NCBI GenBank assembly: GCA_964016885.1 | Contig: OZ024740.1 | Coordinates: 77,934,001 to 77,998,000, forward strand | DNA: 64,000 bases | Direction: 5' to 3' | Source of the DNA: Eledone cirrhosa | Lineage: Eukaryota | Shown: piece after piece, positions 1 through 64,000 of the stretch | How positions within the stretch are numbered: the stretch's first letter is position 1 | How the letters are laid out: the number at the start of each line of letters is the position of its first letter | The notes under the pieces: model-generated | Databases searched by the model: none | The model's input: the letters and a program-made list of their open reading frames with translations, nothing else | Told to the model about the DNA's origin: nothing | Program-made: the position numbers and the translations under genes

Positions 1-1159
1 ATAAACACATCTGGACATGAATAAATACCCATTAAAAAGGTCAGTTCTTTAGTAAACAGGGTAAGTAGGGCCCTACAATCATTCATACAGAACAATACAG
101 AAATAGCAATCCTGCAACAACAACATGGCAATGATACTCCTTTGAGAGCACTAAACAGAGTAAGTTTATAAGTGACTATCCCTAATTACCAATCCTCACA
201 TAATAGTAGATACCTTATCGTAAGTGAGAGACAGGTAAATTGACTATTTCTACCAGAGACCACTCCACCGTTCTACCTGGTGTTGCTATGCACACCACCT
301 CTTCTAAAATAACTGCACCCCAAACATTATTACCTGATCAATGATAAATGTAGGATAAGACGGGGTTTTTGTTCCTGAATCGTTTATCTAAGTTCACCCA
401 TTCATTTCTTGTCAACTGAACAAACGCATAGAGCGTGAAACGCCTTTAGTGACGGAGCGAATCAGCATGGAGTGAATATGTATATATAGATATAATACAT
501 GTGTGTGTGTGTGTGAAAGAGAGAGAGTAAGTACGTATGTATAAGTGTGTGTGTGTATGAGTGTGTCAGTGTGTAAGTTTCTGTGTGTGTGTGTGTGAGT
601 ATGTGTGTATATGTGTGTGAGCATGTAAGTGTGTGTGAATATATATGTATGTGTATGTGGGGGGGCGTATATGTGTTTGTAAGTGCGTGTGTAAATGTGT
701 TTGGGAATGAGTCTGTAAGTGTGTATGTGAAAATGTGTGTATGTGAACATGAATATGTATGTGTGTGTAAGGTATGTGTGTGTGAGCGTTTCACCGGAGA
801 AATCTTTCACGCTGTGATGTTCTGCTTGGTTAGGGTGAAACTTTCAATTGATATGTACAGTAGAATGCTGTGGTGTGTATAAAATCGATTAAATCGATAT
901 AAATGCTCGACTGGTGTCCATTTTACCAAGCTCGGAGTAGAAGAGAAGAAAGAGAAGTAAATAAGCAAAGAAGGAGAGAAGGAGAGAAGTAATGAAAAAA
1001 GGTTAGCGTTGTATAGAAAGAATAGTGACAGGAATAAGGATATGTGGGTGAGTAGAGATACAGAACAACAGTGACAGAGTGAAAGCAAGAGACGGGAGGA
1101 GGAGAAGCGGGTAGATTAATAGAAAGAGAGAGGAGGAGGCGAAGGGGTTTCAATCAATA

Positions 1160-1390
1160 GCGAAACGCGCGTAACCAATCAATCTAAACTATAATAAAGT
1201 AAGGAGCGCGGGACTGCGTACGGTTTATAATTTTTTATCTCATTGTAAAAGAAGTTGGATTACTTTGAATAAATAATGAATGAATATTACATAATTTATC
1301 TACTAAATTTCGTGACTGTTGATTAAATATATTTTGTTTATTTAAAGATTCACTTCTTTAAAATTTCTGAAATGTCAACACTTCCGGTTG
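1160..1390. promoter_or_regulatory. CpG-containing promoter-like patch (CCAAT box, E2F-like and ETS-like sites)
   Basis: CCAAT in AACCAATCA at 1175-1179, GCGCGGGA at 1206-1213, ACTTCCGG at 1380-1387; local CpG enrichment in AT-rich DNA. No transcript evidence. Confidence 0.3.
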
Positions 1391-1783
1391 GCCATCGATT
1401 AAATAAACATACTAATTTTCTGTCACTAATTTTCTCCTAATGCAGTTTATATATAATATCGTCTTTTTTTAATGTATCATGGATTACGTTACTGATTAAA
1501 TAAGACAGTGTAACACAGTCTTCGTTCAATTTCTATGGGGTGGTTTTTCTGCTAGTAAATGTAATGAAGGCTTAACAAATCGTCCTTGCATTATTATATA
1601 ACACTCTGTCTAGCTCTACACCTCGCCACTGACGTGAACCTAAACATCGAGTGCTCACCTGGGTGAACCTACAGTAACTATACGTTACACTCCCTGGGTA
1701 TATATATATATATATATATATATATAGGATAACAAGGTATCGTACAGCCAACCATGTTATTCTTCATTCTTTTGCTATATATT

Positions 1784-1890
<107 letters not shown>

Positions 1891-2074
1891 ATTAAAAAGT
1901 GTTGGGACTTGACGGCTGGGCTCAGATAGGAATTAGCTGATGAAACGGCAAGAGCTCAGCTGTCGGTTCATGACTCTTTATAATATAACCATACTCTGCT
2001 ACCCCAAGAATCGAATACTCTGTTGCGTAATGGTCTAATTAGTTTCAAACTGGTTCTATCCTGATACACACACA

Positions 2075-3697
2075 ACCTCTACAGTCAGGTGACAACTACA
2101 GATATCTGGGACAGGGTGAGAATGTCAGATATGATGGACCCATAAATAAGGAGAGAACCAGAACTGAATACCTCAGGAGAGTAAAGAAAATATGGTCATC
2201 AAGACTATCAGCGTACAACAAGTACATTGCCCACAATACTTATGCTGTGTCAATCCTAACACCAACATTTGGTCTGCTGAACTGATCATTGCCAGAACTA
2301 AGTGAGATGGATGTTAGAACTCGCAAGCTTCTCACTGTTACTGGAAACTTTAACATCAATGGTGATGTGGATAGGCTATACTTCTCACGCAAGGAAGGTG
2401 GCCGCTGTTTAAAATCCATATTAACATCATACGAGACCCGAATAGTAACACTGAAGCAACATCTTCAGCAAAAGAAAAAGGTCAGCAACTATCTTGCCTA
2501 GGTCGATGAGCTTCAAATCATTAGGATAGCCACTGATATGGAGGAGAGATATGGAATAAGACCTGATATAAATCTCTCTCCCAGGGAAATTGGAAGATCC
2601 TATTCAATGTTCGAACAAGATAAAAAAAAATGGACCAATTTACAGAGAAAGTTGTGCATGGGTACGTGAGACGAAAAAGACAGACCATAAATCATTCAAA
2701 AAGCTTGGCATGGAGTTCCGACAAGTTTACCCACCTTGAAGGATATCTCTATCCAATACAGGAACAAGAAATCCCTACCAAATATCTGCTACACAAGAGA
2801 AGAGGGCCATCAGTCGTCAATAAATGTAGGCTTTGTAAAACAAAAATCGAAGATGTTAGCCACATTGTTGCCAACTGCGAAAGAATGTCATCTCGTTACT
2901 ACCTCCCCAAGAGACACGATGTGATAGCTAGAACCATCTGTAGCGCACTTAGGGAAACAAAATTAAAAATAAATATGTTGAAATAGATGGCACTAAAGAA
3001 TACTGATGGAACCTGAAAATAAAAACTGACACCAAACACCAAATTAAAGCACAACCGGCCTGATATTGTTGTTTGGAACCACACATTGAAAACGTGCTCT
3101 GTTGTAGAGATCAACTACCCACTTGATGTCAACGTTGTAAGAAAAATACAATAGAAGGAGGACATTTACGGACCATTGATGAGTAGTTTGCAGATCCAGT
3201 ATTCAAGATACACCTTCAGCTTAATACCCATCATTATTGGAGCTACAGGGCGGTGGATTAGCAGTATCGGTAGAGGGTCGGACGCCATGCTTTGCAGCAT
3301 AGAGTTACGGCCCTTTATGATCTGAGTTCAAATCTCGCCGAGGTTAACTTTGCCTTTCATCCTAACGGGGTCGATAAAATAAAGTACCAGTCACGAACTG
3401 GGGTCGATTTAATCGACTTTCCCCACCCCCAAAATTGCTGGCCTTGTATAAGAAACTGTTATGGAGTTACAGGTTATATACCAACCCGCTTGGACCAAAG
3501 TATAACTGAACTTGCAGTTGTGGACAAAAAGCGCAGCTCCCTAATTCATAGACTACAAATGGCCATGGTATCTGGCACCTTCAAAATTTGCAAAACATTC
3601 TTGCGATTCAAGGGATGACAATTTCTTTTCTTTTACAACCTTGCCATCAGGAAGGTGGCCGGTCAAAAATGTACTCGAAATTAAGAGAAAAAGAAAC
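2075..3697 (+). mobile_element. 5'-truncated, decayed R4/Dong-like non-LTR retrotransposon (RT C-terminus, CCHC knuckle, restriction-like endonuclease)
   Basis: Broken frames give YLRRVKKIWSSRLSAYNK, DVRTRKLLT, DVDRLYFSRKEGGR, CRLCKTKIEDVSHIVANC, RHDVIAR, KHNRPDIVVWN and IPIIIGATG; stop at 3616-3618; begins at a (CA)n tract; interrupted by a SINE. Confidence 0.85.
3249..3462 (+). mobile_element. tRNA-derived SINE family A inserted in the R4-like LINE
   Basis: A-box-like TAGCAGTATCGG, B box GAGTTCAAATC, central GCCTTTCATCC..GGGGTCGATAAAATAAAGTACCAG; TSD GGAGCTACAGG (3239-3249) / GGAGTTACAGG (3463-3473). Confidence 0.9.
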
Positions 3698-3798
3698 AGA
3701 TATATAGGTTGATAGTTGGTTAGGTAGGTAGGTATGTAGGTAGGTAGGTAGATATATATATGTTCATGATATATATATATATATATATATATGTTCAT

Positions 3799-3850
<52 letters not shown>

Positions 3851-3852
3851 TC

Positions 3853-4815
3853 TTTATTTGCCACAGGGGTGTACAAAAATGGGACATTACAAGACGTGAC
3901 GGCGGGGGTTTTACATAAAAATAACTTTCACATTAATAAATAACAATAAACTATATATAATAAAATAACAATTGAAATCCCCAATAAGGGGAGAACATTA
4001 CTGCAGGGTTGTTTTACACCCCGTGGATAGAACAACCCTCAACACCAGGAACACGTTTTGTAGGTGTTCCTGTCTTCCCTCTGTTTATCTTCCTCAACCT
4101 ACAGGTTTATATACAGAGAAGGCCCATTCACTCGGGTCATTTTCACCACATTCACCCACCTTTCAGCGAATTTACTGGGGTGTAGCACCTCTCTCTCCAC
4201 TCTCACCTTCCTTCTGAAGTGGTACTTAAAGAAGGGGATAAGTTGTTGTCCGGAGAGAAAGGTGTTTGTCCCCAGTCCTTTTAACCTCGTCCACCATATT
4301 ACCTCTTTCACCATAGCCACCAGACAGAAGAAAATCGCCTCTCCTTCGTTCTTAAATGAAGGCAGCGGGGCGATCCTCACGATGGACTCGGCTGACAACT
4401 GGATGCGTCCCACACGTGACAGCAGCTGTTTGACATAATTCCACAGGTCGGTCACCCCTGGGCACTGAACAATTGCGTGCAGAACGGTTTCGATGTCCTG
4501 CTCGCATCTTGGACAGGTCCTTTTGGCAGGATCTCTGCCAGGGCGTCCGTGCCTGTAGGTTTTGTCTCGAACTGGTAGAGCTCCTCGGTAGCACTGCCAG
4601 GCCAGAGACCTCTGGAAGTTATCCATAGGCCCTGGACGGAAAGTCCTCCCGAACAAACTGGTCAGTTCGTCCTCCTCAATGCCTCGAGTTTCCACGAGAA
4701 CGTCGTCGCACTTATCCTCTACTAATCCCCTATAGAATGTCGAAGTGGAGTCTCCGCTGATTGCCGTTTCCGCTTGGTAAAGGGCTGTGAGCGCCTGTAG
4801 GCACTCGAGGTGCCA
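3853..4815 (-). mobile_element. 3' fragment of a Tx1/L1-like LINE (zf-RVT region plus 3' UTR)
   Basis: Open frame 4815-4099 with LAWQCYRGALPV and CPRCEQDIETVLHAIVQC; 3' UTR ends in AATAAA directly before (TATC)n. Confidence 0.85.
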
Positions 4816-4850
4816 GATAGATGGATGGATATATATATATATATATATAA

Positions 4851-4887
<37 letters not shown>

Positions 4888-5549
4888 ATGATAATAGATA
4901 GATAGTACAGATTTGTGATACATTGTCATGTGGTTTACGACTAAAGAATTAATTCACGACCAACTGGCCGGCACTGGAGACAGACATCATGATAAGGTGC
5001 ACTATTTTCCCATTTCTTTATGATGACTATGGAAGTAACATTGAAAGGTGCACAAAGCTATTCAGAGAAAACGAAGATCGGAAGACACCTGGTACTTATA
5101 CCGCTGCCTGCTTTTATGGATAACTTTACTACTATAGTATTGGGTCGTCAAGTATGAAATTTGTAGAAATTTATAGATAAAAAGAAATTTCTACAAATTT
5201 CATACTTGACGATCCCATAGAACTAAAGAGAAAATTGTAAACTGCCCTAGGTCGATTGGATATGTTATTTCTATAATATCAACTATATACCAAAGCCAAA
5301 TCACAGTCTGTCCGTAATGTGGGGGCAAGTTAAGGGATCCAGCTTTAAAAATAAAAAGAAGCTTATTCTATAGATCATGGACCTTAATTACAAGAGAGTT
5401 TAGGGTGAGGCATTATCAATATCTTAACGAAGTCTTTTGACAATGTTCTTATGTGCACTTTAAAAATTTGTCGATCGACTTTCGTCAAATCGGACCGAGG
5501 AAACAATGTTTCCGTTGGTCCTTCCAATTGCTAATACTATCTATCGGTC

Positions 5550-5690
5550 GCAACTCCAGGTAGAAGGAGCAACGTGAAATAAAGTGTCTTGCTCAAGGAT
5601 ATAACGCATCGCCCGGTCCAGGAATCGAACTGACAACCTCAAGATTGCGAATCCAGTTCTCTAACCAATCAGCCACGTGCCTTCCACAGA
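5550..5690 (-). mobile_element. tRNA-derived SINE family B (head plus CORE-like block)
   Basis: Minus strand TGGCTGATTGG (A box), GTTCGATTCC (B box), then TCCTTGAGCAAGACACTTTATTTCAC shared with other family-B copies. Confidence 0.8.
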
Positions 5691-6765
5691 ACTTGAAGTG
5701 CACGAAATACAGTTGACAAGAGACAAAATTATACACCGGGGCTAGAACAGGGATTTCAAACTGAATGACTCAAAAGCGCCATTACGTCCTGATTTCCACC
5801 AGTTATACTAATATGCAATACAGCTCATAGGCTGCTACACCCCCCTTTTTTTTCATCAAAATGAATAGGCATATGATAATAAGTAGGATTTGTGAATTAG
5901 TACAAAATGTAAGGAAACAAATATTCTGTTTCAAATTTTCTTTTGTTCTGCCGTGGGCTGCAAAAAAAAAGTTTATAGACCATGTTTTTGAGAAGCCTGT
6001 ACTAGAATGATATCGATGTCTAGGTTTGGACACTGTTGGAACATGTGCCAGTATGCAAGTCAGTAAGGTTCCACTGAAATGTGTTGCTGAGTAAAGATGG
6101 TCCCCAGACTCTATGTCGCCATACTTTTCACCAGATTAATTTAGTATACGCTAAAATATTTCTTTCTAAAAAAAAATTATTTTCTCGTTAAAATTAATTC
6201 AATTGTTTAAAAAAGAAGTTTATTTGTATTAACTTTATTTTCATTTAAATAGTAAAATAAATGTATGTTTCCGGTGATGAAACATCCATCCGGCCATGGT
6301 GAAGATTTATGAATCAGTCATAGACGCTCCAAATAAAAGGAAAGGCAAAAAAAAGGGGGCCGATCGTTAGATCAGGTCAAGGAAACTATATTCCCATTAA
6401 TCTTGCCATTGCTGATACTATCTGTGAGTCACAACTCCTGGTAGAAGGAAGCGGGGCTTAAAATCAAAAGGCACAGAGCCGGATCAGATACCAGAAAGTC
6501 AGACCATTTAATAATTCCACCAATCGACCGCCTTGAGACTGGCACTTTATTTATAAACATACATATGACGAAAGGTAAATTTGCCTTCGGAAGCAGAGTG
6601 CCATTAAGATGATCCGATCAACCAGACATCGAGGCCTTGCTTAAATATTCCAATTGGTTAAAACAGTACTATTAAGTTGGTTCAGTGAAGACGGTCAAGT
6701 TGAGACAGAGTTCAAACGCGTATGGATGGTTCAGGTTAAAGAAGGTTTAGTGGTGGTGGTGGTGG

Positions 6766-6977
6766 AGAAGAAGAAGAAGAAGAAGAAGAAGAAGAAGAAG
6801 AAGAAGAAGAAGAAGAAGAACGAGATGAGAGTAAAAAAAGATGAACGAGATCGACAAGGGAGAGAAGAGAGAGGGAACGAAAACAAATGTTTGCACTTAC
6901 AAAGCAAAATATTAAGGAACAAACAAAAACAAAGGGATGGATATCTATTAAGGATCAACTCACTTCTTCCTACCACC

Positions 6978-7013
<36 letters not shown>

Positions 7014-7157
7014 CTACTACTAATGCTGCTACTGCTGTTGTTACTACTACTACTACTACTCTACTGCTGCTGCTACTGCTACTGCTGTTGCTACTACTAC
7101 TACTACTAATGCTGCTGCCATTGCTGCTGCTGCTGCTACTACTTCTACTACTACTGC

Positions 7158-7197
<40 letters not shown>

Positions 7198-7224
7198 ACA
7201 ACTACTACTGCTGCTACCACCACC

Positions 7225-7264
<40 letters not shown>

Positions 7265-7285
7265 TACCACCAACACTACCATGAC
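6766..7285. repeat. (GAA)n and mixed (CTA/CTG/CCA)n trinucleotide tracts
   Basis: Seen directly; explains the poly-K/T/L/A ORFs. Confidence 0.95.
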
Positions 7286-7655
7286 CAGTACTTCTCACAC
7301 AGACAGACAGAGACATAGTTGTGTTAAAATAATTAGATCTCTCTAGTTCACGACATCTGTACCTGCCACCCCCACTGCAACATCATCCACCCGTCACCCA
7401 CCCGACACCCACCCGACATCCACCCGACATTCACCCACTTTCGCCTCATCAACGACGTTGATTAAAAGTCTCCTCGGCTTTTAAAAGTTCGCCGTTTTAC
7501 AACGGGTGAGTAGTGTGAAGACAAAAGATGGCGGCGACGGTGGTCGTCGTGGTGGTGATGGTGGTGGTTGCGGTGGCAGCGGTGACAGAGGCGGTAGCGC
7601 GGCTCGGCGGCGATGATGATGTTGTTGTCGTTGAGGTAGTATAATTTAAGTGGTT

Positions 7656-8824
7656 AGGGCGGTGGATTGGCAGTATCGGTAGAGGGTCGGACGCCACGCT
7701 TTGACGCATAGAGTTACGGCCCTTTTCATTCTGAGTTCAAATCCTACCGAGGTTAACTTTGCCTTTCATCCTCACGGAGTTGATAAAACAAAGTACCAGT
7801 AATGCACTGGGGTAATTACTGTCCTTGTTCCAAAAGTAGAAACAATTATTTAGCATTTACATTACTTTATATATACTATTGTATTTTGTGTTAAATATCC
7901 TATCGTACATAATTATCTCACATGATATCGAATCTATGAGATATTAATATTATTTACAGGTGGATTGGCAGTATCGGTAGAGGATCGGACGCCATGCTTT
8001 ACAGCATAGTTACGTCCCTTTACGGTCTGAGTTCAAATCCCGCCGCGGTTAACTTTGCCTTTCATCCTTTCGGGGTCGATAAAATAAAGTACCAGTAATG
8101 CACTGAGATAACTTCTGGCCTTGTGCCAAAAGTAGAAACAATTATTTATTTTAAGAACAATACCTTAACGTCAGTATGAGCAGTCATTTATGTCGGTCTG
8201 GATAGAAAGAGGTGAGAGAATTCTGGCCGGATATGGCCGGTTTAAATGCTAATGGGTTAAGGGCGGTGGATTGGCAGTATCGGTAGAGCGTCGGACAATA
8301 TGCTTAGACTTACGGCTCTTTACGCTCTGAGTTCAAATCCCACCGAGGTTAGCTTTGCCTTTTATACTTATGAGGTCGATAAAATAAAGCACCAGTAATG
8401 CACTGGGGGCCATTTAATCGACTTTCCACTGCCAAAAATTACTGGCCTTGTGCCTAAATCAGAAACCATTATTGAAGTGGTTTGTTGTTCCTCCATCAGT
8501 TACGACGATGAGTGTTCCACTTGTTTGACTAACTGAACAGCTTTCTCTTGAAATTAACGTGCAAGTCGCTGAGCATTCCATAGACACGTGTACTCTTTAC
8601 CTACGGTATTTCCCGGCGTCGAAAACGCTACTTTTTTCGGTGGATTGGCAGTATCGGTAGAGGGTCCGACGCCATGCTTTGACGCATAGAGTTACGCCCC
8701 TTGCCATTCTGAGTTCAAATCCCGCCGAGGTTAACTTTGCCTTTCATCCTTACGGGGTCGATAAAATAAAGTACCAGTAATGCACTGGGTAATTGCTCGC
8801 CTTGGGCCAAAAGTACAAACAATT
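7656..8824 (+). mobile_element. Cluster of four family-A SINEs (about 7656-7850, 7958-8147, 8261-8472, 8639-8824) interleaved with a piggyBac-type MITE (about 7848-8260)
   Basis: Repeated GGTGGATTGGCAGTATCGGTAGAG heads and GCCTTGTGCCAAAAGTAGAAACAATTATT-type tails; the MITE halves match the 38.5-39.1 kb and 56.7 kb copies and end ...AAATGCTAATGGGTTAA. Confidence 0.9.
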
Positions 8825-8924
8825 CTTTTTCTTCAAAATTTTGGTTGTCAAAATTAGAGTGTGTCCTCGAGGACGAAGCGTCTTCGGCGCCGGGAATTCT
8901 AAGGGAGATTCAGCTGGCCCTTTC

Positions 8925-9035
8925 AATTACAGACGCAACTCAATTTTCCAGCTGTGTGAACTGGAGCAACATGAAATAAAGTGTTCTGTTCAAGGACACA
9001 ATGTGCCGGCCGGTCTGGGAATCGAACTAATGACT
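8925..9035 (-). mobile_element. Family-B SINE fragment, head lost at the satellite junction
   Basis: GAAATAAAGTGTTCTGTTCAAGGACACAA and GGAATCGAACT (reverse B box). Confidence 0.7.
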
Positions 9036-12000
9036 GTGGTGCAGGGGGTAGTAGCGGTGGTAGTGGTATGGTGGTGGTGGTAATGGTGGTAATGGTGGTA
9101 GTGGTGATGATGGTGGTAGTGGTGGTAATGGTGATAATGGTGTTGATAGTGGTAGTGGTGGTGGTGGTAGTGGTGGTGGTGGTAGTGTTGGTGGTAGTGG
9201 TGTTGATTGTGGTGATGGTGGTGGTGGTGGTAGTGGTGTTGATTGTGGTAGTGGTGGTAATGGTGGTAGTGGTGGTGATGGTGGTAGTGGTGGTGATGGT
9301 GGTAGTGGTGGTAATGGTGATGATGGTAGTAGTGGTTATGATGGGGGTAGTGGTGGTGATGGTGGTAGCGGTGATGATGGTGGTAGTGGTGGTGATGGTG
9401 GTAGTGGTGATGATGGTGGTAGTGGTGGTGATGGTGGTAGTGGTGGTGATGGTGGTAGTGGTGATAATGGTGGTAGTGGTGGTGATGGTGGTAGCGGTGA
9501 TGATGGTGGTAGTGGTGGTGATGGTGGTAGTGGTGGTGATGGTGGTAGTGGTGGTGATAGTGGTAGTGGTGGTGATGGTGGTAGTGGTGGTGATAGTGGT
9601 AGTGGTGATGATGGTGGTAGTGGTGGTGATAGTGGTAGTGGTGGTAATGGTGGTAGTGGTGGTGATGGTGGTAGTGGTGGTGATGGTGGTGGTAGTGGTG
9701 GTGATGGTGGTAGTGGTGGTGATGGTGGTAGTGGTGGTGATGGTGGTAGTGGTGGTGATGGTGGTATTGGTGGTAATGGTGGTAGTGGTGGTGATAGTGG
9801 TAGTGGTGGTGATGGTGGTAGTGGTGGTGATAGTGGTAGTGGTGATGATGGTGGTAGTGGTGGTGATGGTGGTAGTGGTTGTGATGGTGGAAGTGGTGGT
9901 GATGGTGGTAGTGGTGATGATGGTGGTAGTGGTGGTGATGGTGGAAGTGGTGGTGATGGTGGTAGTGGTGGTGATGGTGGTAGTGGTGGTATGGTGGTAG
10001 TGGTGATGATGGTGGTAGTGGTGGTGATGGTGGTAGTGGTGGTGATAGTGGTAGTGGTGATGATGGTGGTAGTGGTGGTAATGGAGGTAGTGGTGGTGAT
10101 GGTGGTGGTGATGGTGGTAGTGGTGGTAATGGTGGTAATGGTGATGATGGTAGTAGTGGTGATGATGGTGGTAGTGGTGGTGATGGTGGTAGCGGTGATG
10201 ATGGTGGTAGTGGTGGTAATGGTGGTAGTGGTGATGATGGTGGTAGTGGTGGTGATGGTGATAATGGTGTTGATAGTGGTAGTGGTGGTGATAGTGGTAG
10301 TGGTGGTGATGGTGGTAGTGGTGGTAATAGTGGTAGTGGTGATGATGGTGGTAGTGGTGGTGATAGTGGTAGTGGTGGTAATGGTGGTGGTGGTAGTGGT
10401 GGTGATGGTGGTGATGGTGGTAGTGGTGATGATGGTGGTAGTGGTGGTGATGGTGGTAGTGGTGGTGATGGTGGTAGTGGTGGTAATGGTGGTAATGGTG
10501 ATGATGGTAGTAGTGGTGATGATGGTGGTAGTGGTGGTGATGGTGGTAGCGGTGATGATGGTGGTAGTGGTGGTAATGGTGGTAGTGGTGATGATGGTGG
10601 TAGTGGTGATGGTGGTAGAGGTGGTGATGGTGGTAGTGGTGGTGATAGTGGTAGTGGTGGTGATGGTGGTAGTGGTGGTAATAGTGGTAGTGGTGATGAT
10701 GGTGGTAGTGGTGGTGATAGTGGTAGTGGTGGTAATGGTGGTAGTGGTGATAGTGGTAGTGGTGGTGATGGTGGTAGTGGTGGTGATGGTGGTAGTGGTG
10801 GTAATGGTGGTAGTGATGATGATGGTGGTAGTGGTGGTAATGGTGGTAGTGGTGGTGATAGTGGTAGTGGTGGTGATGGTGGTAGTGGTAGTGGTGATGA
10901 TGGTGGTAGTGGTGGTGATGGTGGAAGTGGTGGTGATGGTGGTAGTGGTGGTGATGGTGGTAGTGGTGGTATGGTGGTAGTGGTGATGATGGTGGTAGTG
11001 GTGGTGATGGTGGTAGTGGTGGTGATGGTGGTAGTGGTGGTGATGGTGGTAGCGGTGGTAATGGTGGTAGTGGTGGTGATAGTGGTAGTGGTGGTGATGG
11101 TGGTAGTGGTGGTGATGGTGGTAGCGGTGATGATGGGGGTAGTGGTGGTAATGGTAGTAGTGGTGATGATGGTGGTAGTGGTGGTGATGGTGGTAGTGGT
11201 GGTGATGGTGGTAGTGGTGGTAATGGTGGTCGTGGTGGTAGTGGTGATGATGGTGGTAGTGGTGATGATGGTGGTAGTGGTGGTAATGGTGGTAGTGGTG
11301 GTGATAGTGGTAGTGGTGATGATGGTGGTAGTGGTGATGATGGTGGTAGTGGTGGTGATGGTGGTAGTGGTGGTGATGGTGGTAGTGGTGGTGATGGTGG
11401 TAGTGGTGGTGATGGTGGTAGTGGTGATGATGGTGGTAGTGGTGGTGATGGTGGTAGTGGTGGTAATGGTGGTAGTGGTGGTGATAGTGGTAGTGGTGAT
11501 GATGGTGGTAGTGGTGGTGATGGTGGTAGTGGTGGTAATGGTGGTAGTGGTGGTGATAGTGGTAGTGGTGATGATGGTGGTAGTGGTGGTGATGGTGGTA
11601 GTGGTGGTGATGGTGGTAGTGGTGGTGATGGTGGTAGTGGTGATGATGGTGGTAGTGGTGGTGATGGTGGTGGTGGTGGTAATGGTGGTAGTGGTGGTGA
11701 TAGTGGTAGTGGTGATGATGGTGGTAGTGGTGGTGATGGTGGTAGTGGTGGTGATGGTGGTAGTGGTGTTGATGGTGGTAGTGGTGGTAATGGTGGTAGT
11801 GGTGGTGATAGTGGTAGTGGTGATGATGGTGGTAGTGGTGGTGATGGTGGTAGTGGTGGTGATGGTGGTAGTGGTGATGATGGTGGTAGTGGTGGTGATG
11901 GTGGTAGTGGTGGTGATAGTGGTAGTGGTGATGATGGTGGTAGTGGTGGTGATGGTGGTAGTGGTGGTGATGGTGGTAGTGGTGGTGATGGTGGTAGTGG

Positions 12001-13230
12001 TGATGATGGTGGTAGTGGTGGTGATGGTGGTAGTGGTGGTAGTGGTGGTAGTGGTGGTGATAGTGGTAGTGGTGGTAGTGGTGGTAGTGGTGGTGATAGT
12101 GGTAGTGGTGATGATGGTGGTAGTGGTGGTGATGGTGGTAGTGGTGGTGATGGTGGTAGTGGTGGTGATGGTGGTAGTGGTGATGATGGTGGTAGTGGTG
12201 TTGATGGTGGTAGTGGTGGTAATGGTGGTAGTGGTGGTGATAGTGGTAGTGGTGATGATGGTGGTAGTGGTGGTGATGGTGGTAGTGGTGGTGATGGTGG
12301 TAGTGGTGGTGATGGTGATAGTGGTGATGATGGTGGTAGTGGTGGTGATGGTGGTAGTGGTGGTAATGGTGGTAGTGGTGGTAGTGGTGGTAATGGTGGT
12401 AGTGGTGGTGATGGTGGTAGTGGTGGTAATGGTGGTAGTGGTGGTGATGGTGGTAGTGGTGATGATGGTGGTAGTGGTGGTAATGGTGTTGATGGTGGTA
12501 GTGGTGGTGATGGTGGTAGTGGTGGTGATGGTGGTAGTGGTGGTGATAGTGGTAGTGGTGGTGATGGTGGTGATGGTGGTAGTGGTGGTAATGGTGGTAG
12601 TGGTGATGATGGTGGTAGTGGTGTTGATGGTGGTAGTGGTGGTAATGGTGGTAGTGGTGATGATGGTGGTAGTGGTTGTGATGGTGGTAGTGGTGGTAAT
12701 GGTGGTAGTTTTGGTGATGGTGGTAGTGGTGATGATGGTGGTAGTGGTGGTGATGGTGGTAGTGGTGGTAATTGTGGTAGTGGTGGTGATAGTGGTAGTG
12801 GTGATGATGGTGGTAGTGGTGGTGATGGTGGTAGTGGTGGTAATGGTGGTAGTTTTGGTGATGGTGGTAGTGGTGGTGATGGTGGTAGTGGTGGTAATGG
12901 TGGTAGTGGTGGTGATAGTGGTAGTGGTGGTGATAGTGGTAGTGGTGGTGATGGTGGTAGTGGTGGTAATGGTGGTAGTGGTGATGATGGTGGTAGTGGC
13001 TCTTGTGATGGTCATAGTGGTTGTGGTGGTGGTGATGTAATGGCGGTAGTGCTAGAGTAATAAGGGTAGTGGTTGCTATGTTAGGTGTAATGATTGCGGT
13101 GTTGTGTGTGACAGCAGTAAAGACTGTGGTGATATTTGTTGAGATAGTGTAGTGGTAGTGAAAGTGATGGCAATTGTGGTAGTGATTGTGACTGTTGTGT
13201 AGGTGGCGGTAGTGGTAGTGGTTGTGGTAT
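9036..13230. repeat. About 4.2-kb (GGT)-derived minisatellite, 18-bp unit GGTGGTAGTGGTGGTGAT
   Basis: Seen directly; explains the poly-V, poly-T/I, poly-P and poly-H ORFs. Confidence 0.97.
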
Positions 13231-13999
13231 TTGTGAAATGTGATTCAAGTAAAGCTTGGCTGCTATTTCTAGCAGGTTTAACAACTACTTAAGGCCTAAG
13301 TAGAGAAGTACTTTGTATGGGTGAATATTGTGTAATGTTGTGGCATGGTAATATACAGAATCGAAACAAGGGAAAAGGGAATGTTAGGTGGTGAAGGTAG
13401 AGGCATTAATTTTCCTTTTCTTTATTTGTGGCCAAAGATAGAGAATAGAATTGGTTGCAGTGAAATAAGGATAACAAAGGTTAACATAATGACGAGAAAG
13501 GCACAGTGGTGTGAGCAATTGACGCGTGAGAATAATTGTACGAAATTCTATACATCATTAGGATAATACCTACTGATGAAGCTGTGTCTGAGCCATTTGT
13601 TTCCACAATTGCTGTAAATGTGTAACTAAACGTTTAACTACATGTTCAGAGGAGTGCAACAGAAACCACTAACAGTCCAGGTAAACGTATTTTCCCACGT
13701 ATTTGTTGTTGTTATTCTCTGTCCGATTTCTTCTCGTTGTCTATGCCTTTCAAAATCGAATAATTGCCATTCTAAGACAACGAATTCTTTACGTTTACTA
13801 TTGTATATTGATCGGGTCATTCCAGATCTATCAACTCATGCTACATTCGAGCAATCGTGTGACATCCTGGGACGAGCCAGGATACAGTTTATAATGAAGT
13901 TGAAATTATACATTGTCCGTTCTAGCTTCACGGCTGATTGTTTCCTGTCGTAATTGGTCGCGGCTCTGACAAGAATACAATCGCAAATACAAGCCACCG

Positions 14000-14335
14000 A
14001 AATGGGGTTCCTCCGAAGGTCTTTGGAGTAACGTTACTTGATAGAGTGGGTAGAGCCGCTACTTCTCCGAATTGAGAGATCACAGCTTCGATATTGTGGG
14101 CATATGGTTCGAGTGTCTCAGGAAAAAATCGCTGAACAGATTTTACGAGCAAAACCAACCGGCAGGAGACCCAGAGGCAGACCCCGTGCAAGATGGTTGA
14201 ATAACATACATGAGCTTGGCTGGTCACGCTTGGGGATCCAGCCGGACCAGTTGGATACGATTGCTTTTGACAGGACTCTCTGGAAGGAGTGTTTGAGGAT
14301 ACTGCCACCACGACCCTGTCAAGAAGAAGAAGATG
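14000..14335 (+). mobile_element. 3' fragment of an RTE-clade LINE
   Basis: EPLLLRIERSQLRYCGHMVR..RRPRGRPRARW..DRTLWK, then a (GAA)n tail; related copies at 39175-39460 (-) and 63130-63590 (+). Confidence 0.85.
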
Positions 14336-14590
14336 TATATATATATAAAGAATGAATAATAACAGGTAGACATCATAAAAAGGTAATTTATTCTGTGTGC
14401 TTACAAATGTTTCCACGGTGGTTATACAGCCTAGTTATGCTATGTGCAAATTTATAACTATTTGCAAAACTAAATATTCAAATGCTGTGACCACTGTATC
14501 ATCAGAGTAGAATTCTGCTCTGATGATACAGTGGTTACAGCGTTTGATAATTGGTAAGCTATTTAGAACACTGGTTTAACCGCTTTACTT

Positions 14591-14627
14591 CCCTCCGAAG
14601 AAGAGATATTATCTCGAAAATTAAGGA
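14591..14627 (+). ncRNA. Minimal hammerhead-like motif with variant core CCGAAGA
   Basis: CCCT-CCGAAGA-A-GAGAT(ATT)ATCTC-GAAA-AT-T-A-AGGA: stem II perfect, palindromic AATT stem III, short stem I. Confidence 0.5.
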
Positions 14628-14740
14628 CATTTAAATAAATCTAAGGTAAAAGACTAATTGTCAACAATATCTTTTGCATTTGTATTCTTTATTCTATGTC
14701 CATACCTGCATTGTTTTGGCTTTATTATACATATACAAAC

Positions 14741-14785
<45 letters not shown>

Positions 14786-14822
14786 GAAGGGGAGGGAGAG
14801 AGAGGGGGAGAGAGAGATAGAC

Positions 14823-14892
<70 letters not shown>

Positions 14893-15270
14893 ATTTAAAG
14901 AATTTAAAGATTCAAGACCTTGTCAAACTGACATATGTTTCATCTGGCCTAATCTCACCCTTGGGTCATAATATTACAATTCTAAAATTTCAAAGTTTCA
15001 TAGTTTTATAACTTAACCTTCAGGTGTTGGTACTAGGTCGGATTCATCAGAGTTTATTTATGCATCATCAATATTTCACATAGGTTGAAAGTTCATTACT
15101 CATTTATCATTCGTTATAACAACAGGTTACAAAAATACTAAAAAAAAAACTTCAAAATTTCCAAAACTTTTCAAAAATTTTAGAGGATCTTCCCCCCAAA
15201 AAAACCTTTAAGAACTTTTTTTAATTTCTCAAAAAGCCATTTGCAAAACAATAAGTTCAAAAGGCCATAC

Positions 15271-15458
15271 AATAATTGTTTCTACATTTGGCACAAAGCC
15301 AGCAATTCACCAGTACATTACTGGTACTTTATTTTATCGACCCCGTAAGGATGAAAAGCAAAGATAACCTCGGCGGCATTTGAACTCAGTTCGTAAAGGG
15401 ACGTAACTCTTTGCTAGAAAGCATGGCGTCCGACCCTCTACCGATACTGCCAATCCAC
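15271..15458 (-). mobile_element. Family-A SINE
   Basis: Reverse complement of the family-A consensus. Confidence 0.9.
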
Positions 15459-15569
15459 AATTTACGTTTAGTGATGGTGTAGAGATGACAAAGTTTGTGA
15501 CATCCTATACAACAGATCTGCGTGAACCTCATCGCATCGAACTTTTAACCATCCGGTAAAGTAGTACCT

Positions 15570-17265
15570 GGACCATCTGCTCGATGCTTGCCTCAGCCGA
15601 GCCCCCTCTGCCTACCCGCTGGCCTACTTGTCGTATGGAGCCCCGAGCATGTTCCTTGCTACTGATACGGTCATACCTTCGGCCACTGGGGTCCAACAGG
15701 GCGACCCTTTGGGTCCCCTCCTGTTTGCCCTTGGTATAGACAATATCGCCCGGAGTATCACGCCCCTCTCAACTTTTGGTATCTGGATGATGCTACGTTG
15801 AGTGGGCCCGTACAGACTGTCTGCCACGACCTACAATAGGTGGTTCCTGCCCTGGCGGGAATCGGTCTCCAGGTCGACTCATCCAAGTCGGAGGTGGTGA
15901 ATGTCAGCCACGATGCTGAGAGCAGCCTCCGTCTCGGACGTGCAGTCCATTCTCCACCAGGTACAGGTGACTCCCAAAGAGGATGTCCTCATGCTCGGTC
16001 ACCGATCCACCCACCGGCCATCCGCCCCACCATCAGGTCCAGGCTCCAACAACTCCAGACCCTCATGAGCCGACTGGGCTTGATCGACGGCCACCCAGCT
16101 CTCTTTCTGTTGAGGAACTGCTCCGCCATGCCGAAGCTCCTCTATACCCTTCGCAGCGCTCCGTGCTACACCCACGCATCGCTCCTCGCTGACCTCAATT
16201 CCGAGCAGCAGCCGAGAAGATATGCAACGTCAGGTTTGACGACATTGGATGGCAACAGGCCACTTTACCTGTCAGATATGGTGGCCTTGGCCTCCGGTCC
16301 CCGATCTCAATGGCTTTGCCGGCGTTTCTTTCGTCTGTAACCTCATGCCGCGTCCTCGTCAGCAGGGTTCTCCAAAACACAATAGAACCCTCTGTGTTCA
16401 GGGAACGTAAGGCCGCCTGTGAGATGTGCGACCAGCTGTGACTTAGCCTAGTAGACATCCCTCCTCCTCCCCCTGTTGACGTCAAGTCCCTCCAAAGCAT
16501 TTGGGATGCCATCCAGTGCAGCGTGGCTTCAGACAGGCTCACGCGCCAGCTTGACCAGCACCGCCTTGCTTGTTTTCGTGCGGCCTCCAAACCCCACAGT
16601 GGTGCCTGGCTCCATGCCTTACCCCTTCTTCACTGGCACCCAGCTAGATAACAATAGCCTGCGCATCGGCGTTTCCTTGAGGCTCGGCCTCCGGATCTGC
16701 GAGCCTCATCAATGTCGCTGTGGATCCACTGTGGACTCTTTCGGCCTCCACCTGCTTTCCTGTCGCCACAGTGCCGGCCGCCTTCCACGTCCTGCTGCCC
16801 TCACCGAGGTCATTAAGCATGGCTTGGACGCTGCAGGCTTCCCTTCCCAGCTCGAACCGGTGGGGATGGACCGAGGGGACGGCAAAAGGCCAGATGGCAT
16901 GACCATCTCCCCGTTCCGCATTGGCAAACCCCTCGTATGGGATGCCACTTGCACCGACACTTTCTCCAGCCGCAACCTGGTGCAGTCTGCGACTGACCCA
17001 GGTTCTGCTGCACGTCGGGCTGAGGGGGCCAAACTCCTCAAATACCGGTCGCTCTCCGACAGGTTTGCGGTTGTACCCTTGGCAGTGGAGACTTCTGGTG
17101 TCCTCAGCCCTAGGGCTACCTCCCTACTCACTACCATAGGCGCTGAGCTGGCCAGCCGCAGGTGTGAGCCCCGTGAGTTGGAATGGCTTTTCCAGCGCGT
17201 CTCCCTTGCCGTCCTCCGGGGAAACGTCTTCTCTATTCTGTCCGCCGGGGCTGTGGGGAGGCCAC
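15570..17265 (+). mobile_element. 5'-truncated CRE-like non-LTR retrotransposon (RT, Zn knuckle, RLE), frameshifted; 3' end resumes at 20668
   Basis: GVQQGDPLGPLLFAL, YLDD (after a frameshift), CRCGSTVDSFGLHLLSC, KRPDGMTISPF..VWDATC, KYRSL..VPLAVETSG; with the RTE removed the ORF ends AVGRPPI* (stop 20683-20685). Confidence 0.85.
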
Positions 17266-20200
17266 TTACTTACTTGTACTTGTGTCGACATTCACCCTGG
17301 ACGGGTTGAGCCGGCTTCTTCCCTTGTCCTGACGGCATCCCGAACCATGGCAGCCCACGCACGACGGTCCCGGGCTAAGTCATCGGAGATAGCGAGCCAG
17401 TCACGGTTCCATCGGTGCAGGCTGACCATCTGCGGACCTGAGAGTTCGGAGAGGTTCTCCTTGATCGTCGATGCCCAGGACTTCAGCTGCCCGCCAACGC
17501 GCTTGCGCTAGTTAGGGAGTGGAGGTGAAAGGAGAACATTGCGGATCAGCTCACCCTCAGGGCGCCGGGCTGCGTGACCAAACCATCTCAAGCGCCGCTG
17601 CAGAAGCACTGAAGGAAGGAGTCGAAGATTCAGGCGAAGACGAAGACTGGTGGTAGGTACCCGAAGAATGCGGCGGAGACAGTCATTGTCGAAGACCTCC
17701 AGCCCTCGTTGGCCCTCGTTGATCCACTACCCTCATAGGCCATGTTTCACAGCCATAGAGGAGGATAGTGCGAACGACGGCCTGGTAGATTCGTCCTTTG
17801 GTCGCCGAGGTGATCTCTCTTCTGTCCCGCAGACACCGATAGAGGCGCCCAAAAGCGGATCTGGCAGTACCTATGCGACGCTTGACCTCAGCTGCGCCCT
17901 GTCCCGTTGGAACCACTATTGAGCCCGGGTAAACGAAGGACTCCACATCCTCCAGGTCCACGCCCTCGAGAGATATTGGCTGCCAGGCATCAGGCGAGAC
18001 CAGTGACGTCATGACTTTCGACTTGGCGGCATTGATTCGTAGACCAACAGCGGCGGCTGCAGTGTGTACCCTTTCGAGAGCACCTTGTACATCTGTCCCG
18101 TTAGCGCCCATCAGCACGATGTCATCGGCGTAGGCCAGGTCCGTCACCATGACACCTCTACGCCCGAGTAATCCCGGAGCGCTGTGTTGAGAGTGTAGTC
18201 AATGGCGTAGTTAAAGAGAGTTGGCGATAGCGCACACCCCTGCCGAACACCGGTCCTAACATCGAACGACTCCGTCTCCCCACCATAGACCCTCACTCGA
18301 GCCCGAATTGACCAGTAGTAGCCTTGTATGAGACGAAGCGGCTTCACTGGGATGCCGTCCGCCTGCATTATACGCCATAGGGCTTCCAGATCTACCGAGT
18401 CGAACGCAGCTGCAAAGTAAATGAAGAAGAGGACGGTAGGCTGTTGATGTGCCCACCATTGTTCCAGGACACGCCGGAGAATGAAGGTTTGATCAACGCA
18501 CCCCCTCCCCGGACGGAAGCCGCCCTGAGAAGGACGTGTACGGACATCATGGATGGCCTGGAACCTCTTCAGCAGAAGAATTGCGAAGGTTTTGGCAGCA
18601 ACGTCAATTAAACTGATACCTCTGTAGTTGGAACACAGTTTCCTGTCGCCTTTTTTGAAGAAGGGTAGGAGAGTTTCCTCGCTCCAGTCACCAGGGAACC
18701 GCTCCGTCGCCTACACCGAGGAGAAGACTCCATGGAGTCAAGCTGCGAAGACATCAGGCTCGGCCTTGTAGACCTCAGCTGGAACTCCATCTTAGCCCGG
18801 CGCCTTGTTGTTCCGGAGATGTGTCAGGACACTACGTACCTCCTCGACAGTTGGAGGGGCAGTGCTGCACCCGTATTCTTCTCCGGAAGACTGCACGTGG
18901 GTTGGCGTGAGTGGTGGCGGGTGGTTGAGCAGCTCGGAGAAATGGTCCCGCCATCGGACTAGCCGGTCATTAAGATTGATACCCGTACTGCTTCGACTGG
19001 CCCGCTTCACCAGTTGGTAGAGCTTGCGCGAGTCACCACAGGCTGCTTCCCTCTCCGTCTGTGCGCAAATTCGCGCCAGTGTGCATTCCGATCGGCCCGA
19101 ATGGCCAGAGATGTGTGACGTCGGAGATCTCGAAGATTGGGTGTATCCTCGAGAGGGGCACTCTCGCCCTCTCCGCGAGTTCAAGAGTGCCGCCGGATCC
19201 AGTCCCGATGGCGTCTTTGGGTCGACCCGAGATGTTCCCTGGCCACCTCAACCATCGCCGCCCTGAGCGCGTTCCACCCCTGCACCGGTTGCTGTTCCAC
19301 TTCGTTACTCAGCATTTGGAATCGGTTTCGCAGCTCTAGCCGGAAAGCATTTCCAGCATCGAGCTTGAGTCGCGAGATGTTGATCCTTTTCTGGCGGTTG
19401 GGAGGAGGTTTCGCCCGCAGCCGCAGACGAAGGGTTGCTCGAACAAGAGTATGGTCTGACCCATGCTCACTGCCCTATCAGCCCCCCCCCCCCCCCCCGA
19501 TATGCACGCGAGTCCATCACTGAGCTGGCCCACCGAGATCTGACCAGGATGTAGTCAATCTGATTGGCAGTTCTTCCGTCATTGGATCGCCACGTGACAA
19601 GGTGAAGCCGAGGATGTTGGAACCGGGTGTTGGTAACGATAAGACGATTGGTATCCGCTAAGGACACGAGCCTTTTATCATTGTCACAGCGTACGCCTAG
19701 GGCGAAGCGTCCTAGAATATGCCGTGTTGTATCATCAGCCGGCCCCGTCCGCACATTCAGTCCCCAACGACAATAAGAACATCACTGGAGGGGACGCCAT
19801 CCACGGTTGTTTGGAGATCGGCATAGAACTGTGTCTTGTCCGCCTCGTCCGCATTGAGTGTGGGAGCGTAGACGGCAATTACGCTGACGTTGGATATTTG
19901 ACCCCTCAATCGAGCCAGCGCGAGTCGGTGTGAGATCAGCTGCTACGCCAGCAGAGCCACTTGCGCGTCGGGGCCGAGCACTACAGCTACCCTGTGAAGG
20001 CCACTGTTGTCAGTCACGCCACTATGGTACAAGTGGTAGGAGATCTCCTCGCCAGGAACTTTGATCAGAAGATGACCAACATCGGGAAGTCGAACTTCTG
20101 AAAGGCAAGGGACACTAACGCAGTACCTGTGCAGAGCCTTCATTGTAAGTACCTGGACACCGTCGTCACGAAGTGTTCGGACGTTCCAGCACGCCACCGT

Positions 20201-20667
20201 CAATTCTTTCCTTCGTCTGAAGAGCGAGACTACTGCAGGAGTAACCTGTAGAGCCATAGCGGTAGGAGCGCTGTTGCTTTGCATTGCTTTCGTATCGGGG
20301 AGGCAATTCGCATTCATAGTTCGTATTTCTAGGATTCATGGAAGAAGTGTCATAGGAGTAGTGAATCCCCAAAAAATCCCGCATGTATATCCCGAACGAG
20401 GGGAAAAAACGTCCTGTTTGCCGCAGATTCTCCACAGACGCAGGGACAGAAACGACCCGAAGCCGCCGCTTACCGGAACAGACACCTCTTGGATTTTCAC
20501 CAGAGCCCATTTTGACGGGTTGCGGCCCTAATACCGCTGGGTGCCAGACCAATCCACCTTGGGTGGCCCTACCAGGAACCGAGGTTCCTGACGGCATAGC
20601 TCTGACACTACCCGTTGCCACTGCCCTGCCACGTTGAGGAGGGGTTGGACTTTAGGTTGGCTCTCGA
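17266..20667 (-). mobile_element. Near-full-length RTE-clade LINE (APE endonuclease plus RT), frameshifted, with 11-bp TSD
   Basis: LTVACWNVRTL, SEVRL, NQIDYILV, GFRPGRGCVDQ, GVRQGCALSPTLFN, YADD, LLYGCETW; (CAAGTA/AAGT)n tail; TSD GGGGAGGCCAC at 17255-17265 and 20668-20678. Confidence 0.93.
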
Positions 20668-21107
20668 GGGGAGGCCACCAATATAATTGACTCACTTGTA
20701 ATTTTATCAGTCAGATGTTTTTAGAGGGTCAAAGAATCTGACTTCTCTTATGTGCCTTTAGTAACGTCCAATATGTTTCAACTTGGAAGTTGACCAGTAA
20801 GGTGATTAAACAGATGGCTACTGTTACTGTTACTGCTCCCCGTCCCCTTTCAAAGTGGTAGGAGCACCACAGGGTGGCGCAATGTACCACTTCCCTTAAA
20901 CCATTTGTGCCGCTAGGACATGGTTTGTCGTGTAGTCATTATTGATGTATTCCGTCAAGTTATCCGCCCATTTCTTATAATAATATTTACAGATGCATTT
21001 AGAAATCATTTGAACTTGATTTTAACCTTCTTTAACAGGATAAAAGTTACATGGAAATACAAAGTACATTTCATCATGATTATTAATAATATCATTTTTA
21101 CTACTAT

Positions 21108-21151
<44 letters not shown>

Positions 21152-21426
21152 TATATTTTTTTAGTATGTGTTGGTTGTTTACCGACTCCTCAGTGTGCAG
21201 ATTGGAGCACTCGACGAAGTACGCAGGTTGGTTTGTTTACTCCGGAGTAATGTAAAATAAGTAAGTCAAACATGTTAAATTTGGCTTCGTTTATTATAAA
21301 TTATAAATATGATTCCAGTTCCTCGTAGGACTAACAACACACCCAGGAGCTGGACATATCGATGAATTGACAGAGTGGAACACATTTCAACACCATGTTT
21401 ACCTGTGCTTTCTACATTAATTCGTA

Positions 21427-21483
21427 CTGCCTGAAGAGGTCACAGCCAATAACAGCTGTCACTGATATATATATATATAGCAG
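21427..21483 (+). ncRNA. Decayed hammerhead (GAAA changed to GATA, stem III expanded into (TA)n)
   Basis: CTGC-CTGAAGA-GGTCACAGC(CAATAACA)GCTGTCACT-GATA(TA)n-GCAG; lies between inverted 52-bp arms 21251-21302 / 21486-21537. Confidence 0.55.
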
Positions 21484-21543
21484 AGAATTTGTAATAAACG
21501 AAGCAAAATTTAACATGTTTGACTTATTTATTTTACACACACA

Positions 21544-21695
<152 letters not shown>

Positions 21696-21974
21696 TTTTC
21701 CCCTTAACGGTTGATTTCTACCGACCTCCACTACATAAGTCCATGTGATTCTGCTACAGTCTAAAACTAGTATAAGACAGTTCGATTGTACCAGTCACTA
21801 GATTTGGACTTTACCCCCTGAGGAAACGTTGGGTAATTCGATTATGTAATATTTGGAAATACTGCGTGATTTCCCTGAGTAGCAATTGTTGATAAATAGA
21901 TAGAGAGAGAGTGGGGGAGAGAGAGCGGGGAAGTTAAGTGTTACATTCTATACTCAACACAGACTGACCTCCCT

Positions 21975-22450
21975 TATAACACATCTCCCCACCTCCAATA
22001 ACACATCAACCTACCTCCACCATATCTCCCTACCACCACCACCAACACATCTTCCACACCCCACCACTACCAACACATTTCCCCCACCACCACTATCACC
22101 AACACATCTCCCCACCACCACCTCCACCACCAACACGTCTCCTCCACTACCACCAACACGTCCCCCCACCACTACCACCACCACTACCAACACGTCTCCT
22201 CCACCACCACCTCCACCAACAACACGTCCCCTCCACCTCCCTCACCACCAACACGTCTTTCCCGCCACAACCTCCAACTCCCCCCCCACCAACACGCCCC
22301 CCACACATGACGCCCCCTCCCCCCTCTCCCCACCACCACCACCCCGCCGTCACTAACACGTCTCCCCCCACCTCTACCGTCACCCCCCGTCACCAACACG
22401 CCCTCCCCCCCGTCACCAACACGTCTCCCCCACCCCCCACCCCCACTAAC
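21975..22450. repeat. C-rich minisatellite (CCACCAACACGTCTCCC-like unit)
   Basis: Repeated ACCAACAC(G/A)TC words; explains the V/G-rich minus-strand ORFs. Confidence 0.85.
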
Positions 22451-22759
22451 ACAACATTCTGACTCGACTGAGATAAGATGATCTTTATACTAACATATAT
22501 CTTTCTCTTCTGCTATCTCACTCCCACACATGTGTACACACATTCCACACCAACCACCCCTGTGTACACGCACACACCCACCCACCTACACATGCATATA
22601 TATATATATACACACACATATATGTATATATATATATGTGTATGCGTGTGTGTGTGTGTGTCTATGTACATGTATGCGTATAAGTGTATATGCTTATATA
22701 AATATGTAACATATGAACCTACAACTTAACTAATATTTTTATATCTATGTGTGAGTGTG

Positions 22760-22870
<111 letters not shown>

Positions 22871-23302
22871 CTGTGTGTCTGTGTGTGTGTTTCTTTGTGT
22901 GTGTGTATTTATATATGTTTACACACATATACATACGCGTCTGTACACACACATATCTGTGCGTCTGTACACACACATATCTGTACGTCTGTACACACAC
23001 ATATCTGTGCGTCTGTGTATGTATGGATTAAAATTAAATTATGTAGGAAAAACAAATGCATAACTGTTAGTGACATATAAAAGGGTATGTGGAGATAACA
23101 ATCAAATTGCCACAACCCCACACTAATTTACACATGGATATATGGATATATAAATATGTGTGTCTGTATGTATGTGTGAGTGTGAGTGTGTGTGTGTGGT
23201 GGGGTGATACAAATAACATGGCTAGACACTGAGATATTTTTTCTTGTAGAACCGAATGCTCAATACGCACTTGTAGATTGTTTTGTAGAGCGCTAAATAT
23301 GC

Positions 23303-23368
<66 letters not shown>

Positions 23369-23764
23369 TCTCGTCTACGATTTCACAGAACTTATGTTTA
23401 CCGAATTCGCAGACCAGACCCCTTCTTCCTCCCGTTAGACCTGTGCGAAATTCCTTCCTTGCTCACATTTCAACCAGGTTTGATGGTCTTTATTCTCTCG
23501 TTCACGATTTCACCGAACTTAAATTCATAGAAATCTGGGACTTGTCTCCTTCTTCCTCACTTTCTGTTGCTTCACCATTTTGTTTGTTTACCCTCGTGTC
23601 CCCTTTATTTACGTGTCCCAACGACTTTTTTTAGCCGTTGCTCGCACCAACCGGAGGTATATGGTCTTTAAAGCAATGAAATGCCTATGATAGTTGGAAG
23701 ATCACTGATGAAGGACAAACTTTTTTCATATGTAACCCATTTGCAACTCCGCAGCGCCCTTATT

Positions 23765-23812
<48 letters not shown>

Positions 23813-23848
23813 AATAAACAATACAATATAATTACCTCATAATTATGT

Positions 23849-23924
23849 ATTACCTTGTCCGACGAACGAATGAGGACGTCTCTTGTATTCGTATTATTCG
23901 GGAAACCTCTGGTAATGAGGTAAT
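23849..23924 (+). ncRNA. Type-I hammerhead with variant core CCGACGA
   Basis: Stem I ATTACCTTGT/ATGAGGTAAT (10 bp, 2 G-U), stem II CGAAT...ATTCG, GAAA, stem III ACC(TCT)GGT, predicted GUA cleavage after 23914. Confidence 0.7.
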
Positions 23925-24897
23925 TATATTGTATTGTTTATTATACATTAAATTTAGCTCTGGTACTTACATAGAGCACTCTTCACTCCTATGACTTTTT
24001 CAATTTTCAACGGAAACTTCAATACTTATATATATATATACAAAATTTAGTACAGCATCATCGAAGCTCTGGTTGCAGCCAAGCTAGCGAATGCAGGGGT
24101 GTGCAGCCAAGCTAGTGAATGCAGGGGTGTGCAGCAATAGGGTATATTACCCTAGAGTTATAACATTACGTTTAGACAGCTTTGCAAATTGAGGACGGCG
24201 GTCGATAGGTTAACTTTGCCTTTCAATCCTTACGGGGTCGATGATATAAAGTACCAGTAATACACTGGGATTATTGCTGGCCTTGTGCCAAAAGTAGAAA
24301 CAATTATATAGTTACTTAGTTGTTTCTACAGAGATAAGCTCACAAATCTCAACCAAACACTTTCTCAACCAAGACTTTCGGTCATTGAGTAAAGCGAATA
24401 AAAGAAAAAGACTATGCTGGCTTCGAACTACATTGTGTCAAGAACGGGGTCAGAGAGACTTCTATGTTCTTGTAGTGACTCTCCAGAAACTCTTTGGCAC
24501 TATTTGTACCAATGTAGAAACTATTAGTCTGAGACCATGTTGAAACCAATCTTTAAAAAAACTACTAAGATTGGAAGTTCAATATTTGATTACAGGTGTA
24601 CCAAATATGGAAGCTACGGAAAGATTGAACAAGAGAAACTTCTAGCTGCTTTACAGCTTCCCTTGTTTCTCTTTTCCTTTTCCTTTTCTTAGGCATAATC
24701 TGCCTCCCATTGGCCTTCAATATAATATTTGAAATGTTATTTTTTTTATTTTTATTACTTGTCTCACTAGCTCTTTTTGATTACCAACTGTAAGGAGTAC
24801 TCGATACTTCCCAGAGTCTGTCATGGCTTACTAGCTCTATACGGACGTCTAAATTGAATAAAATAAATAGGCACAAAGCCTATCGGCCGCCGTCTTC

Positions 24898-24974
<77 letters not shown>

Positions 24975-24999
24975 GAGAGTGAGAGAGAGTGAGAGAGAG

Positions 25000-25099
<100 letters not shown>

Positions 25100-25105
25100 C
25101 ATATA

Positions 25106-25159
<54 letters not shown>

Positions 25160-25361
25160 AAGAGAGACATATATATATGCATATATATGTGTGTGTGTGT
25201 GTTAGGTATTTCCGAAGGAAAAGCAAAGGAAAAAGGAGTGCTCTATGTATTGAACAGAGCTATCTAATTATAAAGTGAACAACACAAAATATAACTATTC
25301 CATTACTGACCAACGGTCAAAAATACAAATATAATATAGATATAAACACATATATATAGTC

Positions 25362-25405
25362 TAACAAAGTTCTTTCGTCGCACATCTGCAACATCGTCAG
25401 TGGTG
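25362..25405 (-). ncRNA. Minimal hammerhead ribozyme, same family as 47841-47885
   Basis: Minus strand CACCA-CTGACGA-T-GTTGCA(GATG)TGCGAC-GAAA-GAAC-TT; stem II covaries with the 47.8 kb copy; stem I weak. Confidence 0.7.
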
Positions 25406-25717
25406 CTATTATGTTCCTCCTATTGTATTGTATATCTACGCCATATATATTAGGTATAAATCGAAGTTATAGCCGCAGTAGACCATATATATATATATAT
25501 ATGTGTGTGTGTGTAATCTGGACTGTTTTAAACTAGAAACCAGGTAGTGAATTTATATTATATTAATTTTATCTTAAATCTTCAAATATATGCAGTGTTT
25601 TAAATGAATATCTATTATTTAATTAGTTTCGTTGCCAAACACTTCATGCAAATTATACAGACCATTTAATTTATGTTCTATACGTTGCTTGATATAAATA
25701 TCGATTCTCTGTAGGCA

Positions 25718-25830
25718 GAACAATTTCAAATCATCCATAAATAGCAATTGATTGAGCTTTCCTTTATCACTTCTCATATCATACCCCAACTTTGTTTTCC
25801 ACAATATTTCATTCCATGGAATCATTCCCA
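25718..25830 (-). mobile_element. Short RT fragment of an R4/Dong-like LINE
   Basis: MIPWNEILWKTKLGY..KLNQLLFMDDLKLF resembles the LLYMDDLKLY RT motif. Confidence 0.65.
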
Positions 25831-25837
25831 GCACAAA

Positions 25838-25952
25838 GATCACGAAATAAAGTGTCTTGCTCAAGGAAACAACACATCACCCGGTCCGATAATTGAACTC
25901 ACAACCTTTCGATTGCAAGCCCAATGCTCTAAACACTAAGCCATGCGCCTTC
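25838..25952 (-). mobile_element. Family-B SINE head
   Basis: Reverse of GGCGCATGGCTTAGTG..GAGTTCAATT..TCCTTGAGCAAGACACTTTATTTC. Confidence 0.85.
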
Positions 25953-26161
25953 GCAATTACGAATGTAATTTTTACTAGTTTAGAATCCAACGATTTTGTC
26001 CATTAGATGGTTTGTTTATTGTTGGGTTTGTTTTCCGAGTGCATTGCTTACATATAGGACATTTGATGATTGCTTGCGTTTGTTCTATATATGTATAATA
26101 TAAGTGTATGTAATTTTAGGGCAGCTGTTGAAGGTGAATTGACTATTTGGAGCAATAACAG

Positions 26162-26261
<100 letters not shown>

Positions 26262-26329
26262 GTGTGTGTGTGTGCATACATACAATAAGGATTCTATGCC
26301 TAAAATAGAAAGCATTATTCAAAGATGAC

Positions 26330-26552
26330 AGGGCGGTGGATTGGCAGAATCGGAAGAGCATCGGATAAATTACTTTGCAGTGTTTAGTTATGGTTATTTA
26401 CATTCTGGGTTCAAATCCCGTCAAGGTTAGCTTTGCCTTTCATCCTTACGGGGTCGATAAAATAAAGTACCAGTAATGCACTGGAGTCGGTTTAATCGAC
26501 TTTACCCATCCCTTCAAATTGCTGGCCTTGTGCCTAAATCAGAAATCATTAT
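26330..26552 (+). mobile_element. Family-A SINE with probable TSD
   Basis: Full head and tail; CATTATTCAAAGATGA occurs on both sides. Confidence 0.9.
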
Positions 26553-26784
26553 TCAAAGATGAGGTTTTTCAATCGGAACTCTACTTTAATCTCCTCTCGT
26601 TTCTTTGTCGTTTTTCTAGGCAACATGGTAAATATGAAATAACCTATAGTACTGACGTAATATAGTTTCAAAGCTGAATGAAAGACTGCATGAATGAATG
26701 TTTTATTGCTTACAATGAGTAGTACTCCATTGTCACTATTCGTAAACGAATACATATCTATCTGTCTGTCTTATCCCCCCCCCC

Positions 26785-26821
<37 letters not shown>

Positions 26822-26875
26822 ATTCTATCTATCTATCTGTCTATCTAGGTATGTGCGCGCACGTGTGTGTGCACG

Positions 26876-26943
<68 letters not shown>

Positions 26944-27068
26944 CGTGTGTGTGTGTGTGTCTGTGTGTATGTATATATGTTATTTCTTCCATGTACAGTA
27001 CAGACATATATATATATATACATATATATGTGTATGTGTGTGGTTGTGTGTGTGTGTATATGTGTGTG

Positions 27069-27146
<78 letters not shown>

Positions 27147-27334
27147 TGTGTGTATGTGTCTGTGTGTTATAGGTTTTGTGCGTAACCCAGGAGCATTAAA
27201 AGTGTAAGGGGAAGGAATACGTTGACTTGAACTTGTCCTCAGGCATGTATCTATGAAATCTGGGTCGCAGTCTCCAATTACTAGGAGCGTGACACGCTTA
27301 TTGCAGTGCTAGTCACATGTGTGTATATTTGTGC

Positions 27335-27374
<40 letters not shown>

Positions 27375-27379
<5 letters not shown>

Positions 27380-27462
27380 CGGCTGAAATGAATGCATGCA
27401 ATATTTCACAGCTTTAGCATCACTCCTTCATAGTCAGCCTATGAACTTTTCAGCCCACCCTC

Positions 27463-27463
<1 letters not shown>
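27375..27463. mobile_element. Mariner-type MITE relic in (TA)n
   Basis: Right end reads TA-CGAGGGTGGGCTGAAAAGTTC on the minus strand (mariner-like TIR); degenerate left end AGGTCGGCTGAAA. Confidence 0.6.
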
Positions 27464-27519
<56 letters not shown>

Positions 27520-27548
27520 GTATATATATACACATACATGTATGTATT

Positions 27549-27612
<64 letters not shown>

Positions 27613-27614
27613 TA

Positions 27615-27651
<37 letters not shown>

Positions 27652-27706
27652 ATATAATTATTCAGAATAATAATAAATGAAAACATTCACATAATCAAAA
27701 TATATG

Positions 27707-27768
27707 TTTTATTATATATATTTCGAAGGTACTGTGCTGTTTTTTCAGTACGTCCTCGTCAGATAAAA
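27707..27768 (-). ncRNA. Hammerhead ribozyme, left arm of a fold-back palindrome
   Basis: Reverse complement of 27805-27866. Confidence 0.8.
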
Positions 27769-27804
27769 TACCTGAATTGATGTATGACATACCCCATTCA
27801 TGTA

Positions 27805-27866
27805 TTTTATCTGACGAGGACGTACTGAAAAAACAGCACAGTACCTTCGAAATATATATAATAAAA
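27805..27866 (+). ncRNA. Type-I hammerhead ribozyme, right arm of a fold-back palindrome
   Basis: TTTTAT-CTGACGA-GGAC-GTACTG(11-nt loop)CAGTAC-CTTC-GAAA-TATATA-T-A-ATAAAA; intact core, predicted AUA cleavage after 27860. Confidence 0.8.
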
Positions 27867-27921
27867 CATATATTTTGATTATGTGAATGTCTTCATTTAT
27901 TATTATTCTGAATAATTATAT

Positions 27922-28039
<118 letters not shown>

Positions 28040-28081
28040 CTGTCGAAACAGCCGGAGCTCAGCCGTCGGGTTCCTGACTCT

Positions 28082-28182
<101 letters not shown>

Positions 28183-28630
28183 AATATATAGGTACATATG
28201 TATGAAAATTGAATGGAAACAGTACCTTCACCGTATGGGTATAAGCGTGGTAATGCCAATATTCTCCCATTCTAGTGGCTTGTACGATGTTATTACACTA
28301 TCTTCTGTTGTCAAAAAATACGGTCTGTTACTGATTTAATTCAATTTTCAAATACCACCACCGCTTTCTAATCACGTGATATTTACATAGACACACACAC
28401 ACACACACACATATTCTGAATAATAATAACTCCAGAAAACTTCTTTGTAGGGTGCTTTTAATCTATTGTAAAACTATATTCATTGAGTAATCAATATTAA
28501 TCTTTGGTCTGGGTAACCAGAGGAAAGATCTCCTATATCTGGAGTGGGTACTGTGCGGGTTGTAGTGGCGGTAGAGGGACGGGGCAGGTCTCATTCAGTA
28601 GGTTAAGGTCTATCATTTTCGGTACTCATT

Positions 28631-29225
28631 ATGAGTTGGACCGGTGGACATCGTGGCTTTGTTGTTCAAACGTATTAGGAAAACAACCGTTTTGTATTAG
28701 CGACGCAGCGAGCTTTCTAGATCGGAAAACAATTTTGCTTTGGATTTCTAACCTTCAGGCAATTGGATCCACACTGAAAAGAAAGCCACCTGGCAAACCT
28801 AGGACTGTTAAAACTCCAGAAAATATGGCAGCCGTAAGAGCATCCATTCAGCAATTGCCAAAGTGTTCCACTCGTAGGCATAACATAGCACTAGAGATAT
28901 CAAGTCGGATTTTGAGGAGGATTCTCCATGTCGATGTAAACTGCATCCTTACAAAATGAGGTTTGTTCAAGAATTAACCGAGAAAGATCATGTCAATCGC
29001 AGAGCCGTAAATCGACGCAATTCCACCTGAAATGACCCGGAGAGTCGTGGAGAACTTCCTAGAACGACTCCATCAATGTATTGCTAATAACGACCGCCAT
29101 TTGTCTGATATAGTTTTTAAAAACCATTAAAACAAAGCTATTTTTCTGAACTGTTTAGAAATATAATCATTTTCTTTTCTAGATAATTGTGTTCTTGTTT
29201 TATATCCCTTCAGAATGTGGGAGGT
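28631..29225 (+). mobile_element. Internally deleted Tc1/mariner-superfamily transposase relic
   Basis: MSWTGGHRGFVVQTY*..ATQRAF, GSTLKRKPPGKPRTVKTPEN..STRR, HPYK..VQEL, then C-terminal VVENFLERLHQCIANNDRHL; catalytic region missing. Confidence 0.8.
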
Positions 29226-29514
29226 GACCATGTTAAAAAAAAAGATTCTCAATACATTAGTAGAATATAAGCCTCTTTATTTTGTATAGAAATGACTTTT
29301 CATATGAATGAAACAGTTCTATTCATACAGAAGTCATTTCGGTAGGAGTTGAAACTGCCAGAAGTCCATCGCGACGGCTAAAGACCTTGGAGTTCTGTAT
29401 CTTTCGTTTGTACTTTTTTTTTTTTTAATTATCTTAAGGTTTCCCCTTCGAAAAAACATTTTTTCGTTTTGCCTTGTTTTCGTTCGTTGTCTTCTCTTTG
29501 TTAATTTTCCTAAG

Positions 29515-29550
<36 letters not shown>

Positions 29551-29552
<2 letters not shown>

Positions 29553-30223
29553 GTAGAATAATCGAGTATCGAAAAATCGGCGCACGAGTTCACGATAAAC
29601 AAAATTCGAAATGAGCGGCAGAGGGCTCAATAATTCAGATAAATCAGAGCTATAACTATCGTTAAAATACCGACACACATAGAACATGTCTAAAATCAAC
29701 CATACGACCGAAAAATTAAGATCTGGAAGATTCGGGTCACTCAGATAAAATATCAATAAATCAATAAATCAAATGAATGTAAAAAGCTTACCCGGACCCG
29801 CTAGAACGATGGTAAATCTAGCTTCTTGGGTTTCTGTAAATCCTTAAATCGCCCTCTATCAGCCCACATAAAAATATATAAGACTTCTAGAAAGCGGCGG
29901 ACAGGAGTTACTTTCTCAACGAGCTTTTGTCCGAACGAATAAAAAGGCACAACCCAAGTTGAAAAAACGCACATGGAATTCAGCAAGGGAGATAACCTCT
30001 AAATCCGCAAAAAATATTCGGGAAAATGTGGAAATTCACAAATCGAATAAGAGTGCTCAATAGACATGTTAAAATAAACAGGAGCTATTCATCATTTAAT
30101 AGAATCGACAAAAAATGAACAATAAAATTAACTGGTCAATAGCTAAGTCTAGAGCTAAATATAGTAGAATAATCGAGTATCGAAAAATCGGCGCACGAGT
30201 TCACGATAAACAAAATTCGAAAT
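29551..30223. mobile_element. Non-coding 611-bp unit with an identical 62-bp terminal direct repeat, inserted in (AT)n
   Basis: TAGTAGAATAATCGAG...CAAAATTCGAAAT at 29551-29612 and 30162-30223; contains GAGTGCTCAATA at 30051. Confidence 0.7.
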
Positions 30224-30723
30224 ATATATATACTCTTACGCACACATACACAACACGTATATATATATATATATATACTCTTACGCACTCATACACAACA
30301 CGTCACAGTTCTTAGCCATTTTGAATTCGTTTCTGGCGGGGATTATTTAAGAAAATTCTTCGTCCAAGTGAGTTTGTTTCCTGATGATTTCGAAGCTCGT
30401 GAATTTATCCTTGATCGGATATTTCCAAAAGCGAATGAAACGTCATGGGGTAGAAACGTAATCTTGGTATGTTTATATACATTTTTTCTTCTAACTTTAA
30501 ATTTATACCTAATTGTGTATGGTTGACGATATATTTAATCGATTTCCACGTGCTATTGAAGTGCTGTTGATCGCGAATAGATGGATGTCGTTTATTTATC
30601 TATTATTTCTTCATATGTGCCTTTTAATCTTATAGCCTTGTTTAATTGGTTTTTTGTGTGGTTGATTATGCTGATTGGGAGAGGAGATGGTGTATATATC
30701 TTATGATTCTATGGACATACGTT

Positions 30724-30789
<66 letters not shown>

Positions 30790-31239
30790 GAAGGTGTGTT
30801 TGTTGACTGTTAATAACACTAAATAAATGTAATAATTAAAGCTTTTCCTGTGTTTCCTCTAATGTGACCTCCAACATTCTCGCAATCCACTTTTTCTCTG
30901 AAAACGGAATGGGAGAGGGGGAAGTGGAGGAACCTAGGATTTTCCCAGCCTCGGAGATTTCTTCACTGAGAATTATTTTCCTTTTTAAGTTTTTTTCGTT
31001 TGTTTTTTGCCGATCTGACATCCGACTCACTCGCCAACGACTCCTTTTTACGATACGGAGGCGGAGAGTGAGAGGGACCCTCTGAGTTACAGATAAGCAC
31101 AACTTGGCCATTTAAATTTATAGGAAAGCAATTCCTTGATACTGAAGGATGTTTTGATCCTTCTCCATTTTTTTACGGTTGTGGAAAGCGTTGTAAATCT
31201 TAATCAAGTTTTTCCCTATTTCGAAATCCATCATTCCAA

Positions 31240-31772
31240 TGAGGCTGTGCGAAAGAACAATCCTTGCCCCCTAAAACATGGCAGTGAATGCCATCAACAA
31301 AAATCTCTCACGAATGATCTCTGTAGTTGTCGACGAGGACGAAACTGCTCATTATCCTGTAGAATTTCTCAGTGAGAGTCAGTTACGCAATGACCATTCC
31401 AAGTCCCAAGGTCAAATACTGCAGGTTGACGGTCTTCATCAAGAAGAGGGCTGTTTCTCACAAGGTCAATTTTTATATAGTTTGTTCCAGTATAGGAAGC
31501 CCTAAACTCTCCATCTATGCTCCACATTGTATCCTGAAGTTCTGTAAATGTTTTATAATTTTCGTAGAATACATTTTTCTATTATTTTCTTTATTAGTTT
31601 CTGTATTTAGATATTCTAAATAAATTTTTAAAATTATGTTATGAAATAGTTAAATACCTTTTAACATCTTTTATTTTAAGAAAAATTGGCATTACGATAT
31701 ATGCCAGTAGTTGCCTTATGAATAGATTTGAGCACAGTACAAACCGGGCGAAGTCTGGGAGGCCGCTGACTG
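31240..31772 (+). mobile_element. Helitron relic (PIF1-helicase fragments and 3' hairpin)
   Basis: ILAP(K)NMAVNAIN, VVDEDETAHYPVEFL, RVSYAMTI/KSQGQ, CFSQGQ(F/L)Y; degenerate 3' hairpin CCGGGCGAAGTCTGG near 31744-31758. Confidence 0.75.
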
Positions 31773-31854
31773 AATACGCATGTGTGTTTTTTTCTCCCCC
31801 ATTCCTTCCTCTTCTCAATCTATTATTTTTATTTATCTTCTATTTATAAGTCTA

Positions 31855-31890
31855 TCTTCTGATGAAGGACTAGTGTACGAAACGTTAAAA
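31855..31890 (+). ncRNA. Minimal hammerhead, partly decayed (family of 44549)
   Basis: TCTT-CTGATGA-A-GGAC(TAGT)GTAC-GAAA-CG-TT-AAAA; one mismatch each in stems I and II. Confidence 0.7.
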
Positions 31891-32046
31891 CTCACTCCTG
31901 CTATTTCAAGCGTTAAACTAATATATTTCTTCCATGTACTGTGGCGTTTGCTTTATTATTTCTGTTTACCTTTTACATACAATCATACATACACGAACAC
32001 ACATACATATACATTGTATACGAACATAGTATGTTTTCACATAGCC

Positions 32047-32089
<43 letters not shown>

Positions 32090-32177
32090 CATTATATATA
32101 TACATGTATATATATATTTGTATTATATTATATATATTTGTATTATATCATATATATTTGTGTTATATCATATATAT

Positions 32178-32224
32178 ATGATGATTTCTCCCGAATGAAA
32201 CAGTTCTAATCCTGTAGAAGCCGT

Positions 32225-32313
<89 letters not shown>

Positions 32314-32882
32314 TATAGAAATGTCTTCTACAGGACTAGAACTGTTTCATTCGAAGGAAATCATCCTGATGATATATACATATATTATAAAGAGTTGGGG
32401 CCCAGATGGCTGAGCCGTTTCAACAGCTAGTTGAATCTGGGGCACTGACTCTTTATAATATAGCCATACTCTGCTGTATCGAGTACTCTGTTGAGTAATG
32501 GTTTAACTAGTTTAAAACGGGTTCTATCCTTATACAGAGTACTCGATACAGCAGAGTATGGCTATAATATAAAGAGTCAGGGCCCCAGATTCAACTAGCT
32601 GTTGAAACGGCTCAGTTGTGGGGCCCCAACTCATTATAATATATGTATATATCATCAGGATGATTTCCTTCGAATGAAACAGTTCTAATTCTGTAGTAGC
32701 CATTTATATAAATATATATATACATGTACATATATATATATATATAATGCAAATATATATATATATATTTAATATAGAGATGGCTGCTACAGTACTAGAA
32801 CTGTTTCATTCGAAGGAAATCATCCTGATGATTTTCTTCGAATGAAACAGTTCTAGTCCTGTAGAAGCCATTTCTATATTAA
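32178..32882. repeat. Nested inverted-repeat complex in (AT)n
   Basis: Arms about 32312-32490 / 32533-32710, a second palindrome about 32775-32880, and a partial copy at 32178-32230. Confidence 0.9.
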
Positions 32883-33064
32883 ATATTTATACTCTGCTAT
32901 GTATTGAGTACCTTACTGTAGTTACCCTCGATTGAACCCGAGATACACACACACACACACACACACATACATATATATATAGATATATAGATAGATAGAT
33001 ATATACATATATCCACAATTAAACCCTTCTTACCAAGACCCACCTTATTACTTAATTAAAAATT

Positions 33065-33255
33065 CCAATTGACTAATCACGAGTCTCTTAACAATAGCAG
33101 TTAGGTGTAGGCTCCGCCCGACCGGTGTTTGTAAACAAAGGTGACCAATTAGAGTGACGCTTATACTTTTTGTTCGGTTACGCTTGACATTTTGAGTCAT
33201 AATTACTTTTGTAAAAGGCTATGTTAAAAGGAAGGCGGCGGAAACTGGTAATTTC
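33065..33255. promoter_or_regulatory. Promoter-like motif cluster
   Basis: CCAAT at 33065 and 33145, GC box CTCCGCCC 33112-33119, forkhead-like GTAAACA 33131-33137, TGACG half-site 33155, GGCGGCGGAA near 33234; unique CpG-containing DNA. Confidence 0.45.
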
Positions 33256-35031
33256 TTTAACTTTGTTTTTCGGATCATCTGTAACGAACGAAGGAAAGAA
33301 AGGAAGAAAGAGAATAAGACAGTGAATCTTTGGAGACGAAAATATATAACAACAACGGCAACGATAAACATACATATATCAAATATACGTAAAAAAAAAA
33401 TCTCTCTCTCACTCTTTTTCTCTATTTCACTCTCTTACACACTCACGCATATATCTTGATCTACTTACACATACAAACATATTATACGTATAAATGTGTG
33501 TATTTCTCCAGTTCATCTATGTGTAAACTTACTAAACTCTCTGCTCAAGTCTGCAACTTGTACTGCAAGACGGCAACCAAACCCCCATCACCACTACTCT
33601 CTCCCTAACTCCGCACATCTATCTATTTTGATAACTTTAGACCTGTTCCACTCTATTTTAGTTTACTTACACATACTCACACAGCTAAATACATATAAAT
33701 ATATTTATATAAATGATATATATGATATATAAGTGCATGGAAATTTTAAAAAGATATACCACTCATTATTATTTACAAGACACACTTGCCTAAAGGTTAT
33801 ATGTATATTTCAGAAATTATCTTAAAGCAATATTGTATTATATTGATAATATTTTAAGGAATTATTTCGCATAGGTACATTAATATTTCATAAAATCATA
33901 TTTTCCTTTTAGTGTGTAATAAATATTTTAAAAAACACTTTCAAATTATACCACGGCCTACTGACTCGTACAGTAAACAATATATAAAACACTTCATACA
34001 CACATACATATATATTATATGTGTATGGGTATATCAACTTCATCATCAACATCGTTTTTACGTCCTTTTTTCCACATGGGTTGGATGCACACATATTCTA
34101 CGTTTTATCATATATTATAGATTATGATATTAGACAGTATAATATAAAAAGTTATTTGTTTATATAGTTAAATAGAATATATATTTTATGAATATATAAT
34201 TTATGAAAAATAAAATATAATTATTTTATTGTACACGATAAAAGTAGCGTAAACTAGTTCAAATTTTACCTCTGCCTTCGTAGTGCTATTTAACTTCTTT
34301 CAACCAGTTGACAGAACTTGTTGACTCTCTTCTAATATCAGCCGAAACAGTTTTTATTTTTATATTTCTTTTTTCCCTATTCTCATTCTCCCTTTCTGTG
34401 CTTTCGTTTCTCTCTCCCATTTCCTACATCAGCCCTATTATCATACATACATGTATGTATATTATCCCTCTTACTACAAAAAGGACCCCTTGAAACTTTT
34501 TTTCGTGTCTTAGGTACCACGGCACCGCACACGCACCACGCATATAGAAGGAAATTTCGAAAGATATTTTCAAACAAATATTACACACTCTATTGCTATT
34601 TCATCGGGGAAAGAAAAAAATAACGAACTTAGAAGAAACAAGAAAAATATATTTTTCAAATTACTTTTACCTTGATTAAAACAAACTAAAAGTTTCCGTA
34701 GATGTAATATATATTTTATATATATATATATATATATCGCTTTGTCTCACATCATCTGCATTGTGTTTGTCCTGTCTTCTACTACAAGTGGTTTATTTAT
34801 ATTAGAAGACCAACAAGGAAAAAATAACCAGATTATTCATCCGAAATAATAACAACAGAAAATATACATTATATATATATAAACTACGACAAGTAACAAA
34901 ACTTTTATATCTATATATACGTATATATATACACACAGTATATATAACGGGACAAATCATATATAAAAAAAGGTGAGGTGAGCTTTTGATTTACCCCTAT
35001 CACACCAAACATGTATGTTTATATATATATA

Positions 35032-35110
35032 CAGGGTGTTCCAAAAAACGTATACACACTTTAACAGCATTCTAATAAATATGTGTATACATTTTTTTGA
35101 AGACACCCTA
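35032..35110. mobile_element. 79-bp Tc1/mariner-type MITE
   Basis: TA-CAGGGTGTTCCAAAAAACGTATACACA ... TGTGTATACATTTTTTTGAAGACACCCTA-TA; imperfect TIRs of about 27 bp, TA flanks. Confidence 0.8.
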
Positions 35111-36961
35111 TATATATTGTATTGTAATTATTCCCGCGTTACTCTTGTATTTTCTATGCGTATATTATTATGTATTCCAAATATTAGACTTTGCCTTACA
35201 GTGTGTATCTGTGTGTTTTTATACATATGTGTGCGTGTGTGTTGTGTATTTATTTGTATACTAAAGGAAGATAGATATACATACATAGATGAATATATGT
35301 CTATTGTATATATTATTGAATAGGCAGGATCTTCCACTCTTTTCGCCTGATTGGAGAAGCTGCTGAGTCCCACTCAACTCAAATTGAGTCCTTTTATCAG
35401 TAAAATGTTTATTTGTGATTCTCTATTTCAACAACCCCAAAATTAACATCGTGTATTTATGTAATATAACAAACATGTAAATGTGTATACGTTTATATAT
35501 TACGCATGTATTATGCACAGACACACAAATATATATATAGTTTAACAAGACGAAATTTCACATTAGTGTTTATTATTGATTATAGACCAATTACATACAT
35601 TTCACAGATGACTATCTCCAGTAACCCACCAAGTTACTGAAATTATTGAATAAAGCAATATATATGAGAGTGTTTATGTTTGCATTTTATATATATATAT
35701 ATATATATATATCGCCCACTTCACGTGGTGCAGTAAACAAGCTGGTCGTGTCATGTTATTTATCTACGAGTTGCCTCCACAACAATCCTCTTATATGTTG
35801 ATAGTGTAGTTGTTTAACCACAAGTAGGCCCTGAACATGTAAACCTATGATCACAGTGAACATGCCAATCTTTCTTTCTTACCCCCTCCCTCTTTTTTTA
35901 AAAAAACCAAATACAGTTTAAATAAGATCACATTGTTGTATTGTGATATTGAGATGAAGCTGCTATTTCTAGTACGTCAAGCGGCCAGACTACATGGACG
36001 CCCTCTTGTTGATCTGTGATAATGTTGTTTATTTAATGTGGCCATGTATTTGTATTTTATGATAATGCTGATTTTATAATGTGGAGGCGTGTGCTCATTG
36101 TGTTGGTAACGTTGTTATTCAAACCCTGATATCTTTAGTAGAGTCCAATTATGTTGGGTCAGGGCTCCTGCTTAAATATATTTTTTCCCCCTCCTCATCA
36201 TTCTTAGAGAGGCTGAAATGTATTACAGGCACTTCCTCCTCCGCCTTAAGTTCAGGCTTGATCCAATAGCGTTATGTTTAAAGGTGTTCCAGACGTGAAC
36301 ATCCTGTCTTATTAACAATATATCCCAAACCACATTATCCTATACTTTTTAAAGACAATACGGTGTGGTTTGAGGGAGATTTGGCTACTCTTTTTAGCTG
36401 GTCAAGACAAAACACAAACTACTTCGTGTGCTGATAATGTTTTTATTAATGTGACGCGATAGTTTTAATAACGTGGAAGCATGTGCAGTAAGTCAGCTTT
36501 GATCGAGCAGACTTATGATCAAAGTTGTTCCTACTATGCCCACCCTTTCTTTGTATATTTAGTTATTATCGAATAATGTATAATTTGTTTTCTAAAGACA
36601 GCAGGGTTTAGCTATGAGGCCCCCGGCTTGTGTTTGTAATGTAGTAGTTGTGTAACCAAAGTCATTTTTCATCAGGCATAACTATACTAGGGATCCTAGT
36701 AGTGACCATCCTGTCTATATTATATCTAGGACTAACTATATTATTTAAGATTTGCACACGTATTATTTACTCTTTATCTTTTTTTTTTTCGTTTTGAGAT
36801 AATGGTGTGATTTGACAGAGTTTTGGCTGCTATTTCTAGCAGTTCAAAACCACGTGGAATCTCCTTCTTTGGCTCGGTGCCCATAACGTTGCTTAGATTA
36901 CGTGAAAGCTATGCAATATTGTTAATAAAATTAGTTAATAGCATTTTGTAATGTAAGCAGA

Positions 36962-37718
36962 AGACCAGCAATTTGGGGAGGGGAAAGTCGATTAAATCGA
37001 CCTCAGTGTATAACTGGTGCTTTATTTTATCGACCCTGTAAGGATGAAAGGCAAAGCTAATGTTTAATGATTGTTTCTACTTTTGGCACAAGGCCACCAA
37101 TTATCCAGTGCATTACTGGTACTTTATTTTCTCGACCCCGTAAGAATGAAAGGCAAAGTTAACCTCTGCGGGATTCGAACCCAGAACATAAAGGGCCATA
37201 ACTCTGTCGTAAAGCATGGCGTCCGACCCTCTACCAATACCGCTAATGTGTGTACAATAGTCATGATAATGTTGTTTAATAATGTGTGCAATAGTCTTGA
37301 TAATGCTGTTTCATAATTGTTTCTAATTTGGGCACAAGGCCACCAATTACTCAGTGCATTACTGGTACTTTATTTTCTCGACCCCGTAAGGATGAAAGGC
37401 AAAGTTAACCTTAGCGGGAATTGAACTCAGAATGTTGTTTAATAATGTGTGTACAATAGTCTTGATAATGTGTGTACAATAGTCTTGATAATGTGTGTAT
37501 AATAGTCTTGATAATGTGTGTACAATAGTCTTCATAATTGTTTCTACTTTAGGCACAAGGCCAGCAATTACCCAGTGCATTACTGGTACTTTATTTTATC
37601 GCCCCCGTAAGGATGAAAGGCAAAGTCAACCTCGGCGGGATTTGAACTCAGATCGTTAAGGGACGTAACTATGCTGCTAAGCATGGCGTCCGACCCTCTA
37701 CCGATACTGCCAATCCAC
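36962..37718 (-). mobile_element. Tandem cluster of four family-A SINE copies with 23-bp minisatellite spacers
   Basis: Four CTTTATTTT(A/C)TCG..GTAAG(G/A)ATGAAAGGCAAAG blocks; repeats of AATGTGTGTACAATAGTCTTGAT at 37444-37530. Confidence 0.9.
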
Positions 37719-38544
37719 AAGTCTTCATATGTTGTTTAATAATGCATGCAATAGTCATGATAATTGTTAATATAATCAAGGCATGTGCACAAACTTTCAT
37801 AATGTTGATTAATAATTGTTTCTACGTTAGGCACATAATGATAAGGTATGTGCAATAGTGTTAATAATGTTGGTTAATAATGATGTGGATGTGCAATAAT
37901 GTTGCTTAATAATGGGAAGGTGGGTGCAATAGCTTTGATAATGCTTAATGAGAAGGTATATGCAGTTGATATCATTGTTTCTACACCGACTTTTCCACGT
38001 TGGCATGGGTTTGATGGGACTTCTTGAGGAAGATGCCCTTCCTGACACCAACCTTTTTAGTTGCTTCTTAAAAAAGGAAGGGATATGGTGTGTCTATTCT
38101 AAACCAGATAAGTTTTTTTATTAATGTGGAGATTTGTTTGTTTTTAAAATAATCTACTACCATACATTATCATCATTCCACTATCCTATGCTGGTATGGA
38201 TTTGGACTGGATTGTTTGAGACAATGCTTTACATTCAGATGCCCTTCCTGATGTCAGCCCTATTAGTTACCTCTTAATCTTTGTTGATAATGCTATTTTA
38301 TAAATGTGGACATGTGTGGAATAGTATTGAGAATATTACTCGATAATGTGGAAGTATTGTTAGTAGTGCTGGTAATGTTGAGTTCAATATATTGGTGGAA
38401 TTGGTTGAGTATCAGATAAAATGTCTTGTGGTATATTTACTTGGTCTCCTTTAAGTTCAAAGCTGAAATCCTGCTGAGGTTTACTTTGCTTTTCAACCTT
38501 CCAGTGTCAATGAAATAAAGTATTAGTCAAGTATAAGGGTTGCT

Positions 38545-39120
38545 TTAACTCTTTAACATTTAGACTAGCCGTTTCTGGCTAGATTTCTCTCACCTCTTTC
38601 TGTTCAAACTGGCCGTAACCAACCACTCATACAAATGTTAAGATATTGTTCTCAAAATAAATATCAAAATCTCATAGATTCGCTATTATGTGAGGTAAAT
38701 CTTTTACTGTGAAAATATAATAGTAAATATAAAGTAATATAAATGCTAAAGGTTTAATCAACTATAGCTTTCTGTCAAATTTAAGGCCTCCTACCTGTGT
38801 TAGAAATCAATAATGTTCATAGTTAAGTGCAATAAATAAGCATTAATTTGCTTTAATCAATATAGGTTGATGTTCAATAATTATGATATTGCTGTTTTAT
38901 TTACCCTTTAACATTTACATTACTCTATATTTACTGTTGTATTTTCATGGTAAACACTTTATTTCACATAATTACTTCACATAATATTGAATCTACGCTA
39001 TTATTTATTTTGAGAACAAAACCTTAACATCAGTATGAACAGTCGGTTATGGCCAGTTTGAACAGAAAGAGCTAGGAGAATTCTGGCCAGATACGGCTGG
39101 TTGAAATGCTAAAGGGTTAA
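38545..39120. mobile_element. Two piggyBac-type MITEs in opposite orientation (38545-38757, about 38900-39120)
   Basis: About 210-bp units with TTAA-CCCTTTAGCATTT-like termini; same family as 56742-56957 and 7848-8260. Confidence 0.75.
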
Positions 39121-39174
39121 ACTGGAGGCATGTGCAATGATGTTTATAATTTGGTTTTAACAATATAAGATCAG

Positions 39175-39460
39175 GTCCTTCTTTTTCACCCATTTATTCT
39201 GGGGAGGGTCATGGGGGTAGAGTCCTCAAACACACTTTCTAGTGGATCCGGTCAGAAGTAACTGTCTCCAATTGATCTGGCTGGATCCCCAAGCAAGACC
39301 AGCCAAGCTCATGGATGTTATCCAACCATCTTGCTCGGAGTTTACACTTGGATCTCCTGCCAGTTGGTTTTGCCTGTAAATTCCGTCCAGTGTTTATTTC
39401 CTGAGACATCCTAACTACATGCCTTTGGTATCAGAGTCTGATCTCTCAATTTGGAAATAT
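39175..39460 (-). mobile_element. RTE LINE 3' fragment
   Basis: Reverse-complement similarity to 14040-14335. Confidence 0.75.
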
Positions 39461-40569
39461 TGAAGCTAACATGGATAGGTATTACAGAGATGAATGCTTG
39501 AATCCCTCAACTATTGCAGTCCTGGATGTTCATGTTTGGAATGTCATTGTCTAATTTCATATTATTCCACTACGTATAAAATTTTAAAAAGTGAACAATA
39601 AATATATTTTTATATGTATATATATTAATATTACTTTATTTTTGGTTAACTGGATATCTATAATGAAGTGGTGGATGATATACTTTGTTTGAAATAATTA
39701 AAACATTATTTCTAATATAATAATTATCAGAACAAAGTTGGCCGCCTGCAGGTGCGAGGAGTGGTGGCTGTTCCAGCTTTCTCCCTTGGTGTCCTCCAGA
39801 GCAATGTATTCTCCATCCTGTCAACCAGGACCCGGAGGTGAAGGTTACTCATTCGGACGTCTCACATTTCCTCTTCTTTCCAGAAGTTATTTCTGGAAAG
39901 GAGTTTCTTACATTCATTCTCTATATAAGTTCTTGGAATATATTCAGACCAGACATATAATACATTCATGCAGAAGTACCATGATTCAAATTTAATAAAT
40001 TGGCAACCAATCCTGTGCCTTATTTATGCAATGTCAAGTAGTTCAGTACCTAAATAAATGTATAAGATATATCTTATGCTTATCTCAGTATCAAGTGAGT
40101 AAACATTATTGATGATAGGTAAAAACATCCAGAAACACTAGTGTCTGGTGTTCTCACACTGCTACTAAAATTGCTATGACATGAACACTCATAGCAAGAC
40201 TTATATATTATATATAAACATATCTATCTGTGCAATAAGCCCACTGGATGTGAGAGACTCCTGATATCTCTCTGTTGAAAACCTGCAGCTCTATAGTAAC
40301 TGATGATGTTAATCTATTCTTCTGTTTGGAATATAACCATTGTTGCTCAGTGAGTGGGATTGGTCCAGTATCCTATAAAAAGCTTTATATACGGGCATCA
40401 CTTGATTTCATGGGATCTTTGACTGAAGTGAATGGCTAACTATTGACATCCACGAAACTCAAACTGATGTTGTTTGATAGCCATACCCTATCACCTCTAG
40501 GCAAAACAGGAGTTATCACAGTTAAAAAGGGTACTCAATATGTTGGTTCAGCATATGCATCTTTATTGG

Positions 40570-41230
40570 ATTTGAACTCAGACGCCCCTTCATGGTCTGA
40601 GTTCAAATCCCACCGAGGTTAATTTTGCCTTTCATCCTTACGGGGTCGATAAAATAAAGCACCAGTAATACACTGGGATAATTGCTGGCCTTGTGCCAAA
40701 AGTAGAAACAATTATATATATATATATGTTGGCAGAATTGGTAAAGCACTGGACAATATGCTTTGTGGTGTATTGTTACAAAACTTTACGCTCTGAGTTC
40801 AAATCCTGCCAAGGTTAACTTTGCCTTTCATCCTTACCAATAATGCACTGGGGTCTATTTAATCAACTTTCTCCTCCCAAAATTGCTGGCCTTGTGCCTA
40901 AACCAGAAATCATTATATATCATCATCATCATCATTTAACGTCCGCTTTTCCCTGCTTGCAGGGGTGGGACGGGAACTGATTGTGGATTGATTTCTACAG
41001 CTGGATGCCCTTCCTAACACCAACCTCATTTACAGTGAGTGCTGGGTGCTTTTTTGCCGTGGCACCTCCACGACCACTTTACAGTGGAATGATAGGGACC
41101 CCAGTCCCTATCATCTCATTTCTACAGCTGAGTAAACTGGAGCAATGTGAAATAAAGTGTCTTGCTCAAGGACACAACACATCACCCGGTCTGAGAATTG
41201 AACTCACAACCTTTCGATTGCAAGGCCAAT
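40570..41230. mobile_element. SINE cluster: two family-A copies (+) and one full family-B copy (-, about 40921-41230)
   Basis: Family-A cores at 40600-40715 and 40728-40915; family-B copy has a (CAT)n tail, CTGGATGCCCTTCCTAACACCAACC and the CORE-like block. Confidence 0.9.
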
Positions 41231-43669
41231 GCATATATGTATAGGTATATGGTTGCCGAGAGAAAAGAGTACTCAATACTGAAATAGTGTTTTAATATTC
41301 ATTTTATTATGGCTAAATAGTGAATCTTATACAAGACTCACTATTTAGCCTTAATAAAATGAATACTTATATATATATTCCAACCAGAAAACTTCTGCAA
41401 AAGTAAACATGGCTAGCACAACATCTCTCTCTCTATATATATATATGTGTGTGTGTGTGTGTTAGATGTAGGCATGGATGTGATTTCAAGCTCCATCCTA
41501 CAGTGCAGCACCTTAGACAAATGTCTTCTAGCATAGTCTTGGGTTAACCAATTCCTTGTGAGAGGGTTTATTTGACAGAAACTTTTTAACAAATATGTAT
41601 GTATGTATCTGTAATTCCTGGTGGAGTTGTAGGGGCGCTGTAGTAACATACATACACTTCTTGGGCATTTTTAACCCTGATGGAAACCATCTCCTCTCCA
41701 GATCTGAACACAGATTTCTTCCAAAGAAGGAACGAGAGTGATAGAAAGGAAGTGAGAAAGAGATTCAGTGGGATGAATCAAGCACAGTACTTTTTTCATC
41801 GACCTCAAAAGGATGAAAAGCAAAGTTGACCTTGGTGGGATTTGAACTCGGAGAGCAAAGAGCCAGACTAATACCGCAAAGCATTCTAACGACTCTGCCT
41901 CCTGTTTTATACTACTTTACTTATAACTGCCACTCATATCATTACCACCTCTACTTCCCACCATCTTCACTTATCTTCCTCATTCTGTGTTTATTCATTC
42001 AATTTCTGCTTAACTGTCAGTCTGTATGCTTTGTTACTCTTTACCCCCCCCCAAAAAAAAACATTTGGATTACATTTTTATATAGGCACAAGGCCGGAAA
42101 TTTTGTAGGGGGTCCTAGTTGACTACAGACTTGATTGGGTATAATATTATGAACCCTGGAAGGTTGAAAGGCACAAATAATATATACAACACCAAAGACC
42201 CACTCACAATTACTATACCCATTCTACTGTTATCACTTCAGCATCATTTTAATCTCTTACTTCCAGTCTCCTAGTTTTCCCTGTTCTTTGTGTTTCCTTT
42301 CCCCCACAATTTCTAACCCCTTAAGTAATGATCCCTATATTTTGTTTATATTTTGATACAAATCTTACCTTGAAATTTCATATCTATTTAAAGTTACATT
42401 TCTTCAATTTCTCTGTAACTTAATTTTTTTTTCTAATGATATTTCCATCAAAATATACCATGGAAAAGATGTGCCACAATTCCAAGCCCTGCTGCCAAAT
42501 GCAAGCGGGCCACTAACATCTAAAGTCTATCTCAAGCTTGGTTTCTTTGGCATTAAACGACTGAAAGTACAAGAGTCTACCCTGGACACGATGCCAGTTC
42601 GTCACAGGTTTAAACCTCCAGATATTACTGGTACTCATTTTCAACTGAGTATACTGAAGCAATATAAATTGAAGTGTTTTGCTCAAGAAAACAACACACA
42701 ACTCAGCCCAGGAATTGAACCCATGACATGTTTGTAAGTCTAATACTAGGCTGTGTTCACAAGCAAACCACTGAGGATGATTTAAATATGGAAATATCAC
42801 ATGAAAAGTGTATTTTTTTTTGGCGGGGGGGGGGGGGTCTGCTCCAACCTGTATATACATCACACTTGTATACATGCTCTTGTCTGGAAAAAAAATCTGC
42901 TGTGTTCAGACCTGGAGAGGAGATGGTGCCCCTACAACTCCAAATGGGAGTTATAGGTCCATACATACAGCACAAGACATTCTTTTAGCACTGTGGTGGT
43001 AGCGGAGAAATAAGCGATAACTATATACAAAAGAAAGGGGGGTGACTAGGAACGAATTGTTGAAGCATCATGGAAATAAGGATAGGACATACACAGAAAC
43101 AAACATTCAGAAATATATAATAGTCCTGTTTACTAGGAGTTCTTAATATATTTGATAAGGTAAAAAAAACCCAGTTAAGCAGAGATTCAATACAATATGT
43201 TTACTTTAATGTAAAGGTTAAAGCATAATTTGGGTTCACATCATATATATTCAATCTCGATTCATCTTGTAAAAAGGTGTCCTTATATAATAGAATAAAC
43301 TTTATACGTTCTCATAATAAAGATAAAGAGAAATGTATGTACTTAGATAATAAAGAAATGAGGTGCAATAACGAAGGGGTTATATGTGCGTGTATAATGC
43401 TGATACACACATATACACACACAATTTATGAAATTTTGAGAATTATATAGGCTGTCGAAACAACCGGAGCTCAGTCGGCTCTCTCTCTCTCTCTTTATAT
43501 ATATATATATATAAATATATATATATATAAAGAAAGAAAGAGTCTGGGTCCGACAGCTGAGCTCTTGCTGTTTCAACAGCTGATCTAGAACTAGCAGTTT
43601 TCTAATATAGTCACACTCTAAGTATCAAGTACTCTGTTAAATAATGATCTAATTTAAAACTGATTTAAT

Positions 43670-43722
<53 letters not shown>

Positions 43723-43775
43723 TAAACAAATAATGAATAAACAATGAGACAGTTCCTTATATTAAACAAAAAAAG

Positions 43776-43929
43776 TTCATTATTTAACGATCGTTTCTAG
43801 GATATATATGTGTTAGAATTGGCATGCATATTCAACAGATCTATGTACAAAATTATACAAAATTATACAAACTATCAAGATTAAATATACATACCAACAC
43901 ATATATACGCCGTCTTCAGAAATAATGAA
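43776..43929 (-). ncRNA. Hammerhead-like motif with a greatly extended stem II
   Basis: Minus strand TTCATTATTT-CTGAAGA-[about 115 nt incl. TATATATGTGTT/AACACATATATA]-GAAA-CGATCG-T-T-AAATAATGAA; 10-bp perfect stem I, palindromic stem III. Confidence 0.65.
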
Positions 43930-44046
43930 GTATATTTATTGATAATAACAACAATTCAAAATTTCAGGTCCGTTTGGGAACAAAATTGACCAAAATAATA
44001 ATAATAATAAACAAGAAAGACGGTTTCAATTGTACATCTCTATTTA

Positions 44047-44114
44047 TTTTGTTATACGTATTTCAAAGACGTAAGGCAGTTGTATAACTGCCTTGCGTGT
44101 TCGCTTCAGACAAA
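44047..44114 (-). ncRNA. Hammerhead copy with core mutation (CTGAAGC), left arm of a fold-back
   Basis: Inverted copy of 44207-44276 with A9 changed to C. Confidence 0.7.
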
Positions 44115-44206
44115 AATCCAAACGAGATGTAAATATCCATTGATATGTTACCGGTCATACGTGTTATTCCCTTCGCCGACCAGTATGCTTCAATCTCGTT
44201 TGGATT

Positions 44207-44276
44207 TTTGTCTGAAGAGAACACGTAAGGCAGTTGTTATACAACTGCCTTACATCTTTGAAATACGTATAACAAA
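44207..44276 (+). ncRNA. Type-I hammerhead ribozyme with long stem II
   Basis: TTTGT-CTGAAGA-GAACACGTAAGGCAGTTG(TTATA)CAACTGCCTTACATCTTT-GAAA-TACGTA-T-A-ACAAA; palindromic stem III, predicted cleavage after 44271. Confidence 0.85.
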
Positions 44277-44548
44277 TGAAACCGTCTTTCTTGTTTATTA
44301 TTATAAAAATCCGGATGAACAAAAAGCGTGGAGTGCTTTACATATATATATATATATAATAGTAAAACACTGGTGGGTTACATCCATAGTAGTAGAGCAC
44401 TCAGTCCATGGAACGAGTTTGGTAGAAGTAGTTCAACAACAGTTAGTTCACCATACCGGTATGGTGATGGACCTGTTATTTTTATCTAAAGACATTTTTT
44501 CCAATTCCATCCCGCCCGTCCCCTCAATCTATCTTATTTCTCATTCTT

Positions 44549-44584
44549 TCTTCTGATGAAGGACTAGAGTCCGAAACGTTAAGA
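44549..44584 (+). ncRNA. Minimal Penelope-type hammerhead ribozyme
   Basis: TCTT-CTGATGA-A-GGAC(TAGA)GTCC-GAAA-CG-T-T-AAGA; stems I and II perfect, palindromic ACGT stem III. Confidence 0.85.
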
Positions 44585-44665
44585 CCCTCTTCCTGCTATA
44601 TCAAGCGTTAACCTAATATATCCCTTCCATATACTGTATCGATTGTGTTGTTATTTCTGTTTACC

Positions 44666-44699
<34 letters not shown>

Positions 44700-45269
44700 C
44701 TATTAAGGAACACTGAGGAGTGAAAGAATGTTTTTTTTATTTTATGTTCAACAAAATATTGAAATCTAACCAGTGTGGGGACAAAAGCCACGATGTTTTC
44801 GTTACTAGTGCAAGGCTCTTGTCAATTAAACAGCCTTCATTCGTTTGTCTTTCAAAATTAAGGAGTAGATCGTGCACACAATATTTAAAAATAAATCACA
44901 GATATGTATATATATATGCGCATATGTACACATAAGTGTGTGCGTATATATATAGATAGATATATGTACATGCATATTTGTATGATTATGTATATATATT
45001 ATGCTTAGTCTCCACATTTATTATTATTACTATATATATATATATAATCATTTATAATTCGTATGCGTATATATGTTTTAATATGATTTATATATATATA
45101 TGTTTGTGTGTGTGTGCGCGCGCGCAGTTCATATATTTATATATTTATCTTTCTGGCTCGTTGCTTGGCTCCTGCGTATATTTCCATGTCTAACGAACTT
45201 TTTCTGCTTGGCCGGCATTTCTCAATCATTGTTTCACATACACACTCCAGCACATCTCTCTCTCTCTCT

Positions 45270-45318
<49 letters not shown>

Positions 45319-45489
45319 CACACACATATATATATATATATTTATGTATAAATTATTGGGTGGTAATGGGAGGGGAACACAGCTAAAAAAGGTACTCAAT
45401 ACGTTTGGAGAGATGGGCATTTTCATTTTATATAGAAATGATTAATACGAATGAAACAGGTTTAGTCCTGTAGAATTTATATATATATC

Positions 45490-45542
<53 letters not shown>

Positions 45543-45585
45543 GGCTGTGTGTGTGTGTATATATATATATATACATGTATGTGGC

Positions 45586-45645
<60 letters not shown>

Positions 45646-45681
45646 TCTATGTGTGTGTGTATATATATATATATATATAGA

Positions 45682-45738
<57 letters not shown>

Positions 45739-46872
45739 ATGAATGTTTTATCACGGCAGATTTAAACAATGTCAGTGAAAAATCGTTTAACGTTTTTTTT
45801 TCTTTCTCCCCCTATTTGTCGTTTTACAATTGCATATAGAAATATTAATGGTTGACGCATACAAACTCATACACGCACGCACACACACACACACACATAT
45901 ATATATACACAAACTCACAGATACATGCCTAGACACAAATATATTTTTATATATACACAATCTCACACATACGTAGATACACACACACACATATATATAT
46001 ATTAATACATACACACTCAAATATACGTAGCTACACAAAATATATATTTATACACACTCACACATACATAGCTACACACATATATATTGATACATACACA
46101 AACTCACACACACACATATATATATATATATAGACACATACACATAACTACATACATGCTTACACACACATTGTAAACGTCAGCGTTGCATGCTAGTGTC
46201 AACATGAGTATGTATTATATACACCACAATATACACACACAAATGACGATAGTTATGTGTTGTAGTGCTAGTATTGAATGAAAATGTAGATTATATGCAC
46301 CACCATACGCACACAAATACCTTAATGTCTATTGAAATATTCAACAGTTTGTGTTTTATAATCTTTGCCACAAAACAGAACCTCTCCAAAACACGGACAG
46401 TGTCTTTTTGCGATCACTCGATCTACTAGAAATAGCAACAAAACTGCATTAAAATAACATCCTACCTAGTTAAATAAGACAATACAACAATAATTGTTTC
46501 TACTTTTGGCACAAGGCCAGCAATTATCTCAGTGCATTACTGGTACTTTATTTTATCGACCCCGTAAGGATGAAAGGCAAAGTTAACCTCGGCGGGATTT
46601 GAAACAATAATGATGTACGGTATCTTTGTGTAATGCACTACATATCGATATAAGGTTATCTACAGATGATATGCTAGAAATGGCTGGCAAATCTCCTCTA
46701 AATTATACTCTATCATATTGATAAGAGAAGGATACTCTGGATATGCAGTCGAGAAAAACGTAACGCATACATACATACATGCACATTATACACGCAGGCG
46801 CACACACGCACACACACACATTCATGTTACCTTCATGCAAGCATACATTTGTGTGTGTATGGGGGGGGGGGG

Positions 46873-47195
46873 GGGCGCATGGCAGAGAGTTGGGTACACA
46901 ATCGTAAGGTTGTGAGTTCCATTCCCGGACAGGATGATGCATTGTATCCTTGAGCAAAACACTTTATTTCACATTCCAGTTTGCTCAGCTGTTGAAATGA
47001 GTTGGTGTCAATGGTGCCAAGCTATATCGGCCTTTGTCTTTCCCGTGGACAACATTGGTGGCATGTTGAGGGGAGACAGGCATGTATGGGCGACTGCTGC
47101 TCTTCCACAAACAACCTTGCCTGGGCTTTTGCCTCTAAGGGGAACTTTTTAGGGAGCAAAACCCACGGTCATTTGTGACCGAAAGGGATCCTTAC
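46873..47195 (+). mobile_element. Family-B-related SINE with a different 3' body
   Basis: GGCGCATGG head, GAGTTCCATTCC B-box-like, TCCTTGAGCAAAACACTTTATTTCAC block. Confidence 0.75.
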
Positions 47196-47347
47196 TCTTT
47201 ATATATATATATATGCAGAAGTTATATTTAATTTGTTGGGATTCCAACAAACTTAAAAGTTTATAACTGATATAGAGCACTCAACAGTTTACTGGAGTAA
47301 ATATTCAATATATTATAAAATCGAAACTTTATTTATAAAACCATAAT

Positions 47348-47413
47348 TATTTTATTATATATATTTCAAAGGCAACCAAGGCAAATTTTGGTGCGCTTTC
47401 ATCAGATAAAATA
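47348..47413 (-). ncRNA. Hammerhead ribozyme, left arm of a fold-back palindrome
   Basis: Minus strand TATTTTAT-CTGATGA-AAGCGCACCAA..TTGGTTGCCTTT-GAAA-TATATA-T-A-ATAAAATA. Confidence 0.8.
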
Positions 47414-47531
47414 CAAAATTTGTTTTATAAATAGTGACATAACCGTGGAAAACAACCTTGACTATCCAGCGAATTTTCAACCGTCAAGGTTGTTTTCCAC
47501 GGTTATGTCACTATTTATAAAACAAATTTTG

Positions 47532-47596
47532 TATCTTATCTGATGAAAGCGCACCAAGACTGCCTTGGTTGCCCTTGAAATATATATAATAAAATA
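47532..47596 (+). ncRNA. Hammerhead ribozyme, right arm of a fold-back palindrome
   Basis: TATCTTAT-CTGATGA-AAGCGCACCAAG(ACTGC)CTTGGTTGCCCTT-GAAA-TATATA-T-A-ATAAAATA. Confidence 0.8.
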
Positions 47597-47638
47597 ATTA
47601 TGGTTTTATAAATATAGTTTCCATTTATTAATATATTG

Positions 47639-47685
<47 letters not shown>

Positions 47686-47840
47686 ATACTTTGGGAGGGT
47701 CATGTTGCCAATAAGAAACACACGCACCAGTTGCTTTCACTTCAATTTAATTTAATATATATTTATAAATTTACAAATTTATAAATTTCTGGTTGGTTGG
47801 TTGGTTGGTTCCACAACCAGATAGTTGTTTATATATATAT

Positions 47841-47885
47841 AGTCATAGTTCTTTCGTCACACACTCTGTGACCTCTTCAGTGACT
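47841..47885 (-). ncRNA. Intact minimal hammerhead ribozyme of the Penelope-like element
   Basis: AGTCA-CTGAAGA-G-GTCACA(GAGTG)TGTGAC-GAAA-GAAC-T-A-TGACT; stems I and II perfect, CUA cleavage triplet. Confidence 0.88.
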
Positions 47886-48182
47886 GGGGATTTCTTTCTT
47901 CGTTTCTGTGCCTTTCCTTTCTTCTATCCTACGCCATTTTGTTTGTGTGTGGGTTGCGTGCTCAGTTTGCGCATGCGCCACATCCGGGTGTCTGTGTGTG
48001 TTTGTGTTCATTTTTCTATTTTTCTATTTATATTTGTTTGTTTATTTATTTATTTATTGTTGGTTGGTTGTTTGTTCTATGTGTGTGTGTGTGTTTTCAT
48101 TTTGTCTTGTGTGTTTTCATTTTGTGTGTGTTTTCAATTGTAAGTTGTTTGTTCTATGTGTGTGTGTGTTTTCATTTTGTCC

Positions 48183-48710
48183 TTAATTGTAAGTTGTGAT
48201 GTTGCTGTTCCACTCATATTTTCTATTTAATTTTGGTTTTAATTCTTTTATGCTTACTGCCTCTGTAATTTGCCTAAACATTGCGTCTTTCTTGTGTGTG
48301 GATTCTATTTTTATTTCTATGCTCTCTAATTTACCCCTGTGTTCTATCTTAGCATGTTGGTAGAGCACAGATGATTCTTTACTATCTTGGAGGTCTCGCC
48401 AGTGTTCATTTATTCGTTCCCCTATACTACGAGCTGTCTCACCTATGTACACTATATTTTTGTTTCTACATTGTCCCTCAGTACATCTTATGCTATATAC
48501 TACATTTCTAGTTTTACAGTTAATATGGGGGCTTATTTTACAGGTTATACATTTCTTATCTATACATGAGGGTCTTTGGAACGGGTATGTCTTGCTAATA
48601 AGTGTTTTTACGGAGGTACCAGGTCTTTCTACTATCTTAATATTGAGATTATGTTTCTTTAGGGCCCTTCTAAATTTGTAGGCTAGTTCGCCTCTAGGGG
48701 TTGTATCAAT
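48183..48710 (-). CDS. C-terminal 175 aa of a Penelope-like ORF: Cys-rich linker plus GIY-YIG endonuclease (no start codon, RT lost)
   Basis: IDTTPRGELAYKFRRALKKHNLNIKIVERPGTSVKTLISKTYPFQRPSCIDKKCITCKISPHINCKTRNVVYSIRCTEGQCRNKNIVYIGETARSIGERINEH..QH..RQITEAVSI..PKLNRKYEW. Confidence 0.88.
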   Translation of the reverse strand: MDTTPRGELAYKFRRALKKHNLNIKIVERPGTSVKTLISKTYPFQRPSCIDKKCITCKISPHINCKTRNVVYSIRCTEGQCRNKNIVYIGETARSIGERINEHWRDLQDSKESSVLYQHAKIEHRGKLESIEIKIESTHKKDAMFRQITEAVSIKELKPKLNRKYEWNSNITTYN

Positions 48711-49204
48711 ACAACCCCTAGAGGCGACCGATAGTCGGGCCGCATTGCCATAGCGACGAAGAAAACTGAACTCAGGAAAAAAAAAAATATATATATATAT
48801 ATATCGGTGTTTTGTTACTGTTTTCTCTTTCCTTCCCCTTCGGTTTCTTTCCCTCCTTCTTCCGTTTTCTCAATAACTTATCCAGTTATTGACGCCCTGG
48901 GGCGAAGTATATTGTCTTTAAAGCGTAGAAATATCCGAGACCCAGTAGACAACTGATGAGGACCCACCCCACACCCGTTCTTGCTTTCTTCGTATTCCCA
49001 TTGCATTTTAAGTTACCTTAAATAGCAACTACACAGCCATTTCTACTCTCTCTCTCTCTCTCTCTCTAAAAACAAAATTTGTTTTGGCTCTAATCGCGAA
49101 TGCGTAAATGCATTCGTGAATTTTATATCGAATAATAATAACAATGTTATATTGTTTTAGACGACTATCGTCATCCTTTTGTTCTAGTGGTAACAGAGAG
49201 AGAA

Positions 49205-49249
49205 ACAATCGACAAATGTTTCGGGGTTATTGCCCCTTGTCAAGATTGT
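49205..49249 (-). ncRNA. Hammerhead fold with mutated core (TTGACAA)
   Basis: ACAATC-TTGACAA-GGGG(CAATAA)CCCC-GAAA-CATTTG-TC-GATTGT; all stems intact, GUC triplet. Confidence 0.7.
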
Positions 49250-49634
49250 GTACCTCTCCTTTTCTGCTACACACTAGAATTCTTGAGGGTATATAGTACT
49301 AGAATTTTCTTTCAACACGCTCGCGCGTATGTGTGTTTGTGCATATGCATACATTTATAAGTATGAGTATATAAATATAAACGCGCAAACACAGACACAC
49401 TTACAAAAATACACACTCACAAACATAGATTCACACAAATACACACTCTTATACATGCATTCACAGACAGCGTAGCAATTGGAACGCCAGCCGCTGTTTT
49501 GCTGTAGTTTTTTTCACTATCCCCTTCCTTCACACAAATACACACACATGTGTGACGGACGGACGTCGCTCACATTTATATATAGATTCTCTAAAGTATA
49601 CATCGGCTGATTAGCCTAATTTGCATACAGAGCA

Positions 49635-50079
49635 ATGTATATATGTCTGAGTGTATATATATATGTGTGTGTGTGTGTGTATACATATGTGTGTCTTTAT
49701 ATATATATGTATATATATATATATATATATATACATGTGTATATATATATACGTGTGTATATATATATATGTGTGTATATGTATGTGTATATAATGTATG
49801 TATATATATATATATATGTGTATATATGTGTGTGTGTGTATATATATATATATATGTGTGTGTGTGTATATATATATATGTGTATATGTATATATATATA
49901 GATGTGTGTATATGTGTATATATATGTATATCATGTATATGTGTATATATATGTATGTGTATATATATATATATATGTGTATATATATATATATATATAT
50001 GTGTATATATATATATATATATGTGTATATATATATATATATATGTGTATATATATATATATATGTGTATATATATATA

Positions 50080-50110
<31 letters not shown>

Positions 50111-50223
50111 GTATATCATATATATATATGTATATCATGTATGTGTATATATATATATATGTATATCATGTATATGTGTATATATATATATGTATATCAT
50201 GTATATGTGTATATATATATATA

Positions 50224-50264
<41 letters not shown>

Positions 50265-50498
50265 TGTATATATGTGTATATATATATATATATCATGTAT
50301 ATATGTGTATATATATATATATATCATGTATATATGTGTATATATATATATATATCATGTATATATGTGTATATATATATATATATCATGTATATATGTG
50401 TATATATATATATATATCATGTATATATGTGTATATATATATATATATATCATGTATATATGTGTATATATATATATGTATATCATGTATAGTTATGT

Positions 50499-50529
<31 letters not shown>

Positions 50530-50639
50530 CCATGTATATGTGTGTATATATATATACCATGTATACGTGTATATATATATATATATGTTTATATATATGT
50601 ATATCATGTATATGTGTATATATATATATATGTATATCA

Positions 50640-50688
<49 letters not shown>

Positions 50689-50909
50689 CATGTATGTGTA
50701 TATATATATGTATATCATGTATGTGTATATATATATGTATATCATGTATATGTGTATATATATATATGTATATCATGTATATGTGTATATATAAATATGT
50801 ATATCATGTATATGTGTATATATATATGTATATCATGTATATGTATATATATGTATATCATGTATATGTGTATATATATATATGTGTATATATATATATA
50901 TGTATACCA

Positions 50910-50940
<31 letters not shown>

Positions 50941-51014
50941 CATGTATATGTGTATATGTATATCATGTATATGTGTATGTGTATATATATGTGTGTATAT
51001 ATATATGTATATCA

Positions 51015-51100
<86 letters not shown>

Positions 51101-51102
51101 CA

Positions 51103-51137
<35 letters not shown>

Positions 51138-51139
51138 CA

Positions 51140-51174
<35 letters not shown>

Positions 51175-51176
51175 CA

Positions 51177-51211
<35 letters not shown>

Positions 51212-51213
51212 CA

Positions 51214-51250
<37 letters not shown>

Positions 51251-51320
51251 CATGTATATGTGTATATATATATATATATCATGTATATGTGTATATATGT
51301 GTACATATGTATATATATAT
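49635..51320. repeat. About 1.7-kb compound (TA)n/(TG)n satellite with CATGTATATGTG(TA)n unit
   Basis: Seen directly; explains the Y/I/C/V ORFs. Confidence 0.97.
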
Positions 51321-51322
51321 TA

Positions 51323-51663
51323 TGGAGGCACATGGCTTAGTGGTTAGAGCATTGGCCTTGCAATAGAAAGTTCAATTCTCAGACTTGGTGATGTGTTGTT
51401 TCCTTGAGCAACACACTTTATTTCACATTGCTCCAGTTTACTCAGGTGTAGAAGTGAGATGATGGGGACTGGTGTCCATATCATTCCACTGTAAAGTGGT
51501 CGTGGAGGTGCCACGGCAAAAAAGCACCCAGCACTCACTGTAAATGAGGTTGGTGTTAGGAAGGGCATCCAGCTGTAGAAATCAAGCCAGCATCAGTTTC
51601 CGTCCCACCCTTGCAAGCAGGGAAAAAGCGGATGTAAAATGAAATGATGATGATATGTATATC

Positions 51664-51709
<46 letters not shown>

Positions 51710-52038
51710 GTATGTATATCGTGTATATATATATATATATATCATGTATATATTTATCCTTATCAAGCCCTCTTTGGATTTTAGTCTTCAAATTTATTAT
51801 TATTACTATATATATAAGGGCGGTGGGTTGGCAGTATCGGTAGAGGGTCGGGCGCCATGCTTTGCAGCATGTAGTTACGGCTCGTTATGATCTGAGCTCA
51901 AATCCCGCCGAGGTTAACTTTACGTTTCATCCTTATGGGGTCGATAAAATAAAGTACCAGTCACGCACTGGGGTCGATTTAGTCGACTTTCCCCTCCCCC
52001 CAAATTACTGGCCTTGTGCCTATATAAGAAGCCATTAT
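51323..52038 (+). mobile_element. Full family-B SINE (51323-51652) and family-A SINE (51817-52038)
   Basis: GGAGGCACATGGCTTAGTGGTTAGAGC head through AAGGGCATCCAGCTGTAGAAA to an (ATG)n tail; then the family-A consensus. Confidence 0.9.
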
Positions 52039-52131
52039 TACTATATATATATATATCCGGGAGCTTCCAACAGAAATGGTCGCATTCTTTAAGGGTATGT
52101 CAATATTTCTTTATAAAACTGATCTATATTA

Positions 52132-52196
52132 TATTTTATCTGATGAAAGCACACCAGAATTTAACTTGGTGTACTTGAAATATGTATAATGAAATA
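52132..52196 (+). ncRNA. Hammerhead ribozyme (family of 47532)
   Basis: TATTTTAT-CTGATGA-AAGCACACCA(10 nt)TGGTGTACTT-GAAA-TATGTA-T-A-ATGAAATA; stem II differs from the 47.5 kb copy but still pairs. Confidence 0.8.
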
Positions 52197-52355
52197 AATA
52201 TGGTTTTATAAATATAGTTTCCATTTGTTAACATATCGTATTTTTACTCCAATAATTTGTTGAGTGCTTTATATCGGTTATAAAAATATTTGCTTGTTGT
52301 ATCCCAACAATATATGTGTATATATGTATATCATGTATATATGTATATATATATG

Positions 52356-52421
<66 letters not shown>

Positions 52422-52740
52422 CACACACAATCACCCAACACATGCATAGCCCGCTTTCAGACATTTACTACAACCAGTCAAACATGTATAACGTCGGGAG
52501 TTGTTATTGAAATACGAGAAAGTGTGTTAAAGTAAAATAGTTCATTCGCTTGGCAGTTTTCATTCATAAAAACATATACATTCATAAATATATAAAAAGA
52601 ATGTCGGTCTCTCTCTGTCTCTCACTCACTCACTCTCTCTCTTTGCCCCTTTGTGAATTATCAGTTCAGCAAACTCTCTCATACATATACATACGTACAT
52701 ACATTCAAACGCATGCATGGAGGAGCGGACGTAAAAACGA

Positions 52741-52783
<43 letters not shown>

Positions 52784-53249
52784 AGGTGAGTAATATTGTA
52801 GAACAATAAAATTATGCATATATCAGATAAGTAGCACTCAGCACTTGGTAGAACTTGGGTATATATAAAGAAGAAATTAAAAGATGCTTAAAAAAGTTCC
52901 ATATATTTTATTATGCGCATTTCGAAAACAATATAAATATATATATATATAAGTAGAAGGGGTATTTAATTTGTTGGAAGTCCTACAAATATAAATGTTT
53001 ATAACTGATTTAGAGCACTCAACAGTTTAATGGAGTAAATATTCAATGATATTAAATAAATGGAAACTATATTTATATAATAAAATAGAGTTTTATAAAT
53101 ATAGTTTCCATTTATTTAATATCATTATGTATGTATATATATATTAAGAATAAACACGACAAACACAGTGTTGCATAAACACAAATATATGAATAAATTG
53201 CAATGCTTTATATATATAAATTAAATTACTTCATAGGAACTATACTATA

Positions 53250-53988
53250 TAATTGTTTTTACTTTTGGCACAAGGCCAGCAAATAACCAGTACATTACTG
53301 GTACTTTATTTTATCGACCCCGTAAGGATGAAAGGCAAAGTTAACCTTAGAGGGATTTGAACTCAGATCATAAAAGGACGGAACTATGCTATATAATAAT
53401 GTTAATTGTGAAAACCAGATATAGATATTCATAATTCCTTTGTTCATAATCATCCATAATACATATTTCTGAAGTGTTCTTCAAGATAGTGATCACGCAA
53501 CTACCAACATGACTTTATAAGACATCTTAGATAATAAGGCCTCTTGTTTTCTGAACGTATGGTCAAGTTAGGGCTTTGAAACCTTGGGTATGTCTTTGTT
53601 CCGAGTATGAACATAAATAAATATAATATTTCTGCTTTCTTCCCGATTGAGCATTGGTTTCCGTTTTCCTTTTCACATCTACGGATATTGCCATATATAT
53701 ATATATATAATCATCATCATCATTTCACGTCCACTTTTCCCTGCTTGCAGGGGTGGGACGGGAACTGATTCTGGCTTGATTTCTACAGCTGGATGCCCTT
53801 CCTAACACCAACCTCATTTACAGTGAGTGCTGGGTGCTTTTTTGCCGTGGCACCTCCACGACCACTTTGCAGTGGAATGATATGGACTCCAGTCCTTATC
53901 GTGTCTTGCTCAAGGAAACAACACATCGCCCGGTCTGGGAATTGAACTCACAACCTTTCGATTGCAAGGCCAATGCTCTAACCACTAA

Positions 53989-54023
<35 letters not shown>

Positions 54024-54088
54024 GTGACCAGAAATAGCCGTCGAAACGGCTTGAGCCCTGCCGTCGGGGTTAAACATTTTCATATTTA

Positions 54089-54125
<37 letters not shown>

Positions 54126-54285
54126 CCAGTCCACACTGTAAACGTGGTTGGTGTTAGGAAGGGCATCCAGCCGTAGAAAACCTGCCAGGCAGTCCTATAC
54201 GAGCAAGACAGCCAATCTTGTCTCACGTGGGACAGTTCCAGTCTAAACCCATGCTCGCGTGGAAGATAGACGTTAAACGATGATG
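53250..54285. mobile_element. SINE cluster: family A (-, 53250-53390), family B (-, 53710-53992), family-B-type tail (+, 54125-54285)
   Basis: Matches to the consensus blocks above. Confidence 0.85.
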
Positions 54286-54317
<32 letters not shown>

Positions 54318-55659
54318 CCACACACACCCTCAGCCACTCAGTTCTTCCACCCATCCCAAGCTCGTGTAACTCTTTCCAATAGACAGCCCCCTTTCTTTAT
54401 CCTCACACTTGGCCCAACCTCGCCTTCCACATCCAATAATAGAAAGCTGGGAAATCTCCATCTAGTACTGTGATAAAATGTTCAGAGTTGGACATCCAGC
54501 CATGTCAAAATGAAACGTGAACTAGATATAAGTCATCTGCTCCATCTAGTCTCAGATGATGACACCCCAACTGGTCCAGGCAGGCAAGGAAAATTCTCGT
54601 TTAATGATGCTGTGTTCCCCCTGTTACAATCTGATGCACCTTCTCTGTCCATTCCATGCATGTATAGATAGCCGGAGATGCTCCATAATATGCTCCCAAA
54701 TGCAGCTTGCTCTCTTCAAGGCCTCGCCCATGACACATTGGATTGCTTTCTCATGGTGCAGGTGCCACGACAAAAAACACCCAGTCCACTCTGAAAAGTG
54801 GTTGTACTGGTGCCATGACAACATGTACCCTGTTCATCTTGTAAGGAGGGAGTGGTGGCACATTGGAAAAAAATAAGCTCCCAGTACATGCAGTAATGTG
54901 GTTGGCATTAGGAAAGGCATCCACTTGTAGAAAACCAAGCCCCAAATGGAACATATCAGCAGGATTTGGTCATCTGACCTGTCTATCTCTCTATTTAACT
55001 ATTGTCTATCAGTATGTGTTTAATTTCTCCTTCTTCCCTCTCCCTGTCTCTGATCATTTTATTCTATTCCTCCTCTCGTTATGTTTATTTAAACATGTTT
55101 CTCCCCTCTTTTAAAGTTCCCCCCTCTCCTGCCTTCACTCAGCTTTCCTCTCCCCCTCCCCTTCACTCAGCTTCAACTTGTCTCTATACCTTCTACCTCC
55201 CCAGCTCCCCACCTCCAATCTCTACCCACCACCACCACTGCTCTACGCATTTCTCTGTGTCAACTTTTTAGAAAGATAACTGCAGTTCTGTGTCCCTTTT
55301 CATACACTAGTATCGTTCATAAAAATATGTCTCTCTCACTATCTCTCTCTCGTACCCTTTCTCTCTCTCTCTCTCTCTCTCTCTCGTACCCTCTCCCTTA
55401 ACTTTGCTTCTATATATTGTTTTCCTTTCTGTATATACTTTATTTAATGAACTCTAATATCTTTCTCCACTCACTCTCTCTCTCTTATTCCCCCTCTCTC
55501 TCCTATCCCTCCCTCTCTTAGATAATTTATAGAACTGATTACCATGTTGCTAACTATAGTGTAGTGGCATGTCTATTAATGTATTAAGGAGAGATAAGTA
55601 TGATTCCATGTTTTGTAACTACCAATTATATATACAAAAATAATATGATGTATGTAATA

Positions 55660-56115
55660 ATTAGTGACTGTGCATGTTGTGCCACAGTTGAGGGGCTCAC
55701 CACTGCAGAACAGGAAGATTGAGATGCTATCTGGCCTTTTACCATCCCTTTGGTCTAACTCCCACTGATTTGAGCTGTGATTGGAAGCCAGCAGCATTCA
55801 AGCGATGCTCAATGATCTTGTTGAGAGTGGTGAGCTGTGGAAGGCAAACATCACTGACACAGCACAACAGTGGATATCCCTTTGGTCTAACTCCCACTGA
55901 TTTGAGCTGTGATTGGGAGCCAGCAGCATTCAAGCAATGCTCAATGATCTTGTTGAGTGTGGTGAGCTGTGGAAGGCAAACATCACTGACACAGCACAAC
56001 AGTAGATAAAGACTGGATAAAGAGCGAAAGTGTCTACCATGGATCCACAATGGCATTTGTATTGCATGCAGATCCAGAGACAACGCTCCGGAGAGAGAAA
56101 TGCCAATGCAGAGCC
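55660..56115 (-). mobile_element. Degraded CRE-like fragment with an internal tandem duplication of about 120 bp
   Basis: CHCGSMVDTF, LNKIIEHCLNAAG.SQL, DGKRPDSISIF match the 16.7-16.9 kb protein. Confidence 0.7.
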
Positions 56116-56741
56116 TGTTGCTGGTTGATCATGAGGGTACATCATCATCATCACTGCTTAAAATCTATTTTTCCATGCTTACATGCGTTTGACGGGTTGC
56201 CCACTTCATGAGTCAAGTCTGGCCAACTGACCATACCTTGCTCAGACGGAACTATATTTTGACTGGGAATTTTACAGCTGGATGCCCTTCCTAACACCAG
56301 CCACGTTTATAGTGATCAATAAAAGGATTAAAAGATCTCGCAACTAAATACACATGCTTTCCTCCTGTGCTAAATTTCTTTTCAGGGTATTCCTTTTCTT
56401 ACTCTCATTTATGATTATTTGAGACCCGAGAGTACATATATATGACAAATATTGTGGGTGTAAGCAGTCTTTGTAAGGAAATAGTTATTGTAAGATGATG
56501 TCCCAGCCTATCTGAGAGATTAGTGGTTCAGATTTAGTATTAACTTGATCTTTGATGGCCCATCTAACCATTGCTAGCAGGGAAAACAGATATCAAATGA
56601 TGATGATGACATCTTTCTAGTAAATAAAAATGTAGATGTTATAATATTATTCCTATTTCCACACACTCACACATACCTGATTAAGCCCATACAATTGTTC
56701 AATGTAGGTATCTCAATGACTATCAGAGATATTCAATGGAT

Positions 56742-56957
56742 TTAAGCCTTTAGAATTTACATTACTCTATATTTACTATTGTATTTTCACAGTAAAGGCT
56801 TTACCTCACATAATATCGAATCTATGAGAGTTTGATATTATTTATTTTGAGAGCAATATCTTAAAGTTGGTATGAGAAGCCAGTTACAGCCAGTTTGAAC
56901 AGAAAGAGGTGAGAGAATTCTGGCTGGATATGGCCGGTTTAAATGCTAAAGGGTTAA
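56742..56957. mobile_element. piggyBac-type MITE
   Basis: TTAA-GCCTTTAGAATTT ... AAATGCTAAAGGG-TTAA. Confidence 0.75.
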
Positions 56958-56974
56958 CAACATTACCAAATGAG

Positions 56975-57290
56975 TGTGTCTGTCTGGCAATGTGTGTGTG
57001 TGAGTCTGGCAATCTGTGTGTGTGTGTGTCAGGCAATGTGTGAATATGTCTGGTAATGTGTGTGTGTCTGGCAATATGTGTGTGTGTATGTCTGGCAATG
57101 TGTGAGTGTGTGTGTGTGTCTGGCAATCTGTGTGTGTGTCAGGTAATGTGTGTGTGTGTGTCAGGTAATGTGTGTGTGTGTGTCAGGTAATGTGTGTGTG
57201 TATGTCTGGCAATGTGTGAGTGCGTGTGTGTCTGGCAATGTGCGTGTGTGTGTGTCTGGCAATGTGTGTGTGTGTGTCAGGCAATGTATG
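56975..57290. repeat. (GT)nCTGGCAAT minisatellite
   Basis: More than ten CTGGCAAT/CAGGTAAT words separated by (GT)n. Confidence 0.9.
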
Positions 57291-58599
57291 AATGTGCATG
57301 TTATGCATGTAGTAAATATAGTAGTCACCAGTGAAGTTTCTAGAAACAGATTTAATAAGGGATGCCAGGCAGCAGAGATAGGAGCGAAATAGGGATGGGT
57401 TAACTTCTGATATTATTTTGGAATTCCCCACAGATCAAGTTACCATTTTTTTCAGTATCCAGAAGAATAAAAACACAAGAGGGTTGAGAGTTGTCTCTGA
57501 AGTGGAGTTTTCTATATATGTTAGTAGTAGTGCAAGGGGTTGATGGCATCAGTGTTTTGTATATGTGCATGTGTGTGTGTGTGTATATATGTGTGTGTGA
57601 GTATATATGAGTGTGTGTATATGTGTATGTGTGCATATGTGTGTGAGTATATATGTGCATGTCCGTGTATATATGTGTGTGTGAGTATATATGTGCATCT
57701 GTGTATATATGAATGACTGGGTGTGTATGTGTAGAATTATCTGTACATGTTATAGGCAACTGAAATGATTAGCATCAAGAAGGGCATCAAGCCATAATAA
57801 CATAAGTTTCATTCCTGGCTCATGTTTTCTTCTTGAACAAAATACTTTATTACACACTGTCCTTATGTGCTGGTATGGATTGGGTTGTGCTAGCATTTTA
57901 ACAGCCAGATAGTATCAGCAATGGAAAAGGCAATGAAAACATTGTTTCCTTGATTCAATATAATGATCAGCTGCTTTCCTTTTCTCTCTCTCTTTTTTTT
58001 TTTTTTTAATACAGAAGTGATATTAATTAGATTGAATAGTGTGAGAAAAGTTTAGCTGAAGATATTGAAACTGTGTCTGGTGAAAATGTGTGGCTCAGTG
58101 AGCAATGTTTCATACTCATTGGTTCACCACTGGTTTATTTTACATTGGTAGCTCATTTAGCAGACTTCCTTTTAGTTATTCTGGCCTTTCATTGGTTCAA
58201 TGAAATCTACCAATCACTGGATCATATTTCAATACTTTATCTTAGTCTCTGCTACTTTCAGTGTGAAACTGCTGTTATTGTGGGGAAGGGGTTCTTGATA
58301 GGCTGGAAGGGGAGGGTAAATTGAGTCAAGTTGTTGTTGCCGTTGTTTAGCCCCAAGTCGGTCTTGATCTAGCTAGCATATGATATCAAAACCACCTACT
58401 TGTGTTAGTGACATTAAAAGTACTTTATCTAAAGTACATTTTTACTTTTTAATACCAAATCACCTGAAACCTCCTGTTTTAAAATGTTTCTATTTATCTA
58501 CAAAACATTCCAATGTAGAATCAGTAGAAATGCCATAAGCCATCTCATCCTATGCACTCTGCTAATTCAGTGTCTGCTGCAGCTATACTTAACGCCCAC

Positions 58600-59500
58600 A
58601 TCAAGCCAGACAGGGCTTAGTGCATCATTGAGGTTACCCATGACTGACCTGCTGCCTATCTTGGCTCCAAGTCACTGAAAGACTTTGCCTATTGCAATTG
58701 GGTGCCTCCATCATTCTTTTTTAATGTAGTCAAATTGACTGAAAACAGATGATAGGCATGGCGTGAGAGCTCAGCTTGGAGCAGACTAATTCATGTCTCA
58801 GTGGAGAGTGGCAAGATTAGATCTCTTAGGTGGCCAGATCGCAGGCCATCTACTCCTCGGCTGCTGCTCCCTAGGAAGAATTTCAATGCAAATATCACAT
58901 CTTCACTGGACACAGGCAAAGCAGTGTTACTGTTACTGACAGGGGCTTGGAAGTCCCAGCCATCAGCTGGAGGGGGGGGGGGAGTCCGAATGCATCTAGG
59001 ACATTGGGTGTCGGTCAGAGTACTATGTTGCTTGAGGCTAGTACATGCACTGCAGCAGAAATGTTACCCTCATTTAGTTTTAAATGGACTTAGTCATGGA
59101 CACATTCCATGTAATTGGAAGAGGACTGCATGCACGATGTCTGTACAAGTGTATGAGAGAAATGAAAGACTCATTGGTGCAGGGTGGTAGAAGGAAGTGA
59201 GGTTGCCTCTGAGCCTCAAGGTCAGGAAGGGGACCAATCCATCCCTGTCATCAAGATCACCAATCCCTCCCTGTCATCAGATCTCAAATATGAGAGTCGC
59301 AAAACTGAATAATTTGTTCCAGTCATGCAGGCTGTTGGTCACCATTGTGATCTTAAGTGTCCTCGGTCCCTGTACTACCGATTTCCTCTGTAAAATCAGA
59401 AAAACAGCAGCCTGTCTGAGGAAGGAGCCCCGTGAGGTGGTGTGGCTGATGCAGTGGGTCTCACTGTCCATTCTCCTTTACCATTTTGTCTGTGGGGTGC
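58600..59500 (+). mobile_element. Old CRE-like relic
   Basis: VLGPCTTDFLCKI..RKEPREVVWLMQWVSLSI aligns by eye with VLSPRATSLLTTI..RCEPRELEWLFQRVSLAV at 17.1-17.2 kb; 5' boundary uncertain. Confidence 0.55.
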
Positions 59501-59809
59501 AGCTGAAACATACCACTTTGACTGGTGTGTAGAGTCTGTCGCTGTCTCCCTCTCACTTTTTTCGTTGCTTAATTATTTTTCCTTTGTCTTTTTCTTTTCC
59601 TTTTATCACATTTTCCATTTAGTTTAATTGAAATAAATATTTAATTGATTCAGTGTCTTAGAAAAAAAATAGCAATAGGGTGTAGTAGTTTGAGAGTGTG
59701 CTGTTTGTAGTTTAGTATTAAAAGGGCTAAAACTTAAATTCTGTGATCAGAAGAAGGAAGAAAATAGGAGATAGGGAAGGAAAGGAGAATTTAAGATGAC
59801 AACAATGAA

Positions 59810-59998
59810 TTAGGCACAAGATCAACAACTTGGGGGGGGGGGGTCAATTAAATCGACCCCAGTGCATTACTGGTGTATTATTTTATCGACCTTGTAAGGA
59901 TGAAAGGCGAAGCTAACCTCGGCAGGATTTGAAATCAGAACGTAAAGGGCCATAACTTGGTGTCTGACACTTTACTAATCCTGCCAATCTACTGTCCT
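59810..59998 (-). mobile_element. Family-A SINE
   Basis: Reverse-complement consensus blocks. Confidence 0.85.
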
Positions 59999-61193
59999 TA
60001 ATGATAATAAACATAACGATAAGGATAATGTTGATGTTGATGACGGTAGTGACAATGGTGGTGGTGGTGACAACTCTCAGTGGTTACCATTGAGCTGACC
60101 ACCAAATACCAGTAGGGCCACTTTTTAATAGGGAGTTCAAAGAACATTATGACACCATTTCATTGTCAGCATGAGGTTGTCATCATTTTACAAGACGTGT
60201 TAGTTTTACATCATTTCAACCTCCACTTCACTGAGTGACACTTGAGAAACTAAGTGAAACTTGAGCAACATTTTCACTGCTTTTTTTCCAGATGTCTGAT
60301 AACATCTCTTGCTGGCTAGATAAATAAATAGATAAAAAGGTGCAGGCATGGCTGTGTGGTTAAGATATTTATTTTGCAATCATGATGTTTCAAGTTTGAT
60401 CCCATTAGGTAGCACCTTAGACAAGTATCTTCAACTTTAGCCTCAGACAGACCAATGTCATGTCATCAGGGAAACTTGGTAAGTGAAAACTATGCAGAAG
60501 CCCATTGTTCATCACCCTACCCATGTATTGAGGTTTGTTTCTCCTGTTTGCACAGCTAAACCTATATATATATATATATATATATATAAATATATGAACA
60601 AAGAAGGCATGGTAAGATACCAGATGGACCATAATGCACCAGAGTACTCAATACTTAGGGTAGCCGAGTGGGTAATAGGAAAAGAGTGAGGACCTCGACG
60701 GCTGAGCTCCGGCCGTTGCGACAGCTAGATCCGAACCTCCAATAAGAAACAGGAGCTTGGTAGTAGTGCCGGGATTTAAGTGTGGTAATGGGTCGAAGAG
60801 TGTTCCACTACGGAAGTAGGAGCTATAAAACAAAGAGGGTGTGGTAAGATACTCTTTTCCTATATATAGATATGTATAGATAGGTTGAGTTGCCAGTTTA
60901 GACTAATATGAACATTGTTCAGCTTAGTACTCAATACTTAAGAAAGTAGAGTGTAGGTACTGTAAAAGTTATTGCCTGATGGTTGAGCTCTTGCCATTTT
61001 GTCGGCAGTAATGTCTTTGATGACAGCCTTTCAAAAGATGACCAACTGAAATTCCTACACCATAAATGCTCTTATCAACAGTTTTCCAAGAAATGGTGAA
61101 ATGAACTGACCTGCTTTTTCTCGGAACCTTTTTCCTTTCTACCACTGCCCACTCTCCTCCGTCTTTCTATTGCTTCTTTAATTTCTTATTCTA

Positions 61194-61230
61194 TTTTCTG
61201 ATGAAGGACTAGCATCTAAAACATTTACAC
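61194..61230 (+). ncRNA. Heavily decayed hammerhead (family of 44549)
   Basis: TTTT-CTGATGA-A-GGACTAGCATCT-AAAA-CATTT; flanks align with 44520-44670. Confidence 0.5.
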
Positions 61231-61404
61231 ATTTTCTATGACATGAAGCATGAAACTAATATATATCTTCATTGAACATAGCCTGTTGTGTTTTTTCTGT
61301 TTACTTTTCACACACACATATATATATATATATATATGCGTATATATATAAATATATGCACATATACATATATATGCATATATATATTTGTGTGTAAGTG
61401 TGTG

Positions 61405-61450
<46 letters not shown>

Positions 61451-61937
61451 ATAGATATAGAAATACATGTTATACCTAGGTTGCTATTTCTAGCTTGCCA
61501 AGAGGCAACATAGAGGCTCCCCTCCTTGTCACATTGCCGACTCTGTTATACCTGGCTGGTGGTAAACACAGAATGAGAAACAGATTAAAAAACGTTGGTA
61601 TGATCAGATGTCTGAAGCTGATGATCACTAAGATAACATACTAATGAGAAATTATATATGTATGTATAGGTTTGTGTGTGTATGTTTATATGTATATATA
61701 GGTGTATATATAGGTGTGTGTATATACATATGTATGTTTGTGTGTATATGTGTATATATAGGTGTGTGTGTGTATATATATATACATATGTATGTTTATG
61801 TGTATACACATGTGTATATATAAATATAAATGTATGTATATATGTGTTTATATATGTATCTCTATAACTGTGTGTGTATGTATAGATATCTATGTGTGTG
61901 TGTGTGTGTGTGTTTATGTATATATGTATTTATGTGT

Positions 61938-62147
61938 ATCATCATCATACGTCCGCTTTTCCCTGCTTGCAAGGGTGGGATGGGAACTGATTCTGGCTTG
62001 ATTTCTACAGCTGGATGCCCTTCCTAACACCAACCTCATTTACAGTGAGTGCTGGGTGCTTTTTTACCGTGGCACCCCCACGACCACTTTACAGTGTGGG
62101 TGGTCGTGGAGGTGCCATGGCAAAAAAGAACCCAGCACTCACTGTAA
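61938..62147 (-). mobile_element. 5'-truncated family-B SINE with fold-back inversion
   Basis: Tail at 61938; arms 62039-62087 / 62100-62147. Confidence 0.85.
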
Positions 62148-63129
62148 GTATATATGTGTGTATATGTATTTGTGTGTATGTATACATGTATTTATATGTA
62201 TGTGTGTATATGTATATGTGTGCATATATATGTGTGTGTGTATGTGTATATGTGTGTGTATATATATATATGTGTATGTGTGTCTGTATGTATATATATG
62301 TGTATGTATGCTTATATATATATGAGTTAGTGATCAGGTCTGGTCCCTGCTTCTCATCTCCAACACTCTGCATTTTTCTATTCTATTCATAACTCACTAT
62401 TATCTTCTAAGATGGCATTGGACTGACATGTAGTGGGGTGTTTATCTTTTTCTAGGCTCCATTTATCTTAGTCTCCACGGATCCCCCATCCAATGGAGGA
62501 AAGGAAGGTGGACTGCATATAGCATTACACTTGTATACACATTCTCACACAGACATATTCAGCTTTGAATTAACTATATCATCATTATCATCATCATATA
62601 TCTGTTTTTCCATGCTTGCAAGGATTGAACCAGAAAATATTTATTAGCAAACAACAGGAGTAATATGAATCTTGGATAGTGACCGAAAGATTATATTGTG
62701 AATAAAATAACCAAAAAAAGGGGTGGTGTTAATGGGGGTGGGGTAGTGGGAGGGTGTGTAAATAAAATATCCACCACCTCCTCCCACTACCCCAACTCCC
62801 CCACCTCCATCAACACTACCCCTTTCTCTGTAAAGTTATGTTTGTACCACAACATCCAGTCCTAAATAAATGAGGTTGTGTAGGTGTCACGACAAAAAAA
62901 CACAGTCCACACTGTAATGTGGCCGTGTAGGTAACATGGTAAAACCCTCCCAGTCCACACTGTAAACGTGGTTGGTTAGGAAGGGCATCCAGCCGTAGAA
63001 AACATGCCAGATAGTCCCATACGAGTGAGATGACCAATCTTGCCTCAAGTGGGACAATTCCCGTCTAAACCCATGCTAGCGTGGAAGATAGACGTTAAAT
63101 GATAATGAAAATAGGATTCCTCTAGAGTG

Positions 63130-63590
63130 TCATTAGAATAACTTTCTTGATAGAATGTGTAGCTTGGATATCAGGGAGTCAGTCTAGGTAGAGCCTCTAC
63201 TTCTCTGAATTGAGAGATCACAGCTCCGATACTACAGACATGTGGTTAGAATGTCTGAGGAAAGAATCACTGGAGGGTTGCTCCAGGTAGAGCTGCTACT
63301 TCTCTGAATTGAGAGATCACAGCTCCGATACTACGGATATGTGGTTACAATGGCTCGGGTGAGAATCGCTGAACAGATTTTATGGGTGAAATGAACTGGC
63401 AGGAGACCCAGGATAGGACCCCGAGCAAGATGGTTGAATAACATCCCTGAGCTTGACTAATCTGGCTTGGGGATTCAGCGAGATCAATTAGAGATGGTAA
63501 TTTCTGAAAGGATCAGCTGGAAGGCTTGGTTGAGAGTCCTGCTCCCATGACTCTCCCTAGAATAAGTAGGTGAAGAAGAATAAGAAGTAT
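63130..63590 (+). mobile_element. RTE LINE 3' fragment with an internal duplication of about 100 bp
   Basis: Similar to 14000-14335; the GGTAGAGC..CTACTTCTCTGAATTGAGAGATCACAGCTCCGATACTAC block occurs twice. Confidence 0.8.
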
Positions 63591-64000
63591 TTTAAATATT
63601 TAAAAAAATTAAAATAATTGAAAGGAAAAGTGAGAAAAAAGGCAGGAGAAAGAAAAATAATATAAGATGAGAAAGGAGGGGGGGAAAGTCAACACCCTTG
63701 ACTGGGCAGTATATTTCAGTTGCACCCTGCAGATATAGTGATGAAAGCATTGCTACAGAAAACATCCAGTGACACATGGTCCATCAGCCATTCCATCTCA
63801 CGGGTATCCCCCTTTCTGGCGTATGCACTCTTCTGAATGTTGTGGATGTAAATTGATGTCCAGGGGCCAAGGACATCAGAGGTGTATATATATCACTGTA
63901 AATGTGGTTGGTGTTAGGAAGGGCATCCAGCCGTAGAAAACCTGCCAGACAGTCCTATACGAGCAGGACAACCAATCTTGCCTCAAGTGGGAAAACCCAT

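What the first reader, a model, noticed from the sequence alone, without database searches (positions are those of the whole stretch)
23810..23945. Inverted arm that stops exactly at the predicted hammerhead cleavage site
Seen: 23810-23840 is the reverse complement of 23915-23945, and identity ends at 23915, the first base after the predicted GUA cut (23914). Inference: either the reverse-transcribed template had a ribozyme-generated 5' end, which would be a genomic fossil of in vivo cleavage, or the element encodes an upstream anti-stem-I strand that switches the ribozyme off.
Basis: partly seen in the sequence, partly recalled or inferred. Interest (0 to 1): 0.7.

Follow-up and report, generated by a model that had tools for sequence, protein, structure and literature searches.

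The report
Penelope fold-back marks start, not cut
This is one short back-to-back insertion of a very common Penelope-type jumping gene; its inverted arm ends at the predicted ribozyme cut, but only about 0.6% of copies end there, whereas ten times more end 67 bases upstream, often with an extra G, which likely marks the capped start of the element's RNA.

Summary
In detail: 23810-23840 is the exact reverse complement of 23915-23945, and a type I hammerhead motif predicts a cut after 23914. The locus is a head-to-head insertion, into (TA)n, of the 3' end of a Hydra-clade Penelope-like retrotransposon with over 2,000 copies in the genome. The arm is the usual tail-less inverted copy: fixed outer end (about 23950), variable inner end. 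Only 12 copy ends stop at 23915 against 2,008 that run through (0.6%). That is about twice background (P 0.007-0.04) but not clearly above neighbouring bases (P 0.09-0.2). The arm is not an encoded switch. The real pile-up is at 23847-23848, the 5' edge of helix I (86 ends against 1,306; 6.2%). It carries an initiator-like motif, a Penelope-type DPE exactly at +28, and often an extra G, as expected for a capped transcription start. The window's own direct copy begins this way. So the fossil RNA end here is likely the start, not the cut; rare cleaved templates remain possible. The scan noted the twin-arm footprint before on other DNA of this genome; two look-ups showed no note on this start-site pile-up.

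The parts
23768..23804 (.). (TA)n microsatellite, left flank; insertion target
   Evidence: the same flank in most family copies
23805..23840 (-). Tail-less inverted copy (arm) of element bases 23915-23950, one mismatch at 23809; outer end is the family's fixed second end point
   Evidence: 838 exact (TA)-plus-outer-end matches genome-wide (at least 1 of the first 30 was not a true end); 106 of 199 held tail-less ends have this outer junction
23841..23846 (.). Junction filler; with the arm's last two bases it repeats a 7-base stretch inside the arm (inferred templated slip during end joining)
   Evidence: sequence; mechanism inferred
23847..23848 (+). Extra G-T just 5' of the direct copy; recurrent 5'-end signature, G inferred to come from the RNA cap
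   Evidence: 23 of 30 genome-wide matches of this end type have the G, the window among them
23849..24026 (+). Direct, tail-bearing copy of the 3' end (pseudo-LTR) of a Hydra-clade Penelope-like element, running from the likely transcription start to the first fixed end point
   Evidence: 3 differences from copy L002 over 23849-24022
23849..23924 (+). Type I hammerhead motif: helix I 23849-58/23915-24, core 23859-65 with C in place of U4, long helix II, GAAA 23902-05, 3-bp helix III, predicted cut after 23914
   Evidence: activity untested
23874..23879 (+). DPE-like motif GGACGT at +28 to +33 counted from 23847, inside helix II
   Evidence: 82 of 113 held copies read GGACGTTT; compare RGACGTGY in PMC2377424
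23951..24026 (+). Tail (about 75 nt) present only on the direct copy; in tandem copies it runs on into the ORF
24027..24040 (.). (TA)n microsatellite, right flank

Best explanation
The locus is a back-to-back pair of short copies of a Hydra-type Penelope-like retrotransposon end, likely made when both cut strands of a (TA)n target primed reverse transcription at two fixed internal sites of the element's RNA. Shown: the family, its RT and endonuclease ORF, the two fixed outer ends (about 23950 and about 24026), the variable inner ends, and a strong pile-up of inner ends at 23847-23848. Inferred: 23847 is the capped transcription start of an internal Inr/DPE promoter, so the hammerhead occupies the first 78 bases of the RNA; the tail-bearing cDNA ran off the capped, uncut RNA (hence the extra G), while the second cDNA stopped after 36 bases, and the two were end-joined with a short filler. 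Its stop at 23915 is most likely an ordinary premature stop in a region where stops are mildly raised (helix I entry, AT microhomology), with roughly even odds for this one copy that it came from a rare cleaved RNA if the twofold excess is real. The arm has no programmed function.
For: Architecture matches the published PLE pattern of an inverted 5'-truncated copy and a one-sided tail (PMC8557442 passages; PMC11167929 parts 1-2). Ends at cut: 12 against 2,008 continuing. Ends at 23847: 86 by eye against 1,306 continuing; Fisher P=1.6e-22. Of 95 junction ends between 23861 and 23845, 64 fall at 23846-51 and 45 at 23847-48; null mean 33.7 for the six bases, maximum 52 in 5,000 runs. Unselected samples: 5 of 30 end at 23846-53; 0 of 30 arms end at 23915+-2. 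Extra sense G: 13 of 21 ends at 23847 against 8 of 72 control ends; 32 of 86 by eye genome-wide against 8 of 47 A-excluded controls, P=0.018; 23 of 30 for the window's end type, including 5 copies joined straight to (AT)n, 4 of which cannot have copied it from their own tail end. DPE at exactly +28 only if +1 is 23847. C at core position 4 in 75 of 113 held copies; U4C lowers cleavage in vitro (PMC3088659 passage). In the one PLE studied in vitro, uncut RNA was the main template and no RNA-seq ends were found at the cut.
Against: 23915 is still the modal position in its 17-base window (10 of 69; P=0.007), and five loci have both arms ending within a base or two of it (L062, L067, L070, L074, L122), as a cleaved template predicts. 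No RNA data support the start site. Some extra G's can be explained by the partner copy's sequence or by microhomology with the tail end (7 of 15 remain when the palindromic-register class is removed; two of those seven are one duplicated junction, and some others may still be partner-derived). The AATT palindrome at 23848-51 favours fold-back joins: 35 of the 64 hotspot ends are symmetric joins. None of 95 ends near 23847 belongs to a copy that continues into the ORF, which a simple run-off model would sometimes give. The T of the G-T pair is unexplained.
Confidence: 0.72

Rival explanations
1. A minority (about 0.3% of copies) were reverse-transcribed from RNA already cut by the hammerhead, and this arm is one of them: a true but rare fossil of in vivo cleavage. 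Compatible with the rest of the best explanation.
For: Twofold excess at the pre-specified base; five loci with both arms ending there, one consistent with a blunt join later split by a palindromic insertion (L067); ends at 23915 are not rich in the cap-like base (1 of 10), as expected for a 5'-OH end; fold conserved in a sister family.
Against: Not significant against 23912-18 (P=0.09; 0.20 with palindromes collapsed). The only two self-complementary dinucleotides in 23903-23920 flank the cut, so fold-back joins are expected there. Similar counts at 23925 and 23930. Only 2 of 15 tight fold-backs sit at the cut. The partner copy in this locus crossed the uncut site; the core carries C4.
Confidence: 0.3
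2. The pile-up at 23847-48 is not a transcription start but a structural stop: the cDNA of helix I folds back on itself, or two cDNAs anneal through the AATT palindrome, and synthesis ends there.
For: 35 of 64 hotspot ends are symmetric joins; two junctions are in helix-I register (L021, L340); none of 95 ends belongs to a copy that continues into the ORF.
Against: 29 of 64 hotspot ends join other sequence; does not explain the extra G at ends joined straight to (AT)n or the DPE at +28.
Confidence: 0.2
3. The element encodes an upstream strand that pairs with the 3' side of helix I and switches the ribozyme off.
For: In a read-through RNA the arm would out-compete helix I: -51.2 against -34.6 kcal/mol.
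Against: The element's real upstream sequence is unrelated to the arm; arm length varies from about 30 to more than 1,500 bases; the arm lies 5' of the likely start site; no host gene exon was evident in the window's ORF list.
Confidence: 0.03

Closest known systems
Hydra clade of endonuclease-bearing Penelope-like elements (Craig et al. 2021, PMC8557442; passages read)
   Same: RWK and DKT motifs, CxCX5C linker, CxxC and CxH around the endonuclease E and N, C-terminal GIY-YIG-type domain, hammerhead in the pseudo-LTR, (TA)n targets, inverted truncated copy, one-sided tail.
   Different: Tail about 75 nt rather than 30-40; unit about 3.7 kb against 'generally under 3 kb'; C4 core. The passages read say nothing of where 5' ends pile up. 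Their supplements, not read, may hold this family.
Poseidon element PAc of Anolis, in vitro (Frangieh et al. 2024, PMC11167929; parts 1-2 of 4 read)
   Same: Two internal RT start sites defining the tail, both target strands extended, AT-rich targets, hammerhead at the pseudo-LTR/ORF junction, uncut RNA as main template.
   Different: Different clade; no mapping of transcription start or of 5' truncation points in the parts read.
Drosophila virilis Penelope internal promoter (Schostak et al. 2008, PMC2377424; passages and section 15 read)
   Same: Promoter inside the pseudo-LTR with downstream element RGACGTGY; tandem and inverted layouts.
   Different: There a short exon and a 75-nt intron separate the start from helix I (intron end at helix I per PMC4209133); here the likely start abuts helix I and the DPE lies inside helix II.
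Untemplated 5' G of full-length L1 insertions (PMC9341517; three passages read)
   Same: Extra G at the 5' junction attributed to reverse transcription of the cap.
   Different: Different retroelement class; here the capped-end copies are only about 105 or 180 bases long.

Membership tests
Hydra-clade Penelope-like element | Single ORF with RT and C-terminal GIY-YIG endonuclease between pseudo-LTRs | tested here: met
   In family copies L200, L203, L210; Pfam GIY-YIG only weak, E=0.028, and no Pfam RT hit; 1,810 homologues of about 700 aa. The window copy itself holds no ORF.
Hydra-clade Penelope-like element | RWK and DKT motifs | tested here: met
   Present in L200, L201 and homologues (criteria)
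Hydra-clade Penelope-like element | CxCX5C linker; CxxC and CxH flanking E and N | tested here: met
   L203, L210
Hydra-clade Penelope-like element | Insertion into (TA)n; inverted truncated copy; one-sided tail | tested here: met
Hydra-clade Penelope-like element | Placement in the clade on an RT tree | not tested
   No named reference sequences were held
Type I PLE hammerhead ribozyme | Core CUGANGA, GAAA, NUH | tested here: inconclusive
   Window has C for U4; U4 in 38 of 113 held copies (sample biased by the queries); canonical in the sister family
Type I PLE hammerhead ribozyme | Helices I-III, long helix II with an extra base after A9, short helix III | tested here: met
   sister family in L006, L060, L102 keeps the layout with different stem sequence; criteria from PMC4209133. 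No Rfam hit at gathering score.
Type I PLE hammerhead ribozyme | G10.1-C11.1 pair and palindromic loop 3 | tested here: not met
   Helix II opens with C-G after an A/G mismatch; loop 3 is UCU
Type I PLE hammerhead ribozyme | Self-cleavage after 23914 | not testable with these tools
   Needs an assay
Non-LTR retrozyme | Non-coding tandem units each with a hammerhead | tested here: not met
   Single hammerhead at this locus; the family is coding; definition from bioRxiv 10.64898/2026.07.22.740005, part 1 of 5 read
Inr/DPE internal promoter | Initiator at +1 and DPE at +28 | tested here: met
   the DPE motif RGACGTGY is, the Inr consensus and the +28 spacing are recalled; the window copy has lost the initiator bases
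Inr/DPE internal promoter | Capped transcripts starting at +1 | not testable with these tools
   Indirect only: extra G at copy ends

The most novel reading that the evidence does not exclude
Penelope-like elements regenerate their pseudo-LTR by a retrovirus-like strong-stop jump: RT starts 105 or 180 bases downstream of the cap, runs off the RNA's 5' end, and usually jumps to the identical hammerhead region at the 3' end; the hundreds of cap-marked mini-copies are failed jumps, and the small excess at 23915 records the few templates that the ribozyme had already cut, giving a genomic read-out of cut against uncut RNA (about 1 to 10 or fewer).
Probability: 0.3. Interest if true: 0.75.

Novelty: new member of a known kind. 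Interest (0 to 1): 0.4.

Why it matters
As reported, the finding is an ordinary Penelope-type insertion and the coincidence with the cut is weak. The by-product matters more: copy ends in one genome appear to map the element's transcription start to the base, place the ribozyme and promoter on the same 80 bases, and put a ceiling on how often cut RNA is copied. [quoted passage not shown]

Tried and rejected
Rfam scan of the window: no match. RNA runs: no RNA holder listed, so no reads were laid. PDB search: two capsid hits of low score, taken as spurious. The protein atlas gave no answer. Neptune clade, my first guess, rejected on the CxCX5C, RWK and DKT motifs. Alternative cut after the GUA at 23920-22 rejected: no helix I partner upstream of the core. 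A type III fold cutting near 23848 rejected by inspection: no helix I or III partner. A splice acceptor at 23847-49 rejected: no AG, and the upstream partners are heterogeneous. Linkage test for template jumps across 23847, 86 copies: mean D' 0.66 across against 0.77 and 0.72 within sides, with only four downstream markers, two of them in an ambiguous indel; inconclusive. Rows dropped before counts: 7 of 19 and 8 of 94 (substitutions or deletions that continue the family sequence, judged by eye); 11 of 80; 3 of 98; 34 of 98 (indels or no family context by a crude filter, which also let a few unrelated matches through). Searches used only the first 100 listed of 236 and of 210 matches. Two scripts stopped with errors after partial output.

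Full report
Observation. 23810-23840 is the exact reverse complement of 23915-23945, and pairing stops at once on the inner side; outward it continues through one mismatch to 23805/23950. A motif scan finds a type I hammerhead with a 10-pair helix I, core at 23859 and GUA ending at 23914. Rfam has no match. The coordinates are right.

What the DNA is. A search of the window's own 3.0-Gb genome gave 1,737 first-look candidates, 40 scored, most 96-98% identical. Copies share a 3' end near 24026, sit in (TA)n and extend upstream for variable lengths. Longer copies hold RT and C-terminal endonuclease reading frames between two hammerhead-bearing repeats. The motifs RWK, DKT, CxCX5C, CxxC and CxH match the Hydra clade as defined in PMC8557442 (passages); that lead came from earlier finding e1-10307541 and I checked it. 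Pfam support is weak. The same paper describes an inverted 5'-truncated copy and a one-sided tail as typical, and PMC11167929 (parts 1-2 of 4) explains the tail by two internal RT start sites and extension of both target strands. Here 838 places match (TA) plus the arm's outer end. The arm is therefore the standard tail-less second copy.

Copies that break exactly after 23915: 19 matches, of which 12, at 9 loci, are true junctions by eye; 2,008 continue. A position-neutral pattern listed all 80 genome-wide matches breaking between 23919 and 23903; 69 are junctions and 11 indels. 23915 has 10, 23913 has 9, 23918 has 7, 23914 has 6; the simulated expectation at 23915 is 4.1 (P=0.007). Two junctions are counted from both strands; with 8 distinct ones P is about 0.04, and against the neighbours 23912-18 P is 0.09 or 0.20. 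In the first 100 of 236 matches of a wider pattern, 23915 had 6, and 23913, 23925 and 23930 had 5 each. None of 30 unselected arms ends at 23915+-2. In favour of cleavage, five loci have both arms ending at or next to 23915; against, the only self-complementary dinucleotides in that stretch flank the cut, and only 2 of 15 tight fold-backs lie there. The window's core has C for U4, as do 75 of 113 held copies; that change lowers activity in vitro (PMC3088659 passage), and metazoan PLE hammerheads cleave poorly alone (PMC4209133, parts 1-2 of 4). A sister family keeps the fold with different stems, so the motif is real. Verdict: at most a twofold excess touching well under 1% of copies.

The switch idea. 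The arm would out-compete helix I in a read-through RNA (-51.2 against -34.6 kcal/mol), but the element's own upstream sequence differs and arm lengths run from about 30 to over 1,500 bases. It is a by-product of insertion.

Where ends do pile up. Many partner copies began near 23849, so I repeated the test there. A stricter filter gave 210 matches; of 95 junction ends among the first 100 listed, 64 lie at 23846-51 and 45 at 23847-48, against a null mean of 33.7 and a maximum of 52 for the six bases. Like for like, 86 ends follow 23847 against 1,306 continuing, ten times the rate at the cut. Counting from 23847, an initiator-like motif spans +1 and GGACGT sits at +28 to +33 (Inr consensus and spacing recalled), matching the downstream promoter element of D. 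virilis Penelope (PMC2377424, section 15). Ends there often carry an extra sense-strand G: 13 of 21 against 8 of 72 controls, 32 of 86 by eye, and 23 of 30 for the end type of the window's own direct copy; five of these are joined straight to (AT)n. An untemplated G is attributed to copying of the cap in L1 insertions (PMC9341517 passages). Caveats: part of the G excess can come from partner sequence, 35 of 64 hotspot ends are symmetric joins through an AATT palindrome, none of the 95 belongs to a copy that continues into the ORF, and there are no RNA data.

Mechanism. Shown: family, two fixed outer ends, variable inner ends, pile-up at 23847-48, extra G, DPE spacing. Inferred: transcription starts at 23847; the endonuclease nicks both strands of (TA)n; RT starts near 24026 on one strand and near 23950 on the other; the first cDNA runs off the capped, uncut RNA; the second stops after 36 bases; end joining adds a 6-base filler. 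More speculative: since most copies extend upstream of 23847 and tandem copies do too, run-off cDNAs may normally jump to the 3' repeat like retroviral strong-stop DNA, which would regenerate the pseudo-LTR. Read-through transcripts from upstream explain the long copies equally well, and my linkage test could not decide.

Novelty. The architecture is published and was noted before by this scan on other DNA of the genome. Five paper searches turned up no account of cap-marked run-off copies or of truncation points mapped against the hammerhead in PLEs, and a word search of the scan's notes found none; subscription papers and all supplements were not seen. PMC3846280 (passages) explains junction palindromes by self-priming, a different reading of the same structures. 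The finding as stated is ordinary; the start-site footprint is the part worth following.

Noticed in passing
window 25219-25403, minus strand: A diverged relative (74% over the tail region) with its own hammerhead-like core (CUGACGA near 25397-25403, 5-bp helix II, GAAA) about 70 bases further from the shared tail; helix I is weak.
   Followed up: partly
window 14595-14623 (+), 30381-30452 (+), 44553-44580 (+), 47846-47880 (-): Four more hammerhead-like motifs of other repeat families; the one at 14595 also has C at position 4.
   Followed up: no
L006:2837-2882, L060:2656-2701, L102:2887-2932: Sister family with canonical core, the same extra bases at the foot of helix II and compensatory helix I and II sequences.
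   Followed up: partly
L067 and L066, at the 23915-equivalent junction: Palindromic inserts (about 31 and 75 bases) next to the junction; in L067 the insert is flanked by TA on both sides, like a tiny DNA-transposon derivative.
   Followed up: no
window 24190-24310 and 24870-24900: A short interspersed repeat with more than ten copies in the window (for example 3253, 7660, 8638, 15271, 37534, 46489); a partial inverted copy lies at about 24870-24900.
   Followed up: no
window 48183-48869 (-), 15840-17309 (+), 17683-19247 (-), 4099-4953 (-), 28501-28959 (-): Decayed transposon ORF pieces: a GIY-YIG-like endonuclease, CRE-like and RTE-like RT fragments, an L1-like end and a mariner-like piece; labels are recalled from motifs, not tested.
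   Followed up: no
family copies, 23912-23919 equivalent: A recurrent 8-base deletion between two short direct repeats removes the cut site in about 7 of the 80 matches.
   Followed up: no
G000:C160:287294-299502: Four copies of one fold-back junction spaced about 3 or 6 kb apart: a tandemly amplified insertion.
   Followed up: no

What the first reader, a model, noticed from the sequence alone, without database searches (positions are those of the whole stretch)
47681..48727. Penelope-like element joining a GIY-YIG ORF, an intact HHR and a snap-back hairpin at the 5' break
Seen: a stop-free 175-aa frame with a Cys-rich linker (CIDKKCITC..C) and VVY..YIG endonuclease, an intact HHR about 300 nt downstream, a 3' end in (AT)n, and a perfect 19-bp hairpin (48688-48706 / 48709-48727, loop CA) exactly where the ORF is truncated. 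Inference: a young copy of an autonomous partner of the HHR mini-elements; the hairpin records cDNA fold-back at the end of reverse transcription.
Basis: partly seen in the sequence, partly recalled or inferred. Interest (0 to 1): 0.75.

Follow-up and report, generated by a model that had tools for sequence, protein, structure and literature searches.

The report
Twin-primed, mirror-forming Penelope-like retrotransposon
This is a cut-off copy of a young jumping gene whose end occurs over 20,000 times in this genome; its copies often sit as mirror-image pairs whose two outer ends fall at two different fixed points, which likely means the gene is copied twice from one RNA, once from each side of the DNA cut.

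Summary
Observation confirmed. The stretch is a 5'-truncated, 98%-identical copy of a young Penelope-like element (4,286-bp unit, intact 1,267-aa RT + GIY-YIG ORF, minimal hammerhead) inserted in (AT)n. The 19-bp hairpin is absent from full-length copies and was made at the junction from native sequence. Its loop polarity excludes a one-step fold-back of the long arm's cDNA: a nicked hairpin or a lost second arm is needed. The family is more telling. In 96 of 98 two-ended insertions (two independent samples), one outer end lies at ORF position +26 and the other at +81-86. The two arms are near-identical, and in 20 of 63 neither arm can be a copy of the other. This best fits twin priming on one template. 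The clade is not Neptune: the linker is Nematis-like, but a ~70-aa insertion between RT motifs A and B fits neither. The flanking mini-elements are unrelated. Inversions and one-sided tails are known for PLEs; the paired count was not found in my searches. This scan noted both the two-site pairing (non-coding repeats) and the RT insertion before, on other DNA of this genome.

The parts
47644..47681 (.). (AT)n target microsatellite; last ATAT shared with the element end
   Evidence: tail-ending arms abut (AT)n in most of 101 insertions
47678..47703 (-). short tail: first 26 nt of the next unit's ORF (unit position +1 to +26), inferred RT start site
   Evidence: 100% match to unit 1-26; 77 ends at exactly +26
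47704..48182 (-). 3' UTR / pseudo-LTR with microsatellite length variants
   Evidence: alignment to natural tandem unit
47841..47885 (-). minimal type I hammerhead motif (stems I and II, CUGAAGA, GAAA, 2-bp stem III)
   Evidence: no Rfam hit; cleavage untested
48183..48706 (-). 3' end of the ORF: Cys linker (C-x4-C-x2-C-x7-C) and GIY-YIG endonuclease, unit 3281-3804
   Evidence: 0-4 differences over 521 nt to 158 of 159 other arms
48705..48727 (+). short inverted arm, unit 3277-3299; AT shared with the long arm
48724..48781 (+). 3' remnant of an unrelated repeat of about 230 nt; 4-nt microhomology with the short arm; about 145-150 nt upstream missing

Best explanation
This is a 5'-truncated young copy of an autonomous Penelope-like retrotransposon in an (AT)n tract, and its family likely integrates by twin priming, with both cut target strands priming reverse transcription on one template at two AATAT sites 60 nt apart. 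Inferred steps: the GIY-YIG cuts both strands of (AT)n. One 3' end pairs at +22-26 and the other at +82-86 of the RNA. Two cDNAs grow towards the 5' end, stop together or apart, and are joined head-to-head through 0-5 nt of microhomology, sometimes with templated inserts. In this copy only the +26 arm survives. The 19-bp hairpin was likely made when the cDNA end folded at AT-TG-AT, was extended, was nicked about 20 nt from the tip and filled in (about 45%). Alternatively it is the stump of a second arm that was lost (about 40%). The end was then joined to the far flank by 4-nt microhomology, with loss of at least 145 nt of target.
For: Shown: tandem 4,286-bp units with an open 1,267-aa ORF; RVT_1 and GIY-YIG hits; predicted fold closest to TERT, Z 15.1, rmsd 3.8, 360 aligned. 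Sample 1 (101 insertions from 99 clusters of the 150 scored hits): 80 head-to-head, 0 tail-to-tail; 63 of 64 two-tail insertions pair a short with a long tail, p 7e-18. Sample 2 (positional; 60 of 71 clusters from the first 100 tail hits on C1): 33 of 34. Either arm can be the longer one: short-tail arm in 32, long-tail arm in 29, equal in 2 of 63. In 20 of 63 neither arm can be a copy of the other, 15 of them by 200 nt or more. Some second arms are 15-20-nt stubs of the tail itself (L105, L123, L106). Arms of one insertion differ by 1.0 changes against 6.2 between insertions (46 loci, ~940 nt), and both arms of L080 share one 341-nt deletion. Centres coincide within 15 nt in 17 of 63, against a permutation mean of 1.1 and maximum of 7. 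Both tail sites end in AATAT. In vitro, a PLE protein cleaves and extends both strands and starts at two adjacent internal sites (PMC11167929, main text read). Window junction: native ATCAAT in 152 of 152 young arms; the same junction at six loci seen, five with 5-31-nt arms and one (L155) a full mirror.
Against: No intermediate was observed; all of this is read from finished insertions in one assembly. Two exceptions to the pairing: L075 short/short and L233 long/long. 'One RNA molecule' is not proven: the partner arm is strictly nearest in only 19 of 46 loci and in 1 of 11 testable non-copyable loci (most tie with 6-17 arms; L117 differs at 6 sites). Two RNAs from one source element, or later gene conversion, also fit. 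In sample 2 only 3 of 28 centres coincide within 15 nt and offsets form a continuum. Sample 1 is biased to long copies and to junctions near the query's start. An older subfamily has ATTGAT natively at the fold site (24 of 30 loci seen, 88-95% identical); a young template with that variant would allow a one-step fold-back, though none was seen.
Confidence: 0.7

Rival explanations
1. One cDNA always starts at the long tail, folds back, copies itself to +26 and makes a perfect palindrome; asymmetric deletion of the centre later gives the unequal arms. This is the first reader's fold-back applied to the family, close to the self-priming idea of PMC3846280.
For: Explains the strict short/long pairing and near-identical arms. 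Among 17 near-symmetric mirrors the long-tail arm reaches further in 10, the short-tail arm in 5, equal in 2. Short cis fold-backs exist (L083, L127, L040, L072). Self-priming was proposed from palindromic junctions (PMC3846280, passages read).
Against: 15 insertions would need one-sided deletions of 200-3,300 nt from the long-tail arm, and others leave only 15-20-nt tail stubs. Near-perfect 1.5-4-kb palindromes persist undeleted. A copy running to the cDNA's start should often give long/long pairs; 1 of 98 was seen.
Confidence: 0.15
2. Both target strands prime, but on two separate RNA molecules held by two protein subunits with different start-site preferences.
For: Fits the pairing and the non-copyable arms. 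The nearest-neighbour test does not single out one molecule. L117 arms differ at 6 sites.
Against: The excess of coinciding centres (17 of 63 against 1.1 expected) and the low within-locus difference are easier with one template. With hundreds of intact copies, two RNAs should often differ.
Confidence: 0.1
3. The window's hairpin is an assembly artefact, or was made long after insertion by unrelated break repair (host fold-back inversion).
For: Short templated inversions of 5-34 bp arise at any break in yeast (PMC11724301, abstract and passages read).
Against: The same junction stands at six loci with different flanks and arm lengths, always at the element's 5' break; it uses 4 native nt that the long arm lacks.
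Confidence: 0.05

Closest known systems
Poseidon_Ac (PAc), Penelope/Poseidon clade (PMC11167929; main text read)
   Same: Tandem units, pLTR with hammerhead, ends inside the start of the ORF at two fixed sites, AT-rich target, both strands cut and extended in vitro.
   Different: Here both sites are AATAT and match the target, whereas PAc starts at sites not homologous to the cut DNA. The tail is 60 nt, not 30-40. The hammerhead lies about 170 nt before the ATG. The family has a Cys linker and an A-B insertion. The strict one-site-per-end pairing is counted here, not reported in the text read.
Nematis clade (PMC8557442; passages and supplementary Figs S1, S2 and RT rows read)
   Same: C-terminal GIY-YIG with CCHH; short CX2-5CxxC linker with a 7-aa spacer.
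   Different: Motif A-B spacing 128 aa against about 60 (counted by hand from the figure); motif B GAAIG/GGAIG/GGPIG against LAMG; RKDHK against YKTHK.
Neptune clade (PMC8557442)
   Same: Cys linker, microsatellite bias, C-terminal EN.
   Different: Neptune spacer 25-27 aa against 7 here; no A-B insertion in the Neptune rows.
Adineta vaga Penelope elements (PMC3846280; passages read)
   Same: Head-to-head inverted pLTRs, 15-38-bp palindromes at inverted junctions, optional tail, Asn-rich inserts in the ORF.
   Different: Few copies there and a self-priming model; here thousands of copies, kilobase mirrors, and the Asn-rich block (33% N, aa 251-400) lies N-terminal to the RT.
LINE-1 twin priming
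   Same: Both target strands prime on one RNA and the cDNAs are joined by microhomology.
   Different: L1's second primer lands internally, giving non-overlapping inversions; here both start at the 3' end, giving mirrors. A few L1-like cases occur (L056, L057).

Membership tests
EN+ Penelope-like element, C-terminal EN | Single ORF with RT followed by GIY-YIG | tested here: met
   1,267-aa ORF; RVT_1 E 2.4e-4 (below curated cut-off) and GIY-YIG
EN+ Penelope-like element, C-terminal EN | RT closest to telomerase RT | tested here: met
   Top 6 Foldseek and top 14 VIA-align rows are TERTs; predicted model, pLDDT 92.8
EN+ Penelope-like element, C-terminal EN | Partial tandems (pLTR), inverted 5' copy, tail at one end | tested here: met
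EN+ Penelope-like element, C-terminal EN | Type I hammerhead in the pLTR | tested here: met
   motif and stems; no Rfam hit
EN+ Penelope-like element, C-terminal EN | Hammerhead self-cleavage; RT and EN activity | not testable with these tools
   needs biochemistry
EN+ Penelope-like element, C-terminal EN | CCHH motif in the EN | tested here: met
   two Cys between VVY and YIG, His residues after EHW
Neptune | CX2-5CxxC linker | tested here: met
   C-x4-C-x2-C, invariant in 11 of 11 aligned
Neptune | Long spacer (25-27 aa in 4 figure rows) before the pre-GIY Cys | tested here: not met
   7 aa here and in 76 of 102 proteins with the motif, range 5-11; figure rows
Nematis | Reduced linker (7 aa in 3 figure rows) | tested here: met
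Nematis | Canonical RT without insertion between motifs A and B | tested here: not met
   124-132 aa in 114 of 121 proteins where both motifs were found; 117-153 in 65 of 146 further ones; about 60 in figure rows
Neptune or Nematis | Placement in the RT tree with named references | not testable with these tools
   no labelled reference sequences came from the tools
Hydra | CCHH absent, CxCX5C linker, DKT | tested here: not met
   CCHH present, DKSG (definition)
Naiad/Chlamys | N-terminal EN | tested here: not met
   EN is C-terminal

The most novel reading that the evidence does not exclude
The family belongs to a large, unnamed clade of C-terminal-EN Penelope-like elements with a telomerase-sized insertion in the RT fingers. 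It integrates by obligate twin target-primed reverse transcription: two RT centres start at two fixed AATAT sites on one RNA, one per target strand, so that every successful insertion is born as a mirror. This would give the mechanism behind the inverted repeats and one-sided tails of PLEs, in a still-intact family with over 20,000 ends.
Probability: 0.35. Interest if true: 0.75.

Novelty: new variant of a known kind. Interest (0 to 1): 0.5.

Why it matters
How PLEs form their tandem/inverted structures is named as an open task in PMC8557442, and the one published idea that I read for the inversions is self-priming (PMC3846280). The counts here favour twin priming and give sharp predictions (two sites, one per strand, one template) for a family with intact ORFs, testable with the in vitro assay of PMC11167929. 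Thousands of kilobase-long inverted repeats are also a likely source of double-stranded RNA and genome instability in the host. The single window copy alone is an ordinary truncated insertion.

Tried and rejected
Hairpin as part of the full-length unit: rejected. Filler after the hairpin as untemplated sequence: rejected, it is a piece of another repeat. A special hotspot of 38 identical junctions: rejected, since 24 of the 30 loci seen are an older subfamily with that sequence natively and 8 were not examined by that call. Flanking minis as derivatives of this element: no match. DNA search with the 3' end returned nothing because common words are skipped. Pfam on the whole ORF gave nothing, on the C-terminal 780 aa two families. 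Sequence search of the PDB gave only I-TevI at E 0.18. Sequencing runs: no RNA holder listed; no contig of four laid runs covered 48708-48723, so the junction is neither confirmed nor refuted by reads. Homodimer prediction of residues 1-250 gave no verdict. Whether the A-B insertion superposes on the TERT IFD was not tested residue by residue. Literature: nine full-text searches found no paper counting paired ends or naming a C-terminal-EN clade with this insertion. Subscription papers (Arkhipova 2006 among them) and Repbase are not covered, and only parts of one supplement were read.

Full report
Observation. The arms 48688-48706 and 48709-48727 are exact reverse complements around CA, with about 6e-6 expected by chance. 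The minus-strand frame matches GIY-YIG. A minimal hammerhead motif lies at 47841-47885; Rfam has no hit at gathering score.

The element. The peptide found 150 scored matches at 99-100% identity among 38,832 candidates. A natural tandem array gave the unit: 4,286 bp, with an open 1,267-aa ORF. It carries RT and C-terminal GIY-YIG, an Asn-rich block at aa 251-400 and a predicted fold nearest to telomerase RT. The closest named relative is an Octopus vulgaris protein at 70%. An exact 32-mer of the end occurs 23,128 times and a 25-mer of the EN 3,346 times, so most copies are short. The window copy covers unit 3281-4286 plus 26 nt of the next ORF start, 98% identical overall. Its last ATAT merges with the (AT)n target.

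The hairpin. It is not in full-length copies, which read ATCAAT at the fold site in 152 of 152 arms. The short arm is native sequence 3277-3299; it reaches 4 nt further 5' than the long arm and shares AT with it. Beyond it lies the last 58 nt of an unrelated repeat of about 230 nt, joined through 4 shared bases, with about 145-150 nt of that repeat missing. Polarity matters (inference from the sequence). The plus strand is the long arm's cDNA; a one-step fold-back would leave TG in its loop, but it reads CA. Two routes give CA. In the first, the cDNA end folds at AT-TG-AT, is extended, is nicked on the cDNA side and is filled in. In the second, another cDNA anneals by AT and most of its arm is then lost. 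The same junction stands at six loci seen: five with second arms of 5-31 matching nt and one full mirror, L155. I put the two routes at about 45% and 40%. Laid contigs did not cover the junction.

The family, sample 1. I fetched all 99 clusters of the 150 hits and kept 101 insertions of 900 nt or more. 80 are head-to-head and none tail-to-tail. Outer ends cluster at +26 (77 ends) and +81-86 (82 ends); both sites end in AATAT. Of 64 insertions with both ends at a tail, 63 have one of each. The short-tail arm reaches further 5' in 32, the long-tail arm in 29, equal in 2. In 20 of 63 neither arm can have been copied from the other. Centres coincide within 15 nt in 17 of 63 (permutation mean 1.1). 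Arms of one insertion differ by 1.0 changes against 6.2 between insertions. Junctions show 0-5 nt microhomology or templated, sometimes repeated, inserts.

The family, sample 2. An independent positional sample took 60 of 71 clusters from the first 100 tail hits on C1. It gave 33 unlike pairs of 34. Centres there coincide within 15 nt in only 3 of 28. Against my reading, the partner arm is strictly the nearest arm in only 19 of 46 loci, and L117 arms differ at 6 sites. One template is therefore likely, not shown.

Mechanism. Shown: structure, ends, pairing and arm identity. Inferred: both nicked (AT)n strands pair with AUAU sites 60 nt apart and prime two cDNAs on one template, the second displacing the first (PLE RTs lacking RNase H is recalled knowledge); the cDNA ends are then joined by microhomology. 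This agrees with in vitro data on PAc, which cuts and extends both strands and starts at two adjacent sites (PMC11167929, main text read). It fits the counts better than self-priming (PMC3846280, passages).

Clade. The linker spacer is 7 aa, like the three Nematis rows and unlike the four Neptune rows (25-27) of PMC8557442 Fig S2. Motif A-B spacing is 128 aa. It is 124-132 in 114 of 121 proteins where both motifs were found and 117-153 in 65 of 146 more distant ones. The figure rows give about 58-60 for canonical PLEs, about 81 for a Naiad and 115-149 for TERTs (counted by hand). That paper states that canonical C-terminal-EN PLEs lack this insertion. No labelled tree could be built, so I file it as a PLE that is neither Neptune nor a standard Nematis.

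Partner of the mini-elements? The two flanking minis share nothing with the unit. The window's other canonical hammerhead (25300-25451) is a piece of a sister autonomous family: about 62% identical in RT-EN, about 4,147-bp units, the same ORF start, 8,283 pattern hits. Many apparent minis are thus short copies of autonomous elements.

Novelty and verdict. Inverted 5' copies and tails on one end only are described for PLEs (PMC8557442). Nine searches found no paired count and no named clade with the insertion, within the limits of the library. Earlier notes of this scan report the same two-site mirrors for non-coding repeats and the same RT insertion elsewhere in this genome; I had reached both readings before seeing them, and they are not independent support. 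The window copy itself is ordinary. The family gives strong, countable evidence on an open mechanistic question. Interest 0.5; new variant of a known kind.

Noticed in passing
window 47303-47641: Head-to-head palindromic repeat (90% arms) with a degenerate hammerhead-like core and one longer outer end; unrelated to this PLE.
   Followed up: partly
window 48804-49050: Repeat family at about 90% identity (3,051 candidates) ending at (AT)n, with a CTGATGA core but no canonical stem II-GAAA after it; possibly a rearranged hammerhead like those in earlier scan notes; untested.
   Followed up: partly
window 48724-48781; L143-L146: Repeat of about 230 nt that starts right after (AT)n and ends in an A-run (648 candidates); class unknown.
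   Followed up: partly
window 25300-25451; L257-L260: Piece of a sister autonomous PLE family, about 62% aa identity, about 4,147-bp tandem units, same ORF-start tail.
   Followed up: partly
L148-L176: Older subfamily (88-95% identical) has ATTGAT where the young one has its reverse complement ATCAAT, as if the 2-nt loop had flipped.
   Followed up: partly
L080: Both arms share a 341-nt deletion with ACAT microhomology, so the template already carried it.
   Followed up: yes
L037, L059, L094, L113: Junctions with repeated short templated inserts from both cDNA ends, resembling polymerase-theta-type end joining (resemblance recalled).
   Followed up: no
window 49196-49262 (minus): Degenerate hammerhead-like core (TTGACAA, 4-bp stem, GAAA) in a strongly folding short repeat.
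   Followed up: no
P0001 aa 251-400: Asn/His/Thr-rich low-complexity block (33% N) kept in frame before the RT, like the Asn-rich inserts of Adineta Penelopes.
   Followed up: no
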